From contig JBDRRF010000110.1 of the NCBI GenBank assembly GCA_043825875.1, positions 1 to 64,000 of the forward strand: DNA of 64,000 bases, in the 5' to 3' direction. The position numbers and the translations under genes are program-made. Shown piece after piece: positions 1-64,000 of the stretch. Under the pieces are notes generated by a model. The model worked only from the letters and a program-made list of their open reading frames with translations. It was not told the origin of the DNA and made no database searches. The stretch is from Pseudomonadota bacterium (lineage in GTDB: Bacteria > Desulfobacterota > Desulfobacteria > Desulfobacterales > RPRI01). Position 1 is the stretch's first letter. Each line of letters begins with the position of its first letter.

Positions 1-140
1 GCCAGTTTCAAAACGCCCCATTTTGGCCGATCTCTGCGTTGGGCTCAAATTTCAATCCTCGAAATACTCAATGTATTCCTGCGGTTGAAATTTTCTCCCG
101 CCTTGAGCTTGACCAAACTGAAACGTTTTGAAAGTGGCTC
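1..140 (-). mobile_element. MITE-like repeat, copy 1 (cut by window edge)
   Basis: Reverse complement is near-identical to 5129-5292 and 57479-57620; imperfect terminal inverted repeats GAGCCA(C/G)TTTCAAAACG. Confidence 0.85.
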
Positions 141-156
141 AGTGGTTTCTTTTTTC

Positions 157-203
157 TTGACAGATTTTAAACCGGTTTGTTATATGAATGGGCGTTCATT
201 CAT
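157..203 (+). promoter_or_regulatory. Sigma70-like promoter with a 20-bp palindromic operator (TetR/FadR-like)
   Basis: TTGACA at 157-162, AT-rich -10 region near 180-186, ATGAATG-GGCGTT-CATTCAT at 184-203. Confidence 0.55.
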
Positions 204-288
204 TTTTATAAATATTGTTAATGTGTTGTCCGTCTTCAGCCATATTGGCTATTACCGGACGATTTATATAAGATAGAAGGGAGTATAT

Positions 289-2355
289 ATGGATGCAATA
301 TTAACTTCCCCGGCCAATGCTTCGATTCACGGTATACCGGCGGTTGTTCTTTCTGTTTTGATTGTACTTGTCGGTTTGGGGGTTCTTGCGTTTATAGTAA
401 ACAAGCGGCTTGTTCCGCTTAAAAAAGCCGCTTTCGATTCTCGTAAGGATAATGTAAAGCAGCGGCTGTTAAACGCATTTGAGATTCCTCATCATAGAAT
501 GCCGCGATATTTCTTATCAAGCGTTATTCATATAACTTTTTTGACCGGATTCATCATAATTGCATTAAGATGGATTATACTTATTCTGATCGGGTTCTCA
601 GATACCTTTGCTTCCCCTGGATTGGGGGGAATTGTTGGCGTAGGGTATGGAATGCTCAAAGATGTTTCCGCAACTTTGGTTTTTTGTGTTTGCGTTTTTG
701 CAATGCTGCGCAGAATTTATTTGCCAAAACGCTACCAGGTTCCGGCTCGCTTTGGTGAGGATAAATCAAATGAAACCTTGCTCATGCTGTTTTTGATTGC
801 TGTTTTAATGGCTGCGGATATGTTTTTTGAAGCAAGCCTGGCCTCAGCCTATTTTCAGGAAGGAATGGAATTTGCCAAGGTATTAATTCCAGGAACGGGA
901 GTCTGGGTTGCCTCAAATATTTTAAGCCAAACTCCGATAGAAAAATTACAATCAATTTATCTTAGCTCTTATTATATCCACATGCTTGCATTTTTTCTTT
1001 TTTTCTGCATGATTCCATCCAACAGGTTTTTTCACATTTTGACATCTCTTCCCAATCTTTTTTCGATGAAACTCACAAAAGGTGCTATAAAACCTGTGAA
1101 ATGGGGAGTTGACGATGATAAGCTTGAAGAACTTGAATCCTTTGGTGTGAAAAAATTTGAAGATTTTACATGGAAGCATATGCTTGACTTTTATTCTTGC
1201 GCTGATTGCGGAAGGTGTTCGGACAACTGTCCTGCAAATGCCGTAGGCCGTCCTCTTTCCCCAAGATTTATCTCCATAAAAGCACGCGAATATATGTTTA
1301 AGAAATATCCGATTTTAGGAGAAGCGCAAAATACTGACGAGCCCCTTATCGGGAATATTTACAGTGAAGATGAAATCTGGTCATGTACAACATGCGGCGC
1401 CTGCGAGCAGGAATGCCCTCTGATGATCGAGTATATTGATAAGATTGTTGATCTAAGACGCGGAATGGTTGACGAAGGCATGGTTCCGCAATCTATCCAA
1501 AAACCATTGAGTGCCCTTGAAAAGCGCGGCAATCCATGGGGCAAAATGGAGAAAAAGCGCGCTGACTGGACCAAGGTTCTTGAAAAGGAAAATGGCATCA
1601 AGGTCAATCTTATAGAAAAAGGAGATCCTGCCGATACGCTTTATTTTGTTGACAGTATAACATCATATGATGACAGAATGCAGGATATAGCAAGAGCTAC
1701 GGCAAAAATACTTACCGCAGCCGGAATAAATTTCGGGATACTCGGATCTTTGGAAAAAGACAGCGGCAATGAAGTCAGACGTTTTGGGGAAGAAATGCTT
1801 TTCCAGGATTTGAAAAGCAATAACATTGAAGAGATAAAAAATTCGGAAGTTAAAAACATAATTACCGCCGATCCGCATGCTTATAATGCTTTAAAAAATG
1901 AATACAATGACATTCCGCCAATTGAGCATATCAGCCAGACTATAGTAAAAAGTGTAAAGGCTGGGAATATAAAACTAAAGAGCGTAGAAGATACAAGCAA
2001 GGTATATACTTACCATGATCCTTGTTACCTTGGAAGGCATAATGAAGTTTATGATGACCCCCGCGAAGCTATAGATGCTATTCCGGGAATCAAAAGGGTA
2101 GATATGGAAAAATGCAGAGACCGTTCATTTTGTTGTGGCGGTGGCGGTTTAATGCTTTTCTACGAACCTGAAGAAGAACAAAGAATGAGTGTATTAAGAG
2201 TTGAAATGGCCAACCAGGCAGGAGCAAATGTCATTATTACCGCCTGTCCTTTCTGCCTTGTAAATATGGAAGATGCGATCAAGGTTTGCGGAATGGAAGG
2301 TAAAATAGAAGCTATTGATCTTGTGGAACTGATTGAAAAACACATTGCTGCGTAA
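289..2355 (+). CDS. Membrane-bound Fe-S oxidoreductase (FadF/HdrD-like; probable ETF:quinone oxidoreductase)
   Basis: N-terminal TM helices, two CxxCxxCxxxCP motifs, C-terminal CCG domain (YHDPC, CCGGGG, ACPFC); directly upstream of etfBA. Confidence 0.85.
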   Translation: MDAILTSPANASIHGIPAVVLSVLIVLVGLGVLAFIVNKRLVPLKKAAFDSRKDNVKQRLLNAFEIPHHRMPRYFLSSVIHITFLTGFIIIALRWIILILIGFSDTFASPGLGGIVGVGYGMLKDVSATLVFCVCVFAMLRRIYLPKRYQVPARFGEDKSNETLLMLFLIAVLMAADMFFEASLASAYFQEGMEFAKVLIPGTGVWVASNILSQTPIEKLQSIYLSSYYIHMLAFFLFFCMIPSNRFFHILTSLPNLFSMKLTKGAIKPVKWGVDDDKLEELESFGVKKFEDFTWKHMLDFYSCADCGRCSDNCPANAVGRPLSPRFISIKAREYMFKKYPILGEAQNTDEPLIGNIYSEDEIWSCTTCGACEQECPLMIEYIDKIVDLRRGMVDEGMVPQSIQKPLSALEKRGNPWGKMEKKRADWTKVLEKENGIKVNLIEKGDPADTLYFVDSITSYDDRMQDIARATAKILTAAGINFGILGSLEKDSGNEVRRFGEEMLFQDLKSNNIEEIKNSEVKNIITADPHAYNALKNEYNDIPPIEHISQTIVKSVKAGNIKLKSVEDTSKVYTYHDPCYLGRHNEVYDDPREAIDAIPGIKRVDMEKCRDRSFCCGGGGLMLFYEPEEEQRMSVLRVEMANQAGANVIITACPFCLVNMEDAIKVCGMEGKIEAIDLVELIEKHIAA

Positions 2356-2390
2356 TGATATAATTGAAATAAAATAATATGGAGGATTAA

Positions 2391-3182
2391 ATGGATATTT
2401 TAGTTTGTATTAAAAGAGTTCCAGATACCGCTGAAAATGAAATCAGCGTAAACGATTCCGGTTCGGATATTGAACGTGATGATCTTGTGTATTCGGTAAA
2501 TGAATGGGATAACTATGCCGTTGAAGAGGCTATTCAAATTAAAGACAATGTTGGAGGAAGCGTTACGGTTGTTTCGGTTGGCGATTCCGACTCTGAAGAA
2601 GTATTAAGAAGAGAAATGGCTATGGGTGCCGATAATGGAATACTTCTTTCAGATGCAGCTTTTGAAGGATCTGACGGGAAAGGCATTGCTTCAATCTTAA
2701 AAGCCGAAATCGAAAAAGGCAAATACGACCTAATACTCACAGGAGCTCAGGCTGACGATGGAGCCGGTCAGGTAGGCGGAATGCTTGCCGCGATGCTTGA
2801 TCTGCCTTTTGCTTCTCTTGTTAACCTTATAGAAGCATCCGATGATAAAAAAATCAAGATAGGGAGAGAAATCGCAGGCGGCCAGCAGGAGATAAGCGAG
2901 ATGGATCTTCCATGTGTTCTTTCAATTCAGACCGGTATTAATGAGCCCCGCTATGTTGGTATCCGTGGAATCAGAAAGGTTGCATCAGTCGAAATCCCGG
3001 TTAAAGGCGCATCTGATCTTGGTTTAAATCAGGATTCTGTCGGTACTGCGGCAGCCAAGGTTTCCCGTGTGGACTATTTCACACCTGTTCTTGGAGCCGG
3101 AGCTGAAATCCTTGAGGGAAGTATGGATGAAAAGGTTGATAAACTTATTGAACTATTGAAATCCAAAGGAGGTATAAAATAA
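2391..3182 (+). CDS. etfB: Electron transfer flavoprotein beta subunit
   Basis: MDILVCIKRVPD start; AMGAD, G-QA-D and INEPRY motifs. Confidence 0.95.
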   Translation: MDILVCIKRVPDTAENEISVNDSGSDIERDDLVYSVNEWDNYAVEEAIQIKDNVGGSVTVVSVGDSDSEEVLRREMAMGADNGILLSDAAFEGSDGKGIASILKAEIEKGKYDLILTGAQADDGAGQVGGMLAAMLDLPFASLVNLIEASDDKKIKIGREIAGGQQEISEMDLPCVLSIQTGINEPRYVGIRGIRKVASVEIPVKGASDLGLNQDSVGTAAAKVSRVDYFTPVLGAGAEILEGSMDEKVDKLIELLKSKGGIK

Positions 3183-4153
3183 TGGCCCTTCAGATTTTTG
3201 CATATATATCACATAAAGACGGAGCTGTTGACGACACGGCAGCTGAAATGGTTGCGGCAGCCAAAAAAATTGATCCTTCTGCTTCTTTGACTGCAATTGT
3301 GGTGGGCAGTAATATAGACTCCGTATGTAATAGCTTGACAGCTTCATATAAAGAAGTTTGGAAAATAGAAAATGATGCGCTCACATATCCTAATTCGGAA
3401 GTAATTCGCGCTTTACTTGCCAAGGTTATACCCAAAGGAAATATCGTTATTGTGGCGCATGACCATTTTGGTATGGATTTATCCCCTGGCTTATCCATAA
3501 AACTGGATGGTGCTTACCTTCCTGATGCAATTGACTTTGAAGGCAATGATAGTGGAAAACTCAAAGCCGTTCGTCAGGAATTCAGCGGTCAGGTTAGCAC
3601 ACATGTGCTTTGCGATATTTCAGGTGGAGCAGTTATTACAATTCGTCCGGGTTCTTTTGCTCCGGTTGAAGGTGGTGCAGAAGGCGGATCGGTTGTTGAT
3701 AAGGCAGCAGATGCAGGCGAGATACCGGCACAAAAAAGGCGTTTTATAGAAGTTATTGAAGCCGAAGTCGGAGACGTTGATATTACAAAATCCGAAATTC
3801 TTGTTTCTATCGGACGCGGAATCGGAGATGAGGATAATCTTGAAATGATCAATGAACTTGCAGAAGCTATGGGTGGTGATGTTTCATGTTCACGTCCGAT
3901 CATTGATGCCAAGTGGCTTGAAAAGGGCCGCCAGGTAGGAACTTCGGGCAAGACCGTTAAACCCAAAGTTTATATGGCTCTTGGTATAAGCGGATCTTTC
4001 CAGCATCTTGGCGGAATAAAGGGTTCTCCCTTTATGGTTGCGATTAACAAGAACCCGAATGCTCCGATCTTTCAGATAGCAGATATCGGTATAGTTGAAG
4101 ATTTACTGGACTTTGTACCGGAACTGACAGAAAAGATAAAAGAAGCAAAGTAA
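3182..4153 (+). CDS. etfA: Electron transfer flavoprotein alpha subunit
   Basis: SIGRG, SRP, QVGTSGKTVKP, GISGSFQH, AINK-PNAPIF motifs. Confidence 0.95.
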   Translation: MALQIFAYISHKDGAVDDTAAEMVAAAKKIDPSASLTAIVVGSNIDSVCNSLTASYKEVWKIENDALTYPNSEVIRALLAKVIPKGNIVIVAHDHFGMDLSPGLSIKLDGAYLPDAIDFEGNDSGKLKAVRQEFSGQVSTHVLCDISGGAVITIRPGSFAPVEGGAEGGSVVDKAADAGEIPAQKRRFIEVIEAEVGDVDITKSEILVSIGRGIGDEDNLEMINELAEAMGGDVSCSRPIIDAKWLEKGRQVGTSGKTVKPKVYMALGISGSFQHLGGIKGSPFMVAINKNPNAPIFQIADIGIVEDLLDFVPELTEKIKEAK

Positions 4154-4182
4154 TAATTAACAGTAACATATAAGACATTTTC

Positions 4183-4210
4183 AGCCGGTTACCTTGCAAG
4201 GTTACCGGCT
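4183..4210 (+). terminator. Hairpin after etfA (possible terminator)
   Basis: AGCCGGTTACCTTGCAAGGTTACCGGCT near-perfect palindrome; only a weak T-tract follows. Confidence 0.45.
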
Positions 4211-4233
4211 GTATTATTCTTATCGGAGTTAAC

Positions 4234-5127
4234 ATGAGAATCGTAACACGGCCTGATTTTGACGGAATAGTATGTGCTGTACTTCTGTATGAAAAGGAGA
4301 AAATCACAGAGCCCGTTAAATGGGTTGAGCCGCACGAAATTCAGCATGGTATGATAGAAATAAAGGAAGGAGATATAATGGCCAATCTTCCTTATGACAA
4401 TCGATGCTCCATGTGGTTTGATCATCATTATTCAAATACGATTGAAAAGCCGTTTTCAGGTTCATTTGCGATAGCTCCTTCTGCGGCAGGAGTGGTTTTT
4501 TCATATTATGAAGGTAAATTCAAAAAAGATTATACAGAACTTGTAAGAGAAACTGATAAAATCGATTCTGCTCAATTATCAATTGATGAGGTTTTACATC
4601 CGGAAAAATATCCTTATATCCTTCTTTCCATGACAATATCAAACCGGGAATTATCGGATGAATCTTACTGGAACAGCCTGGTACAGATATTAAGAAATCT
4701 TGATATTAATAGTGTAATGGCCGATGCTGATGTAAAAAAAAGGTGTGAAAAAGTAATTGAAAACAATAAAGCTTATAAAACGGTATTGCTTCAAAACACT
4801 GTACTTAAAAAACATGTTACCATAACCGATTTGCGTTCATTTGACGATGCACCTGAGGGAAACCGCTTTCTTGTCTATTCTCTATTTCCCGATGCTAACG
4901 TAAGCGTTAAAATACGATATAATGATAGTAAAAAAGATAAAATGGCAGTAAGCGTCGGACATAATATATTTAATACGACTTGCAAAGTAAATGCCGGCAA
5001 AATGCTTAAAAAATTCGGCGGTGGCGGTCACAGCGGCGCAGGTGCATGCAGATTTCCTTCAGAAAAAGCCGATGAATATATTCCGGAAATTATTTCTATC
5101 CTTTTACGAAATGAAGCCAATGACTAA
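4234..5127 (+). CDS. DHH-family phosphoesterase (exopolyphosphatase/nanoRNase-like)
   Basis: RPDFDG, FDHH and GGGGH motifs. Confidence 0.8.
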   Translation: MRIVTRPDFDGIVCAVLLYEKEKITEPVKWVEPHEIQHGMIEIKEGDIMANLPYDNRCSMWFDHHYSNTIEKPFSGSFAIAPSAAGVVFSYYEGKFKKDYTELVRETDKIDSAQLSIDEVLHPEKYPYILLSMTISNRELSDESYWNSLVQILRNLDINSVMADADVKKRCEKVIENNKAYKTVLLQNTVLKKHVTITDLRSFDDAPEGNRFLVYSLFPDANVSVKIRYNDSKKDKMAVSVGHNIFNTTCKVNAGKMLKKFGGGGHSGAGACRFPSEKADEYIPEIISILLRNEAND

Positions 5128-5128
5128 G

Positions 5129-5292
5129 GAGCCACTTTCAAAACGTTTCAGTTTGGTCAAGCTCAAGGCGGGCGAAAATTTCAACCACAGGAATACATTT
5201 AGTATTTCGAGGATAGCGCTAAAGCTTCACTTCGTGCGAAATTTGAGCCCAACGCAGAGATCGGCCAAAATGGGGCGTTTTGAAACTGGCTC
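5129..5292 (+). mobile_element. MITE-like repeat, copy 2, with a 22-bp internal insertion
   Basis: GAGCCACTTTCAAAACG...CGTTTTGAAACTGGCTC, flanked on both sides by TAAG (5125-5128, 5293-5296), a candidate target-site duplication. Confidence 0.85.
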
Positions 5293-5322
5293 TAAGTGCA
5301 TAATTTGCAGGAACCATAATAT

Positions 5323-6138
5323 ATGTATTTAACTCTTCCGGAATTTTACAAAAATAAATATCCTTTTAAAATCGGTACCACATCTTACATATATCCTGAT
5401 CATATGATCCCCAATGTTAAAATGCTTGCCCCCTTTTTAGATGAAATAGAACTTCTCTTTTTTGAAAGCAGACCGCCAGGTAGTATTCCTGCAAAAAATG
5501 AAATAGAAGCACTGCATGAAATTTCAAAAGAACATGGCACAACATATAATATTCACCTTCCAACAGATATATTCCCAGGCAGCAGCAATTATAACGAAAG
5601 GCTTCGCTTTGTTCATACAATTGTCAATATTATTGACCTTACCAAAATATTATCGCCATCCACCTATACTTTGCATCTTTCATATCCTTATGATCTTGAT
5701 AAAACCAAATGCGATCAGATATGGCTTAACAATATCTATTACAGTATGACAAAACTAATGGAGTCAGGAGTAAATAGTAAAACAATATCAATAGAAACTC
5801 TTGAATATCCTTTTGAGTGGATTGCTGGTGTTATATCGGACTTTAATTTATCCGTTTGTATTGATGCCGGACATTTACTGAAATACGGCTATGATACGAA
5901 AAGAGTATTTGATAATTATCTTGATATTACTACCATAATACATTTACATGGTGTTAAAAACGGCCGTGATCATCAATCACTCGACAAACTCTCATACGAA
6001 CAAGCCAAAACTCTTATAAACCTTATGCACGGATTTACCGGAACCCTATCCATAGAAGTATTTTCTTTTGACAATCTCTTACCATCATTGCAGTATTTTA
6101 AAAACTGTTATCAATCTTTCAGACAAACAGATTCTTGA
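5323..6138 (+). CDS. cbiR: AP-endonuclease-2/xylose-isomerase-like TIM barrel; probable cobamide-remodelling phosphodiesterase
   Basis: GTTSYIYP start; ELLFFES, HLP, IETL, CIDAGH, HLHG, DH and IEVF metal-binding motifs. Confidence 0.65.
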   Translation: MYLTLPEFYKNKYPFKIGTTSYIYPDHMIPNVKMLAPFLDEIELLFFESRPPGSIPAKNEIEALHEISKEHGTTYNIHLPTDIFPGSSNYNERLRFVHTIVNIIDLTKILSPSTYTLHLSYPYDLDKTKCDQIWLNNIYYSMTKLMESGVNSKTISIETLEYPFEWIAGVISDFNLSVCIDAGHLLKYGYDTKRVFDNYLDITTIIHLHGVKNGRDHQSLDKLSYEQAKTLINLMHGFTGTLSIEVFSFDNLLPSLQYFKNCYQSFRQTDS

Positions 6139-6361
6139 TTATAGGTTTTTCATTAATTGCTTCATGAAAGTAGAATACCGAATATTTTCATAAAACTAAT
6201 AGATTTCAAATGCAAATCATGATAACAGATTACCGAAGATAAAAAGTTGGTTAGTAAACCCTATATCGTGTAGCCTTAGCCTTGTAACTCATAGTGATAT
6301 CAATTCATACGATGAATTTCTAATAAAGTGGAAGACTGTTTTTTCGTAATAGGAGTAATAA

Positions 6362-6601
6362 ATGGCCCACAAACTTTCCTTATCCTGGCTTGAAAACTTC
6401 CTCGAAGAAGCATGCGAATCGCTCCGTGGCAACATGGATACATCTGAATTTAAAGAGTATGTCATTGCCATGCTCTTCTTAAAGCGTCAGATGAAAGAAT
6501 CTTTTTATAAACACCATCAACTCAAAAAAGCCCTCATGACCGTCCTTCTAACGGGCAAGGTCCGGGTGAAGTATGAAGAAGTAAAAACGGAGGCAATGTA
6601 A
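6362..6601 (+). pseudogene. Fused remnant of type I R-M HsdM N-terminus and HsdS C-terminus
   Basis: [33 protein letters not shown] (HsdM N-terminal) joined to [16 protein letters not shown] (HsdS C-terminal). Confidence 0.75.
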
Positions 6602-7626
6602 TGGCAAAAAAGAAAACCGGCTACATTCCACCTTTTACAATAACATCGGAAACCGTTCGCCTCGTTTCAGAAATAAGCGAAACATTGGGCCGTTTTTCAT
6701 CTTCTAACCTGGCTGATATGACTCCAATGCTCAGGCGCGGAAATCGTTTGCGGACTATTCAGGCATCGCTGGCCATTGAAAATAATACACTAACCCTTGA
6801 ACAGGTAACTGCCATCTTTAACGGCAAGAGAGTGCTTGGAAGTCCCCGCGAGATACAGGAGGTCAAAAATGCCTTTGCTACTTATGAAATGTTCGAAAAA
6901 TTAAATCCGTTATCCGAGAAAGATTTATTAAAAGCTCATAAAATCCTGATGTCTGCTCTGGTCGATGAAGAAGGCAGCTACCGTTCCGGCGGGGTCGGAA
7001 TAGTTAAAGGGAAAGAAATTGTCCATTTAGCTCCGCCCGCAGTTCGTGTTCCTGCATTAGTGCGGGATTTGTTCGCCTGGCTTAAAGGTGCCGATGCTCA
7101 CCCTCTAATCGCAAGTTCTGTATTCCATTACGAGTTTGAATTTATTCATCCTTTTGCCGACGGTAACGGCAGAATGGGGCGCTTATGGCAAACACTCATC
7201 TTAAGTCGATGGAAACCAGTCCTGGCATTTCTTCCGGTGGAAACTGTCATTTGTAATAGGCAGGATGAGTATTACAAAGTACTGGCAGCATCAGACCAGC
7301 TTGCTGATTCCACTGCATTTGTTGAGTTTATGCTGGCCGCAATAAAAGAAGCTCTTTATGAGGCTATCGAAACCGACCAAGTTAGCGACCAAGTTAGCGA
7401 CCAAGTTAAAAAAATATTGCAAATTTTAATCAAGGGTTCTCTTTCTGCATCAGACCTAATGAAAGCGCTCAATTTGTCCCATCGGCCAACCTTTAGAAAA
7501 AATTATCTCCATCCGGCGATTAATAAAGGATTTATCGAAATGACTATACCTGATAAACCCAATAGCCGTATACAGCAATACAGAATAACATCCAAAGGTA
7601 TTTCAGCCATCAAGGAGCAAAAATAA
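6601..7626 (+). CDS. Fic-family protein with C-terminal HTH
   Basis: HPFADGNGRMGR Fic motif; SLAIENN inhibitory motif; DQVS linker repeats. Confidence 0.9.
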   Translation: MAKKKTGYIPPFTITSETVRLVSEISETLGRFSSSNLADMTPMLRRGNRLRTIQASLAIENNTLTLEQVTAIFNGKRVLGSPREIQEVKNAFATYEMFEKLNPLSEKDLLKAHKILMSALVDEEGSYRSGGVGIVKGKEIVHLAPPAVRVPALVRDLFAWLKGADAHPLIASSVFHYEFEFIHPFADGNGRMGRLWQTLILSRWKPVLAFLPVETVICNRQDEYYKVLAASDQLADSTAFVEFMLAAIKEALYEAIETDQVSDQVSDQVKKILQILIKGSLSASDLMKALNLSHRPTFRKNYLHPAINKGFIEMTIPDKPNSRIQQYRITSKGISAIKEQK

Positions 7627-7840
7627 TGTCCGAATACACCAATGTTGAACGCCCTTTTATCGACAAACTCCGTCAAGTCGGCTGGGAAGTCATCGACCAA
7701 GGCACAGGCTTTATCCCCCAGGACCCGGCTGTAAACAGAGGCGTGAGCATTTCAAGGAAACTATTCTTACCAAAGAGTTCTGCAATTCGCTAAAGCGCAT
7801 CAATCTTCCCAATAACGGCAGCTCCTGGCTGACCGAAGGT
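7626..7840 (+). pseudogene. hsdR: Type I R-M HsdR N-terminal fragment
   Basis: MSEYTNVERPFIDKLRQVGWEVIDQG, frameshift, FKETIL..SLKRIN..WLTE, then truncated. Confidence 0.65.
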
Positions 7841-8309
7841 ATTGATGAGACGTATTAAGCTATTAAACTTGAATCAAAAACAGATTTGACCATATTTTCT
7901 TACTGGTTGTCTTTACACTAAAATAGCGGGTGGCCTTTTACTTTCCAATATAGGTCGAGTTATTAAATGCTTATAAGTGACATATTTTTCATTGATAGCT
8001 TCCTGTTAGTGATAATTTGTTATATCCAGTTTGATTGCAACCTTTCAAATGGAAGTCAATGACGATCATCTTTATCGGGACCCTGACTAATCCCGGGATT
8101 ACATCCAGTCATAACGCTTAGTGAATTTGAGGTATACAGGGTAGGTCGCCGCCATTACTTTTTTTGTGAGGATTGCTTAATTGTTATTGTACCGTATTTT
8201 AATCGTAGTATGTTAAACGGAAACTGGATAACACAACAAAAGAGATATTAGCTGAGACAAACAGTCTTATGAGAACAGATGGTTACGTTAAGTTGTATTT
8301 TATGTCTTC

Positions 8310-8367
8310 TTGATTGGCCTGAAACTTCTTGATATTATCCATAAAACTACATAATGATATGTTAGAT
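8310..8367 (+). promoter_or_regulatory. Candidate cassette promoter plus attI-like simple site
   Basis: TTGATT-N17-TATTAT (8310-8338), then ACATAAT-GATAT-GTTAGAT (8349-8367): degenerate L box, 5-bp spacer, GTTRRRY core. Confidence 0.5.
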
Positions 8368-8414
8368 AATTTACCTTTAGCACTATCGACCTGTAATATA
8401 ATAAAAGGAGTGTC

Positions 8415-11192
8415 ATGTCGGAAGCTGGCGGTACCACAACACAATCAGGCATCCATTACCAAAACTCCATTGCGGCCCTTTACCTTGGGCGTTTATTAGA
8501 TCCGCGCCAAAGGACAGCTAGTGAGCGTGTCGTCCAAGTTAGGGTGGAAGCGCCCGAGCACGTTGATGACATTGTCGTGCGATATGCAGATGGTAGTCGT
8601 TCATTCATCCAAGCTAAGGAGTCTCTATCACTATCTTCGAAAGAGTGGGGTAGGTTATGGATTGACTTTGCATCGCAAGCTCAAAAATGTACAACTGAGA
8701 ATTTTTGCCTCATACTTGCTATCGGTACAATCTCAAGTGATATTGTAAACCTCCGTGAACTTTGCGATCGAGCAAAAGGGAAGCAAAACCATGAGGAATG
8801 GAATGATAGCCTTTCCTCTGCCTTAAAAAAGGTTGCTCAAAAAATTATTGACGTCGTACCCAAGAAGTCTGTCAACGCAGCCTTCGAGTTGGTCAGATTT
8901 GTTGAAGTTTGGATTTGGCCACTCAATACAATTGAGCGTGATCTAGTCCCGCTTTGGATTCCCCCATCATCTTCTTCACAAAATTCACTTTTTGAACTCT
9001 TGCGCGGTAAGGTCGGCGGAAAAGCAAGAATTCGCGGTTTATTCAGCATTGCCCAACTTCTTGATGAATTATTTGTCAAAAACAAAGTTAAAATTAATGA
9101 GGTTTCCAGCTGGGGTATAGATGCTTACCTCCAAGCGATCAGAACGGAGATGGGAATTCTGTCCGTCCCTGGAACAAAACTTAAGGGGCCAATCGAGGAT
9201 ATTTTTTTCTGGATGCCATTATATGATCGTGCCAATGACAAGGCCCATGTTGATTTTGAGAATGAGGATCCCCGATCGCGATGGGAGCGACCAAATGAGA
9301 TTATCGACTTACGTGATTTCCCACGCGGAAAAATCGGTCGAGCGGTAATTGATGCAGGAGCAGGCTTTGGCAAGACAACCATGTTGCACGCTATTGCATG
9401 TAATCTCTGCCATAGGGTCCACATTCCCGTCTTAATTTTACTTGATGCGCTAGCTTATTCAAATATATCCGTGCTTGGTTATCTCAATGACAAGATTAAT
9501 GCCGAATACGATGTATCAATAGATTGGGAACGACTATGTGAAGGTGGGCGTGCCGTAGTTTTGTTTGATGGACTAGATGAACTTTCAGGAGCTGATCGTA
9601 CCAGCGTATTAAACACAATTATCAAATTTGCTGCGCGCTTTCCTAAATCAGCTTTTTTGCTCACAGTAAGAGACAGTACAGCACTTACAGTGCCACTTGG
9701 AGTATCGGTACTGGCGCTAAATCGACTGGATGATTTTGCGATAAGACAATTTGCAGAAGCATATGCGCCATACGGGGCCAGCTTGTCAGCAGATGCACTC
9801 TCTATTCACCTTGAGCGACATCCTGATCTATGTCATTTGCTTCGAATCCCTTTGTTCTTGGCTTTGGTACTCGCAAGTGTTGGCCCAAAAGACAATCTTC
9901 CGAGCTCACGTTCTGAGCTATTAGAACATTACCTGTCATTGCTTTTTTCGCCCGAAAGATACAAAGCCATGGCAGTACCATTGCCCCCATTATATGATTT
10001 GCGAGAAGCTGCTGAACTTCTTGCATGGCGTGGTTTAGAGGGGGATGGAATCGGCCTTGCTGAGATAGAGGCGAGACGGTTACTGAAGGGGCAAGGATTA
10101 AGCGAACAATCTGACGTATATATTGAACGGTTAGTGCAAATTGGTGTTTTACGGCGTGCAGCAGCTCGTTTACGGTTTGCATATCCAATTTTGCAGGAGT
10201 ACCTTGCAGCTTGCTGGATGGTCGCTAATGCCCCAAATGAAATTGGCCCACGTTTCGCAAGTATAAATCGCCGGCCTTGGGCTCAAACATTGCAATTTGC
10301 GCTTGAAATGCATCCGTATTCAGGCACTATTATCAATAATCAACTCAAAGCTCCAGACGATGTTTTCCATACTACTTTACGCCTCATTGCCCGCTGTATC
10401 GTGAATGGTGCCAAAGTAATCCCCGAGATTAAGAAATTGGTCGGTGACCGTCTTGCTGAAGCCTGGCCCTCAGAGGCAGGTTCTATTGAGAAGAGTATCG
10501 GCTATCTTCTTGCGGATGGATTTCTTGATCCTTTGCCGCAAAAAGCGGTCAAACATATATCTACTTGGGCGCTAGGCTCTGGTGGTGCTGAAATAGTTGC
10601 CGCAAAATTATCACCCCCCCTAACGAAGGAGATACTAATTAAATTTATTGCGAAGGATCTGGATTTCAGGCGTAATCTTCATGGTTGGCAGGTCGCGGTA
10701 GATGATATAGCTGACGAAGCCCTTGACCTCTATCTTAAGAGGGTTCGCGAGAGCCGGACCACCGAAAAAGAACTCGATTCCTTATCGTCACTTATTGCAG
10801 CATTACCACCATCTCATCTACGCCCCAATCGTTGGCATGAAATCACAACGGATTCTACGCTGCCACCAATTATTCAGCTTGCTGGTTATCGATTAGGGCC
10901 TCGCCCAGTGCCCTCGAGCGCATGGAGTGTCATAAGCGAGGTGATCAGTCTTTATGAATCAGACGAATCAAATTATATGTATGGTTATCTTGCATTCAAG
11001 CTATATTGGAATATGGATGATGCTGGAGATAAGTTCGTACAAATGCTGAATGATCCAGCGGTACCCGAAAAACGGATTCAATCAAGCTTAGAAGGTCTCT
11101 TGAGAAGCTATATGGATAATAATGCTAAACGCGAGCAATTCTTTGGCGCGCCATTAGCAAATCAAACCTTTCGCGAAATATTCTTTTTCTAA
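8415..11192 (+). CDS. NACHT/STAND NTPase with N-terminal PD-(D/E)xK nuclease-like domain (NLR-like defence protein), 5' part
   Basis: G-YQ..VDDIVV..FIQAK nuclease motif; Walker A AGAGFGKTT; Walker B VLFDGLDE; IPLFL; FAYPILQEYLAA. Confidence 0.8.
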   Translation: MSEAGGTTTQSGIHYQNSIAALYLGRLLDPRQRTASERVVQVRVEAPEHVDDIVVRYADGSRSFIQAKESLSLSSKEWGRLWIDFASQAQKCTTENFCLILAIGTISSDIVNLRELCDRAKGKQNHEEWNDSLSSALKKVAQKIIDVVPKKSVNAAFELVRFVEVWIWPLNTIERDLVPLWIPPSSSSQNSLFELLRGKVGGKARIRGLFSIAQLLDELFVKNKVKINEVSSWGIDAYLQAIRTEMGILSVPGTKLKGPIEDIFFWMPLYDRANDKAHVDFENEDPRSRWERPNEIIDLRDFPRGKIGRAVIDAGAGFGKTTMLHAIACNLCHRVHIPVLILLDALAYSNISVLGYLNDKINAEYDVSIDWERLCEGGRAVVLFDGLDELSGADRTSVLNTIIKFAARFPKSAFLLTVRDSTALTVPLGVSVLALNRLDDFAIRQFAEAYAPYGASLSADALSIHLERHPDLCHLLRIPLFLALVLASVGPKDNLPSSRSELLEHYLSLLFSPERYKAMAVPLPPLYDLREAAELLAWRGLEGDGIGLAEIEARRLLKGQGLSEQSDVYIERLVQIGVLRRAAARLRFAYPILQEYLAACWMVANAPNEIGPRFASINRRPWAQTLQFALEMHPYSGTIINNQLKAPDDVFHTTLRLIARCIVNGAKVIPEIKKLVGDRLAEAWPSEAGSIEKSIGYLLADGFLDPLPQKAVKHISTWALGSGGAEIVAAKLSPPLTKEILIKFIAKDLDFRRNLHGWQVAVDDIADEALDLYLKRVRESRTTEKELDSLSSLIAALPPSHLRPNRWHEITTDSTLPPIIQLAGYRLGPRPVPSSAWSVISEVISLYESDESNYMYGYLAFKLYWNMDDAGDKFVQMLNDPAVPEKRIQSSLEGLLRSYMDNNAKREQFFGAPLANQTFREIFFF

Positions 11193-11929
11193 TGCTGCTT
11201 TGTTTAGCTATTTTGGGTGACGAGAAAGCAGAACAAGAAACGGTGCCCATGCTTCTTGATCAGGATTTCGACAATGTGTCTGCTTGGCTCCTTCAAATCA
11301 ATAAATTCAGCGAGACAACAGTGCGCAATGGAGCAATGATTCTTTCGGGGCGACCAATCAAAGCAAAACAATTATTGAAACTTATTGGTTCTGCAGATTT
11401 TGGCTTGAGCTTTAAGACCAATGCATCGATTTCTGGCGCGGCTGCTGGTAACGAACCATATATTCACCCGTCGCGTGCTGAGATGCTAAACAGTTTGTTA
11501 GCAAACCTGAAGGATGATGATGAAAGCATCGATGCCCTGCGGGTTCGACTGCAAGCGGGAGATACAGGCGCTCTCGAACGGCTTATTGCTGAAATCAGTA
11601 GGTTCATCGAGGGATTTCAAGGGTTCATGCCATTCGACGATGACCATAATGTTAGCTTCACACTCTACATCATCGGTCAACAAAGCTCATCCTTGCCTAT
11701 AGATATTCTCTTTCAAATAATCGATAAGTCATCTTCAAACGCTGGTCGAGATGCAGTCGATTTGATAGTTCGTAGTGGTGATGATAAAGTTATACTACCG
11801 CTATTGGAACGGTATAACTCGCGAGATCATGACTTTGTCCATGAAGGAATCTTTGCTGGTCTCGAAACGCTAGGTGGACGCTATGGCAAGCGCTTTGTCC
11901 GTGAAGGTGCCAAGCTAATAATTGAATAG
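11192..11929 (+). CDS. Helical-repeat C-terminal part of the NACHT protein (probably frameshifted from 8415-11192)
   Basis: This frame stays open upstream of the ATG (LWRAISKSNLSRNILFLML), overlapping the first ORF's end; no clear RBS. Confidence 0.6.
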   Translation: MLLCLAILGDEKAEQETVPMLLDQDFDNVSAWLLQINKFSETTVRNGAMILSGRPIKAKQLLKLIGSADFGLSFKTNASISGAAAGNEPYIHPSRAEMLNSLLANLKDDDESIDALRVRLQAGDTGALERLIAEISRFIEGFQGFMPFDDDHNVSFTLYIIGQQSSSLPIDILFQIIDKSSSNAGRDAVDLIVRSGDDKVILPLLERYNSRDHDFVHEGIFAGLETLGGRYGKRFVREGAKLIIE

Positions 11930-11939
11930 GATGACTATA

Positions 11940-11998
11940 TTCTAACATTCGGCTTGACTCCGACTGGGCTGCGCCCGCTGGTCAGCCAAACGTTACTC
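11940..11998 (+). other. Integron attC site (59 bp)
   Basis: R'' TTCTAAC, L'' GGCTTGAC, central GGGC-TGC-GCCC hairpin, L' GTCAGCC, R' GTTACTC; one extrahelical base in L''. Confidence 0.85.
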
Positions 11999-12258
11999 TC
12001 TTTCAATCAGAAATAAATATTTTTCAAAAAATCCGGCAGCATTTCTTTGTAGGTGAAGACAGCGATTCTGGCGGTTTGACGATCTTGAAAAATATTAATT
12101 CTGTTTTTTTGTTGAATACTTCCTAAAAGAAGGAAATCTAACAAATTCATCCAAATAGTAGATTTCTAACGGAAACCATGATAAAAATAACCCGAAATTA
12201 ATCTTAAAAAAGAAACCACTGTTATTGAATAGAAACTATTCAATAACTTATTAGGACT

Positions 12259-12792
12259 ATGAATAAAATCATAATAATAGGCAATTCCGGTTCCGGAAAA
12301 ACATGGTTAGGAAAGAAGTTAGCTTCAGTTCTCGGAATTTCGCATATTTCATTGGACAATATTTTCTGGGAGCCTGGTGGTTACAACCGGAAAAGAGACG
12401 ACTTCGATGTTGAGGCCGATATAAAAAGAATTCAAAGCTATGAGAGTTGGATCGCTGAAGGAGTATTCGGTCACCTCATTGAGCCACTAACTGTCTTTGC
12501 TGATACTTTAATCTATATTAACTTGCCTTGGTGTGAATGTAAGAACAACCTATTAAATCGAGGCTCTGAGAGTTCTATGCAACTGGACCCAAGAAAAGCA
12601 GAAGAAAATTTCCAATCGCTTTTTGAATGGGCTTCTGCATATGAGACTCGGGACAGTAAGGCTTCCAAAAGATATCACAGTTTTTTGTTTGAGAGTTTTT
12701 CAGGACAAAAACATATGGTTTCTAACCGTGATGAGTTTGATCGGTTAATAGAAATATGGCTAACCCATCCTTTAACTATGACCGAGCGATGA
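12259..12792 (+). CDS. P-loop kinase, adenylate-kinase/FlaR (topology modulation)-like; cassette gene
   Basis: IIGNSGSGKT, LDNIFW, WIAEG motifs; 3' end runs into an attC. Confidence 0.75.
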   Translation: MNKIIIIGNSGSGKTWLGKKLASVLGISHISLDNIFWEPGGYNRKRDDFDVEADIKRIQSYESWIAEGVFGHLIEPLTVFADTLIYINLPWCECKNNLLNRGSESSMQLDPRKAEENFQSLFEWASAYETRDSKASKRYHSFLFESFSGQKHMVSNRDEFDRLIEIWLTHPLTMTER

Positions 12793-12826
12793 AACACCGC
12801 CCGGCATGTTAAGGGCTATGTTTTGA
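12758..12826 (+). other. Integron attC site (69 bp)
   Basis: R'' GGCTAAC, L'' CCTTTAAC, paired central stem, L' GTTAAGG, R' GTTTTGA. Confidence 0.8.
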
Positions 12827-12844
12827 AAATATGAAGGATTAACA

Positions 12845-13048
12845 ATGGATATATCGACTTTAATGTGGGGACTGATATTTGGTTCAATCGGTTTAGGATT
12901 TTTTGTTTATGGCAAAAAACAAAAAGCTGTTATTCCTCTTTTTAGCGGAATAGGATTAATGGTAATTCCATATTTTATTTCAAATATATTTATTCTTGTT
13001 GTCTCAGGTATTGTTTTGATAGCATTACCTTATTTCATTAGAATTTAA
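12845..13048 (+). CDS. Small membrane protein (cassette gene)
   Basis: 67 aa, hydrophobic, YGKKQ motif; RBS AAGGA; starts 18 bp after the attC core. Confidence 0.7.
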   Translation: MDISTLMWGLIFGSIGLGFFVYGKKQKAVIPLFSGIGLMVIPYFISNIFILVVSGIVLIALPYFIRI

Positions 13049-13134
13049 TGGAATATGTTTCTAATTGAGTTAGAAATTTTAATACTACATCTTTCATTCT
13101 ATGAAAGCCACATAACAAAGCTAAACAACTCGTG

Positions 13135-13267
13135 GATAGTGCGGTACACCCTTTAGTTATTCAGTTTCTTTTAATTCAAGCCATAATACGCTTATTCTTT
13201 TAATTTTTCGGTTAAGATTTTTTTACCATATCTCAGTTTCTCCCAAACCTGTGATAAGAATATTCTT
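13135..13267 (+). repeat. ~135-bp dispersed direct repeat, copy A
   Basis: GATAGTGCGG(T/A)ACACCCTTTAGTTATTCAG...CATATC(T/A)CAGTTTCTCC shared with 15072-15206. Confidence 0.8.
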
Positions 13268-13415
13268 AAAATTACGGTAATCAACCGGAACAAGAGCAGT
13301 TATCTGTATTTTTACCTTGCACCTGTAATGTCACCTGTTATATTATTTTACAATTTCTGGGTCATATAAGCCGTATTCATCTATCTTGGAATAAACCGAT
13401 ATAAGAGATATAAAG

Positions 13416-13760
13416 ATGAACAATCAAAACCTGCCAGCAAAAACCGAATTCCTTCTCTATCAAACAGAAGATGGCCGCATCCGAATTGAAACGCGCATGC
13501 AGGATGAGACTGTATGGCTGACTCAGCAGATGATGGCAGGACTGTTCCAGACCACAAAACAGAATATTAGTCTTCATATTCAAAATATCTTTGATGAAGG
13601 TGAATTAAATCAGGAAGCAACTGTCAAGGATTTCTTGACAGTTCATCAGGAAGTTTAGCGCAAGATCCAACGCAATCTAACTTATTGCAATCTGCTGAAG
13701 TAGAAAAGGAACTTAAAAAGATTGAGACATCTGCAAAAAAGAAAAGCAAGCATAGCATAG
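13416..13760 (+). pseudogene. rhuM: RhuM-family protein remnant
   Basis: LLYQTEDG..ETVWLTQQMMAGLFQTTKQNISLHIQNIFDEGEL; premature TAG, then an apparent jump to a C-terminal-like EVEKELKKIE. Confidence 0.75.
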
Positions 13761-13949
13761 CGTCAAAAGCATTAAAAATATGTCTTTCTCTTGATATACC
13801 CACTTAAGATACCTGTTAAAGATCACTGTCGCATCTAAATCTGCAACAGGAAGAATATCTTGGGATCCTTTTTCTGTTATAAATTATTTACTGTCACAAC
13901 CGGATAATAGGCATATTATAATTTAAATTTTAACAGAGGAGAGTAAATA

Positions 13950-15014
13950 ATGTCTAAAGAAAGAAATGCAACAAGCGATGCGCGGTTGTCCGATGATATG
14001 AGCCATGTTGGAGATTTGCCCCAAGGCTTGGACTTCCTGGAGACGAATGCCCATCTTATCATGGGCGAGTCACAGGGTTATGACATTTGTCTGCTGCCTC
14101 TTTTCTGGCATGTTGGGGGAGGCCGACAGGGAAAGTGGCGGGTCGATGAAGTTTTAATGTGCCAGACCACTTTTTTTATTTTGCCCCAAGACCAAAGGGG
14201 CAGGATGCAAGATAACGACTTTATCGGCAACCGCCAAGACCCAACAGAGTGGATAGGTGGTGATGTCCAAATCGTAGAGCACCCCGATAGGATAATCTGG
14301 CAGGTTGGAAATATGCAGTACATATGCCGCCCGCCCTATTGGGAAATTAAGGGAGAGCACATGGGAGTGATGTGCGACCTGCTCTTGGGGGGGATGGGAA
14401 AAGCCGATCGCACTTTCGGGCCCTGGTCCAACCTGGCTACGACTCGCCGTGCCGGCTATGATCAGCGTTGCTGGGTCGAGGGTACTATAACCGTAGGTGG
14501 TCAGAAATTTACTTTGGAAAATGGTTATGGTGGCCATGAGATACTGACCCTGGGGGAAACCTGGGACCATATGAAAGCCATGGGCCAGGCGCCATATTAT
14601 TGGATATCGGGCATGAACGAATCAATACAGATTTTTCTGTTTGCTATGCCAGGTGCGGGAATCAGCTATGGCCGAATCTATGTGGATGGTCTGGAGATTC
14701 CCTTCAGTCAGGGCGAGATCTTCGTAAATGATCTGGAATTGTGGATTGACCCAAAGACTGGCATGCAAGTACCCATAAGGTGGCATGTTAATATGAACTC
14801 GGCAGGTGGTATTGCGGACATGGAAATTGTTGCCGGTGGAAGGGGTCTGTTTTGCGTGTTGACGCGATCAGGCTATACCCTGCGGTATCCGTTTCTTTCG
14901 CGGGCCAACGGCCATATATTTCTCCCCGATATGAAACGGGTTTCTATTGACAATTTAATGATCTATGTTGAGTGGGGCAGATCCGCTATGCCTCTGTCTG
15001 GAGGAGCCCCGTGA
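13950..15014 (+). CDS. Hypothetical all-beta protein, AttH/CrtC/tocopherol-cyclase-like fold suspected
   Basis: RBS AGGAGAG; Trp/Gly-rich; VEGTITVGG..G-G-HE and WIDPKTG-QVPIRW motifs; visibly higher GC than flanks. Confidence 0.5.
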   Translation: MSKERNATSDARLSDDMSHVGDLPQGLDFLETNAHLIMGESQGYDICLLPLFWHVGGGRQGKWRVDEVLMCQTTFFILPQDQRGRMQDNDFIGNRQDPTEWIGGDVQIVEHPDRIIWQVGNMQYICRPPYWEIKGEHMGVMCDLLLGGMGKADRTFGPWSNLATTRRAGYDQRCWVEGTITVGGQKFTLENGYGGHEILTLGETWDHMKAMGQAPYYWISGMNESIQIFLFAMPGAGISYGRIYVDGLEIPFSQGEIFVNDLELWIDPKTGMQVPIRWHVNMNSAGGIADMEIVAGGRGLFCVLTRSGYTLRYPFLSRANGHIFLPDMKRVSIDNLMIYVEWGRSAMPLSGGAP

Positions 15015-15071
15015 GATTTCTGTTGGTTGGCTTTGTAAGCAGGATAGAAGAAGAACTCTTTCTAACCAGGA

Positions 15072-15206
15072 GATAGTGCGGAACACCCTTTAGTTATTCA
15101 GTTTTTTTTAATTCAAGCCATACATAATACGCTTATTTTTTAAAAATGTTCAATTAAGATTATTACATATCACAGTTTCTCCAAAACCTTTAATAAGAAG
15201 AATCTT
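15072..15206 (+). repeat. ~135-bp dispersed direct repeat, copy B
   Basis: Homologous to 13135-13267. Confidence 0.8.
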
Positions 15207-15547
15207 GCTGTTTTTTTATATTATAAATTTCTTCCTTTACATAAGATTTCAAATACAAAGTCGCAAACAGATTTCCGAAACAGTTTCTTGAATACTGGCT
15301 GATATCTGCAGCAAAGAAATAATTATGAAATAAAGACTGTATGTTTTTCTCATTAGTGGATACTTCCATCTGGATACTTTATATTCAGATCCTCTGCATT
15401 GCTTCCGGGGCTTGAATTCAATATCATATTGGATTACTTCATTTTTTTTGCAAAATGTTTTAGTGGCATGAATGTTGCCACTACTCTGTACTAAAGGCAC
15501 AGATAAACATTAATGCACAAAGAAACAATGAAAAAGGAGGTAACATT

Positions 15548-15889
15548 ATGAGACTTGTCAGAATAATGATCATTACAGTAATATTAGGGCTATCTATTGG
15601 TTTTTTACCAAAGACCGGTATGGCTCGTGATGTATCAATGGGAATTCATTTGGGCATACCATTTCCTGTTATCGAAGTCTATCACGCACTACCATTTCCA
15701 CCTCATCCGCGTGCTTTTTATAGCCATCGCCCATATAATCGAAACACATTTGCAAATAGATCGCGCTTTCGGCATAATAGAAATAATGAATACAGGGGAG
15801 AAGGACACGGATATTACAATCGGGAAGAAAGACGGGATAGATATGACCGTCATGATGGTTATCGTAATTCAAAACCCCGCAGAAGGTAA
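15548..15889 (+). CDS. Small secreted protein with R/H/Y/N-rich tail
   Basis: RBS AGGAGG, signal peptide, low-complexity C-terminus. Confidence 0.65.
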   Translation: MRLVRIMIITVILGLSIGFLPKTGMARDVSMGIHLGIPFPVIEVYHALPFPPHPRAFYSHRPYNRNTFANRSRFRHNRNNEYRGEGHGYYNREERRDRYDRHDGYRNSKPRRR

Positions 15890-16006
15890 TTATGTATCAA
15901 AAGGATAGCGTATAATAAATATAAGCAAACACCCCGACTCTATCAGCTTTTGAAGGGGGAAAAACAATTCCCCCTCATTGGAATCTACCATTAAGGAAAC
16001 TGCAAA

Positions 16007-16981
16007 ATGAAAAAGTTATTAATATTCGTAATGCTGTTATTGCCTCTCTGTGGCTGCTATGTCGATTACGGGCCCGGTTATAATGGCTATTATGGAGACG
16101 AAGTATACGGACCGGGAACTATTGTATTTGATGGTCCCCCGGATGTCATAGTGCTGCCTTATACAAACAATGTTTACGTTGTTCCTGATATAGATATTGA
16201 CTTGTATTTCTGGGATGGCTGGTGGTGGCGTTTATGGGAAGGTCGTTGGTATCGCTCAAATTATTATAACCGTGGTTGGAATCAATATTATAATGTCCCA
16301 AGTTTCTATGTTGGTATAGACCTTGGCTGGAGAAAATACTACAGAGAACGTAACTGGCACGGGCAGCGGTGGAACTATGAAAGGATTCCTAACCAACGAC
16401 TTCAGCAGAACTGGAAGAGCTGGAATAATGATAAGCATTGGGAAAAAAATAAAAAATGGGGTGTTCAAGGTTCAAGACCTGTTTTGCAACGTCCGGAGGT
16501 TCAGCCAGAACGTGTCTACAGGCCTCAACGCACTGAAACTAAGCCAGAACGTTACAACAAATCTCAACGCCCGGAAGCTCAACCCGGACGTGCCTACAGA
16601 CCTCAAAGTCAAGAGACTAAGCCTGAACGCGACTACAGGCTTCAACGCTCTGAAACTAAGCCAGAACGTGACAACAAATTTCAACGCCCGGAAGCTCAAC
16701 CCGGACGTGCCTACAGACCTCAACGTCAAGAGACTAAACCTGAACGCGACTACAGACCTCAACGCTCTGAGGCTAAGCCAGAGTTTGACTCCAAAACCCA
16801 ACACCCGGAAGCTCAACACGGACGTGACTCCAAACCTCAATCCGGTGAGGAAAAACCGGCACAAAGGATGATATCAAAATCTCAGGAGAAATTTAAAATA
16901 GATAATGCCAACCAACTGGAAAAACAAGAAAAGGAGGAAGTAGAAAAACAGGTTAGAAAAAACTACCAACAAAGATGGTAA
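16007..16981 (+). CDS. Lipoprotein with W/Y-rich domain and tandem 13-aa repeats
   Basis: Lipobox LCGC; repeats such as QRPEAQPGRAYRP and QRSETKPERDNKF. Confidence 0.75.
   Translation: MKKLLIFVMLLLPLCGCYVDYGPGYNGYYGDEVYGPGTIVFDGPPDVIVLPYTNNVYVVPDIDIDLYFWDGWWWRLWEGRWYRSNYYNRGWNQYYNVPSFYVGIDLGWRKYYRERNWHGQRWNYERIPNQRLQQNWKSWNNDKHWEKNKKWGVQGSRPVLQRPEVQPERVYRPQRTETKPERYNKSQRPEAQPGRAYRPQSQETKPERDYRLQRSETKPERDNKFQRPEAQPGRAYRPQRQETKPERDYRPQRSEAKPEFDSKTQHPEAQHGRDSKPQSGEEKPAQRMISKSQEKFKIDNANQLEKQEKEEVEKQVRKNYQQRW
16488..16850 (+). repeat. Intragenic 39-bp tandem repeat with a 117-bp higher-order unit
   Basis: CAACGCCCGGAAGCTCAACCCGG recurs at 16565 and 16682, 117 bp apart. Confidence 0.85.
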
Positions 16982-17192
16982 TCCTGGTTAGTACTTATTT
17001 ATTTTGTTTTTTCTATTTATGCAGTGGTAAGATAGTTACATTCAACCCTGAGATAAGAAGAATGGAAATTGGCTCATTGGTGTACAATTTTTTCGGCATA
17101 CGTTAATACCAAACAATACTGGTTTAACGGCAATGAATAAGAAAGATATCAAGTAATTTAAATCAATTTAGCCGACAAAGAGGGAAAGAGTT

Positions 17193-17612
17193 ATGAAAAA
17201 GGTTTTTGCTCTGCTGGCAGTAGTAATTTTAATTATAGCTGTATCGTTCGTCTGTGCTGAAGAGACCCCGGGTAATTCTGAAACACCGGGTCAAAATTTG
17301 ACAAAAGAAAAACAACAGGCAGAAAAAGAAGGCAAGCGTATGGAAAGAAAAGGGCAGCTTATTCAAAAGAAAGGTCAACGCTTGCAATTCAAAGGCAAAC
17401 TCATAGGAATAAAAGGTGAGTATATTCAAAAGAAAGGTGAACTGCTGGAACAAGAAGGAAAAGTTAAAAAAGGCAAACGTATGGAACATAAAGGCAAAGC
17501 CATAGAAAAAAAAGGCCAGCTTATTCAAAAGAAAGGTGAACGCTTGGAACGTAAAGGCAAAGCCATGGAAAAAAAAGGGGAGGCTATTAAAGAGCAGGTT
17601 AAAGATCTGTAA
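17193..17612 (+). CDS. Secreted Lys-rich heptad-repeat protein
   Basis: Signal peptide ending VCA; about 12 KGxx(I/L/M)(E/Q)x heptads. Confidence 0.7.
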   Translation: MKKVFALLAVVILIIAVSFVCAEETPGNSETPGQNLTKEKQQAEKEGKRMERKGQLIQKKGQRLQFKGKLIGIKGEYIQKKGELLEQEGKVKKGKRMEHKGKAIEKKGQLIQKKGERLERKGKAMEKKGEAIKEQVKDL

Positions 17613-17718
17613 AAGAAAAGAAGTGATAAAAAAAATAGTCCGTATTCAAATAAGATATCAAAAAAAAGGGGTAGTAAGTACGATTTCTCCTAAACCTTTG
17701 ATAAGAAAATCTTAGGCC

Positions 17719-17747
17719 TTGACAGGTTATGGGCATATGCTTATAAT
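17719..17747 (+). promoter_or_regulatory. Consensus sigma70 promoter overlapped by a palindrome
   Basis: TTGACA-N17-TATAAT; TTATGGGCATATGCTTATAA at 17727-17746. Confidence 0.75.
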
Positions 17748-17778
17748 AGTCCAAAAGCAAAAGGAGCAATAAAGATAA

Positions 17779-18126
17779 ATGCCCAGGCCTAAATGTCGCC
17801 GGCATGTTTGTGGTGTGCCGGATATAAATTATTTCAAGCCACGGGGGATACCCGCTACAGATCTGGAGGAAGTTGTTTTAAGCCTTGATGAATATGAAGC
17901 AATTCGTCTGGCAGATTACGATGCTTTATACCAGTCAGAAGCAGCGGCCAAAATGAACATTTCCCGCCAGACATTCGGCAGGATAATCGAAGCGGCTCAC
18001 AAAAAAATAGCTGACGTTCTGATAAATGGAAAAGCGCTTAAAATTGAAGGCGGGGAAGTTGCTTTCGGCGAAACAAAGACATGCGACAACGGAAAAGGAC
18101 GCAGGTCTAAAACAAATAATCAATAG
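17779..18126 (+). CDS. DUF134 HTH protein
   Basis: MPRPKCRR..FKPRG..EYEAIRLAD..Q-EAA-KMNISRQTF..ALKIEGG. Confidence 0.9.
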   Translation: MPRPKCRRHVCGVPDINYFKPRGIPATDLEEVVLSLDEYEAIRLADYDALYQSEAAAKMNISRQTFGRIIEAAHKKIADVLINGKALKIEGGEVAFGETKTCDNGKGRRSKTNNQ

Positions 18127-18178
18127 AGCCAATTGCAAAACGCCCCATTTTGGCCGATCTCTGAGTTGGGCTCAAATT
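18126..18178 (-). mobile_element. Truncated MITE end (copy 4)
   Basis: GAGCCAATTGCAAAACGCCCCATTTTGGCCGATCTCTGAGTTGGGCTCAAATTT matches positions 1-52. Confidence 0.75.
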
Positions 18179-18194
18179 TTAAAAGGAGAAATTT

Positions 18195-18557
18195 ATGAAA
18201 ATCGCATTGCCTTCAAATCAAAATCAGATTGATGAACACTTTGGACACTGTGAATATTTTACTGTATTTACCATTGACGATCAGAAAAAAATTCTATCGG
18301 AAGAAAAGCTTGCATCGCCAGCCGGTTGCGGTTGTAAATCGAATATTGCCGTTACACTCGCGCAGATGGGAGTAAGAATGATGATAGCCGGAAATATGGG
18401 ACAGGGAGCTGTTAATGTATTGAACAGCAACGGCATTGATGTTCTGCGCGGCTGCGCTGGAAACGTTAAAGATGTTACTGAAAGCTGGCTCGCTGGTAAC
18501 CTGAAGGATTCAGGCTTGGCTTGCGCTCAGCATGAGCATGGTTGTCATAACGATTAA
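18195..18557 (+). CDS. NifB/NifX-family Fe-Mo cluster-binding protein
   Basis: HFGHCEYF, GCGCK, IAGNMGQGA motifs. Confidence 0.85.
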   Translation: MKIALPSNQNQIDEHFGHCEYFTVFTIDDQKKILSEEKLASPAGCGCKSNIAVTLAQMGVRMMIAGNMGQGAVNVLNSNGIDVLRGCAGNVKDVTESWLAGNLKDSGLACAQHEHGCHND

Positions 18558-18639
18558 ATACTATAACGGACAGACTGACCGAAGTATTAACCGTATCAGT
18601 TAATAAACTCATGACTTGAAATAGAAAAAGTATTGCAAT

Positions 18640-19641
18640 CTATGCTTGCAATACTTTTTCAAGTTTTTGAAGATTTTCATCCTGTCCCACAACAATAACC
18701 GTATCACCGGCCTGAATCCTGGTTTCAGAGGAAGGATTAAAGGTCATACTTCCATCGTGATTTTTTATTGCTATGATAATAAGGTTGTATTTTTGTCTTA
18801 TTCCTGAATCTTTCAACATTATATTTATAATTTTTGAAGACGCACTCACAGGAATTTCTTCCATTCTAATATCATTGCCCTGCTCATTGTAAGCAAGTTC
18901 CAAAAAATTTGTAACGGCAGGCCGTAAAATTCGCTGAGACATGCTTATGGCCCCAAGTTCATAGGGTGATACAACAGTATTTGCTCCTGCCGCAATAAGT
19001 TTGGATTTTGCTTCATTTCGGGTTGCTCTGGCTGTTATATAAAGATCGGGATTAAGTTGTCTTGCGGTTAAAACAAGGAAAACATTGTCCGCATCCGAAG
19101 CAAGAACGGCAACAAGTCCTTTTGCTGTTTTTATTCCGGCTTTTATAAGGGTATTTTCTTCAATTGCGTCTCTGGATAAAAATAAAACACGATCCTCTTC
19201 CATAACAGGGATAAGGTCTTTTTGGCTTTCGATAACAACAAGGTCAAAATTTTTCTTGATCATCAGATTGCTGCACAGCACTTTACCTATTCTTCCATAT
19301 CCACAGATAATATAGTGGTTTTTGAGTTTGCTTATTTTTTTTTCCAATCTTCGCCTCCCTAAAATAGCTCTTATTCTTCCCTCGACCATGAATTGAACCA
19401 TGGCGCCTGCCATATAAAAGCAAAAACCGACACCAAAAAAGATAAGCAGGGCCGTGAAAACTCTTCCCGGCTCACTTAGTTTATGAACTTCGCTATACCC
19501 TACTGTGGAAATCGTAGTTATGGTCATATATATAGAATCGAATAAAGCCCAGCCTTCAATCATCATGTAGCCGACAGTACCAATAATACAAACAAGAAGA
19601 GTTAGCAGGACTGATAGTATAAGATGCTTTGTGCTATTCAT
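18640..19641 (-). CDS. Potassium channel with TrkA-N/TrkA-C (RCK) domains
   Basis: TISTVGY filter; HYIICGYGRIG; C-terminal FNPS..GDTVIVVG. Confidence 0.9.
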   Translation of the reverse strand: MNSTKHLILSVLLTLLVCIIGTVGYMMIEGWALFDSIYMTITTISTVGYSEVHKLSEPGRVFTALLIFFGVGFCFYMAGAMVQFMVEGRIRAILGRRRLEKKISKLKNHYIICGYGRIGKVLCSNLMIKKNFDLVVIESQKDLIPVMEEDRVLFLSRDAIEENTLIKAGIKTAKGLVAVLASDADNVFLVLTARQLNPDLYITARATRNEAKSKLIAAGANTVVSPYELGAISMSQRILRPAVTNFLELAYNEQGNDIRMEEIPVSASSKIINIMLKDSGIRQKYNLIIIAIKNHDGSMTFNPSSETRIQAGDTVIVVGQDENLQKLEKVLQA

Positions 19642-19867
19642 ATAAGTATATAGTATTCGTTAAATGTTAAATGCTAATCATAAGTCAATCAGCTAGAAGA
19701 TATCTATTTGCCTTTATTATTCAAGCGGCTTTATATCCGGCACAGGAGAAAGTTCCTATCGGATAGTTAATGATTTTTTGCATTTTTGTTATTTATATGC
19801 TAAACAGACAAATCTTTCAAGAATAGATTTATCAACTGAATTTATTTTATTTGGCAAAAAAACGAAT

Positions 19868-20524
19868 ATGCATAAAACAGCACTAAAATACGAGAAATTA
19901 CGCGAAGATATGGTGGAAAAGCAGGTCATATCACGGGGTATAACTGACCCTAAAGTACTTGCCGCAATGCTAAGAGTTCCCCGCCATCTTTTTGTAAATG
20001 ATGCTTTGATGGACCAGGCTTATGGTGATTATCCCCTTCCGATTGGTGAACAGCAGACGATATCACAGCCCTATATTGTTGCGGAAATGACTCAAGCCCT
20101 TGATCTGAATGAAGAAGACAGGGTGCTTGAAATCGGCACAGGCTCGGGTTATCAGGCAGCAGTTATTGCAGAAATTGTTTATCGGGTTTACACTATAGAA
20201 AGAATACATTCACTTTATGTCAAAACCAGGGCGCTTTTTGATAAGTTGCGGTATTTCAATATAGTAACCAAATATTCCGACGGAACCCTCGGGTGGCCGG
20301 TTGAAAGTCCTTTTGATGCAATAATAGTTACCGCAGGCGCTCCTGTTATTCCGGAAATCCTTATAAGCCAGCTTGCAAAAGGGGGACGATTGGTGATTCC
20401 TGTAGGGGATCAAAATACCCAGGAATTAACCAAAATATACAAAGATGGAAAAGGCATTCATCAGATAACTCTTGGCGGTTGCAGATTTGTCAAACTTATC
20501 GGAGAACAAGGCTGGAAGGAATAA
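19868..20524 (+). CDS. pcm: Protein-L-isoaspartate O-methyltransferase
   Basis: VPRHLF, QTISQPY, VLEIGTGSGYQAA; ATG at 19868 preferred over the ORF-track start. Confidence 0.92.
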   Translation: MHKTALKYEKLREDMVEKQVISRGITDPKVLAAMLRVPRHLFVNDALMDQAYGDYPLPIGEQQTISQPYIVAEMTQALDLNEEDRVLEIGTGSGYQAAVIAEIVYRVYTIERIHSLYVKTRALFDKLRYFNIVTKYSDGTLGWPVESPFDAIIVTAGAPVIPEILISQLAKGGRLVIPVGDQNTQELTKIYKDGKGIHQITLGGCRFVKLIGEQGWKE

Positions 20525-20528
20525 TAAT

Positions 20529-21110
20529 ATGCTTAGAAGAGTGTATGACTGGGTTTTAGGTTGGGCCAAAAAGCCTTATGGAACCTGGGCATTATTCATT
20601 TTAGCTTTTGCCGAATCTTCTTTTTTCCCGATTCCTCCCGATGTTCTTCTTATCGCACTTGCTATCGCTATCCCAAAAAAATCTTTTAAATATGCCCTGG
20701 TATGTTCTGCAGGTTCCATTTTGGGAGGCTGTTTCGGCTATCTTGTAGGATGGCAGTTTATGGAAGCAATCGGGGGCAAAATAATAGACTTTTACGGTTT
20801 TGCCGATCAATTCAATTATGTTCGGGAGCTTTTTACTAAATATGATGCATGGGCCATAGGTGTAGCCGGTTTTACTCCAATACCCTATAAGGTCTTTACT
20901 ATTTCAGCCGGTGCATTTAATATCAATTTTTTTGTTTTTTTTATCGCTTCTTTGATTTCCCGGTCTGCCAGGTTTTTTCTTGTTGGAGGCCTTATTTATT
21001 ATTTTGGCCCTAAAATCAAGGATTTTATTGATAAGTACTTTAATGCTCTTGCAGTGGGATTTACAGTACTTCTTATTGCAGGCTTTATAGTTATCAAATA
21101 CTTGTTATAG
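20529..21110 (+). CDS. YqaA/DedA (VTT) family membrane protein
   Basis: FAESSFFPIPPD, AGFTPIPYK, SRSARF motifs. Confidence 0.88.
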   Translation: MLRRVYDWVLGWAKKPYGTWALFILAFAESSFFPIPPDVLLIALAIAIPKKSFKYALVCSAGSILGGCFGYLVGWQFMEAIGGKIIDFYGFADQFNYVRELFTKYDAWAIGVAGFTPIPYKVFTISAGAFNINFFVFFIASLISRSARFFLVGGLIYYFGPKIKDFIDKYFNALAVGFTVLLIAGFIVIKYLL

Positions 21111-21112
21111 GA

Positions 21113-23293
21113 TTAACTGCATTTTGAGTATCCGCATGAATGGCAAACAAGACAGCCTTCCTGATGCGTAATAACTCCGCTGCATTCCGGGCAAACTCCC
21201 ATCATAGCTTCATTGTCGATAAAAGAAAAATCCGTCCTGTGCTTAAGCGCTTTTGCTATTGCATCGGGGCATGAAAGCACCATTTCTCCGTTTTGCCATG
21301 CAGGAGAAGGGCATCGGATTCCAGTCAGCTGTTTTACTATAGCTTCAAGGCTAACCCCTGATCGCAAGGCAAGCGATATAAGACGGCCTGCCGCTTCAAT
21401 TTGAGATGAAGCACATCCGCCTGTCTTTCCCATCTGTGCAAAGACCTCACACATACCCTTGTCATCAGAATTTATTGTTACATATAAGTTTCCGCACCCT
21501 GTTTTTGTGCGTTCAGTGATTCCAACCGTACATTCAGGCCTTGGCCTTGGGGCAATTTTAACGGAATCTTTTTTTTCAGCACCAATGCTTAAAACCTGAT
21601 GGTCACGACTGCCGTAACGGTAGATTGTAATTCCTTTACAACCTTTTTCATGGGCAAGCATATATGCTTTTGCTATATCACTTCTTAAAGCATCCGGGCC
21701 AAAGTTAATGGTTTTTGAAACCGCATTGTCTGTATATTTCTGAAATGCCGCCTGAATGTTTATATGCTGCTCCGGTGCTATATCATGAGCAGTTTTAAAA
21801 AGATCTTTGGATTTATCAGGAATTCCTTCAAGTTTTTGAATTGATGTTCCGCTTGTTATTGTTTCTATCAGATTTTTGCTGTAAAAGCCTTCTGCTTTTG
21901 CAATTTCTACAAACAACGGATTAATATCGGAAAGTATTTTATCATCAAGAACTCTTCTTGTTTGAACGATACCGAATATGGGTTCAATACCACTTGATGT
22001 TCCTGCAATAATACTTATTGTGCCTGTAGGAGCTATTGTTGTAGTAGTGGCATTTCTCATATATGGTGTATCGGGGTTGTCATAAATACTTCCTTTATAA
22101 TCCGGAAAATTTCCCCGTTTTTTTGCCAGTGCAGCAGATGCACTCTTTGATTCTTTAATAATAAAAGACATTATTTTTTCGGCTGTATCAACAGCTTCTT
22201 GTGAATCATATGGTACTCCCAGTTTAATAAGCATATCTGCAAAACCCATCACACCTATACCTATTTTCCTGGTTCCTTTGCTCATTTTTTCAATGTGGGC
22301 AAGAGGATAGTTGTTGATCTCAATCACATTATCTAAAAAATGAACCGCATCATGAACGGTTTTTTTCAGGCGGTTATAATTTATTGCTTTTCCCGATAAC
22401 ATCGCAGACAGGTTTACAGAACCTAATGTACATGATTCATAAGGAAGAAGAGGTTGTTCACCGCAAGGATTTGTTGCTTCAATGTTTCCAAGATGAGGGA
22501 CCGGATTGTCCTGGTTAATCCTGTCTATAAATATTATACCCGGTTCACCGTTTAACCATGCGGAATGCACTATTGCATCAAAAATATTTTTTGCGAAAAC
22601 TCGTTTTACAGTCTTACCTGTCCTGGGATTTATCAGATCATATTCAGACTCTTTTCCGGATTCACTATTTAACGCATCCATGAAATCTTGCGTAAGAGCA
22701 ACTGATATATTAAAATTATTAAGCCTTCTTGTATCATTTTTGAGCTCAATGAAAGATTCTATATCGGGATGATCCACCCGCAAGATCCCCATGTTTGCCC
22801 CTCTGCGGGTACCGCCCTGCTTTACGGTTTCTGTTGCCACATCAAAAACAGTCATAAAAGATATAGGCCCGCTTGATACTCCGGCAGTGGAAAGCACAAT
22901 ATCTTTTTCAGGACGTATCCTGGAAAAAGAAAAACCTGTACCTCCTCCGCTTTTATGTATCATGGCCGTATGTTTTAATGTCTCAAAAATGCTGTCCATT
23001 GAATCTTCAATAGGCAAGACAAAACATGCGGCAAGCTGGCCGAGACGGCGGCCGGCATTCATAAGAGTTGGTGAGTTAGGCAGAAACCACAGGTTGGTCA
23101 AAAGCTTTAAAAACTTTTTTTCCGTTTTTTCAATATCAAATGGTTTTGCAAACAAAGAATCGGCAGACGCAATATGTTTTGCGACCCTCACAAACATATC
23201 CTCCGGCGTTTCTATCGCAATTCCTTCCTTGTTTTTTTTCAGATAGCGTTTTTCAAGCACTATCAAGGCATTATTTGAAAGGGGTATACTCAT
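21113..23293 (-). CDS. nrdJ: Vitamin B12-dependent (class II) ribonucleotide reductase
   Basis: PNSPTLMNAG, ACFV, TNPCGEQPL, APTGTIS; C-terminal TSCPD-like domain and Zn ribbon. Confidence 0.9.
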   Translation of the reverse strand: MSIPLSNNALIVLEKRYLKKNKEGIAIETPEDMFVRVAKHIASADSLFAKPFDIEKTEKKFLKLLTNLWFLPNSPTLMNAGRRLGQLAACFVLPIEDSMDSIFETLKHTAMIHKSGGGTGFSFSRIRPEKDIVLSTAGVSSGPISFMTVFDVATETVKQGGTRRGANMGILRVDHPDIESFIELKNDTRRLNNFNISVALTQDFMDALNSESGKESEYDLINPRTGKTVKRVFAKNIFDAIVHSAWLNGEPGIIFIDRINQDNPVPHLGNIEATNPCGEQPLLPYESCTLGSVNLSAMLSGKAINYNRLKKTVHDAVHFLDNVIEINNYPLAHIEKMSKGTRKIGIGVMGFADMLIKLGVPYDSQEAVDTAEKIMSFIIKESKSASAALAKKRGNFPDYKGSIYDNPDTPYMRNATTTTIAPTGTISIIAGTSSGIEPIFGIVQTRRVLDDKILSDINPLFVEIAKAEGFYSKNLIETITSGTSIQKLEGIPDKSKDLFKTAHDIAPEQHINIQAAFQKYTDNAVSKTINFGPDALRSDIAKAYMLAHEKGCKGITIYRYGSRDHQVLSIGAEKKDSVKIAPRPRPECTVGITERTKTGCGNLYVTINSDDKGMCEVFAQMGKTGGCASSQIEAAGRLISLALRSGVSLEAIVKQLTGIRCPSPAWQNGEMVLSCPDAIAKALKHRTDFSFIDNEAMMGVCPECSGVITHQEGCLVCHSCGYSKCS

Positions 23294-24195
23294 AGCCGAT
23301 TTGTTTTCAACTCGGTTTTCATATGTGTGATGAATGCATTGCTCAAGGGTGAAAGACTTCTTTGCTTGCTTAAGGTCAGATAAAAGCTGCGCTTAAGATC
23401 AAGACCTTCTATGGCAAGCGCTTTTAATGACCCTGCTTTTAAATCTTCCTTAACCGCTATTGTTGACAAAATTGATATCCCCACTTGATTTTTTATTCCT
23501 TGTCTCACGGCTTCCGTACTTCCCATCTGAGCAGCAATATTAAAGTCATTAATATCGCATCCGGCTTTATTTAAATTCTGTTCAATGGATTTTAATGTTC
23601 CTGATCCTCTTTCCCTCATTATAAATGGTTCTTCCATAAGCATTTTTAAGGTAACACTTTTTTTCTTTCCCCATTTATGAGCTGATGGAACAACAAGACG
23701 CATCTGATCATCGATAAGAATTTCCTGATGAATTCTTTTATCTTTTTTTGCTGCTCCGACAACTCCGAGTTCAATAAATCCCGAAAGCGTATCATTAATT
23801 ATTTTTTCAGTATCACCAATGATAAGTGAAAGTTTTATATCAGGATAAGTTTTGGTGAAACTTCCGGCAATTCTCGGAAGAATATACTCGCCGGGGATTG
23901 TGCTCCCGCCTATTACAAGATTTCCTTTAATATTACCCTGAAAACCGGACAGAGCACTTTCCATTTCATCGTAAAGTGCTATAAGTTTTTTTGCGTAAGA
24001 ATAAAGTAATATTCCTGCCTTTGTAGGGATTGCCTCTCTTGATAATCGATCTACCAGACGACAGCCTAAATGTGCTTCCAGATCTCTCATATGGCTGCTA
24101 ACGGTAGGCTGAGAAATATAAACAGCTTCCCCTGCCTTTGAAAAGCTTTTTTGCTCAATTACTTTACAGAATATTTTAAGATGCCAAAGGTCCAT
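23290..24195 (-). CDS. LysR-family regulator (CysL/selenium-metabolism-associated type)
   Basis: SFSKAGE..SQPTVS HTH; GGSTIPGEY; RERGSGT. Confidence 0.88.
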   Translation of the reverse strand: MDLWHLKIFCKVIEQKSFSKAGEAVYISQPTVSSHMRDLEAHLGCRLVDRLSREAIPTKAGILLYSYAKKLIALYDEMESALSGFQGNIKGNLVIGGSTIPGEYILPRIAGSFTKTYPDIKLSLIIGDTEKIINDTLSGFIELGVVGAAKKDKRIHQEILIDDQMRLVVPSAHKWGKKKSVTLKMLMEEPFIMRERGSGTLKSIEQNLNKAGCDINDFNIAAQMGSTEAVRQGIKNQVGISILSTIAVKEDLKAGSLKALAIEGLDLKRSFYLTLSKQRSLSPLSNAFITHMKTELKTNRL

Positions 24196-24196
24196 T

Positions 24197-24694
24197 TTAT
24201 TTAGAATTGGAATTAAATCCGAATTTTTCTTTTAATTTTTGATTAACTACAGGAGGAACCATTCCTACAATATTGCCGTCAAATTCTGCGGCTTGTTTAA
24301 TTATTGAGGAGCTTGTAAAAATCCACCTCAAACCGGTCATAAGGAACACAGTCTGTATATCCCTGTTAAGCCGTCTGTTCATAAGCGCCATCTGAAATTC
24401 ATAATCAAAATCCGACAAGGCCCTCATTCCCCTAAGTATGGCATGACTTTTCTTCTTCAGCGCGTAATCAACAAGAAGCCCATCGAATGTATCTATTTCG
24501 GTATTCTTTATTTTTTTCAAGCTTTGTTCAAGCATTTCAATCCGTTCATCAATTGTAAACAGACATTTTTTATTCGGGTTATGTAAAATAGCAACAATTA
24601 CCTTATCAAAAAGCTTAAGACCTCTTTCAATTATATCAATATGACCGTTTGTAACAGGATCAAAGGAGCCGGGGTAAATAGCAATTCTTCGCAT
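24197..24694 (-). CDS. coaD: Pantetheine-phosphate adenylyltransferase
   Basis: YPGSFDPVTNGH, RGMRALSDFDYE. Confidence 0.95.
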   Translation of the reverse strand: MRRIAIYPGSFDPVTNGHIDIIERGLKLFDKVIVAILHNPNKKCLFTIDERIEMLEQSLKKIKNTEIDTFDGLLVDYALKKKSHAILRGMRALSDFDYEFQMALMNRRLNRDIQTVFLMTGLRWIFTSSSIIKQAAEFDGNIVGMVPPVVNQKLKEKFGFNSNSK

Positions 24695-24770
24695 TGATTA
24701 ATATAATCCGTATTTTTTATGTGTTATAATTTTTACTGTATAAGTCGTTTCTATACTCTATGTTTGTTTA

Positions 24771-25334
24771 TTATACCATGTATTTTAAAAATGAAACAAA
24801 GGTTTTTCCATATTTTCTCTGATCCGTTATCTTGTAAACAGAAATATTTTCAGGAAGAGTTTCCCGCAAATCATGTTCAATTACTATAGAAGCGTTATTT
24901 TCAAGAACTCTGCTTTTTGAAAGATTAATTAAAGCAGGGGTTATAAGATCCTTGTTATAAGGAGGATCCATAAACACAAGACTAACAGCAGGAATCGTGT
25001 GAGTATATTCAATATTTTTTTTTGAAATGTCAAATCTTGCAATTGCAATTCTTTCCGTAAGTCCGCAGGCTTTAATATTTTTGCTGATAGTTGAAACAGC
25101 TTCTTTATCGTTATCTATAAATATTGCATAGGATGCTCCCCTGCTTAATGCTTCTATTCCCAATGCTCCTGTTCCTGCAAAAAGATCAAGTACTACAGAA
25201 TCAACAACCTTATTGGAAAGAATATTAAAGATACTCTCTCTTAGGCGTCCTGATGTCGGTCTTATTTTTAAACCTTTTGCAGAAAAAAGTTTTTTGCCTT
25301 TCAAGTCTCCGCTTATTATCTTAAGACCGGTCAA
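24771..25334 (-). CDS. rsmD: 16S rRNA m2G966 methyltransferase
   Basis: RPT..RESIFN, LDLFAGTGALGIEALSRGA, DPPY. Confidence 0.93.
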   Translation of the reverse strand: MTGLKIISGDLKGKKLFSAKGLKIRPTSGRLRESIFNILSNKVVDSVVLDLFAGTGALGIEALSRGASYAIFIDNDKEAVSTISKNIKACGLTERIAIARFDISKKNIEYTHTIPAVSLVFMDPPYNKDLITPALINLSKSRVLENNASIVIEHDLRETLPENISVYKITDQRKYGKTFVSFLKYMV

Positions 25335-25335
25335 T

Positions 25336-26688
25336 TTACAAACTCTTTATTATTTTATAAAGATAACTTCGACCAACATCAATTTTTTTTGCGGTTTTGG
25401 AAATATTTTTATCATTTTCCGACAACTTTATTTTAATAAATTCTTTTTCAAAAGCCTGCTTAGCATCTTTTAACCGATCAATTAAAAACAACTCGGATTT
25501 GGCCGGTTCAGGAACTTCTTCAACAGCCGGTTTGTATTGATCCGGTATATCGGAAACATCAATAATATTTTCCCTGGTCATTATGGCAAGCTGATTAACA
25601 AGATTCTTTAGCTCTCTCACATTGCCGGGCCACAAATAGTTGGATAATAGTTCGATGGCTTCCGGGGAAAGTGCTTTCTTTTCATTATTGTTCTCTATCG
25701 CAAATTCAGCCAAAAAAGTATCGATTAAAACAGGAATATCATCTTTGCGGCTTCTTAATGCAGGAACCTCAATCGGAACAACATTAAGACGGTGATACAG
25801 GTCTTCTCTGAAACTACCTTTTTCAATTTCTATTTCAAGAGGTTTATTGCTTGCAGCAATAAACCTTGCCTTTATATTCATAACCCTGTTTCCACCTATC
25901 CTCTGAAACGTTTTTTCCTGAAGTGCTCTAAGTATTTTAGCCTGGGTTTTCAGGCTCATATCACCGATATTGTCAAGAAAGATAGTTCCACTGCCGGCCA
26001 ATTCAAATTTGCCTATCTTTTTTGAAATTGCTCCTTCAAATGCTCCCTTTTCATGTCCGAAAAGTTCGCTTTCTATCAGCTCATCCGGAATTGTCACACA
26101 ATCAACGGTAATAAAAGACCCATCCACACGAGGACTAAGCTGAAAAATTGTTCGCGCAACAAGTTCTTTACCTGTTCCATTTTCACCCGTAATTAAAACC
26201 CATGCTTCGGATGGAGCAACAGCGGCTATTTTTTTCTTAAGATAAACAATAGCCTCGCTGTTTCCGGTCACAGAATTTTTTTCTATTGTTTTCTTTCGAA
26301 GATATCTGTTTTCTTCTTCCAGTCTTCTAAAATTTAAGGCATTATTTATTGTAACTATTATCTTATCAATTGAAAGGGGTTTTTCAATCAAATCGTATGC
26401 GCCAAGCTTAATGGCTTTAACTGCAGTCTCAATATTGCCATGTCCCGTTATTATAATGACTTGTATATGGGGATTGTCTTTTTTAATTTGTTTTAAAGTT
26501 TCTATTCCGTCAATACCCGGCATCCATATATCTAAAAGAACAAGATCAGGCGATTCCTTATCTATAATCTTTAAACCTTCATATCCGTTTGAAGCCAACA
26601 TTACTTCAAAACCTTCATCTGCAAGAAGACCTTTTAAAGATTGAAGAATTGACGGGTTATCATCTACTATTAGTATCGATGGAAACAT
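25336..26688 (-). CDS. ntrX: NtrC/NtrX-type response regulator (REC-AAA+-HTH)
   Basis: LLDIWMP receiver, GENGTGKE, WPGNVREL; adjacent to ntrY. Confidence 0.8.
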   Translation of the reverse strand: MFPSILIVDDNPSILQSLKGLLADEGFEVMLASNGYEGLKIIDKESPDLVLLDIWMPGIDGIETLKQIKKDNPHIQVIIITGHGNIETAVKAIKLGAYDLIEKPLSIDKIIVTINNALNFRRLEEENRYLRKKTIEKNSVTGNSEAIVYLKKKIAAVAPSEAWVLITGENGTGKELVARTIFQLSPRVDGSFITVDCVTIPDELIESELFGHEKGAFEGAISKKIGKFELAGSGTIFLDNIGDMSLKTQAKILRALQEKTFQRIGGNRVMNIKARFIAASNKPLEIEIEKGSFREDLYHRLNVVPIEVPALRSRKDDIPVLIDTFLAEFAIENNNEKKALSPEAIELLSNYLWPGNVRELKNLVNQLAIMTRENIIDVSDIPDQYKPAVEEVPEPAKSELFLIDRLKDAKQAFEKEFIKIKLSENDKNISKTAKKIDVGRSYLYKIIKSL

Positions 26689-26762
26689 TGGTTTTTATCC
26701 CTTCCTCCCCTATTCTGTGGTTTATACCCTCAGAACGTATTAATCTACTTTTAACAAGCCCA

Positions 26763-29000
26763 TCAGATTATTGGCAACTCAATAATAAACTTTGCTCCTT
26801 TAGGGTAATTATCCTGTACTCGAATAACGCCTTTATGATCTGAAATAATTGTATTTACGATAGCAAGCCCCAAACCTGATCCGGCTTTTTTGGTTGAAAA
26901 ATTGGGCTCAAAAATACGCGCCTTATCTTCTTCCGATATCCCTGCACCATCATCAGCAATTTCAATTTTGATTACTTTTGCTTCCTTATTATGCTCAAGT
27001 GAAATTGTAATATTCCCATGTTCTTTAATTGCGGTAACAGCATTATCGACCAAGTTTATCATTGCCTGTTTTATTTGTTGCCTGTCAAGGTTAAGCTGTG
27101 GAATGTTATCCGAAATTATTGTATCAAAAATTACATTTTGATGCCCTTCCCTATATAGTGCAACGGTTTCCTTGATTATAGGAGCCAAATCACAAAGAAT
27201 GGGATTTGCCGATGGAAATCTTGCAAAGGTTGAAAATGCATCTACAATATTTCTTATTAATTCTACATGGTCAATTATCATTTGTGTGCATTCTTCAAAT
27301 ATCGGCTCTTTCAATTGATCTGAATATTTACGCTGAAGTCTTTGGGCGGAAAGCTTTATAGGCGTTAGAGGATTTTTTACTTCATGCGCTATCCGGCGTG
27401 CAACCTCACGCCATGCAGCCATCCTCTGAATTTTTTCAAGCTCGGTTAAGTCATCAAAAACCATCACAATGCCCATATGCTGACCTGTATCATCTTTTAA
27501 GGCATTTACATTCATAAGAAAGCTACGGCGTCTTCCCCCTACAAAAAGATTTAAAGGAACTTCCAAAGCATTATCCTGTGCTACAGACAGATTTTCTTTT
27601 ATTTCTTCGGCTATATTAACATTTTGATCAGGTAACAAATCTTTATAGCTTTTGCCCAGAGTTTCATCCTGTTTAAGATTTAACATTTTTTCAGCTGATT
27701 TATTAATGGTAGTAACCATCCCCTTTGAATCGAGAGTAATAACACCAGTTGAAACATTTTTTAAGACGATTTCCATATATTGGCGTTTTTCTTCTATCTC
27801 GATGTTTTGCAGTTCAAGTTTTTTTGCGGAAAGCTCGAGCTGTTCTCTGCCATTTCTCAAGTCTTTTGTCATTTTATTAAATGAATCCACAAGACTTCCT
27901 ATTTCATCATCAGAAGCTACATCTAACGTAAAACCTAAGTCTCCTTCTGCAACACGCCTGGTACCTTCTACAAGTTCCATGATGGGAATCGTAATGGATT
28001 TAGCAAGATAAAATCCGAACCAGATAGCGCAAAAAAGCACAAGTAATGCTACTATGGATAGTAATATATAATATGAGATTTGAATGGGCTTTTTTAAAAG
28101 CTTTGTTTGCTGATATTCCTCAAAGCCAAGAGAAATAGACTTCATCTTCTTGGAAAGCCGATGAGAAAGTTTGTTTGACAATACGATATAGCATTTAGCT
28201 TCGGAAGGCTGAACTCCAAATGGAACGGTCCCTATAGTTCTGACAAGTTCTCTGTCTTCCACTATTTCAGTTATGGTTCTTACACCATTTGGGGGTATAT
28301 CCTTTTTAAAGTTATCCGGATCAAGAACTCTCAATGGTATATCCTCCATGCCAAGCGGAAGGATAAAAGTCATACGTTTAAAATTGCTGCCATAAAGTTC
28401 TATTGCCTGGATATTGAATGACCTCTGCACAACCTGTAGATAGTGAAAAAGTGATTTTTTCTTGGCAGGATCCAGTAAGTTTTTATTATTAATCTGGTAT
28501 GCGATTCTTTCTATATAAAATCTGTTATTTTCCTGAACCTGCCCATAATAGTATCTTCCAACATCCAGTGAATGATCAAGGGCCTGTTCAATGGGAACTT
28601 TAAACCAGAATTCAGTGCTTGTTGTTATAAAACTTATGGAAAAAAAGAATAAAATTATTGTTGGTAAAAGAGTTAGAGCGCCAAAAGCTATGACGAGTTT
28701 CGTGCGAAGCTTCGCGCCGATGGCGTTTTTCTTTCTATCATAAAGAAGCTTGAACAGATTTCTGAATACCAGAAAAATCAGCAGAATAAGTAATAACAAA
28801 TTAACGTTGATCAGAATAAACATCAAAACGGTATTTGATACCGGAATCCCTGCTCCAAATTTAATTATTCTGGTTTCAAGAAATGTTAAAAGGGCGACAA
28901 CAAATATAATTGCAATAATTATAATGCCTTCTCTTTTACGTCTCGAACGTTCCTGTGAGGAATTAGTCTGTGGCGGGACTATTGATGAATTATTATCCAT
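26763..29000 (-). CDS. ntrY: NtrY-type HAMP/PAS histidine kinase
   Basis: AAWREVARRIAHEVKNPLTPI H-box; TM, HAMP and PAS regions; GSGLGL. Confidence 0.88.
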   Translation of the reverse strand: MDNNSSIVPPQTNSSQERSRRKREGIIIIAIIFVVALLTFLETRIIKFGAGIPVSNTVLMFILINVNLLLLILLIFLVFRNLFKLLYDRKKNAIGAKLRTKLVIAFGALTLLPTIILFFFSISFITTSTEFWFKVPIEQALDHSLDVGRYYYGQVQENNRFYIERIAYQINNKNLLDPAKKKSLFHYLQVVQRSFNIQAIELYGSNFKRMTFILPLGMEDIPLRVLDPDNFKKDIPPNGVRTITEIVEDRELVRTIGTVPFGVQPSEAKCYIVLSNKLSHRLSKKMKSISLGFEEYQQTKLLKKPIQISYYILLSIVALLVLFCAIWFGFYLAKSITIPIMELVEGTRRVAEGDLGFTLDVASDDEIGSLVDSFNKMTKDLRNGREQLELSAKKLELQNIEIEEKRQYMEIVLKNVSTGVITLDSKGMVTTINKSAEKMLNLKQDETLGKSYKDLLPDQNVNIAEEIKENLSVAQDNALEVPLNLFVGGRRRSFLMNVNALKDDTGQHMGIVMVFDDLTELEKIQRMAAWREVARRIAHEVKNPLTPIKLSAQRLQRKYSDQLKEPIFEECTQMIIDHVELIRNIVDAFSTFARFPSANPILCDLAPIIKETVALYREGHQNVIFDTIISDNIPQLNLDRQQIKQAMINLVDNAVTAIKEHGNITISLEHNKEAKVIKIEIADDGAGISEEDKARIFEPNFSTKKAGSGLGLAIVNTIISDHKGVIRVQDNYPKGAKFIIELPII

Positions 29001-29030
29001 ATTAGTTTTAAAATATTATGAATGTATTAA

Positions 29031-29600
29031 TTAATAGACAAAATCTATTTGATACAAATCAGTTTCAAAATCCCATAATGAAACGAAAACAAATATATAA
29101 TGTAGATAAAAAGGCAGGGTGAATTTGCTTACTTCTGCTTTTGCTTCAATGTGGTAACGGGCATTTTTTTCCAGTTGATCCAAGTCAACTATTTTCAATC
29201 CTTCAATCTGGGTCATAAGTTCCTGTGCTTCTTTGAATGACTCTGTTTTATCCGGACCTGTGCTCTTCCAGGACCTTGATATTGTATATGTATTTTTCAG
29301 ATTATCGTATTTTATTGTATTAGTTAACAATATTTCTGTAATTTTATTATTGAAAAACAGATCGTTATCTTTATAAAGTTTGACATAAAAAGTAAAAGAA
29401 GTGGCTATACCACTTGTAATCGCCTTTTTCATGTCTTCTGTAAAAGCACCATCCAGATGCATCTTGAAAAGAAGCTCTTTATTATGTCTGGTAATTGCAA
29501 TATTAGTAAGCTTTACTACCTGAGCAAAGGATGTTTGAGGTATGACAATTAAAAAGCAAAGTAAAAACAAGTAAATTTTATGTTTTCTTAGTGTTGGCAT
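29031..29600 (-). CDS. DUF4390-like exported protein
   Basis: Signal peptide; C-terminal LPFYLHY..SLWDFET; position upstream of ntrY. Confidence 0.7.
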   Translation of the reverse strand: MPTLRKHKIYLFLLCFLIVIPQTSFAQVVKLTNIAITRHNKELLFKMHLDGAFTEDMKKAITSGIATSFTFYVKLYKDNDLFFNNKITEILLTNTIKYDNLKNTYTISRSWKSTGPDKTESFKEAQELMTQIEGLKIVDLDQLEKNARYHIEAKAEVSKFTLPFYLHYIFVFVSLWDFETDLYQIDFVY

Positions 29601-29699
29601 ATCAATATTTATCTTTTTGCAGTATCAAATTTATTATTATAATAATAAATATGTAGTCTTATTTATCTTAATGTTGTTTCTGTATAAATTAAGCAGCTG

Positions 29700-30566
29700 T
29701 CACGAAATAGTTCTGGTCTCCCAGGATTCTTTACTGGAAAAAAACATTTCAATAAAAGCATGATTAAACGCATGGCCGGATTTATTAAGCTTAAAATGCC
29801 CCATCACAGGTAAACCAAGGAGTGAAAAATCACCTATTGAATCTAAAGTTTTATGTCTTACAAACTCGTCAGGAAAGCGCAGGCCATCATTGTTTAAAAT
29901 GGTATTTTTATCAATCACAACCGCATTATCAAGAGAACCGCCTTTAGCGAAACCGTACTGCTTGAGATATTCTATCTCATGCAAAAAACCAAAAGTCCTT
30001 GCAGCAGATATTTCTTTCTCAAATATTTCATCGCTGATGCTTGAGGAAAAAGTTTGTTTTTTAATAACAGGATGATCAAACTCAATATCGCAGGTGATTT
30101 TAAAATCAGATGAAGGATATACCCCAACGGATTTTCCGTCTTTGTTAAGCTCGATGGGTTCAGTAACAACAAAATAATATCTTGGACTGTTTTGTGCAAT
30201 TATCCCGGCTTCTTTCAACATACGCGTAAAAGGTGCAGCACTTCCATCCATTATCGGCATTTCATAAGAATCGAGCTCAACTATTACATTATCAATTGAA
30301 AGGCCGGCAAAAGCAGCCATAATATGTTCGATGGTAGATACTATAAAACCGTTGTGACCTATTACCGTAGCAAGGCTTGTATCGACAACCATACTGAAGC
30401 GTGCAGGTATACTGGGTTTATCCAAAAGATCGGTTCTAACAAACTTTATACCATAATTATCCGGTGCAGGTTTGATACTAAGATTTACTTTTTTCCCCGA
30501 ATGAACGCCGATCCCTGAACAACAAACCGTCTTTTTAATAGTTCTTTGGTTAAAATAACAAGCCAT
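29700..30566 (-). CDS. lpxC: UDP-3-O-acyl-GlcNAc deacetylase
   Basis: QRTI..GIGVHSG, TIEH, PIMDGSA, ARTFGF, HKTLDSIGD, GH. Confidence 0.95.
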   Translation of the reverse strand: MACYFNQRTIKKTVCCSGIGVHSGKKVNLSIKPAPDNYGIKFVRTDLLDKPSIPARFSMVVDTSLATVIGHNGFIVSTIEHIMAAFAGLSIDNVIVELDSYEMPIMDGSAAPFTRMLKEAGIIAQNSPRYYFVVTEPIELNKDGKSVGVYPSSDFKITCDIEFDHPVIKKQTFSSSISDEIFEKEISAARTFGFLHEIEYLKQYGFAKGGSLDNAVVIDKNTILNNDGLRFPDEFVRHKTLDSIGDFSLLGLPVMGHFKLNKSGHAFNHAFIEMFFSSKESWETRTIS

Positions 30567-30835
30567 TATAATTTATAATATATAAATTCTATTATTGGTA
30601 AAATTGATGAGCATATAAAACAAATAACATATTAAATAACAAATAGTTATTATCTAATTCCCAAACAGATGGTTGCAGTATAGCTTATATAGGCTAAGGA
30701 TGCAACTATATCTTATCTTGAAATTAACTTATCTTAACTGTTTTCAGATTGTCAACAAATTCTTGATGTTAATAATAATATCATATATATATGCAAACTA
30801 CAGTGCATATGTTATTATTATGAGAAGGAGGAGAC

Positions 30836-32365
30836 ATGCTTGCTAGGATTTTAAGCAGTGCTGTTATAGGTATTGATGCTTATCTTGTGGAAGTGGAAGT
30901 TGATATTGCCAAGGGGCTTCCTTCATTTACTACGGTAGGACTTCCGGAAGCAGCGGTCAAGGAAAGTCGGGAACGTGTTAAATCTGCTATTACAAATTCC
31001 GGTTATTTTTTCCCTGATGACAGGATAACCGTTAACCTTGCACCTGCCAATATAAAGAAAGAAGGAACCGGATTTGATCTGCCTATTGCAATAGGGATTC
31101 TTACCGCAACCGGGCTTATTATGCAAAAAAAGCTTGCGGAATATTTTGTACTCGGCGAACTTTCTTTAGATGGACGTATAAAACCTGTAAACGGATCTCT
31201 TCCCATGGCCCTTGCCGCAAAAGCTGCCGGCTATAAAGGCATTATAGTTCCTTTTGATAACGGAAAGGAAGCTTCAGTTGTTAATGGAATCTCGGTTTTT
31301 CCGGTCAAAACACTGTCTCAGGTTGTTGATTTTTTTCGCGGCACAGAAAATCTTGAGGCGGCAAAAACCGATATAAGCCTGCAATTTGACAAAAACAGCG
31401 AATTTGAAGTAGATTTTTCAGAAGTAAAAGGACAGGAACACGCAAAACGGGCACTTGAAGTTGCTGCAGCCGGAGGCCATAATATTATAATGATAGGTCC
31501 GCCAGGTTCGGGAAAGACCATGCTGGCCAAAAGGCTCCCTTCAATTTTACCCCCCATATCTTTTGATGAAGCATTGGAAACAACAAAAATATACAGCGTT
31601 GTCGGCATGCTTGAAAAGGGAAATGCTATGATAGTAAAAAGGCCTTTCCGATCTCCTCATCATACAATTTCAGATGCAGGTCTAATTGGAGGAGGTCATG
31701 TGCCAAGACCAGGGGAAGTAAGTCTCGCACATAATGGAGTTCTTTTTTTAGACGAGCTTTCAGAATTTAAAAAACATGTGCTTGAAGTACTTCGCCAGCC
31801 GCTTGAAGACATGAAGGTTACTATCTCCAGGGCATTATCATCAATAACATATCCTGCAAGCTTTATGCTTGTATCAGCCATGAATCCATGCCCATGCGGT
31901 TTTTTTTCCGATCCCAAGCATGAATGCCGATGTTCATATCAGCAAATACACAGATACAGATCAAAGATATCAGGGCCTTTAATGGATAGAATTGATATTC
32001 ATGTTGAGGTTCCGGCAGTAGCATACAGAGATCTTATGACAGATTCTACTTCCGAATATTCGAAAGATATAAAAAAGCGTGTTTCCAAGGCACGGTTTGT
32101 TCAGGCCGAAAGGTTTGCCAGAGCCAAAATATACTGCAATGCTCAAATGAACAGCCGGCATATTAAAAAATACTGTAAAATTGATGACGCTGCGTGCGCT
32201 CTTATCGAATCTGCCATTGATAAACTCGGGCTTTCCGCAAGAGCTTTTAACCGAATCTTAAAAATTGCCAGAACAATAGCTGATCTTGCAGGAAATAACG
32301 ATATTAAAGTTGATCATGTTTCAGAAGCCATTCAATACCGCAATCTTGACAGAGCAAAACTGTAA
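30836..32365 (+). CDS. comM: YifB/ComM Mg-chelatase-like AAA+ ATPase
   Basis: VGLPEAAVKES, NLAPA, GPPGSGKTM, PGEVSLAHNGVLFLDE, MNPCPCG. Confidence 0.92.
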   Translation: MLARILSSAVIGIDAYLVEVEVDIAKGLPSFTTVGLPEAAVKESRERVKSAITNSGYFFPDDRITVNLAPANIKKEGTGFDLPIAIGILTATGLIMQKKLAEYFVLGELSLDGRIKPVNGSLPMALAAKAAGYKGIIVPFDNGKEASVVNGISVFPVKTLSQVVDFFRGTENLEAAKTDISLQFDKNSEFEVDFSEVKGQEHAKRALEVAAAGGHNIIMIGPPGSGKTMLAKRLPSILPPISFDEALETTKIYSVVGMLEKGNAMIVKRPFRSPHHTISDAGLIGGGHVPRPGEVSLAHNGVLFLDELSEFKKHVLEVLRQPLEDMKVTISRALSSITYPASFMLVSAMNPCPCGFFSDPKHECRCSYQQIHRYRSKISGPLMDRIDIHVEVPAVAYRDLMTDSTSEYSKDIKKRVSKARFVQAERFARAKIYCNAQMNSRHIKKYCKIDDAACALIESAIDKLGLSARAFNRILKIARTIADLAGNNDIKVDHVSEAIQYRNLDRAKL

Positions 32366-32402
32366 CTGGCTATCTAAAGAAAATAAAAGGAAAAGATAAA
32401 TT

Positions 32403-35072
32403 ATGATAACTCAGAAATCTTTTTTCACCTTTATTCTTTTTTTGGGGATGATCATTTTTCCTGTAGCTATAGCTCAAGGCATAGATTTACAGATAAGTAC
32501 TGCTACACATCATGGGAAAGACCTCTCAACCTCTGTCAAACCAGATACAGCGCTTGAACCAAAACTTCTATTTAATGCCGTTCATGAAAACTCTTTGGAA
32601 AAAGTGCAGTCGCTTATTTCCAGTGGCGTAGACTTAAAAGTCAAAAATGATCAGGACGAAAGCCCACTTATGGTGGCATTAAGACTTAAAGAAGAAGAAA
32701 TTGCCCGCCTGCTTATAGAGAAAGGAGCACTTCTCAATGTAGCCGATTCAGATGGCTGGACACCTTTAATGATAGCCTTGAAAAATAAAAGTACTGACTG
32801 TGCCGGGTTGATGATTGAAAAAGGCGCGGAAATTAATGTTCTGAATAAAAGCGGCTGGAGCCCCTTGATGTTATCTATTAAATACAGCTCTCCTGAAAAT
32901 TCATTACTGTTGATTAAAAAAGGAGCAGAACTTCAGATTAAAACACAAGATGGCGAATCACCGCTGTTGCTTTCAGCCGTGGCAGGAGACGTTGGTGTAC
33001 TTGCAATAATCATGAACAAAGTAAAAATGGCAGATGAAAGAGATAAGAATGGCAATACTTTACTACATCTTGCAGCCGAACATGGAAAAACTGAAGCTGT
33101 GGATCTATTATTAAAGCACAAAGTCAATTTGGAGGAAACTAACCACGAAGGTTTGACGCCTCTTTTGTCAGCATTGGCATCAGGCCAAACGGAAGCAGCG
33201 TCATTTTTACTCAGCAAAGGAGCAACACACACAGCCATTGCCAATGGCAACAGCTCACTTCATTATGCCGCCAATAGCGGAAACAAAGAGTGTGTATCTC
33301 TATTATTGCCGGGTGACCTTCCGGTTAATATACAAAACTTTGCCAAAGAAACCCCGCTCCATAATGCAGGCAGCAGTGAAGTTGCAGAATACTTATTGAC
33401 ACAGGGTGCAGATCTCAATGCATCTACAAATGATGGAATAACACCATTGCACACAGCAGCCTGCAATGGCCGGCAAGATGTCATTGATCTTTTAGTCGAT
33501 AGAAGTGCAGATATCAATGCTATGGCAACCAGCAACGGTATAGAAGAGATAACTCCTTTATACATGGCCATTGCAAACAATCAATCCGAAGCTGCAATCA
33601 GGCTAATTGAAAGAGGGGCAAACTGGAAGACGGAAAGAAAAGATGGTATGCATCTTTTTATCCTGGCAGCAAGCAAAGACCTGCAAGACATCGTCAAACT
33701 GATGCTGGCCAAAGGTCAAAACGTCAATTATCGCAATAAAGAGGGACAGTCAGCCATTCACTATGCAGCCAGCAAAGCCATGCTGGAATTCCTGATAGCT
33801 AATGGAGCCCGCCTAAATTCTTTGGACCTGAATAATGCTTCAGCCCTTCATTTTGCTGCGGCTGACGGAAGGCTTGAGGTAGTACAAGCATTGCTTGATA
33901 AAAATATCGAAATTATGCAGAAAACAAAACAAGGTTATACCCCCTTGCATTTTGTTAATGACCCGCAAACGGCAAAGTTTCTCATAGCAAATGGAGCTAA
34001 ACTTTATGTCAAGGATCATAACGGAATGACTCCCATTGAGTTTGCCCGTTATTTTGGCAAGTCAAAAGATGTGGTATCGTTTTTAACGGAAATGGAACAA
34101 AAGCAGGATGAAAGCATCTGTGCCATATCCGAAAATAAACATCAGACAATTCGTTTGGCCTATAACAACAATATTATGGATTCTGTTATATCAGATGTGG
34201 CAGATGATAATTTTCGTAGCGCTTTTACTATGATGGCCAGTCCGGACATTTCCGGAAATGCTTCTATGGCTGTGAGACTTATGCACTCTGCTGCAAATAC
34301 CGGTTGCCCTGAAGCTTGCTACTGTATGGGCGAATGGACTAAAACAGGGAAAGGAATAGCGGCAGATGAAGACCAGGCAATACTCTGGTACCGTAAAGCC
34401 GCAGAAATGGGAATGGCCACCGCCCAGTTCTGGTTAGGTAATCATCTTATAAAAGATTCACCAAATTCTAAATCCTATATCCCAAATTGGCACAAATTTT
34501 TTATATTTAGTACCGCAGATGATTATTATTCAGAAGCTTATATCTGGCTAAGCGCCGCTGCCGCTCAAGGGCATTATGGTGCGAAAAGGATTCTCGACGA
34601 TATTAGCAACTCCATGTCAGGAGCAGGAAGCATTGAGTGGGAAAAAAAAGCTGCTGCACAAAATGGTCAGCGTTGGGGGTTTAACTGTGCTATTGGCAAA
34701 GCAACAGTTGAAGTTAAACCTCCTTTGATACTTTTTTATGAAAGTGGCGGTGCAACAGACGTAAATGAATCTGACTATGGAATGCGTTTTTCAAAAGACA
34801 GCACCCGGTATGTTATATGGCATATGGAAATCAGCCACTCCAGGATTGTTAAAGACATCGAATTGCCCATAACCATTGTCTGGTATGATACTAATGGTTC
34901 TATCTTCAGCAAACAACAGCATAAACTACTGCTAACCGCAGGTGCTGAAAGCACTCAAAATGATTATGGTTGCGGTTTTGGTGAACCTGGAAAATGGGAT
35001 GTCGGCTCATATACAGTGGATTTTTTTGTAGGGAAAATGAAAATTGCAAAAGTATTTTTTGTTATAGATTGA
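32403..35072 (+). CDS. Secreted ankyrin-repeat and SEL1-repeat protein with a C-terminal beta domain
   Basis: Signal peptide; many G-TPLH-AA ankyrin repeats; WYRKAAEMG and WLSAAAAQG SEL1 motifs. Confidence 0.85.
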   Translation: MITQKSFFTFILFLGMIIFPVAIAQGIDLQISTATHHGKDLSTSVKPDTALEPKLLFNAVHENSLEKVQSLISSGVDLKVKNDQDESPLMVALRLKEEEIARLLIEKGALLNVADSDGWTPLMIALKNKSTDCAGLMIEKGAEINVLNKSGWSPLMLSIKYSSPENSLLLIKKGAELQIKTQDGESPLLLSAVAGDVGVLAIIMNKVKMADERDKNGNTLLHLAAEHGKTEAVDLLLKHKVNLEETNHEGLTPLLSALASGQTEAASFLLSKGATHTAIANGNSSLHYAANSGNKECVSLLLPGDLPVNIQNFAKETPLHNAGSSEVAEYLLTQGADLNASTNDGITPLHTAACNGRQDVIDLLVDRSADINAMATSNGIEEITPLYMAIANNQSEAAIRLIERGANWKTERKDGMHLFILAASKDLQDIVKLMLAKGQNVNYRNKEGQSAIHYAASKAMLEFLIANGARLNSLDLNNASALHFAAADGRLEVVQALLDKNIEIMQKTKQGYTPLHFVNDPQTAKFLIANGAKLYVKDHNGMTPIEFARYFGKSKDVVSFLTEMEQKQDESICAISENKHQTIRLAYNNNIMDSVISDVADDNFRSAFTMMASPDISGNASMAVRLMHSAANTGCPEACYCMGEWTKTGKGIAADEDQAILWYRKAAEMGMATAQFWLGNHLIKDSPNSKSYIPNWHKFFIFSTADDYYSEAYIWLSAAAAQGHYGAKRILDDISNSMSGAGSIEWEKKAAAQNGQRWGFNCAIGKATVEVKPPLILFYESGGATDVNESDYGMRFSKDSTRYVIWHMEISHSRIVKDIELPITIVWYDTNGSIFSKQQHKLLLTAGAESTQNDYGCGFGEPGKWDVGSYTVDFFVGKMKIAKVFFVID

Positions 35073-36433
35073 GACCTTTGCATAACTCCTTATAATTTCC
35101 CGATTCATTCATAATTTCTTATTTGCTAAAACATGGTAAGAGTTAATAAAAATTACTACTTTAATACTCTTTTTTACTTGATTTTTGCCTTTCTTGTCTA
35201 TAATATATCCTCATTAATATCTATTTGTTAGGATGGAATAATGGGCTTTAAAAAGATAGATTCCACAATCACTTTTGCTGAAATGTCTCTCTCTTCTTCT
35301 ATGAAAAAAACCGAAGTCTAAATACCCTTATGCATATGAATACTGTTATTGGATGGAACAAAATTAAAACCCTTATATTAGAATATTACAAAATAGGCAA
35401 AAGTGATGAAGGTGCTGATGCATATCCTCCCTTGATGCTGTTTAAAGCTCTTCTACTGCAAAAATGGTTCAGGGTTCCTTCCGATCCGGAACTTGAAAGC
35501 CAAATTAATGATCGGATATCGTTTAAAAAGTTCCTTAATCTGCCCTTTCATATGCCCTCTCCTGACCATTCAACATTTTCCAGGTTTCGGGACAGATTAT
35601 CAGAAACAGCCATGACAAGGATTAACAGCGAACTTCTGAAACAGTTCGAAAAAGAAGGTTTAAACATAAACGAAGGTATTGCCGTAGATGCCCGCCTCGT
35701 TAAATCCGCCTCCCATCCTATCAGCAACAATGATATTAAAACACATCGTGATATAGAGTCAGACTGGACAATCAAGAATGATATTCCTCACTATGGGCTT
35801 AAAGAACACGCTTCTGTTGATATTAACAGCGGTTTCTGGCTACAGTCATTACTCCGGCTTCCCACAACGATTCTCCATACCTGCCAAAGTTTACGGTTTA
35901 TAGCCTTCATACCAAACAAAAACTTGAAACTGTTTATGCTGATAAAGGCTATTTTGGAGAACCAAACCGTAACTTTTTGAGCCTGAATGATTTCCGGGAT
36001 GGTATCATGAGAAAGGATACACCCACAGCAAAATTGACCAAATATGAAATAAACCGGAATAAAAAGATTTCTAAAAAACGTTATATAGTTGAGCAATATT
36101 TTGGATTGAGTCATCTTCATGATAGAGCAAAACGGGCAAGGTTTACCACTATAGTTAAAAATACTATCGACGTTATGTTGCGGCAGTTTTGCTTTTAATT
36201 TCAAAAGAGGGCAAAAGCTCGTATGTGCTACATAATAAGCAGGATAGGTGCGCCCGGAGTTTAATATCCGGGGGTTAGTTCTGAAACAGGGCTTAAAAAT
36301 GGCTTTGAATACACATAAATTGACTACTTTTTCCATAAAAAATAATCCAATTTGCTAACTGACGGTTTCAACATTGTAAAAAAATTTATTAAAAACCCTT
36401 TTATTAAAAAAATGCCCTTAATTCAAACCTCTC
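35071..36433 (+). mobile_element. IS5-family element with frameshifted transposase (~35241-36198)
   Basis: YPPLMLFKALLLQKWF..SDPELE..PDHSTFSRFR, AVDARLV, YADKGY, RYIVEQYFG spread across frames; imperfect TIRs GAGACCTTTGCAT / ATTCAAACCTCTC. Confidence 0.8.
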
Positions 36434-36485
36434 AAAGAACAAAATCTATTGCATTTGTATGCAAAAACCTAACCGGAAATTACTG
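36433..36485 (+). mobile_element. Solo 3' end of an IS4-family element related to 48414-49731
   Basis: CAAAGAACAAAATCTATTGCATTTGTATGCAAAAACCTAACCGGAAATTACTG matches the transposase 3' end and TIR of the full copy. Confidence 0.75.
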
Positions 36486-36627
36486 AAAAAAAACTGTACT
36501 TAGGATAATATAATCTATGATATTAATTATTTATAAATATATGGTTATTAGCTTAAGCTTCAAAAAAAGATAGCTCACGATAAATCGATCAATCACTGGC
36601 AGCAAAGGTTCTTAAGTAGTAGTGACT

Positions 36628-37437
36628 TTATGGTACAGATGGGCTTGTATTGTTGTTTTGTAATTGCAACATTCTTGCTCTTACTCTTGGAGATATATAA
36701 GGGGTTGTTGTTGTTTTTATTGCTGCATTCTGTGTCATGTTAACATCTGATGCGGAAGGTTGAACTGTTAGAGGATATTTCCTGCCGGCAGAAGATGTTC
36801 CCCGCATGGACGGCATTTCATCCGGACTTTTTGAGTTTTGCGGAAAAGCCGCGCCCATGGGGTTAGCTGTTGGCATAATACCTGACAGAACTTTGATAGC
36901 ACCGGATCCCTGCGTTTCTCTTGTTTTTGGTTTTCTGGAATCCATAAGATTGACAGTCAATTTATCTTCTCCTTTGACCAGCACAATTTTATTCTCTTTT
37001 ATATCAGTAAGAGTATAGCCGCCTATTACACTTCCCTTTTTAAGAACCAGCTGCCTTTTTCCTCTTCCCGGTGTCGTGTATGATGACTTCTTATCTTCTA
37101 CATAAGCATAGCTGTCACTATCGGTAATAAGTGTTCCGTAAAGAACAATCTCTGTTGGAGAATCAGGTTCGGAAACAATATTTTCTACAGGTATAATTCT
37201 ATCCGGATGAAAAAGATTTTGCTCTGCTATAACGATAAATTCGGAAAGTGGAGAGCTCTGCTCTGCTACCGGGTTTTGAACTTCTGTTATTACTGCATCC
37301 GGACTTTTTGGCAATGAAAATTTAGTGCTTTCATCCAATACAGGCAAAACTGCATACTTTACAAGAAAGATAATGGCAATAATAAGAGAAATATTAAGAA
37401 GATTTATACTTTTTACAATATATTTGAAAAATTGCAT
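36628..37437 (-). CDS. T2SS GspC/GspN-like protein
   Basis: Single N-terminal TM, NLFHPDR, LYGT; last gene of the gsp cluster. Confidence 0.55.
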   Translation of the reverse strand: MQFFKYIVKSINLLNISLIIAIIFLVKYAVLPVLDESTKFSLPKSPDAVITEVQNPVAEQSSPLSEFIVIAEQNLFHPDRIIPVENIVSEPDSPTEIVLYGTLITDSDSYAYVEDKKSSYTTPGRGKRQLVLKKGSVIGGYTLTDIKENKIVLVKGEDKLTVNLMDSRKPKTRETQGSGAIKVLSGIMPTANPMGAAFPQNSKSPDEMPSMRGTSSAGRKYPLTVQPSASDVNMTQNAAIKTTTTPYISPRVRARMLQLQNNNTSPSVP

Positions 37438-37440
37438 ATT

Positions 37441-37995
37441 TTACTTTGCGGCCGTAATAGCCGACACCTTTAATTTTACTATAAGTTCTTTTGGAACCCG
37501 ATAATTTTTCACTCTTGCGTCAAACTCTCTTATAATAAGATATGGTGTTTGCGTCTCTATAGCATAAATAGTATCGCTCAGCGCCCTTGTGTCAGGCATC
37601 GACATATCGATAGCGATGTTAATCATTCTAAAATTGTTATATTCATCAGGTCTTTCAACCCGCAAACTGTATATGGTGCCACTCCTGGCAGTAATTATTC
37701 CCTTAATGGTATTCTGTAACGATGCTGCGGCAAGGGCAATAGTTTGTCCCTCTATAATTTTACTGTTATCTACTTGTCTTATTTCTTTTAAGCGAATGAG
37801 GCTTTTTTCCAGTTGTGGTTTTTGTGCAACCATAGCCATATATTTTTTGAGACTTTTTAACTTGAATGCTTTTGTTTCTTCAATTGAAGCCTGTTCATTC
37901 TTGAGCTTTAAGAAACCGTATTCATAAAAAACAAGGCATAAAAGGATTAAAGTAAAAGGCAGAGTAATAGCTAAAAATTTTCTGTTTTGTTTCAC
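37441..37995 (-). CDS. gspM: T2SS protein M (PilO-like)
   Basis: TM, coiled coil and AAASLQ motif; operon position. Confidence 0.7.
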   Translation of the reverse strand: MKQNRKFLAITLPFTLILLCLVFYEYGFLKLKNEQASIEETKAFKLKSLKKYMAMVAQKPQLEKSLIRLKEIRQVDNSKIIEGQTIALAAASLQNTIKGIITARSGTIYSLRVERPDEYNNFRMINIAIDMSMPDTRALSDTIYAIETQTPYLIIREFDARVKNYRVPKELIVKLKVSAITAAK

Positions 37996-39524
37996 TTTAT
38001 TACATCCTCTTTATTATTTCCCTTATCACCACCGTTCTCCATTTTAATAACAAAGCGGTCTACATTCTTTCTGGAATCCCTTGTGGTTGCAGAGGCAAAC
38101 TCAACATTTTTAAAATAAGAGGATGCTTCCAGTTTCGGCAGAATATCGGTAGCAGTATCCGCATAACCTTCAATTTCAATCTTTGTTTCATTAATCTTTG
38201 TCCTTGTCAGCCATGCCTTTGCGGGAAGAATAATCGTAAGCTCCTTTAGAATGGGTAAAAACATGGGACTGTTGTGTTTGAAATTATCAATTGCTGCAAT
38301 TTCGCTATCCAGCAATTCAACTTCTTTTTTTAGTTCTTCAACTTTTATAGCCTCATCTTTAATTGTCATAATCTGCTGGTCAATCTCGCCAAGTTGTTTG
38401 TTCTCAATATGAAATGGCATTATAAAATAAAAAATGCCCATTGCTAAAATGAGCAGCAATAAAAAAACTGTCAGAGCCAAAGGCGTTTTTGATTCCTTGT
38501 GAATTCCTTTACAGAGCAAGTCCGGTTTTTGCTCTTTTGTTTGCAATGATTCCAACATACCTCCGGCAGCTGTGAAAGGTATATTTTTTATATCCTGCTG
38601 GTCTTTAGTTGCAGACCAAAGCTTTATATCCATATGACGCAGATTATTAGCCGGTATAGCAAACTTGTGTTCAGGAATTATATCTATATCGTTATAAGAA
38701 TCAGTTATTATCTTTAATGGTTTACTATGTTCGCTGTGAGCAGCTATCAGAGTACTAATCTCTTTTTCAATACTTTCTAATCCTGTTGTTTCATAATCTA
38801 AGGAGTTGCCTGTGATGCCGGATATTGGAGAACCATCGGTTATTAGACCACCTTCAAAAGCATATTTACCTTTTTGAACAAAAATGAAATCCGATTTTTT
38901 ATCAATATTGGTCAATAGTGTAGCGATTCCGGAAAGATTGGTGGTTAATCTTTTAACCGGTAAGTCTTTTCCTGCAAGTGCTTGTATGTATCGATTAACA
39001 AGATCAGCTTTAGCTGCATATAAAAGCAGATAAATTTTATCATCTTTTTCGTTTAGTATTGTAAAATCATATAAGGCATTTTCCGGGCTAAAGGGCGTCA
39101 ATCTGTCAAGTTCGAAAGAAACAGCGCTTGATATTTCTTTTTTAACTGCAATAGGGAATTCTACTGTTTGGATAATAGTCCATGCTTTGGGAATACTAAG
39201 TGTTATATCGACTTTATTTAATTTGAACTCTTCTACTGCCAAGTAGACCATCAAGGCGAAATTCTCAGGATCAGGGTTTCTTTCATTTTTAGAGGCAATA
39301 TTATTAAATCCTAAAATTTTTATGCGGGATAAAAACTTTGATCCGTAGCAAATTGATATGCCTTTTATTCCTATGGAAATGCAAAGACTTTTTTCAGGAA
39401 TAACAGCTCCGACAGCAAGATTTACGGTAAATAATTTCCACAGATTGTGCCCCGCATCAATTATTCTCGATGCTGAAGATGCGGTAAAATCTTTTATATT
39501 TGAAAACAAGTTTATTTGTTTCAT
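37992..39524 (-). CDS. gspL: T2SS protein L (actin-like plus PilN domain)
   Basis: FELDRLTPF, TM helix, ELT-ILP..WL..IEGYA..LEAS-YF. Confidence 0.75.
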   Translation of the reverse strand: MKQINLFSNIKDFTASSASRIIDAGHNLWKLFTVNLAVGAVIPEKSLCISIGIKGISICYGSKFLSRIKILGFNNIASKNERNPDPENFALMVYLAVEEFKLNKVDITLSIPKAWTIIQTVEFPIAVKKEISSAVSFELDRLTPFSPENALYDFTILNEKDDKIYLLLYAAKADLVNRYIQALAGKDLPVKRLTTNLSGIATLLTNIDKKSDFIFVQKGKYAFEGGLITDGSPISGITGNSLDYETTGLESIEKEISTLIAAHSEHSKPLKIITDSYNDIDIIPEHKFAIPANNLRHMDIKLWSATKDQQDIKNIPFTAAGGMLESLQTKEQKPDLLCKGIHKESKTPLALTVFLLLLILAMGIFYFIMPFHIENKQLGEIDQQIMTIKDEAIKVEELKKEVELLDSEIAAIDNFKHNSPMFLPILKELTIILPAKAWLTRTKINETKIEIEGYADTATDILPKLEASSYFKNVEFASATTRDSRKNVDRFVIKMENGGDKGNNKEDVIK

Positions 39525-39532
39525 AGTATTGT

Positions 39533-40534
39533 TTAAGCCGGGCTCTTGTAATAAACCGTTCGGGTTGTATTATTACTTTCCATAATAACCGTTGACCTGA
39601 TGGCGTAGCATTTCTTTTTTTCACTCAAATAGCCTGTAGAATCAATGGTGTAAATATTTGAATCCACCACCCCGATATATGATGCCGATATATTATAATC
39701 CTTTCCCATAACTGCCTGCAGGTGGTTTATAATCTCTTCAGGAGCAGACTCCCTTAACGTAATTATATTATCAACAAGATCCTCAGACAAACCCGGAATT
39801 GCCATCAATACTTCCTTAGGAGCTGATTTCAGGTTAATCTTGTTTGTATTTGAATGTATTGTAAGAAAATGAATTATACCTCTTTTATCCTTTTCATCAC
39901 CATACAGAATTTCGGAAGTCATTCCTTTGATAAGCAGCAATTCTTCAAGTGTATCAAAATTACTGTTTTTTGATTCGTAAGGATCCGACAAAGACATATA
40001 GTAATCGCTTTCAGCGCCGTTTAGTCTGTGAAGCTCATCGGAATCTTTCCAATCCAAAACTGAATCTGTGATCGTATCTGCCGTTTCATCCGAAAGACCA
40101 TAGTTAACCAGCATATTATAAAATATGATGCGTGTATTATCGTTTAAATAATTGATATTAATTTTTCCTGATTCATCAATGATGCCAAAAGAGTAATAAC
40201 CTTTTCCGGCCTGGCCAGTATATTCGGTACCATCGGTTTTAATAACTTCTTTGCCTTCCAATATAATTTTCTGATTTTTATTTGTGTTATAGTAAAATAT
40301 CTCCATAACAGCTCTATCGATTCCGGCTTCGGCAAGAAATCTGTTTTGCATATTTTCTTTAAAAGACAATGTTGAATAAACATCCGATCTTACAACTATA
40401 GAAAAAGAGAATACCATTACAGCAAGAAATGTCATCACCCACAGCACCATGAGCAGAGCGATACCTTTTTGTGAGGTACAAAGTTCAAGGCACACGGTGC
40501 AAGGAAAAGATAGTTTATAGGTTCCTGAGTGCAT
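39533..40534 (-). CDS. gspK: T2SS minor pseudopilin K
   Basis: G-IALLMVLW, AEAG, DESGKININ, DWKD-D, EELLLIKG. Confidence 0.88.
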   Translation of the reverse strand: MHSGTYKLSFPCTVCLELCTSQKGIALLMVLWVMTFLAVMVFSFSIVVRSDVYSTLSFKENMQNRFLAEAGIDRAVMEIFYYNTNKNQKIILEGKEVIKTDGTEYTGQAGKGYYSFGIIDESGKININYLNDNTRIIFYNMLVNYGLSDETADTITDSVLDWKDSDELHRLNGAESDYYMSLSDPYESKNSNFDTLEELLLIKGMTSEILYGDEKDKRGIIHFLTIHSNTNKINLKSAPKEVLMAIPGLSEDLVDNIITLRESAPEEIINHLQAVMGKDYNISASYIGVVDSNIYTIDSTGYLSEKKKCYAIRSTVIMESNNTTRTVYYKSPA

Positions 40535-40598
40535 AACTTAAAGGGTTCCATGATTCAAGTATTCGAGGGTCCAAGGGGTGTATCTTTAGCTTGAGCTC

Positions 40599-41309
40599 TC
40601 ACCTTTTCATTAAGGGAGCAGGCAGGCTGCCATTTAATATTCCTGTTTTTATCAGTGTTCCTCTTGTTCTTAAAGGTATGATAAAAGCAAAATTAATTGT
40701 ATCCTTAACAAAATTAATTCTTATTTTTTCCGGGATATCATTTCCTTCCATCCACTGCTCGATCCATTTATCATTTTCTTCCAATGAATTCTTGTCGAAA
40801 TATTCAAAATATATTTCATCGAGAGCATCAAAAAGTTTTGCCTCTCTTTTTACTGAAGAGCCAATTATGTTTTCGGTAACATACATAGTTTGCTTTCCGG
40901 AATCATTGGTCTCTATTCTATAATCAGCTATGATATAGCCCCTGCGGTTACCCTCCCATACGGAATAGTTTGTAGAAAATTGCAGGGTTTTTCCGTCTCC
41001 TTTGAAATAGAAACTCCTGCCATCTTCCCCATCATAGGCTATGGGAACTTCCGATTGAAGCTGAGCATCAACGATATTTAAAGATGATTTGAGCCGTTCG
41101 AGAGAAGCTATCTTTGCTTCTCCGGCATTTACTGAACGGTATCCAAGTCTTATAGCACTTCCGATAATAGTGATAATAATGACAAGTATGGAAATGGAAA
41201 TCAGAAGTTCAATAAGAGTATATCCAAAAGAATTGGGATCTTTTTCCGCCTTTCTTGAACCTTGAACCTTGAACCTTGAACCCTTAATTATGTGGTTTTC
41301 ATCACTCAT
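40599..41309 (-). CDS. gspJ: T2SS minor pseudopilin J
   Basis: G-YTLIELL prepilin motif; operon position. Confidence 0.75.
   Translation of the reverse strand: MSDENHIIKGSRFKVQGSRKAEKDPNSFGYTLIELLISISILVIIITIIGSAIRLGYRSVNAGEAKIASLERLKSSLNIVDAQLQSEVPIAYDGEDGRSFYFKGDGKTLQFSTNYSVWEGNRRGYIIADYRIETNDSGKQTMYVTENIIGSSVKREAKLFDALDEIYFEYFDKNSLEENDKWIEQWMEGNDIPEKIRINFVKDTINFAFIIPLRTRGTLIKTGILNGSLPAPLMKR
41254..41281. repeat. Heptamer tandem repeat (CTTGAAC)4
   Basis: Four exact copies within the gspJ leader. Confidence 0.85.
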
Positions 41310-41716
41310 AGCTCTTTTAATGATTCCAGTTCAGATTTGGATTTTCCAACAACTTTAAGAGTGCTTAAAGTCAATGACTTTTCTTTGTTTCCCTGCTGCC
41401 AGTAAGCAGTGAGAGTGATTTCAAGAAGTTTTACTTGCAGATTATCATATCTTTCGCTTAAGGCATTGGAAACAGTAATGTCCATCCGGTAGCCATCATT
41501 TGTTACCTCACTTAACGATTCTTCTACTAATTGATCATCATCAAGGATTTGCCTCATTTTTACATCTGCCCTTATAGCTGCATTTACATAGTTGCCGGAT
41601 GTCGATATCGATCTTAGATTTGCAGAAAAAAGCTGTATTATATATGTAACTGCAATACCCATGATGACAAGAGCTACAAGCACTTCCAGCAGAGTAAATC
41701 CAGCAGACTTTCTCAT
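41306..41716 (-). CDS. gspI: T2SS minor pseudopilin I
   Basis: G-FTLLEVLVAL. Confidence 0.8.
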   Translation of the reverse strand: MRKSAGFTLLEVLVALVIMGIAVTYIIQLFSANLRSISTSGNYVNAAIRADVKMRQILDDDQLVEESLSEVTNDGYRMDITVSNALSERYDNLQVKLLEITLTAYWQQGNKEKSLTLSTLKVVGKSKSELESLKEL

Positions 41717-41744
41717 TAATCACCTTTTCCTTGAACCTTATAAA

Positions 41745-42194
41745 CTATTTTATTATCACTGAGCCCACCACCGGATCAGTTTTTATATTTAATTCTTTCT
41801 TATCATTCCACAGTACTATGTTGTCATCTCCTGCGGATCCGGTAACCGGATAAACCATAATGTATTTTCCGCTTGAGATTTCTTTTGAGAATGAATCAAC
41901 CACCTTTATCTGCACATCTTTTGGAATTTCTCTATCTTTGCGGCCCTCGATTCGATATCGTTTTTCATCAAAGTCTATTGTAATAATTTGCTTTTCATGG
42001 TTTATTCTGGCAAGAGAACGGGCAAATTTCATAGTTGCAGCTATTTCTCTTGCGGTTGAATCTATTCTTGCAGATGCTGAGCTGCCTGAAAATAAAATTG
42101 TAGAAAGGCCAAGTATCAGGCTAATTAAAATAAGGACAATTAATGTTTCAATAAGAGTAAAACCAAAGTTATTGAGCCCCTGTTTAATGTTCAT
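41745..42194 (-). CDS. gspH: T2SS minor pseudopilin H
   Basis: G-FTLIETL; FARSLA. Confidence 0.78.
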   Translation of the reverse strand: MNIKQGLNNFGFTLIETLIVLILISLILGLSTILFSGSSASARIDSTAREIAATMKFARSLARINHEKQIITIDFDEKRYRIEGRKDREIPKDVQIKVVDSFSKEISSGKYIMVYPVTGSAGDDNIVLWNDKKELNIKTDPVVGSVIIK

Positions 42195-43384
42195 ATCGGC
42201 AGATCGGTAATGCTGAATATTCCTATGAGCATCGAGATTACAATAAAACCTATTATAAGACCCATCAAAAGAATCATTAAAGGCTCAAGAAGACTCATAA
42301 ATCTCTTGACAGTTTCCCGAAGAGCTTTTTCATAAGTCGAAGCCACCTTAAGAAGCATATCATCAAGCTGGCCGGTATCTTCTCCGACCTTTATCATAGA
42401 CAATGCCAGCGGTGGAAATATATTTGCCTCAGTCAGAGGCAAAACGATTCCCCTGCCTTCCTTTGCTCCTTTTGAAACTGCATTTAGCGCAGAAGCAAAC
42501 ACCTGGTTGCTGATAACATCTTTGGCATTGTTTAATGCCTGGATGAGGGGAACACCGCTTTTAAGAAGCATGCCAAGTGTTCTGCAGAATCTTGCGGTTT
42601 CCAGCTTTGCAATCAAATCTCCAACAGATTTTATCTTGATGGCATCCCATTTGTACCGCCCGCCAGGAGTAGAGATATAATACTTAACCGCTATCCATCC
42701 GGCAATAATGGCAGGTAGCAGCAGCCACCATATAGCTTTAATGGCTTTGCTTGCAGAAATAAGTATACGGGTCGGCAAAGGCAGCGCTCCTCCAAGCTCT
42801 GCAAATATTGCTGAAAATTTTGGAAGAACAAATGTCATCAGAACAATTAAAGAAATGCCGCCTGTTATTATCAGGATGCTTGGATAAATCATTGATGAAA
42901 TGATATTATCTTTCAATTCTTTGGATGATTCCAAAAATTCATTCAGTTTTTCCAGCACAACATGCAATACTCCGCTTGCTTCACCCGCTCTTACCATATT
43001 GATATACAATCGAGGAAATATCCTGGGATGTTTTATAAGAGCATCTGAAAAAGAACTTCCTTCTCTAACGGATCGTTGAAGAGACTGAACAATACTTTTC
43101 ATCCCACTGTTTTCCGTTACATGCAAGATTATATCAAGGCTTTTATCAAGCGGCAGACCGGCATTAATAAGCACCGATAATTCTTCGGTAAATGCCTGAA
43201 TATCCGCTTTGGAAGAACGGAGGCCTGTTTTGATTTTGAAGATTTCTTTTTGTGCTGTTACTTTTAAAGGAATAACACCAGTATCTTTTAATCTCTTTAT
43301 AGCGCTGTTCTCGTCCGCCGCTTCGATAACGCCTTCAAGAATTTCACCACTCCTTGTTGATGTACGGTATGAAAATACTGCCAA
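42191..43384 (-). CDS. gspF: T2SS inner-membrane protein F
   Basis: AGLPL, MVRAGEASG, SSMIYP, SGVPL, GEDTGQLD, LLEP. Confidence 0.92.
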   Translation of the reverse strand: MAVFSYRTSTRSGEILEGVIEAADENSAIKRLKDTGVIPLKVTAQKEIFKIKTGLRSSKADIQAFTEELSVLINAGLPLDKSLDIILHVTENSGMKSIVQSLQRSVREGSSFSDALIKHPRIFPRLYINMVRAGEASGVLHVVLEKLNEFLESSKELKDNIISSMIYPSILIITGGISLIVLMTFVLPKFSAIFAELGGALPLPTRILISASKAIKAIWWLLLPAIIAGWIAVKYYISTPGGRYKWDAIKIKSVGDLIAKLETARFCRTLGMLLKSGVPLIQALNNAKDVISNQVFASALNAVSKGAKEGRGIVLPLTEANIFPPLALSMIKVGEDTGQLDDMLLKVASTYEKALRETVKRFMSLLEPLMILLMGLIIGFIVISMLIGIFSITDLPI

Positions 43385-44899
43385 TTACAACTCCTGTGTT
43401 ACTCTGAATATTTCGCTCAGCGTAGTTACACCTTCCTTTACTTTTTTAATCCCGTCTTCAAGCAGAGTCCTCATTCCGTTTTTATTTGCTGCCTGCCTTA
43501 TCCGGGTTACCTCGGCATCTTTAAGGATCAAATGACGTATATTTTCATCTATGTAAAGCAATTCAAAGATGCCGGTTCTGCCGAAATAGCCCGTAAAGGA
43601 GCACTTCTCACATCCAGCTCCTTTGTATAGCGGTACGTTATCTCCAATGCCGAGGCGAATAAGATCTTCTTTGTTAAGAGAAAGCTCATCAATTTTTTTG
43701 CAGTCAGGACAGATAACTCTTACCAGCCTTTGAGCAAGAATCCCAGATATTGTTGAAGAAATCAAAAAATTCTCTACTCCTAAATCGAGAAGCCTTGTAA
43801 CGGCGCTGGGAGCATCGTTTGTGTGCATTGTTGAAAACACCAGATGCCCTGTAAGTGCTGATTGCATAGCTATTTCTGCTGTCTCAAGATCTCTGATTTC
43901 TCCGATCATGATAATATCGGGGTCCTGTCTGACAATATGGCGTAGAATAGTAGGAAAATTTAATCCTATCTGCGGCTTGACCTGAATCTGGTTGATTCCC
44001 TTGAGCTGGTATTCAATCGGGTCTTCGACAGTAATGATTTTTTTATCAGGTGAATTGATTTTATCAAGTGCGCCATAAAGAGTAGTAGTTTTGCCGCTTC
44101 CTGTCGGTCCGGTTACCAGCATAATACCGTTTGGCTTTTCAATGAGTTGATTGAATTTCAAAAGAGTATCCGATGGAAACCCAAGCAGGTTAAGATCAAT
44201 GACGATACCTTCCTGATCGAGGATTCTCATTACAACGCTTTCTCCGTAAAGCACCGGAATACTTGAGACGCGAAGATCTATTTCCCTGCTTCCTATTATC
44301 ATTTTTATCCGGCCGTCCTGAGGAAGCCTTCTTTCTGCAATATTGAGCTTTGCCATTATCTTGATTCTGGAAACAACCGCTGCCTGAAGCTTCTTCGGAA
44401 CTGATTCAATATCATGTAAAACGCCGTCTATTCTGTATCTAACCTTCAATTCATCTTCAAAAGGTTCTATATGGATATCACTTGATCTGCTTTCAACTGC
44501 CCGTGTAATGAAAAGATTTACAAGCCTGATAATAGGTGCTTCCGCAGCCAGGTCTTTAAGATGACCGATGTCTTCTTCGTCTTCACCGGCAAACTGAACA
44601 TCATTTTCATCAATATTATCAATTATATGATTGATATCGGAAGATTCCTGACCATAGAACTTGGCGATGTAGTCATCTATCATTCTACTGTCGGCTTCAT
44701 AGACTATTATGTCTGTAGCCAAGGCCACACGCAGGGCATCTATAGTTGCTTTATCTTGAGGGTTTGACATCACAACCAACAAAGAGTTATTCTTCATATC
44801 TATGGGTACGATCTTATTTTCGCGAATAAAGCGTGATGATATTCCTTCAAGAATAAAAGGGACTTTTGGAAAGGAATCGACTTTTAAAGAAAAGCTCAT
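43385..44899 (-). CDS. gspE: T2SS ATPase E
   Basis: SDIHIEP, ERRLPQDG, GPTGSGKTTT, RQDPDIIMIGEIRD, tetracysteine motif. Confidence 0.93.
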   Translation of the reverse strand: MSFSLKVDSFPKVPFILEGISSRFIRENKIVPIDMKNNSLLVVMSNPQDKATIDALRVALATDIIVYEADSRMIDDYIAKFYGQESSDINHIIDNIDENDVQFAGEDEEDIGHLKDLAAEAPIIRLVNLFITRAVESRSSDIHIEPFEDELKVRYRIDGVLHDIESVPKKLQAAVVSRIKIMAKLNIAERRLPQDGRIKMIIGSREIDLRVSSIPVLYGESVVMRILDQEGIVIDLNLLGFPSDTLLKFNQLIEKPNGIMLVTGPTGSGKTTTLYGALDKINSPDKKIITVEDPIEYQLKGINQIQVKPQIGLNFPTILRHIVRQDPDIIMIGEIRDLETAEIAMQSALTGHLVFSTMHTNDAPSAVTRLLDLGVENFLISSTISGILAQRLVRVICPDCKKIDELSLNKEDLIRLGIGDNVPLYKGAGCEKCSFTGYFGRTGIFELLYIDENIRHLILKDAEVTRIRQAANKNGMRTLLEDGIKKVKEGVTTLSEIFRVTQEL

Positions 44900-46920
44900 T
44901 TGACTTCTTGACTCCCTGAATTCTTTTCCATGGCGGAATGCCCGAGTGCGTCGATATTTTTAATTAAATCCTGTTTATTTATCCCTTTGTTGCTTTCGTC
45001 GATAAATCTATCAACAATACCGTCTGTAATAGAATCCGACTCATTATGATTTTTTACTACATGAGGTGTAAGAAGAATTATAATCTCTGTTCTTGACCGG
45101 TCGTCTTCCGTATTGCCGAAAAGAAAACCCAAAAGTGGAATATTGGTAAGCCAGGGAATGCCTGATATCGAGTCCGTTTTGTCTTCTCTTATGAGACCTC
45201 CGATTATTATTGTGTGGCCATCCTGAACAACAAGATTCGTAGAGGCTTCTGTCTTGTTGAGGATGATATCCTTCTGACCTGCAGAAAGCTCTATCGTTGA
45301 ATAAGTTGAAACTTCCTGTTTTATTTCGAGAGAAACGAGTCCGCTGTCATTAACCTGGGGTTTTACTTTGAGAATAATGCCGATATCTTTATACTGAATA
45401 GTTTGTTGAGCGGGTTGTGTAGACGATGCAAGTGTTGATGATGTTACAATTGGTACCTGTTGTCCTACCTGAATGCTTGCTTCCCGGTTATCGGATACAA
45501 GAATATGGGGAGCCGCAAGCAGTTTTGCCTTAGACTGGGTCATCAGAGTGTTAACAACTGCTCTTACCGCATCACCGGAATCTGTTCCGATAAAACCTAA
45601 GCCTGAGCCTGAAAAATTATCCAAATTAAGGCTGTCTGCATTGAATTTTATATTTGCCGGGGAACCGCCAAACTTTTTAGTGTTAATAGACCAGGCCAAA
45701 CCAAGACTAAGATTGTCTGATAATACGATTTGTGCAATCATACCTTCAATCATAACCTGTCTTGGAACAAGATCGATTTTCTCAATAGCATCTTTTATGA
45801 TTTCATAGTCTTCAGGGGTCGAGAGCACTATTACGGCATTAAGCGTTTCATCTGAAAATATACGCGTAATGTTTGAAACCACAGCTTCTTCACCGGAATG
45901 CGCCCTTTCAATCTGTTGATTCTGGATGGAATCCTTTTGTGATTGCGGTGTAACAAAAGTTGTGTTTTTCTCAGCACTATGTTTTGATCCAAGAAATATC
46001 TGCTGCAACTGGGTCGCAATATCTTTTGCCTTGCCGTTTTGCACAGGATAAACAAAAACTTGCGGTCCTTTTTTCTTTTGTTGCTCATTATCAAAAATTT
46101 CCACAAGTTCAAGAAGCCTTTTTATATTGGCATCGGTATCCACAATTATAATATGATTGTTCATAGGAACATCAACCATAACTGCATTTGCAGAAACAAA
46201 AGGGGTTAAGAGTTTTAATACATCAGAAGATTGCATATATTGAATCGGTACTACCTGAAGCAGCGCTTGACCTGTCAATTGAACACTCCTGGCATCTCTG
46301 CCAAGCTGAACAGCGGAAGGTTCTTTTGAAACATTACTTATAGGTACAAGACGGTAAAGGCCGGATTCTTCCACTACCGCAATTCCATTTAATCTTAGAA
46401 TAACTTCCATCAGAGGAAGAATATTTTCCTGCTTCACAGGTGCTGTAGACCTGAATGTAACACGTCCCTTGACACTGGGTTCAACAATATAATTTACCTT
46501 AAGCACCTGCCCAAAAACTGTTTGAATAACTTCATAAACATCCGCATCGTCAAAATTAAGTATCACATTACCGCTTCTTCCCGGAGTCTTTTGGTGAGAA
46601 TTTGTTTGTGATACCGGTTGTTCATTAGTTAAGGTAATGCCAGAAGAGGATAAATTTTGCTGCTGTTCGGTTATAAACTTATTTTCTGCAGGTACCTGTA
46701 TGCCAATATCTGGTGGAGGAGATACTTTATCTGAGCTTTCTATCTGATGATCGCTGCTTTTTTTTGTTTCTGAAACATCAGTAGTATTAAGGCTTTCTTG
46801 CTGCGCATAAATTTTATGCGAAAACATCAAATGTAAACAGATCAACACTGCAAGAAAAAGGATTATGTAATAAATTTTAATCGCTTTCGATCGGCAGTAA
46901 TTCATATTATTCTTCCACAA
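44896..46920 (-). CDS. gspD: T2SS secretin D
   Basis: LNFDDAD, QVMIEG-IA, IQVGQQVP, GIILKVKP, IIIGGL, GIPWL..IPLLG-LF. Confidence 0.92.
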   Translation of the reverse strand: MWKNNMNYCRSKAIKIYYIILFLAVLICLHLMFSHKIYAQQESLNTTDVSETKKSSDHQIESSDKVSPPPDIGIQVPAENKFITEQQQNLSSSGITLTNEQPVSQTNSHQKTPGRSGNVILNFDDADVYEVIQTVFGQVLKVNYIVEPSVKGRVTFRSTAPVKQENILPLMEVILRLNGIAVVEESGLYRLVPISNVSKEPSAVQLGRDARSVQLTGQALLQVVPIQYMQSSDVLKLLTPFVSANAVMVDVPMNNHIIIVDTDANIKRLLELVEIFDNEQQKKKGPQVFVYPVQNGKAKDIATQLQQIFLGSKHSAEKNTTFVTPQSQKDSIQNQQIERAHSGEEAVVSNITRIFSDETLNAVIVLSTPEDYEIIKDAIEKIDLVPRQVMIEGMIAQIVLSDNLSLGLAWSINTKKFGGSPANIKFNADSLNLDNFSGSGLGFIGTDSGDAVRAVVNTLMTQSKAKLLAAPHILVSDNREASIQVGQQVPIVTSSTLASSTQPAQQTIQYKDIGIILKVKPQVNDSGLVSLEIKQEVSTYSTIELSAGQKDIILNKTEASTNLVVQDGHTIIIGGLIREDKTDSISGIPWLTNIPLLGFLFGNTEDDRSRTEIIILLTPHVVKNHNESDSITDGIVDRFIDESNKGINKQDLIKNIDALGHSAMEKNSGSQEVK

Positions 46921-47000
46921 GAGGGTTTTTGAAGTTTAAGATCTTTTCCCCAAATAACATATCCGGGTCATAATATATTGATTTTAATTTCATAATATTA

Positions 47001-47453
47001 TTACCAACTTAACACATCTTTATCCTCTCCTTCTCCTCCGGGAGCATCTTCTCTGCCATAAGTGAAAAGATCGTAATCACCGTGGCTGCCCGGAGACTCA
47101 TAGTGATATGGTTTACCCCATGGATCATTCGGGATGCTTTTTTTAGGATATGGCCCGTCCCAGTTTTCTATGCCCGGATTTACGACCAGCGCATTCAGCC
47201 CTTCCTGAGTAGTTGGATATCTACCGACATCTAGCCTGAACAAATCCAGGCTTTGTCCCAACAATTCTATCTGGGCACTGGCAGAAGACTGCTTTCCCTT
47301 TCCGACCTTAGAAAAAAGCCTTGGGCCCACAAGTGCTGCAAGAAGTGCAATCATTACCATAACCACCATCATTTCAACAAGAGTGAATCCACGCCTGCAT
47401 TTTATTGTCAACAATCTGGTTATTATATCGCCTTGTGATCGGGATCTTTGCAT
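47001..47453 (-). CDS. gspG: T2SS major pseudopilin G
   Basis: G-FTLVEM; LDVGRYPTTQEGL-AL; WDGPY; DPWG. Confidence 0.93.
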   Translation of the reverse strand: MQRSRSQGDIITRLLTIKCRRGFTLVEMMVVMVMIALLAALVGPRLFSKVGKGKQSSASAQIELLGQSLDLFRLDVGRYPTTQEGLNALVVNPGIENWDGPYPKKSIPNDPWGKPYHYESPGSHGDYDLFTYGREDAPGGEGEDKDVLSW

Positions 47454-47484
47454 GATACCTCCAATTACATAACTAATTTAAAAA

Positions 47485-48189
47485 CTATGGTTTCCGTTTT
47501 CGAAATAAAAGGCCTTCCATCAATGCTTTGTAGCGTTCAGGATCTTCTGCTTTTATATTTGAAATGCTTTCAAAAATAAATAAGAAAAAAACAGCAAATA
47601 AAAAGGCTGCTGAAACAGATATTATACAAACGAGCGCTCTTTTCGGTTTTACCTTTTTATCTAAATCCGGTGCTAAGGGTGGGTCAAGAATTACGAATCC
47701 ATAGTATTTTTGTGCAAGAGCAAAGGTTTCTTTTTCAATTTCTCTGGCAAGAAGATTATAAATTTTTTCCTTAAGCAGAGCATCACTTGTTTTATTTAAC
47801 TGCTCATTGAAAAAATGCTGATTTTCCTTTGAATCTTTAAGAACTTCCTCACGCAGGGTTTCACTTAACTCGGTTAGATAGTAATCTGCCACCATTGCGC
47901 CCAAACCGCCTTAAGCTCCCGGCAAAGTAACTGCTGTCCCTTTTTCTTTGGGTCTTAAAGAAATAGTTGCTTCTGAACGGTATATGTCGGGTAGCAGGAG
48001 ACTTATTATTACAGCGCCGATCACTTCGATAAGTACCACGACTATGATCATTACTTTATGTTTAACGAGAACGAGAAACAAATCGAGCAGATTAATTTCA
48101 TCATCTTCATTTTCAGGACATGGATAAGAAGCATAATATACCGGCATTGTGACTGAAGTTGATTGTTTTTTTGAATCATCCATAAGCAT
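47485..48189 (-). pseudogene. wzz: Wzz-like chain-length determinant pseudogene
   Basis: DDEINLLDL..LPDIYRSEA N-terminus; in-frame TAA at 47911; middle missing; ILDPP-AP..KPKRAL C-terminus. Confidence 0.75.
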
Positions 48190-48413
48190 AGATTCCTTGT
48201 TTACTATATTTATCTCTCACATAGCTCAAAGAGTACACATAATATTTAAATTTATATGTGCTATTTATATCCTGTCCCCTGCTTTTTTTACCTTGTTCTT
48301 TATTAATTATATAGCTCCGCCCTGTCAGTTACATATTTGTTCATATGTTTACGCACCTATACCAAAAAAGTTAAAATGAACTGCAATTGTAACAATATTA
48401 TGGCAATTGCAAT

Positions 48414-49731
48414 CATCAAATTCCGGTTAGGTTTTTGCATACGAATGTAATAGATTTTGTTCTTTGTAATTTTTTAAGTCAACCGCATTAGAGTCGATAT
48501 TTCTGAGTTCATTTTGAATTTTGATTCGTAATTCTCTAACTCTTTTTATGCTTACTTTTTCATTGTAGTTTTGATAGCAGTAAATCGCAAGCAACAAATA
48601 AGTTATAAGGCCAGCAAGTATTTGAACCATGAGACCGTGTTTACTTCTTGCTATGAGATGATAAACTTTAAGATGTCGCTTCCACCAGGCAAAGAATTTT
48701 TCGATTTCCCATCGAAGCTTATAAATTTGGGCAATTTGCTTGGCGGACAGGTCATAACGGTTTGTTGCGATCCAATATTTGACTCCATCAACTTCGTAAC
48801 CGACCAGTCGGAGTTGCTTTTTTGTTTGATTGATTCCCGATGTACCTAAAAGCACGATTGCATCATAGAAAACGATACTGTCCGGATCGACCTCATGTAA
48901 TTTTAAGCAAGTTTTTATAGTACCGGCTTTAATGCGGCATACAAATAATTTATCTTCTCCCTGCCACAGATCAAAACATTTGTGGCATTGGTAACCACGA
49001 TCCATAACACCGGTTTGACCTGGAGAAAGTATCTGAATAGCAAACGGACGTTCGGCACCTTTACCGTCAGAAAGGAATATTTTTCTTGGAATACTTCGAT
49101 TTAAGTCAAAACCGAGATGTGCCTTAGCTTTTTTGGCACCTTTTCTGTAGTCAGCCCAGTGCATCGACAAAACTGCATCGATTAAGGAGCCATCAATACC
49201 GATGAGGTCTCCAAGTTCAGGATGATTTTGGGGCAAAATATTACTTGCCTGGTTTTGAAGGTTTGCAAATACATATGCGAACTGATCGGGTCCCCTGGAA
49301 TTTATAGCTTCTGAAAAACTGCTTTTTTTGATACCATCATCAGGAGCAATGTTATCCCGGGCAAAATTATCTTCCTTTAGAACTTGAAGCAGATGTTGAG
49401 CTGATGTATGCTCCTCAAGGTGGAAGTACACTAATGCTTTGAGATGATCTTCAAATTCCATTTTTAATGGTCTGTTGCCTCTGGCTTCAAGTGGTGTCAT
49501 GCCTACCAATGCTTCTTGAGCGGGTAGAAATAATTTTTTAAACGAAGATGTTTGTTTTTTTCTAAAAGGGTCCAAAGAGTACGGCATAATAGTAATCTCA
49601 TGATATTATTATGTAATATCAAAATTCGCCACACATTACTACTCTTTTGTCAAGTAATATTTGACCCAAATAGCTAATTTTTCTAAATATATTATATCAT
49701 ATGCATGCAATTTTCTAACCGGAAATTACTG
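48414..49731 (-). mobile_element. IS4-family insertion sequence with intact-looking transposase (48427-49587)
   Basis: IDGS, MDRGY, Y-LRWEIEKFF DDE motifs; TIRs CATCAAATTCCGGTTAG / CTAACCGGAAATTACTG. Confidence 0.88.
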
Positions 49732-49739
49732 ATATAATA

Positions 49740-50250
49740 TATGTAAAAATTCAAAATTTTATTTTTCTTCTTTAACTCCTGCATTTTTGTAAAGCTCAAA
49801 AAGCTTACTTCGCCATCTCTCAGTTTCTATACGACCTTGTTCTATCTGTTTATTAGCATAAATAAGATATGATACGTTTTTCATTTCAAGGGCTTGTTTT
49901 TTTTTAAACAAAACCTTTATAAAGCATTTCTGCTCCATTAATATAGATTAAGTGTAACTTAGCTATTTCATCTGTATCAGGTTGAATTTTCTTCAATAAT
50001 TCAAAAAATCTACTATAAATCGGAATTACATCATTTTTCAATGTTTCATAAACAGCATGCTCACTTTTATAATTATTACCAGTAACTGACGCATATTTTT
50101 TCAATGCAGCCGTTTCAAGGCTTGCAATATCCAATATATCGTGATTCACATAATCAACAAGGTCAACAGCAATTTTCCTTTCTGCACATCCTGATAGATT
50201 AATAAATATGCCGATAGATATGATAATAGATTATGATTAAAAAAAGAAGC
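49740..50250 (-). pseudogene. Frameshifted lipoprotein gene
   Basis: LSGC lipobox in frame upstream of ORF 49904-50149; frame breaks at the T homopolymer near 49897-49905. Confidence 0.45.
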
Positions 50251-50504
50251 ACGGAAGAGGCCGTATTTTTTTTAAACAAGTTATTCTCTGCTATATTTTA
50301 TAATAATTGACTTGAAAACAATCTTTGTGGTAGTGAAATCAGCCATTGCTCTAAGCTTATAACAATATTTGTATTTTTATCAACATATTTCAGCAACTTT
50401 TAATTAATACCAAATAATTAATCCTGAAATGCTATCATATGAAGTTAAGGATATCAAGAAACACATCGGATTTTTAATGAGAATAAATACAAATATATAT
50501 CATG

Positions 50505-50795
50505 CTTTGAAGCCTAAAAATATTACAAATAGGGGTTTTCGCTGATCTGTTCCACTGTTTCTTCGTCACTGACGCCGAGGCGCTCTTTTATAATCAGCGT
50601 TCCAAGGGCTATACGAACCGACATCGCGGGTGGCCCCTTGTCTGTGCTGGCAAGCAATTTTGTATAAGCAGGTTCAAAGTCTGCCCAGGGAATGAATTTG
50701 GCTAACTTTACCCAACGGTTGTCACTGCGAAATTTTCCGCCAAAAGGGAGATAGAAGTCTTCAAATTGTAATTGCTTTTGATTGTGTTTATACAT
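50505..50795 (-). pseudogene. IS5-family transposase N-terminal fragment
   Basis: PFGG..DNRWVKLA..IPW..SDEETVEQISENPYL*YFLGF. Confidence 0.8.
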
Positions 50796-50933
50796 TTTTT
50801 ATCCGGAAATAGGTACAAGGGTTTTTAGGAAATATACTGATATCCTATTCACTTTTCTCCGGAGAATATAGCATGATTTTATAAATTATTCAATATATTA
50901 AATACAATTCATGAAACTTTAATTAACAAGCAA

Positions 50934-52076
50934 ATGAAATTTAAATCCAAACTGCCAAATATCGGGGTAACCATTTTTACAATAATGACAAATCTTGCGA
51001 ATGAGTATAATGCCATCAATCTTTCGCAAGGATTTCCTGATTTTGATACAGACCCCAAATTGATAGATCTTGTGCATAAATATATGAAAAACGGCTGTAA
51101 CCAGTATGCTCCTATGCAAGGAGTTATGCTTCTTAGAGAAAGGATAGGTGAGAAAACATTAAAGCTATATAATGCCTCGTATGATCCAACCACCGAAATT
51201 ACCGTTACTTCCGGAGCAACCGAGGCTTTGTTTGCAGCTATAATGGCAGTTGTAAAAAAAGGAGAGGAAGTAATAGTATTTGAGCCGGCCTTTGATTCCT
51301 ATGTACCTGCTATTAATTTAAGCGGCGGTATCCCAAAATTTATCAAACTGAAACCTCCCCACTACAACATAGACTGGGAAGAAATTAAAAATGCTGTATC
51401 AAAAAAAACAAAGCTTATTATTTTAAACTCACCGCATAATCCGACAGGTTCCGTTCTTTTAAAAGAAGACATTATATCTCTTTGCGATATTGTTCAAAAA
51501 ACCGGGATTTTTATTTTAAGCGATGAGGTTTATGAACACATTATTTTTGATGGTCTTAAAAACGAAAGCATGTCAAAATACAAAGAGCTTGCTGATCGCA
51601 GTTTTGTTATAAGTTCTTTTGGAAAAACATATCATACTACAGGATGGAAAATAGGATACTGCTTAGCACCTAAAGCTCTTTCCGCAGAATTTCAAAAAGT
51701 TCACCAGTTTTTGACATTTGCAACTAATACTCCTATACAGCATGCATATGCCGAATTTTTGGAAAATGAAGAAGCTTACCTTGGCTTATCGAGTTTTTAC
51801 CAAAAAAAGAGAGACAAGTTTTTATCACTTTTAAAAAACTCCCGTTTCAAAGCAATACCATGCAAAGGCACTTATTTTCAAATGCTTGACTATTCATCCA
51901 TCTCTGATGAACCGGATATGGATTTTGCAAAACGTTTGACGATTGAACAAGGAGTTGCTTCTGTTCCTCCTTCTGTATTCTACAATCAAAATGACGATCA
52001 CAAGATGCTTCGCTTCTGTTTTGCAAAAAAAGACGAAACACTTGAAAAGGCGGCGGCAAAATTATGCAGGATTTAA
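50934..52076 (+). CDS. ybdL: PLP-dependent methionine aminotransferase
   Basis: SKLP-IG-TIF, NLSQGFPDF, NSPHNPTG, SDEVY, SFGKTYHTTGWKIG. Confidence 0.88.
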   Translation: MKFKSKLPNIGVTIFTIMTNLANEYNAINLSQGFPDFDTDPKLIDLVHKYMKNGCNQYAPMQGVMLLRERIGEKTLKLYNASYDPTTEITVTSGATEALFAAIMAVVKKGEEVIVFEPAFDSYVPAINLSGGIPKFIKLKPPHYNIDWEEIKNAVSKKTKLIILNSPHNPTGSVLLKEDIISLCDIVQKTGIFILSDEVYEHIIFDGLKNESMSKYKELADRSFVISSFGKTYHTTGWKIGYCLAPKALSAEFQKVHQFLTFATNTPIQHAYAEFLENEEAYLGLSSFYQKKRDKFLSLLKNSRFKAIPCKGTYFQMLDYSSISDEPDMDFAKRLTIEQGVASVPPSVFYNQNDDHKMLRFCFAKKDETLEKAAAKLCRI

Positions 52077-52834
52077 ATATAACAATTATACAGACAAAGC
52101 TCATATGGGAAGATATCAAAGCAAACCTGTCTGTTTTTGATAACAAAATAGACGGCATAAGGGAAAAAACAGATCTTATAGTACTTCCTGAAATGTTTAC
52201 AACCGGCTTCAGCATGAATGCAGCAAAACTTGCCCAGGAAATGAATGGCATATCCGTAGACTGGCTTAAAAATAAATCATGCCGCATGCAGGTGGATATC
52301 GCAGGAAGTATGATAATTAAAGAAGATGGGAAGTATTTTAACCGGCTGTTATGGGCAAAACCTGACGGGACATTACATTGTTATGATAAAAAGCATTTGT
52401 TTCGTATGACCGGAGAAGAAAAAGTATATAGTGAAGGAAAGAACAAATTAACCGTTGAATTAAATGGTTGGAAAATCAGACCTTTTGTTTGTTATGATTT
52501 AAGATTTCCTTGCTGGACAAGAAATTTTAGCAAATCCTATGATGTAGCGGTGTTTGTTGCAAACTGGCCGGAAGCTCGCTCATATCACTGGGAAACATTG
52601 CTTCTTGCCAGAGCAATCGAAAATCAATGTTATGTCATAGGCGTAAACCGGGTAGGAAAAGACGGAAACGGCTACAACCACATCGGGCAATCTTCGGTAG
52701 TAGATCCTACAGGAAACATCATGTTTAGAAAACAAAATGAAGAATGCATACATACAGCAAAACTTTCTTATTCGGTTTTACAGGAATACCGCAATTCATT
52801 TCCTGCATGGATGGATGCGGATAGTAAGGAATGA
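52064..52834 (+). CDS. yafV: Omega-amidase (nitrilase family)
   Basis: LPEMFTTGF, YDKKHLF, CYDLRFP, ARAIENQ; paired with ybdL. Confidence 0.88.
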   Translation: MQDLNITIIQTKLIWEDIKANLSVFDNKIDGIREKTDLIVLPEMFTTGFSMNAAKLAQEMNGISVDWLKNKSCRMQVDIAGSMIIKEDGKYFNRLLWAKPDGTLHCYDKKHLFRMTGEEKVYSEGKNKLTVELNGWKIRPFVCYDLRFPCWTRNFSKSYDVAVFVANWPEARSYHWETLLLARAIENQCYVIGVNRVGKDGNGYNHIGQSSVVDPTGNIMFRKQNEECIHTAKLSYSVLQEYRNSFPAWMDADSKE

Positions 52835-52879
52835 GATTTTTTTATCCAACTTTGCTTTTTTAGCCAACTCTAATTATGG

Positions 52880-53009
52880 TTTTAACGATAGGGTCACTGT
52901 GATTGCTGGGATTAAAAAGCAGGGCGCTCTACCAAGCAACAATGCCCGTCAATGCTGCAATGTTTCGAAAACCACGCCCCCGGCAAATCCGTGCACCCAT
53001 TGGTTAGCA
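52880..53009 (-). other. Integron attC site (130 bp)
   Basis: Minus strand: R'' TGCTAAC, L'' GGGTGCAC, L' GTGACCC, R' GTTAAAA. Confidence 0.75.
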
Positions 53010-53118
53010 GATTCATTTGCTTAATGCTTAAAACAAATCGCACGTTGACGTACTGGTCAGAAGATCTATCGGCAACAATTATAAGAACTTATTCAGTTTT
53101 CTTGCCAACCGTTTACGT

Positions 53119-53343
53119 TTATGATGTGAAATATCGCCAGATACGCATCATGGTTTTATAGGGCATCTCGAAAATAATTTTTAATATTCCTCTATGCTCA
53201 CTTCTTTTAGTACCACCCAGCTTAAAATCTGAGTAAAACTTGTTCCCACATGAAGGACAAGCCATTAGAACCCCGCCGATGTTCTTAGGGAATCTTAACT
53301 GTTGGCCACATTTTGGGCATTGTTTTTCTGTAGAATCTGTCAT
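53119..53343 (-). CDS. Small Zn-ribbon protein (probable cassette gene)
   Basis: CPKCG..CPSCG; lies upstream of the attC at 52880-53009. Confidence 0.65.
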   Translation of the reverse strand: MTDSTEKQCPKCGQQLRFPKNIGGVLMACPSCGNKFYSDFKLGGTKRSEHRGILKIIFEMPYKTMMRIWRYFTS

Positions 53344-53779
53344 TGTTTTAGTTGCTACCCGCCGTCCTCCTCACCAAGGGAAAAAAGGGGTCAAATCTCC
53401 TATTAGCTCTTATTGATTTTTTTCTCTATTTCATGAACCTTAGCCCTTAATTGCTTATCCTTTTTCAACTGATGTTTTACCCTATCCACTATGCTTCCTG
53501 CAGAGCTGTCTTTTTTAAGGCCAAACACATTGCAGATATCCATTAATGTGTCACTCCTTAATTGCCTCATTAAAAATATATCTATATTTCTTGCCTCATT
53601 TTCTTGCCCTCTTCTTGATACTTGTAGATCAACAAGCGATACTTTTTACTCTTTGCTTATTATAGACAGTATCTTATTATTCTCAAGTACTTCATGGGTA
53701 GAGGCTATTGGTTCGTTAAAGCAAATTTATGCTGTCTTTTGACCGGAAATTTTGGACACCGTTGAAATATTGTGACCAC

Positions 53780-53837
53780 CGAAGGCGATAGAGCGCCGCG
53801 ACCCTTGGGGCACCCTACGTGCAAGTTTTGGTTAGGT
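53780..53837 (-). other. Truncated attC (left half)
   Basis: R'' ACCTAAC overlaps the stop codon of the YaiI-family gene; L'' ACTTGCAC; no L' or R'. Confidence 0.55.
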
Positions 53838-54299
53838 GCTGTTTAAGTTTTGCTCACGGCGGATTGCTTTAATCATCTCATCGAGCTGATAAAGAAAACG
53901 TGATCGGTCACCCTTCTTTAGCGGTGCAGGACCTCCTGCTATCTCACCAGCGCCACGAAGCTCTGACAACAGGTTACGAGTCGCAACAGCATCACCGATG
54001 TTATCTTCCCTGAATGGCTTTCCGGTTGGGCCAATTACACTTGCACCTTCCTTCAGGCAGCGGCTTGCAAGCGGAATATCCGCGGTGACAACGATGTCAT
54101 GAAGTTGCACGTGCTCGACAATCCAATCATCGGCCGCATCGAAACCGTCCGCTACAACTTCGAGAGAAATCCATCGCTCCTTCGAAACTCTCATCCATGA
54201 GTTGGCTACCAACGTGACATTAAGGCGATGTCGGCTTGCAATGCGGTACACTTCCTGTTTGACCGGGCACGCATCAGCATCTACAAAGATGTTCAGCAA
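53832..54299 (-). CDS. yaiI: YaiI/YqxD (DUF188) family protein, cassette gene
   Basis: IFVDADACPVK, DAADDWI, DIVVTADIPLA; likely TTG start at 54299 after a purine-rich RBS. Confidence 0.85.
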   Translation of the reverse strand: MLNIFVDADACPVKQEVYRIASRHRLNVTLVANSWMRVSKERWISLEVVADGFDAADDWIVEHVQLHDIVVTADIPLASRCLKEGASVIGPTGKPFREDNIGDAVATRNLLSELRGAGEIAGGPAPLKKGDRSRFLYQLDEMIKAIRREQNLNST

Positions 54300-54337
54300 A
54301 CGAAATTCCTTTCCTCTCCGTGGTGCTTGCCTATCAC

Positions 54338-54434
54338 ACATAACAATAAAGATTGTATACGGAGTGAAGCTAATAAATTTTTGCAAATTTAGCAAGCTTT
54401 ATGCAGCTTCATTCCGTATACAATCGGGTTGGAC
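54338..54434. other. attC-like palindrome
   Basis: ACATAAC..GATTGTATACGGAGTGAAGCT / AGCTTCATTCCGTATACAATC..GTTGGAC; 21-bp arms with one mismatch. Confidence 0.55.
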
Positions 54435-54772
54435 GGAGCCGTGCACCCACTAATATGGGGATTCAATGCGGCTTCTTTTATTTGTAATTTTCTTAAAACT
54501 ATATTCAAAGCTATCATCTTAGAATATAATCTGGGTCATACTTGGAATCAAACCTTGATTTCTAAACTGATGGCTTGATACTTTCGCCTATAGCCCTGAT
54601 CAGACAATATCCGGTCATCATCTGTTTGAAAAATATCCTGACTGCTATTTCCCCGGGACATCACATGATACAGTGCCCCCGGGTATTCTATTCGCCATTG
54701 TCGTGCCATAAATTGTTTTTATAAATAAAATATCAATTTGTTAAGTTAGTTCATATTTCAAGGTTTGACCCC

Positions 54773-54825
54773 GATAGCCGACCTACAAGATGTCCAATAG
54801 CGTTTTCTGTCCAGTGAACTCTCAT
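54773..54825 (-). pseudogene. RelE/ParE-like toxin N-terminal stub
   Basis: MRVHWTENAIGHL overlaps the antitoxin stop (ATGA); ends at the RAYT element boundary. Confidence 0.6.
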
Positions 54826-55010
54826 TTTGACAGACCAAATCTTTTACGTACTTCATTAACATCAACTGTCCTTCCTTCATCACTGTCATTTATACCTGCT
54901 TCTATTGCCTGGCGCACATAAATTTGGCACATCAAATCATCCCATGTGGCTTTGTCGGGTAATTTGTCCAATATCTTGTAGGCTGCGTTCTTTATGTTCT
55001 CGGTTTGCAT
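54822..55010 (-). CDS. Putative antitoxin of a RelE/ParE-type module
   Basis: LPDKATWDDLM-QIYVRQAIEAG..D..GR pattern; RBS AGGAGG; coupled to the toxin stub. Confidence 0.65.
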   Translation of the reverse strand: MQTENIKNAAYKILDKLPDKATWDDLMCQIYVRQAIEAGINDSDEGRTVDVNEVRKRFGLSK

Positions 55011-55193
55011 CTTTTTAGCCTCCTAAAAATATATAGTATATTTTATTTTAAACACTTTCTTTTTCAATAACAAGCCCCTTCATGAGTTTTATTCGTTTTG
55101 CAAAGATACACTTAATAAAATAACTTAGCACTTATGCCCCTCTGAGAGGGTTGGGGTGAAGGGAATGCAAATCTGTTTTTACCGCTTACTATA

Positions 55194-55583
55194 TTACGGT
55201 ACCTCCATGTCAAACTTCGGTGAATGACATTCATTGCAATATAGAATCGATGCGGCGTGATTCTTATGGCACAAGGTGCAGCGGGCTTCTCCCATATGTG
55301 ATTTATGCGGATTTTCAATGCCTGCCTTTATATTTTCAAGGTTTGCTGTTTCTTCGGCAAGCTTTGCATAGCTGTCATGGCAGTTCATACAGGTATCATC
55401 TCCAGGCCTTGCGTAAAGCTGTCCCGCTGCATGGCAGGATTTACACGTGGTATCATTATCTTTATGTTTGTTTATCTTTGGTAATTTATCCGAACCGGAT
55501 ACAGCAATGGTCGGCATATTTATAATCATAAAAAACGCCAACACTACTATCATTAATACCGGAATTTTTATCGATTGTTTCAT
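55194..55583 (-). CDS. Tetraheme cytochrome c (flavocytochrome c heme subunit), copy 1
   Basis: Signal peptide; four CxxCH motifs; NPH-SH. Confidence 0.9.
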   Translation of the reverse strand: MKQSIKIPVLMIVVLAFFMIINMPTIAVSGSDKLPKINKHKDNDTTCKSCHAAGQLYARPGDDTCMNCHDSYAKLAEETANLENIKAGIENPHKSHMGEARCTLCHKNHAASILYCNECHSPKFDMEVP

Positions 55584-55670
55584 TAAAGGATTCTCCTAAA
55601 CTTTTTTAAATTCATAATTTAAAGCAGTCCCTAAGTCTGATTTTGGCATTTTATTTACGGGTAGAAAATA

Positions 55671-57440
55671 CTACCCCAATACTTCTTTTGCCGCAAACAT
55701 ACCGGCCAGGCGTCCGCCGGGCAGCACAAATCCCACGGTTCCACCTCCTGCGGCATTTTCTCCCGCTACAAAGAGGCCGGGAATATGATCCCAGTTTTTA
55801 TCCAGAACATGAAATTGTTCATCAACTACAAGTCCGCCATGGGTGTTGAAACAACTTCCACCCTTTTGCTTTACTCCGTAAAAAGGCGCTGTGCGGATAG
55901 GATGCATATAAATCGGTTCTTTAAAAAAGTCGGCATCGTATCCTGAGTCACAAAGGCTATTATAACGATCAACCGTTTTAACCAGTATATCAGGATCAAG
56001 ACCTAATTTTTTTGCCAGTTCAAAAATAGTATCGGCTTTCTTGATTACACCTTTGGCTAAATAGTGTTCAAACTGCTTTTCGAACCACGGGCATGGATAT
56101 TCGCAGAAAAGCGGATGGAATTTCTTAATAATGTCTTCCTTGCTGATAGTATTTGCGTCAAAGAGTGTAAAAGATTCCATGTCGGGTTGAGTAATAATCT
56201 GGGCTGCCTGATAGGTGTATACCATACCTCTGGTAAGACTTTCGCAGAAGAATCTTTTTGACTTCTTATTGACTGTAAGAGATTTCTGACGTGCCAGCTG
56301 ATTTGGGGCACTGTATACCGTTGTAGCACCATGCTCACGAAGAACTCCGCCGTCCCATATTTCTATTTCATCCATTTGGCGCATATCAGCGCCCAGAGCC
56401 TGTGCCATCCTGATTCCGTCTCCTGTAGCTCCCGGCATGCCCCAATAGCGGGCTGCTTCAGCCCGGCGGGGTGTGCAATAAGTTTTTAACATATCCGTGT
56501 TTGCACCAAAGCCTCCTGTCGCAAGTATAACCGCCTTTGCTTTCAAATAAACCATTTTACCATCTATGTTGTGTGCAGCAATGCCGATTACACGTTTGCC
56601 CGATGTCACAAGACCTTTTGCAGGATGTTCTTTAAGAATCGTAACACCAAGTTCTTTTGCCTTTTTTTCCAATGCCTGCGTAAATCCTTTGGCATTGTGA
56701 GGATGCCACCTGTACCATCCTTCTTCGGGATGTTGGGGATCAATGGGAACATGAACAAGACCTGGCACAGGTAAACCGCCAGCAGGCTCGGTAGAATAAA
56801 CCACACCCATATCTTCAAGCCAATCTACCGTTTCTTTTTGTTGTTCCATAATCTGACGCACAAAAGTAGCATTTCGCCCGGAAGTCGGATTTGGTGTTGA
56901 TATATTCTGAGAGCCATCCGGATTTCTTGAGCCCTCAGCCAAAACTCTTGCAGCTATTGGCGGGGCCTTTATTCCAAATCTGTTCTGAAAATTGCTTCCA
57001 ATGCCTCCGCCAATACATTCGGCAATTGATGTGTCACCGCCGCAGAATGGATTCTTTTCTATCACAATGATTTTTGCGCCTTTTTCAGCCGCAGAAACAG
57101 CAGCAGCCAGACCAGCTCCGCCTCCGCCGGCAACTACAATGTCTGTTTCATAATCCCATTTTACAGGAGCTGATAAATTCGGGAGGGGTTCGGCATCAAA
57201 AAGTTTTTCACCCTTTTTCCCTTTTGCTTGTGCGACTTTTTTTGCTGCCGCTTCCGCTTTATTTATCCCTAACCCTGTCATTGCCGCTGAACCGATAAGA
57301 CCGGCGCTTCCAGCTCCTGCTGCTGTCAAAGCCCCCTTGAGAAAACCTCTTCTAGATACTCTTTTAAAAGATTTTTTTTCAATAGGTTCCCGGCTCATTT
57401 GGTCAGCATTTTTGGTTTGATCGACTGTAGGCTTCTTCAT
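55671..57440 (-). CDS. Tat-exported FAD-dependent oxidoreductase (flavocytochrome c flavin subunit family), copy 1
   Basis: SRRGFLK; GGGGAGLAAA; ILATGGF; GDGIRMA; IPGLFVAGE. Confidence 0.88.
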   Translation of the reverse strand: MKKPTVDQTKNADQMSREPIEKKSFKRVSRRGFLKGALTAAGAGSAGLIGSAAMTGLGINKAEAAAKKVAQAKGKKGEKLFDAEPLPNLSAPVKWDYETDIVVAGGGGAGLAAAVSAAEKGAKIIVIEKNPFCGGDTSIAECIGGGIGSNFQNRFGIKAPPIAARVLAEGSRNPDGSQNISTPNPTSGRNATFVRQIMEQQKETVDWLEDMGVVYSTEPAGGLPVPGLVHVPIDPQHPEEGWYRWHPHNAKGFTQALEKKAKELGVTILKEHPAKGLVTSGKRVIGIAAHNIDGKMVYLKAKAVILATGGFGANTDMLKTYCTPRRAEAARYWGMPGATGDGIRMAQALGADMRQMDEIEIWDGGVLREHGATTVYSAPNQLARQKSLTVNKKSKRFFCESLTRGMVYTYQAAQIITQPDMESFTLFDANTISKEDIIKKFHPLFCEYPCPWFEKQFEHYLAKGVIKKADTIFELAKKLGLDPDILVKTVDRYNSLCDSGYDADFFKEPIYMHPIRTAPFYGVKQKGGSCFNTHGGLVVDEQFHVLDKNWDHIPGLFVAGENAAGGGTVGFVLPGGRLAGMFAAKEVLG

Positions 57441-57478
57441 TATTTATTCCTCCGTATTATTGATTGCTACAATAACCT

Positions 57479-57620
57479 GAGCCACTTTCAAAACGTTTCA
57501 GTTTGGTCAAGGTCAAGGCGGGTGAAAATTTTAACCGCAGGAATACATGGAGTATTTCGAGGATTAAAATTTTCACTCAACGCAGAGATCGGCCAAAATG
57601 GGACGTTATGAAACTGGCTC
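57479..57620 (+). mobile_element. MITE-like repeat, copy 3
   Basis: 142 bp GAGCCACTTTC..GAAACTGGCTC; absent from the paralogous leader at ~60580-60595. Confidence 0.88.
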
Positions 57621-58122
57621 AGCTTCTTTAACCAGTATCTCCGGAATAATTCCCTGCATCGGAGAACGAACTTCCTTAGTCATTATAAATACATCCGGTC
57701 TGCTATTAATAAATATACATACTCTTATAAAAAGTAAAAAACAACAATTAAATCACTGGAAATTATGGCTTTTACTGTAACCCTTAGGAGATCATCTTTT
57801 CTTGGCAGACTCTTGGCTGCAACATTAAATTCTTTCATGACATTTAACCCTATTATAATCTGTAGGCACCTTCGCATTCGATTAAATAATCAGCTACCCA
57901 TTAAAAAAAGCAGTATTCTTATTTCAGATGTTTCCTGAGTTTAGAAACGATAAGGTGATCAGCGCCGATAAGATAAAATAATGAATCAGGCAAAAGGAAC
58001 TATGTGGCGTATGAAGAATAAAAGGGGCTTTATAGTGGCAAAAAGACATCAGAGTATTATATACTTATACTAATATTGAAGATTGTCAAAAACATTAGAT
58101 TAATAACACACTCTGTCGAAAA

Positions 58123-58200
58123 AATATCAAACAAGGAATTTTGAATTAAGAACTTCATATCTTTTTTCCCTTCGATATTCATTATTCCTTGTTCAATATT
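58123..58200. repeat. Short inverted repeat
   Basis: AATATCAAACAAGGAAT ... ATTCCTTGTTCAATATT. Confidence 0.5.
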
Positions 58201-58306
58201 CGAGATTCAGCTTTCAATAATATAATTGAAAAATAACTTAGCGCTTATGTCGTAATAGCCGCCCCTTGGGGAATAAGGGGAGTATATGTTTTTATCGCTT
58301 ACTATA

Positions 58307-58699
58307 TTAAGGCACCTTCATATCAAATTTTGGTGAGTGGCATTCATTGCAATAAAGGACCGAAGGAACATGGTTCTTATGGCACAAAGTGCAGCGGGCT
58401 TCACCCATATGCGATTTGTGCGGGTTTTGGATACCGGCCTTAATGTTTTCAAGATTTGCGGTTTTTTCCGCAAGCTCGGTATAACTGCCATGGCAGTTCA
58501 TACAGGTAACATCGCCGGGCCTAACGGGCGGCGATCCCTTTTCATGGCAGGATTCACATGTGGTATCCTGATCTTTATGTTTGTTAATTTTTGGTGAATT
58601 ATCCGAACCGGATACAGCCGGGACAGGCAGACTAATAATTATAAATAATGTTAACAATACTATCATTAACACGGGAACTTTTATAGATTGCTTCATCAC
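58307..58699 (-). CDS. Tetraheme cytochrome c, copy 2
   Basis: Four CxxCH motifs; close paralog of 55194-55583. Confidence 0.9.
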   Translation of the reverse strand: MMKQSIKVPVLMIVLLTLFIIISLPVPAVSGSDNSPKINKHKDQDTTCESCHEKGSPPVRPGDVTCMNCHGSYTELAEKTANLENIKAGIQNPHKSHMGEARCTLCHKNHVPSVLYCNECHSPKFDMKVP

Positions 58700-58786
58700 A
58701 GTTTTCTCCTTAGCGTTTCTATTTTCGACTTTACAATTTGGAATCCGGTTATGATCAAATCAATAAAATCGTTTCGGTCATATAAC

Positions 58787-60547
58787 CTATCCCAAAACCT
58801 CTTTGGCCGCAAACATACCGGCTAATCGACCACCCGGCAGCACGAATCCTACACTTCCGCCTCCGGCAGCATTTTCTCCTGCCACGAACAGACCGGGAAT
58901 CGGGTCCCATTTTTTATCCAGAACATGTAATTGTTCATCAACAACAAGTCCTCCATGTGTATTGAAACAGCTTCCGCCCTTCTGTCCCACCGCATAAAAA
59001 GGAGCTGTGCGGATAGGATGCATGTAAATCGGTTCCTTAAAAAAGTCAGCATCGTAACCTGCATCACATAGACTATTATAACGATCGACCGTTTTAACCA
59101 GCGCATTGGGATCTATACTTAACTTCTTTGCCAGTTCAAAAATAGTATCAGCCTTCTTTATAACTCCCTTGGCAACATAGTGCTTAAATTGCTCTTCAAA
59201 CCAAGGGCAGGGATATTCGCAGAAAAGGGGATGGAACTTTTTGATAATATCTTCCTTGCTGATTGTATTTGCATCAAAGAGTGTGAAAGATTCCATGTCC
59301 GGTTGGGCAATGGTTTGTGCTCCCTGATAGCTGTAGACATGGCCTCTGTAAACACTTTCACAGAAGAACCTTTTAGCCTTTTTATTGACTGTAAGTGATT
59401 TCTGGCGGACCAACTGATTTGGCGCACTATATACCGTTGTTGCGCCATGTTCACGAAGCGCGCCGCCGTCCCAGATTTCTATTTCATCCATTCCGCATAA
59501 ATCGGCGCCCAAAGCCTGGGCCATCCTGAGCCCATCGCCTGTAGCACCGGGCATTCCCCAATACCTGGCTGCCTCGGCCCGCTTTGGAGAGCAATAAGCC
59601 TTAAGCATATCAGTATTTGCGCCAAAGCCTCCTGTAGCAAGTATAACGGCTTTTGCTTTTACATATACTGTTTTACCGTCAATATTACTTGCGGCAATAC
59701 CGATCACATGTTTACCCGATGTTACAAGCCCGGTTGCAGGATGTTCTTTTAAAATCTTAACACCTATTGCTTTCGCTCTTTTTTCCAATGCTTCCGTAAA
59801 ACCCCGCGCATTGTGCGGATGCCAGCGATACCAGCCTTCTTCAGGGTGTTCGGGATCAATCGGAACATGACCAAGGCCGGGAACCGGAAGACCCCCCACA
59901 CCTACTTCGGGCGAGTAAACCACACCCATATCTTCAAGCCAATCTATTGTATCTTTCTGTTGTTCAATGATTTGTCGCAGAAAAGTAGCATTTCGCCCGG
60001 CAGTTGCATTCGGAGTTGCAATATTTTGCATACCATCCGGATTCTGAGATCCTTCAGCCATAATTCTTGCGCCTACCGGCGGGGCCTTTATTCCAAACCT
60101 GCTCTGGAATCTGCTTCCAATGAGGCCTCCTGCGATCTCGGCAATCGATGTGTCACCTCCGCAAAAAGGGTTTTTTTCCAGAAGAATAACTTTTGCACCA
60201 TTTTCCGTTGCTGAAACAGCAGCAGCCAGCCCTGCTCCGCCTCCACCGGCTACGACAATATCTGTTTCATAATCCCACTTTTCAGGAGCTGATAAATTTG
60301 GCAGGGGTTTGGCATTTAAGTGCTTTTCGGCTTTATTGTCTTTTACCATAGAGCTTTTACCGGCTGTTTTTGTCCCTGTTTCCGTCATTGTCGCACAACC
60401 TATAAGGCCGGCACCGCCTGCTCCTGCGACTGTCAGAGCACCTTTCAAGAAACCTCTTCTGGATAAGCTTTTAGACGATTTTGCCTCCAAGGATTCCCGG
60501 CTTTTGCTTTCAGCACTCTTTTTTTTCTCATTTGTAGGCTTCTTCAT
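58787..60547 (-). CDS. Tat-exported FAD-dependent oxidoreductase, copy 2 (possible Tat lipoprotein)
   Basis: SRRGFLK..GLIGC; close paralog of 55671-57440. Confidence 0.88.
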   Translation of the reverse strand: MKKPTNEKKKSAESKSRESLEAKSSKSLSRRGFLKGALTVAGAGGAGLIGCATMTETGTKTAGKSSMVKDNKAEKHLNAKPLPNLSAPEKWDYETDIVVAGGGGAGLAAAVSATENGAKVILLEKNPFCGGDTSIAEIAGGLIGSRFQSRFGIKAPPVGARIMAEGSQNPDGMQNIATPNATAGRNATFLRQIIEQQKDTIDWLEDMGVVYSPEVGVGGLPVPGLGHVPIDPEHPEEGWYRWHPHNARGFTEALEKRAKAIGVKILKEHPATGLVTSGKHVIGIAASNIDGKTVYVKAKAVILATGGFGANTDMLKAYCSPKRAEAARYWGMPGATGDGLRMAQALGADLCGMDEIEIWDGGALREHGATTVYSAPNQLVRQKSLTVNKKAKRFFCESVYRGHVYSYQGAQTIAQPDMESFTLFDANTISKEDIIKKFHPLFCEYPCPWFEEQFKHYVAKGVIKKADTIFELAKKLSIDPNALVKTVDRYNSLCDAGYDADFFKEPIYMHPIRTAPFYAVGQKGGSCFNTHGGLVVDEQLHVLDKKWDPIPGLFVAGENAAGGGSVGFVLPGGRLAGMFAAKEVLG

Positions 60548-60799
60548 TATTTATTCCTCCATATTATTGATTACTATAATAACCTTCGAGCCAGTATCTC
60601 CAGAATAACTCCCTGCATCGGAGAACGAACTTCCTTAATCATTATAAATACCTCCAGCCTATTTTCGCTATAATATAAACTCTTTTAAAAACCAACAATA
60701 AAATCAGCAGAGATCTTTCACAGGGATAAGTTTATCTCCATCCATATATCCCTTTGGTTACAATTTTTGTTTTGGTTCGGCAATTACTATGACGGTCTG

Positions 60800-62014
60800 T
60801 TATGCCCTGGCAATTTCTCTGACAATATCAGAATATTCAATCCATAAGGCTTTCTGGAGGCAACTGCAAACACACAGACCGCAGCCCTCACATTTTTCCT
60901 TTTCTATTTCTGCTATAGCATCCACTTTTATTGCTCCCCAGTTACAGACTTCTTCACACACACCGCAGCCGACACATTTTTGCTCATTTATCGAAACTAC
61001 AATCCTGCCCTTAGTTTTTTCATATGCGCCAACAACCTCATCGTAAGCAAGTATTTTAGGAATGATACATCCTTTCATTTCTTCAATAGAAGCAAAACCT
61101 TTAGAATCCATATAATCTGATAAATTTCGTTTTAATTTTCTAATTAACCCCATACCTTTTCGCAGAAAAACAGTCTGGGCCTGAACAGAACTTGCACCAT
61201 ACATGATAAACTCTACAATATCACTCCAGGTCTGCGTTCCACCGCTAACAGACACATGAATATCCTGATATTGGTCACGCTGACTTAAAAGCGCCACAAA
61301 ATTTGCATGTTTTGCCGCTTTAGAACCGGAAAGAAATACTGATGATGGAATTACCGGCTCAATTTTATCGAGTTGTATGCCGGGCGAAGCCGGAAAAACC
61401 GTGGCTATTGTCATCCAATCCAATTCAGCTTTCTTAGGGATCTTAAGAGGAGATTGCCCCAATGGCTTAAACATCATTTTCACACCTAAAGGAATTTCAA
61501 CTGATCTTTTTACCTCACTACAGATTTCTTCAATAATAGGAGCATAAAACGAGAATTTTTCCAAGTGATGGTGAAGTGGGTATGGCAAAGGACAACCAAG
61601 CAAAATCTCAACCGCCTTGGCACCCGCTTCTTGAAGTAATTTGGCTCCCTTAATATAACCTTCAACGGATAAGGCCATTATACTGGCTATAACAGGGGTT
61701 TTAATCTCTTTAATATTGTCTTTGAACCATTTTGCCCATGCTTCAAGCGGCATGGGAGATAATCCGGATATAGATAAAATCCCGTTGCCGGCAGGATAGA
61801 AACCGGCTCGCGCATCGGGAAACAAGCCGGTTGAGTTAGGACTTACAACCTTTTTATATTCATTCTCCAGAAAACTGCTTTTTGTTATTACAGCTCCCGC
61901 TCCATACCGGATACATCTTTTGACGTCATCACCTGTTCTGGTCAAATGACCGGAGGAAATAATAATGGGGTTTTCAAGCTCCAGATTACCCATCATTACC
62001 TTTAAATCAGTCAT
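60800..62014 (-). CDS. DHODH/PreA-like FMN oxidoreductase with C-terminal 2x[4Fe-4S] domain
   Basis: LENPIIISSG, GAVITKS, GCP, VKM, SGG, GASSVQ; CVGCGVCEEVC and CEGCGLCVCSC. Confidence 0.75.
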   Translation of the reverse strand: MTDLKVMMGNLELENPIIISSGHLTRTGDDVKRCIRYGAGAVITKSSFLENEYKKVVSPNSTGLFPDARAGFYPAGNGILSISGLSPMPLEAWAKWFKDNIKEIKTPVIASIMALSVEGYIKGAKLLQEAGAKAVEILLGCPLPYPLHHHLEKFSFYAPIIEEICSEVKRSVEIPLGVKMMFKPLGQSPLKIPKKAELDWMTIATVFPASPGIQLDKIEPVIPSSVFLSGSKAAKHANFVALLSQRDQYQDIHVSVSGGTQTWSDIVEFIMYGASSVQAQTVFLRKGMGLIRKLKRNLSDYMDSKGFASIEEMKGCIIPKILAYDEVVGAYEKTKGRIVVSINEQKCVGCGVCEEVCNWGAIKVDAIAEIEKEKCEGCGLCVCSCLQKALWIEYSDIVREIARA

Positions 62015-62146
62015 TAAATACCTCTTTAACCGGCTTTACAAAATCAAATTTGATGGACTTACAAAAAGTCTATCCAGTTATAGCGCATCCGGGCAACCGC
62101 ATTTTGGAATTAATGTTTTCTTAGATGTAGCCGGTGCGCTCTCAGC

Positions 62147-62284
62147 TTACAACCCCCTGCCCCCCTTTGTTAAGGGGGAATTAAAAGCAAGTGCAGGTCC
62201 AATTATGCTTATTAATGCACATTGGATGGGGTAACTATATCCAAATAATTCCCCCTTAGAAAAGGGGGATAAAGGGGGTTGTAA
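62147..62284. repeat. Inverted pair of REP-like CCCCCTT-N-AAGGGGG hairpins
   Basis: TTACAACCCCCTGCCCCCCTTTGTTAAGGGGGAATT ... AATTCCCCCTTAGAAAAGGGGGATAAAGGGGGTTGTAA. Confidence 0.7.
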
Positions 62285-62294
62285 AAATAAAAAT

Positions 62295-63596
62295 CTATGC
62301 TACCTTTCTTTTGTTTTTAGCGTTATCTAAAACAAGAAAGAACTGTTCTAACTTCTTTTTAAGTTCCTCTTCCACAGCTGCAGAATTCTCCATAACGTCA
62401 ACATCTACGGTCAGGGTAGAGATTCCGGCCTTTTCTCTAAGCTGATCCTTTATCAGCCGGGATACCGCACCGCACATACGGCAATTGGTATTAAAAAAGT
62501 TTACCGCGCCATCCACCCCACTTTGTATTGAATCGTTAATAATCATATCTGAAAATACTTCATAAGGCCCATAGAACCCATGGTATGGCTCAGTATAGAA
62601 AATTCTGGCAAGGGCTTCTATTGGTTTTAATGGATCTATCTTTGCAACCTCAGCTTCATTGTAATAGTGATACATTGGTTCTGCTACCAATGTGGCACCT
62701 TGCGTTTCCATCCAGTCAAGCAAACCATGCATTCCGGGAGGAAAAGTATAACAACTTACAAGGCGATATTTTTCCTCAGGTGTATAACCTTTACCGCTGG
62801 CAACACGTTCTTTCATTTCATCTAAAAATGCCTGACAATAATCAACTCCCTCCTGTCTTCCGGCATACATCATACGGATGAAATGTATTAAAAAACCGGT
62901 TCCGCTTTTCACAGGGTTGGGTCTTGCCGTTTTGATAAGATTGTGGATTTCAACACTGATCTCCATCTGCTTCTTGGTCAGTCTTATTGCTTCCGATAGT
63001 TTATCATAGTCCATCTTTTGCCCGGTGGTCTTTTCCAGAAATGCAATTACATCCTTAATTTCTTCTACCATGAAATCGAGCCCCTTCTGAGTCCAGAAGA
63101 GATAAGGCCTGGTCATGCAAAAGACAGGCACATCGTAGAGGGCGCCCATAACATTTGCATTCTGAGCACAATTATCGCATTGGCATAAGCTCGTGCTCAC
63201 GATAGCGTTAGGTTTCGGATACCATCCCTTTGCAAACCAGCCTATGGGAGCACGCTGGGCGGAACAGATTTCCGGCCGGATGCCAATGGATTTAGCGGCA
63301 GTAAAAATCTCATCTTTATTGCCCATATATAAGGAAAACATACCGGCGATAAAGTCGTATTCGATGCCAGCAATACCCATAGCCCAATAGATTTCAGTAG
63401 GAAAAGACATAACGTTTGTAACAAAAGGTCTTCCCCCTTTTACAGCAGACATCACTTCATTGCACAGCTTTATCGTCAGATCATAAAACATGGTTTCAGC
63501 CTTGGTAGTACTATGGTGATCCCTCAATTGCGCCATTATAGGGATGCCCTGTTCAAACATTGTTGTATCAATATTTTCTATCTTTCTTAATTTCAT
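62295..63596 (-). CDS. 2-hydroxyacyl-CoA dehydratase / benzoyl-CoA reductase family subunit (HgdA/BcrB/BzdO-like)
   Basis: PTEIYWAMG, EICS, CD, FLEKTTGQK, VDG, CR motifs. Confidence 0.8.
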   Translation of the reverse strand: MKLRKIENIDTTMFEQGIPIMAQLRDHHSTTKAETMFYDLTIKLCNEVMSAVKGGRPFVTNVMSFPTEIYWAMGIAGIEYDFIAGMFSLYMGNKDEIFTAAKSIGIRPEICSAQRAPIGWFAKGWYPKPNAIVSTSLCQCDNCAQNANVMGALYDVPVFCMTRPYLFWTQKGLDFMVEEIKDVIAFLEKTTGQKMDYDKLSEAIRLTKKQMEISVEIHNLIKTARPNPVKSGTGFLIHFIRMMYAGRQEGVDYCQAFLDEMKERVASGKGYTPEEKYRLVSCYTFPPGMHGLLDWMETQGATLVAEPMYHYYNEAEVAKIDPLKPIEALARIFYTEPYHGFYGPYEVFSDMIINDSIQSGVDGAVNFFNTNCRMCGAVSRLIKDQLREKAGISTLTVDVDVMENSAAVEEELKKKLEQFFLVLDNAKNKRKVA

Positions 63597-64000
63597 ATTG
63601 CCACCTCCAAAGATAACATCTCAACGAATGCTTCAATTCTTGTTCTGATCTGACCGCTGAAGCCTCCTCCGTATTCAATATCCAGATCTAAAACGGTTAC
63701 TCCCTCGTCTTCAAGTCTGGTCTTCCACATCGGCAGATTAAGGATATAGGGTGCGCAACATCTCATAGTAAGAGCAATTATTCCGTCAAGCCTGAAATCC
63801 TTACCAATTTGTGATAACCACTCGGTTCTGTTATCAGGCGGATTGATTCTTGGGCAGGAGCAATTGGGAAGCAGATAGCGTTTTGCAAGAGCTTTCCATA
63901 GATCTCCCTCTTCAACCTGTTCCCACCAATACCGGGAACCATTGCAGAAATCATCAACAACTACGTTTACCCCCAGACTCTCAACACTTTCTACGAAAGA
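63593..64000 (-). CDS. 2-hydroxyacyl-CoA dehydratase / benzoyl-CoA reductase family subunit (HgdB/BcrC/BzdN-like), 3' part; not in the ORF track
   Basis: Manual translation gives VVDDFCNGSRY..ALAKRYL..CPR..LDGII..RCC-P..GQIRTRIEAFVEML; stop overlaps the next ATG. Confidence 0.85.
   Translation of the reverse strand, partial: SFVESVESLGVNVVVDDFCNGSRYWWEQVEEGDLWKALAKRYLLPNCSCPRINPPDNRTEWLSQIGKDFRLDGIIALTMRCCAPYILNLPMWKTRLEDEGVTVLDLDIEYGGGFSGQIRTRIEAFVEMLSLEVAI

Follow-up and report, generated by a model that had tools for sequence, protein, structure and literature searches.

Organisation of the locus

The window (the whole 64-kb stretch of DNA that was analysed) carries an integron attachment site with a cassette promoter (Pc), behind which lies a large gene of NACHT type, split into two open reading frames and followed by an attC site. 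It is flanked on the left by the remains of a type I restriction-modification (R-M) system, and on the right by repeated non-coding segments, a kinase-like gene with an attC site of its own and a small membrane-protein gene (Table 1). The decayed R-M neighbour described in the first-pass annotation was confirmed by Pfam and by the full hsdM...fic-hsdR locus of genome G011, which is 92–94% identical and with which the match ends at 7835; the fic gene (6601–7626) is intact.

Table 1. Features of the locus and their positions in the window
Feature	Position	Strand	Basis or remark
Decayed type I R-M remnant: hsdM fragment, fic, hsdR 5' fragment	6362–7835	+	Pfam HsdM_N, Fic
Non-coding block common to relatives, joins hsdR break	7836–8005		90% identical to G008:C20 3710–3880
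Decayed 5' stub of intI	8151–8206	-	Altered start codon, small deletion, stop; remaining gene absent
Conserved platform arm, Pc and left half of attI	8237–8363	+	75–79% identical to G011 and G015 arms
Pc-like sigma70 promoter, TTGATT-N17-TATTAT	8310–8338	+	Elements kept in six aligned arms
attI simple site: L box, 5-nt spacer, core GTTAGAT	8349–8367	+	Crossover after 8361
Gene cassette, 3,631 bp	8362–11992	+	Core complementary to attC1 R'' at 6/7
ORF1, 925 aa: nuclease, NACHT, first part of helical sensor	8415–11192	+	Domain and homologue matches
Frameshift in NACHT gene	11128–11134	+	tblastn of three full-length homologues changes frame at 11132
ORF2, 245 aa: C-terminal HEAT-like part	11192–11929	+	Aligns to last ~245 residues of homologues
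attC1, 59 bp, closes one-cassette array	11940–11998	+	Hairpin, anchored score, covariance models
Repeated ~65-bp segment	11992–12055	+	Starts at R' GTT; elsewhere behind terminal attC sites
Repeated non-coding block	12060–12220		Holds ATCTAAC at 12136, a position also spanned by five other genome copies
Second, decayed attI-like site	12221–12256	+	Inverted repeat, then ATT instead of GTT at 12250
P-loop kinase-like cassette gene, 177 aa, frame extends through own attC	12259–12792	+	NCBIfam PRK08118-like, below cut-off
attC2, 69 bp	12758–12826	+	Fold z -3.5; anchored score 26.7
67-aa membrane-protein gene	12845–13048	+	Cassette status doubtful
Possible left half of truncated attC	13110–13133	+	Cut off by repeated block 13135–13267

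An integron platform without its integrase

Positions 8151–8363 align at 70% identity (158/225) with the attI and promoter region of a complete integron, G615:C4, in which the platform arm adjoins a divergent intI and an attC array. The window retains about 55 bp of such a gene, the remains of its first ~20 codons, matching the start of the 444-aa IntI of G615:C4 with an alignment score of 100 (maximum of 64 in 2,000 shuffles), and the distance from start codon to crossover is 157 nt as against 155 nt. This identity and the decayed stub show that intI was deleted from the platform, where attI and the cassette promoter have remained intact. The proposed chromosomal integron lacking its own intI is thus upheld, its attI being homologous to one beside an intI, and the comparison with relatives that had been suggested located a counterpart of the lost gene in G615:C4; an intact intI or a long pseudogene at 7.9–8.3 kb was rejected in favour of the short stub.

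Homologous arms occur twice in G615 (one next to intI, one solo) and in G547, and the solo arm of the window family is found at five places in five genomes. All six aligned arms have TTGA, the 17-nt spacing and TATTA in common, and similarity stops at the GTT, in the G011 and G015 arms too, with a different gene behind each; in the two solo arms with a readable first attC the core matches R'' at 7/7. Consensus promoter matches number 13 against 14.1 expected, no excess over chance alone, and a core/R'' match of 6/7 or better is reached by 4.8% of 158,909 GTT sites, but because both elements are conserved in five other arms they weigh more than these figures imply. Both the promoter-like and the attI-like motif of the first-pass annotation are therefore retained, the former as a predicted Pc conserved in six arms. 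A BLAST search of 301 genomes of the order returned convincing arm matches within the genus only, and arm profiles detected no second copy in genome G000, nor did they match any of 26 intI loci in the genus or of the 75 NACHT loci. The core pattern matched a single viral contig, within a phage gene, and this match was dismissed as chance.

The description 'integrase-less' fits the locus but not the genome. The arrangement of a complete integron, with intI adjacent to attI, does not occur at this locus, and none of the four host IntI has a tblastn match on contig C110 at E 10. All four, recovered by the recommended search of the genome, score over the TIGR02249 cut-off, lie on other contigs and look intact, without stops; the C79 enzyme is 48% identical to that of G615 over the whole protein and 64% over 310 aa.

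A single cassette closed by attC1

The sequence between the crossover and attC1 has the marks of a gene cassette, as had been proposed. The complementarity of its 5' core to the R'' TTCTAAC at 11940 is indeed 6/7, the best R'' match among the 11 GTT in 7800–8414; of 39 other attC-to-attC intervals in the host genome, 33 match at 6/7 or more and 28 at 7/7. At its other end the expected 59-bp attC is present, with R'', L'', L' and R' folding on the bottom strand into a hairpin (z -3.2) more stable than any of 200 shuffles, and with an anchored score of 35.9 where the maximum in 25 surrogate windows was 25.5. It is also the only match in the 64-kb window of covariance model R1 (20.1 bits, E 0.024) and the top match of R2 (E 0.13), both of them home-built models and not IntegronFinder's own; no Rfam family reached its gathering score in the window. 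The cassette differs from the genome in G+C content (0.449 vs 0.391). Its length may be set beside a median of 638 bp for the 39 host intervals, and beside published median cassette genes of 362–575 bp (PMC5371416) and 402 nt (PMC7370490). No second copy of the cassette was found in 401 genomes of the class, and no joint at its boundaries in the assembled contigs, which drop rare forms.

To the right of attC1 the features do not form the continuous array that had been envisaged. The ~65-bp segment is present in 10 copies in G000; among 17 genomes of the genus five carry it, at 25 places in all, and it usually stands at the end of arrays that begin with another arm family. The motif of the second attI-like site recurs on contigs C51, C45 and C76, followed on C51 and C45 by GTT and a gene; behind it in the window stands the kinase-like gene, which does end in a second attC that folds, although this attC2 was missed by both covariance models, so that the covariance check confirmed only the site at 11940 and not that at 12758. 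Three unrelated window sites scored 24–26, close to attC2, which is best supported by G218, where a homologous kinase gene (68% identical) forms a cassette between two attC. The small membrane-protein gene exists as an open reading frame but not demonstrably as a continuation of the array, its homologues in G011, G013 and G036 (81–87%) having no attC by eye. Similarly, the letters ATCTAAC at 12136 and ACATAAC at 13110 are present, but as full attC sites both were rejected, since neither folds (z -0.85 and +0.76, respectively) and their left-half scores are equalled by 2.8% and 1.2% of genome AAC sites. A succession of four cassettes in one array was rejected: the array holds one cassette, and the kinase cassette occupies an older landing site of its own.

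The split STAND gene

The gene begins 54 bp behind the crossover and is promoterless. ORF1 opens with a Cap4/LmuA/HamA-like PD-(D/E)xK nuclease, followed by a NACHT ATPase that Pfam scores at 21.2 bits, below its cut-off of 26.7. Walker A (K320) and Walker B (D388/E389) are invariant in 28/28 homologues and intact in the window, as in antiviral STAND NTPases, and nuclease residues D51, D52, Q66 and K68 are equally invariant, so that the predicted N-terminal effector would have both the fold and the D, D, QxK signature of these nucleases. A model of the 82% identical homologue P0002 superimposes on NLRC4 (Z 23.3, rmsd 4.3, 397 residues aligned) and on the HamA, LmuA and Cap4 nucleases (Z 12.3–12.6, rmsd 4.0–4.7, 187–196 aligned). 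A fold search with the sensor returned generic HEAT/ARM solenoids only (best Z 8.8, rmsd 8.2, 335 aligned), and by sequence no solved relative was found, the matches being designed repeat proteins. Sequence and model together thus point to an intact gene of the antiviral STAND type, composed of a Cap4-like nuclease, a NACHT module and a helical sensor; the protein family is a widespread Cap4-NACHT receptor whose sensor matches generic solenoids only.

In the window this chain is broken. The last ~20 codons of ORF1 are out of frame, identity to homologues is 71–75% from 11132 on, and the complete C-terminal sensor, which homologues have in one chain, is divided between ORF1 and ORF2. Intact members measure about 1,170 aa (104/119 homologues have 1,150–1,240 aa, and only two have 900–950 aa), and the window gene, frameshifted inside its sensor, is most likely inactive. 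Homologues P0002–P0019 are 63–82% identical, and intact natural homologues include P0002 and the Geomonas protein WP_129127642.1. What had been read as a single 3.6-kb NACHT gene is therefore an NLR/Avs-like defence gene in two pieces, and the large antiphage cassette in the promoter-proximal slot is real as a 3.63-kb first cassette but not as a working gene. Two RNA runs gave short partial matches only.

The homologues themselves are not demonstrable cassettes. Among 58 loci with enough flank, none had a convincing attC (score above 18), so that the cassette has been seen once and its capture looks, from these comparisons, like a one-off event. Homologues fixed in place without such boundaries had been named as evidence against a cassette; the boundaries are indeed absent, yet the homologues are not fixed in one place, a combination that speaks for recent capture and not against a cassette. 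Defence genes adjoin 8 of 18 homologue loci examined, a raw count with no background control. An AT-rich motif upstream of L040, the closest metagenomic homologue, appeared attI-like by eye, but its score against the window core was at background level; the L040 contig lacks the end of the gene. Distant relatives (30–44%) occur in three plasmid records.

Relation to known systems

The order of nuclease, STAND NTPase and helical sensor is that of SeAvs3 (PDB 8dgc), SeAvs7 and Avs10/Erebus/bNACHT (Lee et al. 2026, PMC13581612), although the window copy is frameshifted and only its homologues reproduce the single-chain order of these comparators. Avs3 was the top Foldseek match (E 5.5e-10), while identity in structural alignments was only 11–14%. 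The window protein fell far below cut-off with the EruA, DS8 and HyoA profiles, EruA giving a weak match in the NACHT region (35 bits; cut-off 1,000). Six family accessions and four motifs were absent from seven supplements of PMC13581612, large tables excluded. By analogy with Avs3 and Avs7, the helical C-terminal sensor of an intact protein would bind a phage protein, whereupon oligomerisation of the NACHT ATPase would lead to DNA cleavage by the N-terminal Cap4-like nuclease and to the death of the infected cell.

Antiphage integron cassettes have reportedly been described by Kieffer et al. Those of Darracq et al. (10.1101/2024.07.02.601686) resemble the present one in being promoterless defence genes in the promoter-proximal slot, but are described as shorter than their non-integron counterparts, whereas the window gene has the full family size of 3.5 kb. 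The locus also resembles CALIN and SALIN elements and intI-deleted integrons in its attC-bounded cassettes, the lack of a nearby intI and the presence of IntI encoded elsewhere. By definition a CALIN has two or more attC no further than 4 kb apart and lacks a neighbouring intI (Cury et al. 2016, PMC4889954); this applies here, attC1 and attC2 lying 760 bp apart, although they come from two landing sites. Deletion of intI has been named as one way in which intI-less integrons arise and is reported for Xanthomonas (10.1101/2025.06.18.660453). In the same CALIN survey 95% had no recognisable intI pseudogene, and IntegronFinder seeks attI and Pc of classes 1–3 only (PMC4889954); in contrast, the attI, Pc and intI stub of the window are identifiable by homology to an integron outside these classes.

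Origin of the locus

It is probable that an intI-deleted platform took up a 3.63-kb Cap4-NACHT STAND cassette that has since been frameshifted, with the kinase cassette a separate matter. The boundaries of the single-gene cassette are there to be seen, and an integron integrase would have inserted it at attI. Exposure of a toxic nuclease in the first slot may have been costly, perhaps the reason why the gene is broken, and any shuffling would now rely on IntI from elsewhere, the C79 enzyme being the probable nearest relative of the lost one.

Because the ~65-bp segment normally closes arrays of another arm family and was not found in the G615 and G547 stretches examined, the left and right ends of the locus may form a chimera: the cassette, once last in another array, would have come to lie behind attI not by simple circle insertion but through a rearrangement, either IntI-mediated or of deletion type. 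This is a possible, if unlikely, course of events. The segment stands behind six type I solo arms in G000 and only one W-type arm, that of the window; the 7836–8005 block breaks off at GTT; and the core match is one position short of the 7/7 found in most host intervals. Nevertheless, the core remains the best R'' match among the upstream GTT, and the segment could be native to the window arm family. A pattern of attI-like left side plus this segment, sought in 17 genomes as an empty site, was no commoner than its reversed control, and the candidate G000 C108 was discarded for its different hairpin.

That the split gene still functions, its two chains being translationally coupled and reassembling a working receptor, appears improbable. 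The ATG of ORF2 overlaps the ORF1 stop (TAA/ATG, 11190–11194), and both parts match intact homologues at 71–82% identity and show no second lesion, but ~20 residues are out of frame inside a helical repeat, hardly any homologue has the length of ORF1, and the lack of further decay fits a recent break equally well. Still harder to credit is an assembly error concealing a gene intact in the cell, as a metagenome-type assembly and a single lesion might allow. The lesion is outside any homopolymer run, and its letters are identical in a depth-30 Logan contig that matches 6000–13175 with no differences or gaps, although this contig comes from the probable source run of the assembly, the only other place from which the frameshift is known, so that it probably represents the same reads, and such contigs drop rare variants. 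Insertion of a lone cassette at a secondary site (attG, as in SALIN) behind a resident promoter, for which the single cassette, the contig without intI and efficient attG insertion at 5'-GWT-3' in E. coli (Loot et al., 10.1101/2022.09.11.507474) might be cited, was rejected as almost certainly wrong, being largely refuted by homology of the target to the G615 attI beside an intact intI, by the stub it keeps and by its use at five other places.

Oversized defence cassettes

Each ingredient of the locus is of a known kind, and the window copy is broken. Even so, orphan attI sites without their own integrase can take up very large defence genes, while integron-borne defence systems have been reported as small and streamlined. 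Since a 3.6-kb NLR-like and a 4.8-kb cassette occur on one arm family and surveys apply a 4-kb attC limit, the data suggest that capture of large immune genes does occur and is underestimated. The locus is also a candidate for studying cassette formation, a process that the cited papers call unknown, because the relatives of its gene are not cassettes. A bolder proposal, doubtful at present, is that orphan attI/Pc arms are dedicated landing pads for oversized defence genes newly made into cassettes, whereas the relatives of the STAND gene are ordinary residents of defence islands, devoid of attC; the window would then record a recent de novo birth followed by inactivation, and cassettes too long for good cycling would be locked in once the local integrase was lost. 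The 4.8-kb defence-like cassette, on the solo arm of G615, carries a Tiamat-like helicase gene, and behind the G015 arm stands a methyltransferase-ATPase module, 3 kb or more in length.

The attI platform and its integrase

The locus is a proven orphan attI holding an oversized immune cassette. All motifs named in the first-pass annotation are present where it placed them, and its proposal that an intI was lost is borne out. The 127-bp arm (the Pc promoter and left half of attI, ending at the core GTT) recurs at 75–79% identity in 2/16 other genomes of the genus (G011, G015), a third has a partial copy from which the core is absent, and a core-pattern search of 401 genomes of the phylum gave three further places in two genomes. 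In genome G615 the arm on contig C4 stands next to an attC array and to a divergent integron integrase of 444 aa; window positions 8151–8363 share 158/225 identities with this platform, the alignment entering intI by about 20 codons. Taken by itself, this decayed stub of the intI start reaches a score of 100, the best of 2,000 shuffles being 64, and its altered start codon lies 157 nt from the crossover (155 in G615). TTGA-N-TATTA with its 17-nt spacing is conserved in six of six arms, whose sequences part directly past GTT and continue into unrelated genes. Two motifs are weak on their own: promoter-like sites of the same consensus number 13 against 14.1 expected, and the 6/7 match between core and R'' is reached by 4.8% of GTT sites (it is 7/7 at two other solo arms, lacking an adjoining intI, with a readable first attC). 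Platform homology, the intI stub and arm conservation nevertheless show the loss of intI by homology, and make it very unlikely that the left end arose at a secondary (attG) site, since the target is homologous to an attI beside intI.

The term 'integrase-less' holds for the window's contig, on which no IntI was found, but not for the host genome, where four IntI above the TIGR02249 cut-off, without internal stops, lie on contigs C51, C68, C107 and C79. The C79 enzyme is nearest to that of G615 (48% overall, 64% over 310 aa), and an IntI could act on the window's attI in trans. With a profile of five intI-less arms, 11 host arms reach the core. The arms of a second family (second group in the table), two of them no more than 1.6 kb from a contig end, match ones that adjoin intI in G016 and G008. 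The window's arm belongs to yet another family, of which the host has a single copy.

Coordinates of features in the window and elsewhere in the host genome
Feature	Window	Other host contigs	Remark
attI arm	8237–8363
Cassette	8362–11992		3,631 bp
attC1	11940–11998
Segment after terminal attC, conserved, 65 bp	11992–12055	C22, C28, C31, C76, C89, C109, C10
Second landing site, decayed	12221–12256	C51, C45, C76	ends ATT; two other copies read GTT there, followed by a gene
attC2	12758–12826
intI-less attI-like arms, at least three further families		C89, C31, C22, C109, C4, C76, C28, C46, C45, C100, C67; C91, C109, C97; C51:82391, C45:24703	scattered over genome
Match to RNA-run contigs (same study) with different flanks	8055–8099		upstream of the intI stub; possibly the end of a different gene or cassette
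Imperfect palindromic repeat, ~124 bp, MITE-like	8–131, 5138–5283, 57488–57611	genome-wide	mimics attC in simple scans; 250 host copies aligned over at least 100 nt, 65 at contig ends
Repeated non-coding blocks	13135–13267 and 15072–15206; 6142–6258 and 12060–12220		at variable loci, host and relatives
Truncated ORF, presumably RhuM-like	13416–13658		matches start of a 348-aa G005 gene
Lipocalin-like gene, 354 aa	13950–15014	C31, C41, C79, C109	many host paralogues
Reverse-transcriptase ORFs in or beside cassette arrays (L119, L116)		C109 ~61800–65040; C68 ~65370	group II intron-like by eye

The attC sites and the right end

Of the two attC proposed, the first is matched by both covariance models and the second by neither. 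attC1 folds on the bottom strand (z -3.2), is the sole window match of a model from 19 attC of other contigs (E 0.024) and the top match of one from 47 sites (E 0.13). Its anchored score, for which 31 sites from other contigs served as the training set (leave-one-out range 16.8 to 47.7), is 35.9, against a best of 25.5 among 25 surrogate windows. attC2 also folds (z -3.5), and its anchored score of 26.7 is near the 24–26 of three unrelated window sites.

The segment starting at the R' of attC1 has 10 copies in the host and occupies 25 places in 5/17 genomes, 7/25 of them behind an attC scoring at least 20 and many others, by eye, behind a decayed one; at 0/25 does it directly follow an attI arm, and no empty site was found. 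Since it is found on the downstream side of six type I solo arms, it marks array ends.

The kinase-like gene was placed in the same array as the NACHT cassette, a reading that fails because the second, decayed landing site precedes it. It is nonetheless a real cassette gene, since a 68% homologue in G218 is flanked by two attC. The R''-like stub at ~12136 is no attC, sitting in a repeated non-coding block, while that at ~13110 may be half of one. The 67-aa gene has homologues that are not in cassettes.

Cassette size

In the host, 39 attC-to-attC intervals in seven arrays have a median of 638 bp, the largest being 3,255 bp, with a reverse-transcriptase insertion, and the next 2,232 bp. The solo copy of the same arm on G615:C1 (L214:7732–12531) carries a 4,799-bp single-gene cassette, beyond the 4-kb limit used in surveys, with a core/R'' match of 7/7 and an attC having GAT instead of GTT; its gene encodes a sacsin-like ATPase and helicase, with a Tiamat TmtA-like N-terminus. 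At the G015 arm lies a methyltransferase-ATPase module, 3 kb or longer, that runs off the end of its contig, and small genes come first at the remaining three arms (G011, G547, G615:C4). We take the first cassette of the complete integron (G615:C4, L215:8068–8889) to be lincosamide nucleotidyltransferase-like (lnuF-like).

Earlier reports already describe CALINs, intI deletion and possible trans action (PMC4889954, PMC9668308, 10.1101/2025.06.18.660453), and length limits as 'not stringent', excision being about 20-fold lower at +3 kb for one attC pairing (PMC5371416). Antiphage integron cassettes, in contrast to the present one, are described as smaller than usual (10.1101/2024.07.02.601686). 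No Avs-type cassette gene appears in the titles and abstract openings of the literature searched, although Table S4 of Darracq (10.1101/2024.07.02.601686) could list such cases. While intI loss, CALIN-type arrays and antiphage cassettes are known, an oversized immune cassette at an orphan attI is a new variant.

The NACHT gene and its homologues

What had been called a large antiphage cassette gene is indeed oversized and encodes a nuclease domain and a STAND-type NACHT domain, but it is frameshifted and probably inactive. Its two parts have 925 and 245 codons, whereas 104/119 homologues listed (the window protein itself left out) measure 1,150–1,240 aa, and comparison with three homologues puts the frame switch at 11132. 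The sequence of the window assembly recurs unchanged at this site in a depth-30 contig from the probable source run, which is not independent of it and hides rare alleles. A structure model of P0002, an 82% homologue (pLDDT 84), comprises a Cap4/LmuA/HamA-type nuclease (Z 12.3–12.6, rmsd 4.0–4.7, 187–196 aligned), a NACHT module resembling NLRC4 (Z 23.3, rmsd 4.3, 397 aligned) and a helical solenoid with generic matches only. Catalytic and Walker residues, invariant in 28/28 aligned homologues, are also present in the window protein, and EruA, DS8 and HyoA profiles score far below cut-off against it. By analogy with Avs3 and Avs7, for which PMC13581612 describes phage-protein sensing, oligomerisation and DNA degradation, the intact protein would most likely be an oligomerising, DNA-degrading sensor of phage proteins.

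The cassette boundaries are absent from the homologue loci (45 metagenomic, 30 genomic), which are mostly distant (30–46%), only three exceeding 60%, one of them without its 3' end. IntI occurs in 0/75; the covariance model gave one weak match, 3 kb off, over 71 loci; and the top attC score behind the gene is at most 17.5 in the 58 loci (some duplicates) with the whole gene and 250 nt downstream. None of 400 other genomes of the class has a further copy, and the cassette form of the gene has thus been seen once. PADLOC defence genes (E 1e-15 or better) adjoin 8/18 homologue loci among the 18/75 examined, a raw count with no background rate that leaves out another four loci, whose matches are partial or generic. 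In L049 the homologue has pglX on one side and pglZ on the other, within a BREX-like locus.

The decayed R-M neighbour was correctly recognised, an intact locus in G011 confirming the hsdM-fic-hsdR remnant; in G008 a comparable remnant occupies this chromosomal position, with other R-M genes behind it.
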